DNA from: a virus
Lineage: Duplodnaviria; Heunggongvirae; Uroviricota; Caudoviricetes
Length of the DNA: 11,915 nt
Reading direction: 5' to 3' (one strand)
IMG/VR virus record: IMGVR_UViG_2671180012_000001
A program made the position numbers and the translations under genes. Shown in pieces: positions 1 to 11,915 of this stretch. The notes beneath the pieces are model-generated. The model saw nothing but the letters and a program-made list of their open reading frames with translations. It made no database searches and had not been told where the DNA came from. The number at the start of each line of letters is the position of its first letter. Within the stretch, counting starts at the first letter, position 1.

Positions 1-7084: not shown

Positions 7085-8125
7085 ATGGTTGATTTATATT
7101 CGCCTACTCAGCTTGTACAGGTGGTTAATGCTGTAGATGTACAAAAACAACTAAATGCGTTGTTTACCAGTTTGTTTTTTACTCGCTCGGTAATGTTTGA
7201 ATCGCGCGATATTATTCTTGATACAATCGACGATCCAAATATCCCAATTGCAGCGTTTTGTTCTCCTATGGTGGGTAGTAAAGTTTCACGTGACGAAGGG
7301 TACGAATCAAAAACAATTCGTCCAGGCTATATGAAGCCGAAAAGCAGCATTGATCCAAATAAGTTAGCTGTGCGCCCTGCTGGTGTATCACCTGAGCAAT
7401 ACAATGCTTTTGGGGCACGTAATATTAAAGTTAAACAGGCGATTGTAAATCAGGCTAAAGCTATTCGTGCACGTATTGAATGGCTTGCTGTTCAGGCAAT
7501 CACAACGGGGAAAAATATCATTGAGGGCGATGGTATTGAACGTTATGAGCTGGACTGGAATATAAAACCACAAAATATCATCACTCAGTCTGGCGGTACT
7601 GAGTGGTCAGGTAAGGATAAAGAAACTTTTGATCCAAATGATGATATTGAGAGCTACGCAGAATTTAGTGAGGGCGTCACTAATATCATCATTATGGGTG
7701 GTAATGTATGGAAGAAATACCGTTCATTCAGAGCGATAAAAGAGGCTTTGGATACCCGTCGTGGTTCTAATTCCGAACTGGAAACGGCCCTTAAAGACCT
7801 TGGTGATTCGGTGAGTTTTAAAGGGTATATGGGCGATGTTGCGATTGTTGTTTACAGCGGGCGTTATACCGACGAGGACGGAACAGAAAAACATTTCCTT
7901 GATCCTGATTTGATGGTGCTTGGCAATACGGCTCTTCAGGGGATTGTCGCCTATGGCGGTATTCAGGATCCGGAGCTAATCCGAATGGGGCTGACTAAAG
8001 CCGAACTTGCACCGAAAAACTATATTGTGCCTGGTGATCCGGCTATTGAATATGTGCAGACACATTCAGCACCACAGCCAATACCGGCCCGCATCAATCG
8101 TTTTGTTACCGTTCGCATTGGCTAA
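7085..8125 (+). CDS. Major capsid protein, lambda gpE family
   Basis: Translation aligns along its length with lambda E from memory, e.g. ITQSGGTEWSGKDKETFDPNDDIESYA, DTRRGSNSELETALKDLG, YMGDVAIVVYSG, MVLGNT, HSAPQP. Homology begins at MVDLYSPTQL (ATG 7085, GAGG at 7075-7078); the track ORF start at 6872 is an upstream in-frame extension with no homology. Confidence 0.85.
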   Translation: MVDLYSPTQLVQVVNAVDVQKQLNALFTSLFFTRSVMFESRDIILDTIDDPNIPIAAFCSPMVGSKVSRDEGYESKTIRPGYMKPKSSIDPNKLAVRPAGVSPEQYNAFGARNIKVKQAIVNQAKAIRARIEWLAVQAITTGKNIIEGDGIERYELDWNIKPQNIITQSGGTEWSGKDKETFDPNDDIESYAEFSEGVTNIIIMGGNVWKKYRSFRAIKEALDTRRGSNSELETALKDLGDSVSFKGYMGDVAIVVYSGRYTDEDGTEKHFLDPDLMVLGNTALQGIVAYGGIQDPELIRMGLTKAELAPKNYIVPGDPAIEYVQTHSAPQPIPARINRFVTVRIG

Positions 8126-8134
8126 GGGGGAGCA

Positions 8135-8476
8135 ATGGCTACTCATTACACTGAACTCATGGCTGGCACTGAAGCACTGGTGACTACGCTGGGGATATTT
8201 TCAGCTAATAAAGGGGTAATTCCTGCATTTACGCCACTGATGCAGGAAGATGCAACAGGTGCACTGGTGGTATGGGATGGTTCGAGCGTAGGTAAAGCGG
8301 TTTATGTTTCCGCTGTACAAATCGACACAGCGAAAAAAACACAGGCACAGGTTTATAAGACAGGTGTTTTAAATGTTGATGCTCTGAACTGGCCTGAGTC
8401 TGTAAAAGAACTGTCGGCAAAGGTTGCCGCGTTTGTTGGCTCAGGTATTTCTGTTCAGCCGCTGGCTCGTGTGTAA
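8135..8476 (+). CDS. Head decoration protein, lambda gpD family
   Basis: 113-aa ORF with AAGGGGGA RBS. Aligns with lambda D from memory: [20 protein letters not shown] vs [37 protein letters not shown] vs [27 protein letters not shown] vs TAFAGTAISIV. Confidence 0.8.
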   Translation: [113 protein letters not shown]

Positions 8477-8487
8477 AGGGGGATACA

Positions 8488-8871
8488 ATGCAGAATCATT
8501 ACAATGACCTTAAGCCAATTGCCGAAATGATGTATCCGGATCCAGCAGTAGAGGAATTAAAGGCTATTGCTGACAAAATGCGTTTAAGTGAACGCCTTGT
8601 TGATATGAATCAGGTGATGGAACTTACTACCCTTAGCCGTCGCACATTGCTAAACCTTGAGGCTAGTGGAGAGTTCCCGGAGCGTGTGCAGGTTACGGAA
8701 GGGCGTAAGGCCTGGTATTTAAGTGAAGTGATCGACTGGATAAACAATATTCCTCGATCTTCTGAATATTGCCGCGTACCTGTCCCAAAAAAGCCAGATG
8801 CGGCGCTATGCCTCAAGATTGAGCGTGTACGTCGCAATGCACGGGATGGTCGCTATAAGTTGATTGGTTGA
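8488..8871 (+). CDS. HTH DNA-binding protein (AlpA/MerR-like fold) with N-terminal extension; candidate regulatory or packaging-specificity factor
   Basis: 127-aa ORF with AGGGGGA RBS. The segment MELTTLSRRTLLNLEASGEFPERVQVTEGRKAWYLSEVIDWI fits an AlpA-type HTH. It lies directly upstream of the cos site. Confidence 0.6.
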   Translation: MQNHYNDLKPIAEMMYPDPAVEELKAIADKMRLSERLVDMNQVMELTTLSRRTLLNLEASGEFPERVQVTEGRKAWYLSEVIDWINNIPRSSEYCRVPVPKKPDAALCLKIERVRRNARDGRYKLIG

Positions 8872-8880
8872 TGAAATTAG

Positions 8881-8965
8881 GGCCCGTTCTGGCTGGCGGG
8901 TCCTTTCCGGCGATCCGGTAGGCTACGGGGCGGCGACCTCGCGGGTTTTCGCTATTTATGAGCCT
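8881..8965 (+). other. Lambda-type cohesive-end site; cosN 12-nt overhang sequence GGGCGGCGACCT at 8928-8939
   Basis: GGCTACG-GGGCGGCGACCT-CGCGGGTTTTCGCTATTTATGA matches the circularised lambda cos junction as recalled (right end ...GGTTACG, left end GGGCGGCGACCTCGCGGGTTTTCGCTATTTATGAAAA...). The upstream cosQ-side segment (CGGGTCCTTTCCGG.GATCCG) is also similar. Sequence downstream of 8962 (the cosB position) diverges from lambda. Confidence 0.8.
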
Positions 8966-9072
8966 TTTTCGGGTGCTGGTGGTGGTTTTGTTGTTCGCTC
9001 TATCTCTATGAATAAAAAGGAAAAGATAAAGCCAATACACCAACCTGAAACATTACTTAAGTGGGGATATTG

Positions 9073-9614
9073 ATGAAATCGCACCTGATGAACAAAAAAA
9101 ACATGGCGCAAAGCTGCCGTGTAAGTGCGACAGCGTTCGACAAGTGGGGAGTGACTCCCGTTGAACGTAAAGGCCGCGAGGCGTTTTATGATGTTGCCAG
9201 CGTAATAGACAATCGGGTTAGCAATGCAATTAACCAGATTACAGACGACAAAGGCGAGATTGATGATGATGAACTCCTACGAGTCAGGATCAGATTGCTG
9301 ACAGCACAGGCAGAGGCGCAGGAGCTTAAAAACGAGCGCGAACGCGGCGACGTTATTGATACAGCGTTTTGTATATACGTGCTTTCAAAATTGGCGAGTC
9401 AGATTTCTTCAATCATGGACAGCCTGCCGCTTGCCATGACAAGGAAGTTTCCCGACATGAAGCCGTCTATGCTGGATGGACTGAAAAAGAAGTTATCAGA
9501 GCCTGTAACGCATGCGCAAAACTTGACGAAAACATACCGCTGATGCTGTCCGATTATCTGATGGAAACTGCCGGAAACGTACCGGATAAGTTGCAGCCGA
9601 ATAAAGATAAGTAA
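9073..9614 (+). CDS. Terminase small subunit, lambda Nu1-like; full-length reading requires a -1 frame change at the A-run 9484-9490
   Basis: N-terminal frame (track ORF 9061..9543) aligns with lambda Nu1 from memory (LLTAQAEAQELKNERERGDVIDTAFCIYVLSKLASQISSIMDSLPLAMTRKFPD vs LTRAQADAQELKNARDSAEVVETAFCTFVLSRIAGEIASILDGLPLSVQRRFPE). The Nu1-like C-terminus (EKEVIRACNACAKLDENIPLMLSDYLMETAG vs KRDIIKAMNKAAALDELIPGLLSEYIEQSG) is in the -1 frame (track ORF 9369..9614). Start taken at ATG 9073 (GGGGA RBS); the true start could be 9088. Confidence 0.75.
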
Positions 9615-9625
9615 CGTAGTACGCT

Positions 9626-9907
9626 ATGACTGAATCCGAAATACTGCGATTAATCCGCCGTGCTTGTGGAATCAGCAAGCAGCATGACGAACAGGCCACG
9701 CAGCCGGACAGCGTGACCGCAGATAATTATGTGCGTGTAGTGGCTGAGGTGATGCGCCGTGACGGTATTGAGCTTAACGGCGTGGATATGCGCAACATAC
9801 GAACAAGAGTCCTTGAGTTGCTGGCATATCGTCGCCGTTCTCAACAACGGAGGGAGAGCGCGAAAAATACTTACCAGTGGAAGAAGCCGGAACGATTGCG
9901 GCGGTAA
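9626..9907 (+). CDS. Hypothetical basic protein (93 aa)
   Basis: ORF beginning 11 nt after the stop of the Nu1-like C-terminal frame; no clear Shine-Dalgarno; Arg-rich C-terminus (RRRSQQRRESAKNTYQWKKPERLRR). No recognisable homology. Confidence 0.35.
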   Translation: MTESEILRLIRRACGISKQHDEQATQPDSVTADNYVRVVAEVMRRDGIELNGVDMRNIRTRVLELLAYRRRSQQRRESAKNTYQWKKPERLRR

Positions 9908-9922
9908 CTTGCTGATATTCCC

Positions 9923-10132
9923 GATAACGCAAAATTGCGCTGGCTGACTTGTTGCATTGCAAAAAGTTAAGCAGGAAGGCACGGCCTGTAAGATGGGATG
10001 CAGTAAGTAGTTCAAGGCTACCTTGTGCTGGCACGCACAGTTAAGCCGTCGGTGCTGGATATCCCCCACTGGGGGAAAAGCTGGCTACATCCCTCACATC
10101 TGAGGACTGATAACGCGACATTGCGCTGGCTG
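9923..10132. repeat. Pair of 24-bp direct repeats (9923-9946 and 10109-10132) with adjacent TGCA-type palindromes
   Basis: GATAACGCAAAATTGCGCTGGCTG vs GATAACGCGACATTGCGCTGGCTG (22 of 24 identical), 186 bp apart. Nearby palindromes: TTGCATTGCAA (9952-9962), CCCCCACTGGGGG (10063-10075), GTGCAAAATTGCAC (10138-10151). Confidence 0.6.
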
Positions 10133-10158
10133 GCAAAGTGCAAAATTGCACGATGGCC

Positions 10159-10320
10159 TAACCCATTGATTATTTCGAAAACCTGCAATGCAGGAAATCG
10201 GGGAAGTAAGCCTAAGCTATTGATTGTTTCGAAAACCCCCATTGGGGGATGTCGGGAAAGTAAGACTAACCCATTGATTCTTCCACAATCCTCAATTTGA
10301 GGAGGCCGGAACGTCTACAT
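10159..10320. repeat. Three tandem 54-bp repeat units, each with a 13-bp hairpin palindrome of different sequence at the same offset
   Basis: Units start at 10159, 10213 and 10267 (TAACCCATTGATTATTTCGAAAACC / TAAGCTATTGATTGTTTCGAAAACC / TAACCCATTGATTCTTCC...). At offset 23 in each: CCTGCAaTGCAGG (10182-10194), CCCCCAtTGGGGG (10236-10248), CCTCAAtTTGAGG (10290-10302). Confidence 0.65.
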
Positions 10321-10722
10321 AGCTGCATCGCCGTAATGATGATTCAGCCCACCAGCCAAATCAGCACAGCAACGACAGAATAGCCCGACACAGAAAAACC
10401 ACGAATATGGGGTTTTTGTTATGACATGGTCATGATGACCACTCATACAAAACAGGTAAAGCCCACCAGCCTGATTAAAGGTTAACCGGAAAAAAGCCAG
10501 GTATCCAATCTCGATATGGGGATCCCTATATCGACATTAACGCCCACTAAAACTGTGCATATATGCATAGAAAAAGCATCCACCAGCTTTATGACGGATG
10601 CCGCTCATCTTATAAATAATCGTGTATTGCAGTGTGTATTGCGACTCCTTTAAACGATAGGTCTGAGCATTCGTAATGTACTGTTTTTAAATTTTATTTT
10701 TTCCTGTCTTTTCATAAAGGCG

Positions 10723-10946
10723 ATGTATGCCGCCACCATTGAGAGTGAGCTGGATACGCAGTCAGCGATGGATTTTATTCTGGGCGCGAACAGTCAGGAG
10801 CAGCGGGAAAGGCTGACCGGCTGGATTGGTGAAATTGCCGCGTATTACGCCGCAGCGCCGGTCCGGCTGGGAGGCGCAAAAGTACCGCACCTGATGCCGG
10901 GGGACTCACTGAACCTGCAGACGGCTCAGGACACGGATAACGGCTA
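10723..10946 (+). CDS. Hypothetical protein, 3' end truncated by the assembly gap
   Basis: ORF starting at ATG 10723 after an AT-rich, palindrome-containing upstream region and running into the N-run; the track translation beyond 10946 is an artefact of reading across Ns and the antisense tRNA. Confidence 0.3.
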
Positions 10947-10956
10947 NNNNNNNNNN
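10947..10956. other. Assembly gap (run of 10 N); true length is greater than 10 nt
   Basis: N10 in the sequence. The 22 nt needed to finish the adjacent tRNA are absent and the left flank does not match them. Confidence 0.95.
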
Positions 10957-11024
10957 ACCCCCGGTAGAGTTGCCCCTACTCCGGTTTTCGAGACCGGTCC
11001 GTTCAGCCGCTCCGGCATCTCTCC
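10957..11024 (-). tRNA. serU: tRNA-Ser (anticodon CGA), 5' 68 nt only; acceptor 3' end lost in the gap
   Basis: Reverse complement of 10957-11024 is GGAGAGATGCCGGAGCGGCTGAACGGACCGGTCTCGAAAACCGGAGTAGGGGCAACTCTACCGGGGGT, matching E. coli serU through the variable arm, with anticodon loop CUCGAAA. Confidence 0.85.
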
Positions 11025-11117
11025 GTTCAGATGGTTGCCATGATGCCAGGAAATTTGGCATTTTAACAGTCCCTGTCCGTGCAATTTTGTTCAAGTGACG
11101 AGTTTGCGAGCAAAACG

Positions 11118-11915
11118 ATGATTAAGTGGCCCTGGAAAGTACAAGAATCAGCACATCAAACTGCCCTTCCCTGGCAGGAAGCACTATCGATCCCCCTTTT
11201 AACGTGTCTGACGGAACAGGAACAAAGCAAATTAGTCACTCTTGCCGAACGTTTTTTACAGCAAAAGCGGCTTGTTCCTTTACAGGGCTTTGAACTGGAT
11301 TCATTAAGAAGCTGCCGGATAGCACTTCTATTTTGCCTACCCGTTCTGGAGTTAGGACTGGAATGGCTGGATGGTTTTCATGAAGTCTTAATTTATCCTG
11401 CGCCATTTGTGGTCGATGATGAATGGGAAGACGATATCGGTCTGGTGCATAACCAACGTATTGTTCAGTCAGGTCAGAGCTGGCAGCAAGGGCCTATCGT
11501 TTTGAACTGGTTGGATATACAAGATTCTTTTGATGCTTCTGGTTTTAACCTGATTATTCATGAAGTCGCTCATAAGCTGGACACCCGTAACGGCGATCGC
11601 GCCAGCGGAGTTCCCTTTATTCCGTTGCGTGAGGTTGCTGGCTGGGAACACGATCTTCATGCTGCAATGAACAACATTCAGGAAGAAATCGAATTGGTTG
11701 GCGAGAATGCGGCGAGCATTGATGCTTATGCAGCCAGCGATCCTGCTGAATGTTTTGCCGTACTTTCTGAATATTTCTTTAGCGCCCCAGAACTTTTTGC
11801 TCCTCGTTTCCCTTCATTGTGGCAACGTTTCTGCCAATTTTATCAACAAGATCCTTTGCAGAGACTGCATCACGCTAATGATACAGACTCGTTTTCGGCG
11901 ACGAATGTTCATTAA
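11118..11915 (+). CDS. mtfA: Mlc titration factor A (zinc-dependent peptidase family)
   Basis: 265-aa product [24 protein letters not shown]... with HEVAH zinc-binding motif, matching E. coli MtfA/YeeI as recalled. The track ORF start at 11079 is an upstream in-frame extension; the serU-mtfA adjacency matches the E. coli K-12 chromosome. Confidence 0.9.

Follow-up and report, generated by a model that had tools for sequence, protein, structure and literature searches.

Gene content and layout of the cos locus

The window, a stretch of 11,915 nucleotides from a draft assembly, carries a Gram-negative phage-inducible chromosomal island (PICI) whose genes, by Pfam assignment, follow the order int, alpA, Bro, primase and then the late zone. 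Positions 8881-9072 are exactly the intergenic space between an AlpA-like HTH gene and terS, which encodes a small terminase of the Nu1/gp1 family, and this space is occupied by a cos site. Among relatives, the insertion site is portal gene B and the island measures approximately 10.9 kb, within the range of about 10-20 kb for such elements, with the 8-bp repeat AAGGCGAT at both ends; attL falls outside the window. The junction to mtfA/tRNA-Ser was considered as an odd integration site and rejected, being a 10-N scaffold gap. In complete E. coli genomes the island sits within the portal gene of a lambda-type prophage, and the prophage resident around the same island has a lambda-type cos and cosB, gpA and a near-identical Nu1. 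The module occurs in chromosomal islands and prophage-embedded islands alike, and 772 of 5426 complete E. coli genomes (14%) carry it. Its features are as follows, with cos positions (bp) counted from the first base of cosN.

8488..8871, + strand: upstream AlpA-like HTH gene (Pfam Phage_AlpA; PDB 8c3t), context only, outside cos
8898..8904, + strand: cosQ (GGGTCCT), the packaging-termination element; lambda-identical at -30 to -24, with equal spacing to cosN
8928..8939, + strand: cosN cohesive end GGGCGGCGACCT; the nicks would fall at the lambda positions, 8927/8928 (top) and 8939/8940 (bottom)
8940..8962, + strand: segment linking cosN and cosB, bp 13-35, of which 8950-8962 (CGCTATTTATGAG) is invariant
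8976..8990, + strand: R3' (CTGGTGGTGGTTTTG), proposed primary site for the island TerS, bp 49-63; the conserved block extends to 8995
9001..9013, - strand: weak IHF-like site inside the R3'-R2' spacer, 3 mismatches to WATCAANNNNTTR
9033..9047, - strand: R2' (CAGGTTGGTGTATTG), candidate inverted R site, bp 106-120
9058..9072, + strand: R1' (TAAGTGGGGATATTG), possible third R site, bp 131-145, overlapping the terS ribosome-binding region
9073..9543, + strand: island terS, Nu1/gp1 family with an N15-like DNA-binding domain, truncated in the window to 156 aa
9479..9483, + strand: A5 run with a 1-nt deletion that frameshifts terS; the intact frame would reach 9614

A lambda-like cosN joined to a divergent cosB

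The left part of the site is that of lambda. In an ungapped comparison anchored on cosN, 60 of the 64 positions in 8898-8961 are identical to lambda (NC_001416) from cos -30 to +34, the left flank (-30 to -1) contributing 26/30, cosN 12/12 and bp 13-34 (8940-8961) 22/22, with unbroken identity from -8 to +34. An earlier note on this DNA had described the cohesive end and about 20 nt on each side of it as essentially lambda, and the comparison bears this out; the concern that the cosN match might prove partial base by base did not materialize. cosQ, as defined in the literature (PMC4669245), is invariant as CGGGTCCTT in 10 islands and is found as GGGTCCTTT in 66 of 78 IMG/VR loci. Within the linking segment, bp 23-35 is invariant in 13 of 13 columns over the 10 islands and present in all 78 IMG/VR loci, and is kept even in loci with a differing right half of cosN. 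In the window the cohesive-end sequence is matched exactly at one place only (8928-8939, + strand), against a chance expectation for an exact 12-mer of approximately 0.0014 in 11.9 kb over both strands; allowing up to two mismatches adds one site, within the primase gene, which is the chance level. A second cos site, as in EcCICFT073, was looked for in the window and none was found.

Past bp 34, identity to lambda collapses as far as the terS ATG (9073). A helper phage sharing the downstream cosB, the finding that would have told against a private site, was not encountered: a blastn search of 50,697 phage records gave a match confined to 8896-8973, and no record aligned from +35 to the ATG. 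The ATG lies 145 nt from cosN bp 1, compared with 190 nt for its lambda equivalent, leaving the island cosB 45 bp shorter. The earlier note had further held that everything from about 8962 to terS is unrelated to the lambda R3-I1-R2-R1 region. This is correct for the sequence but not for its arrangement, since the divergent stretch keeps the layout and spacing of lambda cosB in the form R3', spacer, inverted R2' and R1', the last a direct site which, as in lambda, immediately precedes the small-terminase start. R3' occupies the position of lambda R3 (core 53-68) and of N15 R3 (48-59), while R2' at bp 106-120 corresponds to the inverted lambda R2 at 105-120; both are found at these coordinates in 15 of 15 islands.

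Conservation is concentrated in these blocks. Across islands of E. coli, Enterobacter and Citrobacter, 16 of 18 columns are invariant in bp 51-68, the R3' block, whereas the stretches flanking it retain only 4/15 and 7/37. R3' and R2' are near-invariant across the 78 IMG/VR loci, among which the right half of cosN varies, and synonymous sites between compared loci are saturated (pS 0.8-0.9); conservation of the two sites despite such saturation counts in favor of a switched packaging specificity. R2' matches R3' at 10 of 15 positions and, base by base, N15 R3 (GAGGTTGTTGTT) at 10 of 12, and R3' matches N15 R3 at 8 of 12 in register. R1' agrees with R2' at 10 of 15 positions in the window and at 12 of 15 in O157-type islands, where it reads TAAGTTGGTGTATTA; it is missing from Enterobacter and Citrobacter islands and, by sequence match, appears the weakest of the three candidate R sites. 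The R3'-R2' spacer (8991-9032) is 69% A+T. In Enterobacter and Citrobacter relatives the IHF-like site in this spacer has one or two mismatches at the equal place (bp 74-86, - strand); lambda I1 is located at bp 79-91, also on the - strand.

A search for repeated binding-site motifs had been proposed as a check, and its outcome depended on where it was made. Within the window it remained at chance level: a repeat search of 8890-9080 returned no inverted repeats and one direct pair at chance level, a 14-mer search at up to three mismatches recovered only R2' itself, and pattern searches with R2' and N15 R3, also at up to three mismatches, gave chance-level numbers of matches. Across loci, the comparison recovered R3', R2' and R1'. 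The R sites were missed by the repeat search because they are too diverged within one locus, the three in the window matching one another at only 9-10 of 14-15 positions, and could be recovered only by cross-locus comparison. A lambda R2-like alignment of 9010-9026 (MAFFT) was rejected, as this stretch falls in the spacer (bp 69-105, 7/37 columns invariant) and is 22 bp out of register with lambda R2. An Rfam scan of the window returned no family.

The island small terminase and its co-variation with cosB

The reading of the island protein as Nu1-like, with a divergent N-terminal region and a conserved core, agrees with the profile and pairwise comparisons. The Pfam family Phage_Nu1 (PF07471) matches residues 66-148 only (E=3e-24), and the N-terminal 60 residues are approximately 30% identical to Nu1. 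The central and C-terminal regions are homologous to those of Nu1, although the island TerS lacks the 13-residue insert of the lambda protein. A profile of the TerS family matched lambda TerS 1-98 in the PDB (6hn7_B, E=0.006); phmmer with the single island sequence against PDB sequences returned nothing relevant, and searching genome contigs with the TerS protein yielded pattern matches only, none confirmed as a relative. A winged-helix fold of the N-terminal domain is predicted from sequence homology only. The AlphaFold2 model, built on a 17-sequence alignment, has the order helix-helix-strand-strand-helix at a pLDDT of only 57. No gpA-like or TerL gene was found in the window or within 5 kb of this type of terS in any of 80 viral loci, in a search whose positive control worked, as expected for a satellite TerS and unlike the arrangement in lambda.

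The DNA-binding domain resembles that of N15 gp1 (Feiss et al. 2015), with 52.5% identity over residues 5-65 (tblastn, E=3e-15) and a recognition helix that reads SATAFDKWGV in the island and SVQAFDKWGV in N15. The R sites point in the same direction. As in N15, they are G/T triplet repeats at bp 48-59, and the R consensus of the island is closest to N15 R3 and differs from that of lambda (CAGGTGGTGKTWTTG against CGTTTCCKTTCT). On these comparisons the relationship to N15 is real and the specificity is not an orphan one, with both the DNA-binding domain and the R sites N15-like. The island nevertheless falls outside the N15 group, which is defined by an identical helix and an R3 of GAGGTTGTTGTT: its helix differs at 2 of 10 positions and its R3 carries (GGT)3 rather than (GTT)3. 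N15 also has a single R3 with a remote rR2 and its own TerL, and its cosN departs from lambda at bp 9 and 12, which that of the island does not. The complex three-R layout resembles that of the Monarch prophage group, compared by description (PMC4669245).

terS is under purifying selection, strongest in the DNA-binding domain, with dN/dS of approximately 0.2 overall, 0-0.13 in that domain and 0.22-0.27 from residue 56 to the end. The copy in the window has lost its C-terminal 42 residues, the equivalent of the Nu1 TerL-binding tail, through the deletion in the A5 run. It may therefore lack function, or an error of sequencing may account for the deletion. Relatives L001 and L002, read directly, have an intact terS of 180 aa; L002, which matches the window at 99.9% identity over its island part, has an A6 run. 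Among the matches listed for 9380-9640, all near-identical complete genomes are 99.6% identical, which fits a single gap relative to the window. Contraction of the A-run recurs in two further alleles (P0078 and P0085). A programmed -1 frameshift was rejected; other members of the family read AAA AAG, AAA AGG or AAA ATT at this position.

cosB co-varies with the TerS N-terminal domain, independent of the flanking genes. In one island (L013), the flanking gene is 82-90% and the TerS C-terminal half 87-94% identical to those of sister islands, yet a phage 21-like DNA-binding domain is paired with a 21-like cosB. This natural island hybrid parallels lambda/21 packaging specificity and the lambda-21 and lambda-N15hy4 hybrids, where specificity lies in the TerS N-terminal domain and cosB, a pair that can be swapped jointly with TerL and cosN unchanged; those are phage-phage combinations made or analyzed in the laboratory, whereas here the exchanged unit is found in a satellite that lacks TerL. 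Experimentally, a fusion of the N15 DNA-binding domain to the C-terminus of lambda TerS is functional on N15 cosB in combination with lambda TerL (PMC4669245). A switch of cosB recognition to the island small terminase, as the earlier note had proposed, is predicted from these patterns and is well supported comparatively, by the co-variation, the conserved footprints, the lambda-type cosB of the surrounding prophage and the absence of a TerL gene.

Proposed packaging by lambda-type helpers and competing explanations

The site is probably the packaging-initiation site of a PICI that exploits lambda-type helpers through a private, TerS-read cosB module. Under this proposal, the parts of cos read by helper TerL (cosQ, cosN and the adjoining 23 bp on its right) would have been retained, and the module recognized by the small terminase replaced by a private R3' (bp 49-63), an A/T-rich and probably bent spacer, an inverted R2' (bp 106-120) and, within E. 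coli lineages, R1' (bp 131-145). We infer that a dimer of the island TerS, through its N15-type winged-helix N-terminal domain, would bind R3' and R2' and recruit helper TerL via its C-terminal tail. TerL would then nick cosN to produce the lambda-identical 12-nt ends and package island concatemers rightward, four 10.9-kb units amounting to approximately 44 kb, roughly a lambda headful, before terminating at the downstream cosQ/cosN. Helper Nu1 should not use the island cosB, since the Nu1-critical bp 58 and 59 are not the same in R3' and lambda R3. Recruitment of TerL would fail with the tail-less product of the window copy unless the deletion is a sequencing error. This frameshift, the weak IHF site, the pLDDT of 57 and the low mutual likeness of the R sites all count against the packaging-initiation reading, as does the observation that two TerS-encoding E. 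coli PICIs assayed in 2018, those of IHE3034 and 18098, were not transferred by mitomycin C-induced resident prophages (PMC6092414).

The same observations could be explained if the module were a relic, its lambda-type cosQ/cosN being used inefficiently by helper Nu1-gpA without a cognate cosB, in the manner of EcCICFT073 cos plasmids without Rpp, and terS and the divergent region being debris of captured late genes, without any part in specificity. The frameshifted terS, with the same contraction in other alleles, and the two islands that were not mobilized are what such a relic would show, and according to PMC10111431, citing Fillol-Salom 2018, EcCICFT073 transfer can dispense with late genes of PICIs, the capsid gene for example. 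Debris would not be expected, however, to be under purifying selection that is strongest in the DNA-binding domain, or to keep its non-coding R3' and R2' blocks from genus to genus where synonymous sites are saturated; nor does it sit well with intact terS in L001 and L002, with the single gap that separates the window from every near-identical complete genome among the matches listed, or with carriage by 14% of complete E. coli genomes. We regard it as an unlikely account.

Redirection of packaging by a satellite is a concept already known from EcCICFT073 cos1 and RppA (Fillol-Salom 2018, 2019; Murialdo & Feiss 2022), and the site in the window is the TerS-type variant at the same cassette position. 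EcCICFT073 is likewise a Gram-negative PICI with a late module of capsid gene, decoration gene, small gene, cos and specificity gene, and combines lambda-identical cosQ, cosN and bp 13-34 with a private cosB from about bp 35-42 and a (GGT)n core near bp 51-68; both show the helper-like cosQ/cosN and helper-unlike cosB of Rpp-type redirection. As far as cos bp 42 its nucleotide sequence and that of an O157 island of the TerS type are 94% identical, and beyond this point it carries cosB with rppA instead of cosB with terS. The two differ in the reader and in the site. Rpp of EcCICFT073, a winged-helix protein of 144 aa, has no TerL-binding tail and depends on pairing with helper TerS, whereas the island protein is a complete TerS of the Nu1 family, with 180 aa in relatives; in EcCICFT073 the ATG comes as early as bp 102, giving a short cosB with one proposed R3 in opposite orientation, whereas that of the island has two or three R sites and an ATG at bp 146.

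These likenesses raise the alternative that the island protein, perhaps especially in its truncated form, acts as an Rpp-like adaptor that heterodimerizes with helper Nu1, the mixed dimer reading the island cosB and Nu1 supplying TerL, with helper packaging blocked as well. It is attractive in that terS occupies precisely the place in the cassette that rppA has in EcCICFT073, the sister island at 94% identity, that both types of cosB have the (GGT)n core at nearly equal distance from cosN, and that the truncated product of 156 aa is near the Rpp range of 139-154 aa, both lacking the TerL-binding tail (PMC9026076). Against it, the full-length tail is under selection (dN/dS 0.22-0.27, as above) and, in intact 180-aa relatives, approximately 43% identical to the Nu1 tail by a count on the alignment; RppA (L104, 2660-3094) and the island TerS have no BLASTP match, and the family profile had no RppC match in the PDB; and the truncation is not programmed, given that the family does not conserve the A-run. 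We consider an adaptor role unlikely as well, slightly more so than a relic.

Least probable, and by our estimate very improbable, are control sites for terS transcription or translation, such as operators of the AlpA-like regulator, in place of terminase-binding sites: the HTH gene lies directly upstream, the two blocks are inversely oriented and R1' overlaps the ribosome-binding region, but the same blocks and cosB occur in sister islands with an unrelated 137-aa gene (18-25% identity) at the AlpA-like position, are replaced where only the TerS DNA-binding domain changes, lie within a few bp of lambda R3 and R2, resemble N15 R3 in sequence, and have no sigma-70-like promoter in a scan of 8400-9700.

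Satellites on lambda-like phages carry virulence and defense genes, and the mode of packaging decides their spread. One solution is already known in E. coli, the Rpp adaptor that reprograms the helper small terminase; returning to the packaging-initiation reading, the present site points to a second, in which the island would bring a complete N15-like small terminase with a matching cosB and borrow from the helper only the large terminase and the cut and stop signals. Having the geometry of lambda cosB with a different code, it would be a clean natural substrate on which to test models of how TerL is positioned at cosN by the small terminase. It is conceivable, if rather unlikely, that enterobacterial PICIs have a single exchangeable cassette, 'cosB plus reader', of which the TerS-type and Rpp-type modules represent alternative alleles, with a common (GGT)n core placed at the R3 position in opposite orientation. 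In that case Rpp and satellite TerS would read related DNA with opposite subunit geometry and would amount to a natural experiment on the small-terminase dimer: which of its subunits contacts R3, and which is the anchor for TerL, is an architectural question that Murialdo and Feiss raised. Recurrent tail-less TerS variants could then be intermediates toward Rpp-like adaptors.

Outside the lambdoid systems, the predicted role of the island TerS resembles that of TerS-S in SaPI1 and SaPIbov1, where a satellite-encoded TerS pairs with helper TerL on a satellite-specific site (PMC6092414). SaPIs differ in being Gram-positive elements packaged by headful (pac); their TerS belongs to an unrelated family, and Ppi is needed in addition as an inhibitor of helper TerS. 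The island instead has a cos site whose cosN and cosQ are shared. Helper-embedded PICIs (Tommasini, Mageeney & Williams 2023) have the same zone order and target lambda late genes, portal gene B among those reported. Their prototype, 11capE, is without terS and has 258 bp of cos in common with its helper at 90% identity, whereas the island described here has terS and shares only approximately 66 bp.

The cos site upstream of the island terS

The 12-nt lambda cohesive end, GGGCGGCGACCT, occurs as one exact copy in the window (8928-8939), and a relaxed search of the window for a second cosN returned one chance-level site, in the primase gene. In an ungapped comparison with lambda (NC_001416) anchored on the cosN cohesive end, identity was 12/12 across cosN, complete over bp 13-34 (counted from cosN bp 1) and 26/30 to the left of cosN (-30 to -1, cosQ included). 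Past bp 35 it dropped to background as far as the terS ATG at 9073, which lies 145 nt from cosN bp 1 (190 nt in lambda). The earlier note had placed a lambda-type cosN within 8881-9072 and described the cosB beyond it as divergent from that of lambda; the former is confirmed base by base as a full match, and the latter agrees with blastn against 50,697 phage records, in which window 8896-8973 alone aligned (lambda-like phages, 85-91%). The repeated R-type sites that the note thought worth seeking between cosN and terS were recovered by comparing the cos-terS regions of 15 islands, comprising diverse E. coli islands and those of Enterobacter and Citrobacter (TerS ~60% identical).

Features of the island cos site (window coordinates)
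8898-8904: cosQ, GGGTCCT, matching lambda
8940-8961: bp 13-34, 22/22 identical to lambda
8976-8990: R3', putative R site, bp 49-63, CWGGTGGTGGTKTTG, in all 15 islands
9033-9047, minus strand: R2', putative R site, bp 106-120, CARGTKGGTGTATTG, inverted, in all 15 islands
9058-9072: R1', putative R site, bp 131-145, direct copy, in E. coli lineages

R3' and R2' are present at identical bp coordinates in 15/15 islands, and in the E. coli lineages 9-12 of the 15 positions of R1' agree with R2'. These coordinates parallel those of lambda R3 (53-68), I1 (79-91, minus strand), R2 (105-120, inverted) and R1 (155-170), indicating that layout and spacing have been retained with a different code. Thus, the description of this region as unrelated to lambda R3-I1-R2-R1 holds for its sequence but not for its architecture. 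At bp 74-86, a possible IHF-like site departs from the consensus at 1-2 positions in the Enterobacter and Citrobacter islands and at 3 in the window.

Invariant alignment columns in ten islands
cosQ: 9/9
bp 23-35: 13/13
bp 36-50: 4/15
R3' (bp 51-68): 16/18
bp 69-105: 7/37
R2': 8/15

When the divergent lineage represented by island loci L014 and L016 is set aside, R2' matches at 12-15 of 15 positions. Synonymous sites are saturated between the same loci (pS 0.8-0.9) and the blocks are still conserved, which argues that R3' and R2' are under constraint. Among 78 IMG/VR loci R3' and R2' hardly vary but the right half of cosN does, a variation that lambda-like phages likewise tolerate (PMC4669245). 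Variants of cosN were seen in island loci L006, L019 and L020 and in IMG/VR loci L024-L103.

The island TerS and its packaging specificity

In relatives, the island TerS is 180 aa long. Its Pfam Phage_Nu1 match is limited to residues 66-148 and its C-terminal tail aligns to that of Nu1 (~43% identity by our count on the alignment); the first 60 residues are ~30% identical to Nu1, bearing out the divergent N-terminal domain on a conserved C-terminal core that had been noticed earlier. When residues 1-71 were compared with all phage records (tblastn), the best matches were N15 gp1 and another Ravinvirus (52.5% over 61 residues, E=3e-15), followed by Pseudomonas Nu1-like terminases. The putative recognition helix reads SATAFDKWGV in the island and SVQAFDKWGV in N15. 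A TerS family profile matched lambda TerS 1-98 (6hn7_B, E=0.006), with no match for RppC, and an AlphaFold2 model of low confidence (pLDDT 57) has a secondary-structure order compatible with a winged helix. Purifying selection acts on terS: dN/dS is ~0.2 for the gene as a whole and 0-0.13 within the DNA-binding domain.

N15 R3, GAGGTTGTTGTT, occupies bp 48-59, of which bp 54-59 weigh most (PMC4669245). Island bp 48-59, GCTGGTGGTGGT, match it at 8/12 positions in the same register, and in our own comparison R2' matches it at 10/12. Relative to lambda R3, the island sequence is changed at bp 53, 55, 57-60 and 63, with the T at bp 56 kept; the changes include bp 58 and 59, both important for recognition by Nu1 (PMC4669245, PMC9026076). 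Given this resemblance to N15-type R sites the island cosB is not an orphan, and its sequence places it with N15/Monarch-style G/T-triplet R sites. The packaging specificity would then be N15-like, a correction to the earlier reading, although neither the recognition helix nor the R3 site is identical to its N15 counterpart.

Two natural swaps indicate that cosB travels with TerS. In island locus L013, the upstream gene (82-90% aa identity) and TerS's C-terminal half (87-94%) resemble those of sister islands, whereas the DNA-binding domain is phage-21-like (30% identity to the island type) and cosB aligns from end to end with phage 21 and related phages, with the ATG at bp 187. L013 is a lambda-21-style hybrid that arose naturally inside a satellite. 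The mosaic occupies L013 1042-1812, where the 21-like domain and cosB are joined to an island-type C-terminal half. R3' and R2' are identical between islands that share the DNA-binding domain (88-97%) but whose upstream genes are unrelated (18-25%). A gpA-like gene was found within 5 kb of this terS in 0/80 viral-contig loci (the positive control worked); together with the swaps, this lends support to the proposal of switched packaging specificity. No sigma-70-type promoter was predicted around cos.

The finding is real, and the earlier reading is supported with three corrections, concerning architecture, specificity and the state of terS in this copy. The same principle has precedents in PICIs with a private cosB, in the TerS of SaPI satellites and in the lambda/21/N15 specificity swaps. 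TerS-encoding Gram-negative PICIs were noted without characterization by Fillol-Salom et al. (2018), and no description of the TerS-type cosB, its N15 affinity or its relationship to the Rpp cassette was found in the searchable literature.

Alternative cosB cassettes at one locus

EcCICFT073, an Rpp-type PICI, has kept cosQ and cosN and carries a private cosB read by a heterodimer of island Rpp and helper TerS (PMC6092414, PMC6739421; analyzed in PMC9026076). From the capsid gene to cos bp 42, its late end is 94% identical in nucleotide sequence to that of a TerS-type O157 island; past that point EcCICFT073 has a non-homologous cosB and rppA (144 aa, ATG at bp 102) and the O157 island its cosB and terS; homology resumes in the gene after the cassette. 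RppA showed no similarity to the island TerS by BLASTP, and it matches the Nu1 DNA-binding domain (E=3e-6). With shared flanks and dissimilar reader genes, cosB-rppA and cosB-terS constitute alternative cassettes at one locus. Rpp-type cosB bp 55-63, ACCACCACC, a block reported as invariant in four Rpp PICIs, gives the core of TerS-type R3' when reverse-complemented; on the bottom strand, bp 54-68 match the Citrobacter-type R3' at 13/15 positions. The (GGT)n core lies at nearly equal distance from cosN in both types. In the EcCICFT073 late end (L104 2612-2626, cos1 bp 54-68) it is on the opposite strand to that of TerS-type R3', with 13/15 matches to CAGGTGGTGGTGTTG.

The interrupted terS and the surrounding element

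In this copy terS is broken, the third of the corrections. Window 9479-9483 is a run of five A, which is six in L002 (a relative with a 180-aa TerS and 99.9% identity over the island part), and the stretch gives a single gap against the window in every near-identical complete genome among the best matches listed. The window TerS consequently stops after 156 residues, and the 42 lost residues align with the TerL-binding tail of Nu1; removal of the final 30 residues makes lambda TerS a poor binder of TerL (PMC9026076). A programmed frameshift is ruled out, the run not being conserved in the terS family. The contraction may be a sequencing error or a real inactivating mutation; it recurs in two other terS alleles in public assemblies (P0078, P0085), and the window is a draft with a scaffold gap. 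That gap, ten Ns at 10947-10956, joins the 3' fragment of the prophage portal gene to an unrelated contig that carries tRNA-Ser and mtfA and agrees with this region of E. coli K-12 at 100% identity, and the portal-to-mtfA junction is ruled out as biological.

Window 1-10946 matches, at 98.9-99.9%, a 10.9-kb element of 52 complete E. coli genomes, where it interrupts a lambda-type prophage within the portal gene and has the 8-bp repeat AAGGCGAT at both junctions. The genes assigned by Pfam are an integrase, AlpA, a Bro-N protein, a D5/DUF5906 primase, SSB, a lambda E-type capsid, a D-type decoration protein, another AlpA-like HTH protein and the Nu1-family small terminase, an organization that Tommasini et al. 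(2023; PMC10111431) reported for helper-embedded PICIs. In L002 the prophage around the island differs little from it over cosQ, cosN and bp 13-34 (63/66 identical) and continues into lambda R3-I1-R2-R1 and near-identical Nu1 and gpA. The parts of cos read by TerL are thus common to the island and its presumed helper, and the part read by TerS differs.

The island carries its own E-type major capsid gene (~7085-8125) and D-type decoration gene (8135-8476), and the surrounding prophage has its own E and D. Three tandem 54-nt repeats at 10156-10317 each contain a hairpin with a 5-bp stem, all different yet complementary (CCTGC/GCAGG, CCCCC/GGGGG, CCTCA/TGAGG), and a further pair of hairpin-bearing 24-nt repeats occupies 9923-9946 and 10109-10132; none of these had an Rfam match. 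The junction repeat marks attR inside the portal reading frame; attL is located upstream of the window, ~200 bp from its start. At the right island end, ~75-95 bp inside, a doubled GTGTATTGC motif (10621-10643 and 10718-10725) is probably the integrase-site motif mentioned for helper-embedded PICIs.

Follow-up and report, generated by a model that had tools for sequence, protein, structure and literature searches.

A Nu1-type small terminase gene, probably frameshifted by the loss of one A, in a prophage-embedded PICI of Escherichia coli RU1

The window, by which we mean the whole stretch of 11,915 nt analysed here, contains an island of roughly 10.7 kb with unidirectional gene order (Table 1). 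The island encodes an integrase, an AlpA-like regulator, a BRO-N protein, a primase and SSB, and its late part comprises a gpE-like capsid gene, a gpD-like decoration gene, a second AlpA-type HTH gene, cos, terS and a 93-aa ORF. The second AlpA-type gene is flanked by the decoration gene and cos, and is additional to the alpA-like gene beside int. A 356-aa ORF with a GTG start (2093-3163, plus strand) is unannotated in the RefSeq relatives; it is probably spurious, because these relatives annotate other genes there, namely a minus-strand YlcI/YnfO-family gene and a small Icd-like gene. No Pfam family matches the 93-aa ORF.

Table 1. Features of the window, with the evidence on which each assignment is based
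Feature	Position	Strand	Basis
Early region: integrase (1-1242), AlpA-like regulator (1244-1501), BRO-N (1558-2136), small ORFs, primase (4068-5822)	1..5822	+	ORFs, JNE23-011 RefSeq annotation
Lambda gpE-type major capsid homologue	7085..8125	+	Pfam Phage_cap_E, 143 bits; JNE23-011 RefSeq annotation
Lambda gpD-type head decoration homologue	8135..8476	+	Pfam HDPD, 56 bits
AlpA-type HTH regulator/excisionase-like gene, just 5' of cos	8488..8871	+	Pfam Phage_AlpA; phrog_2790
cosQ/cosN-type segment, with the lambda cohesive-end sequence GGGCGGCGACCT at 8928-8939	8896..8961	+	blastn, 95.5% to JNE23-011 locus L004:3001-3066
Putative island-specific cosB between cosN and terS	8962..9072	+	helper cos alignment collapses after 8961; EcCICFT073 analogy (PMC6739421)
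terS (Nu1-like small terminase), frame 0: 139 native codons, 17 out-of-frame codons, TGA	9073..9543	+	translation, Pfam Phage_Nu1
A5 run, site of the 1-bp deletion (relatives A6: CTG AAA AAA GAA)	9484..9488	+	alignments with relatives
terS 3' part in the -1 frame: EVIRACNACAKLDENIPLMLSDYLMETAGNVPDKLQPNKDK and TAA; homologous to the TerL-binding Nu1 region	9489..9614	+	translation, homology
Conserved 93-aa ORF 3' of terS	9626..9907	+	phrog_1561, full length, E 1e-55; hypothetical in relatives
Helper portal gene fragment, right of the island	10723..10946	+	match to JNE23-011 up to 10946
10-N scaffold gap; join to mtfA (11079-11915) is an assembly artefact	10947..10956		sister assemblies join differently

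Judging by its gene content and position, the island is of a known kind, a Gram-negative PICI within the portal gene of a lambdoid prophage. In JNE23-011 (L004:5867-18393) and CFSAN018748 (L001:1-12458) the island splits the prophage portal gene, the lambda B homologue, into two pseudogene halves, and the split gene lies between nohD/terL and the protease and capsid genes. Helper-embedded PICIs target lambda genes A, B, C and E (Williams group, PMC10111431). Related islands with about 85-95% identical terS are situated at clpS/clpA in TUM18530 (L003:3834-6599) and at narP/ccm in Nissle (L022:7825-12577), and in GN06489 (L002:4600-5388) the neighbour of a related island is a truncated major capsid gene of a prophage. 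The island family therefore has several attachment sites, some on the chromosome and others in prophages.

The lambda cosN sequence (8928-8961) is located 112 nt upstream of the terS ATG. It amounts to a 34-nt exact match to what we take to be the lambda left-end sequence, with 0 such matches expected by chance. The cosQ/cosN segment as a whole (8896-8961) is almost the same as that of the helper prophage, whereas the putative cosB-equivalent that follows is diverged from the helper cosB, which fits an island-specific TerS/cosB pair.

Frame 0 of terS extends from the ATG at 9073 (alternative GTG at 9061) to the TGA at 9541-9543, as read from the sequence and its translation, and passes through the codons GGA CTG AAA AAG AAG TTA, so that the product around the junction reads ...SMLDGLKK-KLSEPVTHAQNLTKTYR. 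This product of 156 aa combines 139 native residues with 17 out-of-frame residues that are conserved nowhere, and the final 41 native residues are missing from it. The -1 frame (...TEKEVIRACNACAKLDENIPLMLSDYLMETAGNVPDKLQPNKDK, stop TAA at 9612-9614) meets frame 0 at CTG-AAAAA-G (9481-9489), and its tail from 9489 onward is identical to that of the intact relative WP_000835282.1. A slip back by one base on the AAG at 9487-9489 gives LKK-EVIRAC..., exactly the protein of the intact relatives; the peptide after the junction lysine is EVIR... if shifted and LSEPVTHAQNLTK if unshifted. The TerL-binding C-terminal segment is present in all relatives, absent from the frame-0 product and found in the -1 frame only. 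A previous reading of the locus from its letters alone (hereafter the sequence-only reading) had described terS as split by a -1 frameshift at 9483-9489, the in-frame product as ending at 9543 without a Nu1-like tail, and the tail as becoming contiguous after a slip-back of one base. The sequence and translations bear out this description, down to the identity of the repaired protein with that of intact relatives.

The assignment to the Nu1 family, likewise proposed before any homology search, is upheld by the match to Phage_Nu1 (PF07471; 77.9 bits for the truncated and 85.8 bits for the repaired product, cut-off 30) and by an end-to-end alignment of the repaired TerS with the lambda-type Nu1 of the helper prophage (36% identity, E 6e-36). 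The repaired TerS is also 47.6% identical to TerS (gp1) of phage N15, and its residues 1-176 match phrog_57 (E 5e-51). At the N-terminus the BLASTP and phrog alignments reach residues 1-6, and the Pfam match begins at residue 65. The full-length reading is supported by phage TerS proteins aligning across the shift point, and the tail EVIRACNACAKLDENIPLMLSDYLMETAGNVPDKLQPNKDK aligns with the helper Nu1 C-terminus LDELIPGLLSEYIEQSG. In a phmmer search of the repaired TerS against all PDB chains, presumably with the deposited RppC structure among them, matches were at chance level, none had E < 0.06, and no Rpp or terminase chain was recovered, including that of the Nu1 DNA-binding domain. The contact of the lambda Nu1 C-terminal region with the large terminase, which the sequence-only reading had invoked, agrees with the relevant passage of PMC6739421, where the C-terminal portion of lambda Nu1 is described as binding TerL with reference to Frackman 1985 and Wu 1988.

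The closest complete genome, that of JNE23-011, is 99.94% identical to positions 1-10946 of the window (10,946 nt); the differences are six substitutions and a single indel, an extra A at 9483/9484 that makes the run A6 rather than A5. With a 71-nt query across the run, the A5 form was found in 0 of 56 complete E. coli genomes, all of which match at 72 nt with 98.6% identity. All 56 genomes carry A6 and an intact ORF of 180 aa, as do all 11 metagenome contigs with this terS allele, which were retrieved with a flank pattern permitting either run length. Of 5,426 complete E. coli genomes searched with a 601-nt query, 765 have a homologue. When these 765 were sampled at even intervals, each of the 59 full-length matches exceeded the query by one base and bore the annotation terminase small subunit. 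An alignment of the site in seven homologues of about 84-100% identity shows CTG AAA AAA GAA among close relatives, CTT AAA AAG GAA for a single lineage and CTT AAA AGG GAA for the Nissle and O157 lineages; all seven, the diverged island variants included, are in frame with an ORF of 543 nt. Because relatives read AAA AGG G or AAA AAG G and are still in frame, the A-run is not conserved by the evidence of these alignments, and among the sequences compared the split arrangement is unique to RU1.

The window derives from contig JRRZ01000007.1 (GCA_001412975.1), to which it corresponds across the N gap and on into mtfA. The accessions carrying this sequence belong to E. coli RU1 and to the MA, LB and BHI lines derived from it by laboratory evolution, GCA_001412975.1 being RU1 LB5 and GCA_001413005.1 the ancestor (PMC9638481); RU1 was isolated from healthy human stool (Saxer et al. 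2014, PMC4263409). In sister RU1-series assemblies, the end of this contig is followed across the gap by infA/aat, dmsC, pqqL, uvrD or other genes. Since one contig end is joined to such unrelated genes, the multi-megabase scaffolds of the RU1 series look like arbitrary contig concatenations in which adjacency across N gaps is not real, and the join after 10946 is not to be trusted.

The exact 156-aa truncated TerS occurs on 34 contigs of a large protein collection, and among the ten matches listed it is found only on RU1-series NCBI draft assemblies, all ten loci being 100% identical to the window over a shared 4.8 kb. True RU1 might nevertheless carry A6, with a homopolymer undercall transmitted to all deposited RU1-series assemblies, as A6 is present in every other genome examined and Roche 454, the platform on which the ancestor was read, is known for homopolymer indel errors. 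The ancestor was assembled from its 454 reads with Newbler, whereas Illumina HiSeq was used for the evolved lines (PMC4263409), and A5 is present in at least 10 NCBI assemblies, those of the 454-sequenced ancestor and of at least nine separately assembled Illumina lines. The ancestor contig is gap-free where the line assemblies break (10884, 10944 and 10946); because the lines have break positions of their own within the unbroken contig of the ancestor, this indicates that they were assembled independently and de novo from Illumina data, not copied from the 454 reference. The two platforms thus agree on A5. A generally indel-prone assembly is ruled out by the presence of one indel in 10,946 nt and of none, relative to the 99.94%-identical complete genome, in the 27 other homopolymers of at least 6 nt (A8, G8, G7 and A7 included); nor is any indel against JNE23-011 seen when all other runs of at least 5 nt (80) are considered. 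Logan contigs from unrelated runs point the other way in one respect: they show A6 turned into A5 alongside other homopolymer deletions, and the site is thus error-prone in some reads. These seven contigs (L015-L021, with the truncated product and a 146-aa call) were set aside as independent confirmation of A5. All seven also show A8 reduced to A7 at 9094, in the second homopolymer of terS (9094-9101, codons 8-10, near the 5' end), and some have scattered further single-base homopolymer deletions. These contigs are discounted either way, because such accompanying deletions typify error-prone reads; read errors, too, can turn A6 into A5 at the terS site. Given the agreement of two platforms and the lack of any other homopolymer indel, the A5 deletion is most likely real, of single origin and private to RU1, and an artefact in the deposited assemblies appears unlikely.

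A real deletion could still be read as a signal, and the sequence-only reading had raised programmed frameshifting with two isoforms, a short TerL-blind TerS and the full-length protein, at G_AAA_AAG. A -1 shift on A_AAG would restore the wild-type TerS sequence exactly, and this tetramer, the sole part of the heptamer that can re-pair well once the ribosome has slipped back, is known from E. coli as a shift-prone sequence and a minimal -1 shift site (PMC5009743). The heptamer as a whole, however, is not a canonical X_XXY_YYZ, for P-site re-pairing would be to GAA; the likeness to dnaX noted from the letters holds for the shared AAA_AAG codon pair and fails for the heptamer, which is A_AAA_AAG in dnaX. 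In dnaX, an upstream SD-like element at roughly 10-nt spacing is accompanied by a hairpin downstream. Here the one SD-like stretch is an imperfect GGAUGGA (9474-9480) whose end lies 3 nt 5' of the run, unlike the dnaX arrangement, and no upstream GGAGG at about 10 nt was seen by inspection. The stem-loop suggested as a further stimulator near the site did not materialise either: the 71 nt downstream have an MFE of -8.1 kcal/mol and a z of +1.18, folding worse than shuffled sequence, and nothing stands out in the 161-nt context (z -0.73). The two-frame terS is, moreover, confined to one strain against the 56 genomes and 11 metagenome contigs with an uninterrupted A6 frame, and in distant homologues the run is replaced by AAA AGG or AAA AAG G with the frame kept. 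Programmed frameshifting is contradicted because homologous islands are uniformly uninterrupted and lack a conserved slippery motif, the observation that the sequence-only reading had itself named in advance as speaking against it, and we give it next to no credence. It is also very improbable that the truncation is adaptive, with a tail-less TerS selected as an Rpp-like or dominant-negative agent against helper packaging or as a shield for the embedded helper prophage. PICI Rpp proteins have 144-153 aa, a wHTH and a dimerisation domain and no TerL-binding tail (PMC6739421), and the truncated TerS of 156 aa has a superficially Rpp-like layout. Against such a role stand the origin of A5 in one event in one strain, without parallels elsewhere among the genomes and contigs compared, the lack of detectable similarity of TerS to solved chains, and an out-of-frame end without conservation. 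The odds are similarly long for A5 as a tolerated or useful leaky allele, in which most ribosomes would make a tail-less TerS that binds the island cosB or helper TerS without recruiting TerL, with an Rpp-like or dominant-negative effect; if this were true, rare slippage on A_AAG would yield a little wild-type TerS and so adjust the packaging of the satellite relative to that of the helper prophage around it.

The explanation we favour, with a probability of about 85%, is that terS is a Nu1-type gene of a helper-embedded PICI, frameshifted by an ordinary loss of one A that is private to RU1 and its descendants. Among the three readings put forward from the letters, a genuine mutation leaving a pseudogene thus provides the best fit, at the expense of programmed frameshifting and of a sequencing or assembly error. 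Slipped-strand deletion of one A in A6 would have converted CTG AAA AAA GAA into CTG AAA AAG AAG. By the domain mapping of lambda Nu1, the 156-aa product would be expected still to bind the island cosB and to oligomerise, but not to recruit the large terminase of the helper, of the gpA type. With the TerL-binding tail gone, the packaging specificity of the island itself would be lost or greatly reduced, and RU1 terS would represent a recent pseudogene. The A_AAG left behind is probably prone to -1 slippage, and a few ribosomes could remake the wild-type LKKEV protein (PMC5009743). Such slippage would, we infer, be accidental leakage rather than a signal shaped by evolution; nothing suggests selection.

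Under the one-A loss, the appropriate annotation for the PICI terS of RU1 and of the lines evolved from it is frameshifted pseudogene, and the RU1 copy of the island is expected to package poorly in comparison with A6 copies. The importance of the case beyond annotation is small. It does carry a caution: a frameshift at AAA-AAG in a phage-type gene resembles recoding, and close relatives reveal a private homopolymer deletion.

The site shares with dnaX-type -1 sites the AAA_AAG codon pair and the single-tRNA-Lys slipperiness of A_AAG, and differs from them in having G and not A as its first base, in lacking a conserved stimulator and in being missing from in-frame relatives. Leaky homopolymer indels, such as that in the G-run of herpesvirus thymidine kinase, are accompanied by low-level compensatory frameshifting and known as 'savior indels' (reviewed in PMC5009743). 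RU1 terS resembles these alleles in its one-base homopolymer indel at a point where spontaneous slippage could restore the native product, whereas it shows no sign of selective benefit or of measurable compensation. The Rpp proteins are set apart by the lack of any sequence relationship in the phmmer search of PDB chains, TerS being instead a full-length homologue of Nu1. With lambda gpNu1 and N15 gp1 it shares whole-length homology once the frameshift is repaired, a location directly 3' of a lambda-type cosN and the conserved C-terminal tail LDExIPxxLSxY; unlike them, it is a gene of a satellite island and not of a phage, adjoins a diverged cosB and has its tail out of frame. The order of int, alpA, BRO-N, primase, gpE-like gene, gpD-like gene and cos is that of EcCICFT073-type PICIs from Gram-negative hosts (Fillol-Salom et al. 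2018, PMC6092414). The RU1 island also conforms to the general description of such elements as about 10-20 kb long, with a unidirectional int-alpA-pri module, a cos site and, in some cases, a capsid homologue (PMC6092414, PMC10111431). In EcCICFT073 itself terS is absent and RppA (144 aa) retargets the helper TerS (PMC6739421), whereas the RU1 island has a true Nu1 homologue at that position; a terS homologue is present in some Gram-negative PICIs (PMC6092414). In its integration into a late gene of a prophage, the portal gene corresponding to lambda B, the RU1 island agrees with the helper-embedded PICIs, for which this gene is a reported target (PMC10111431).
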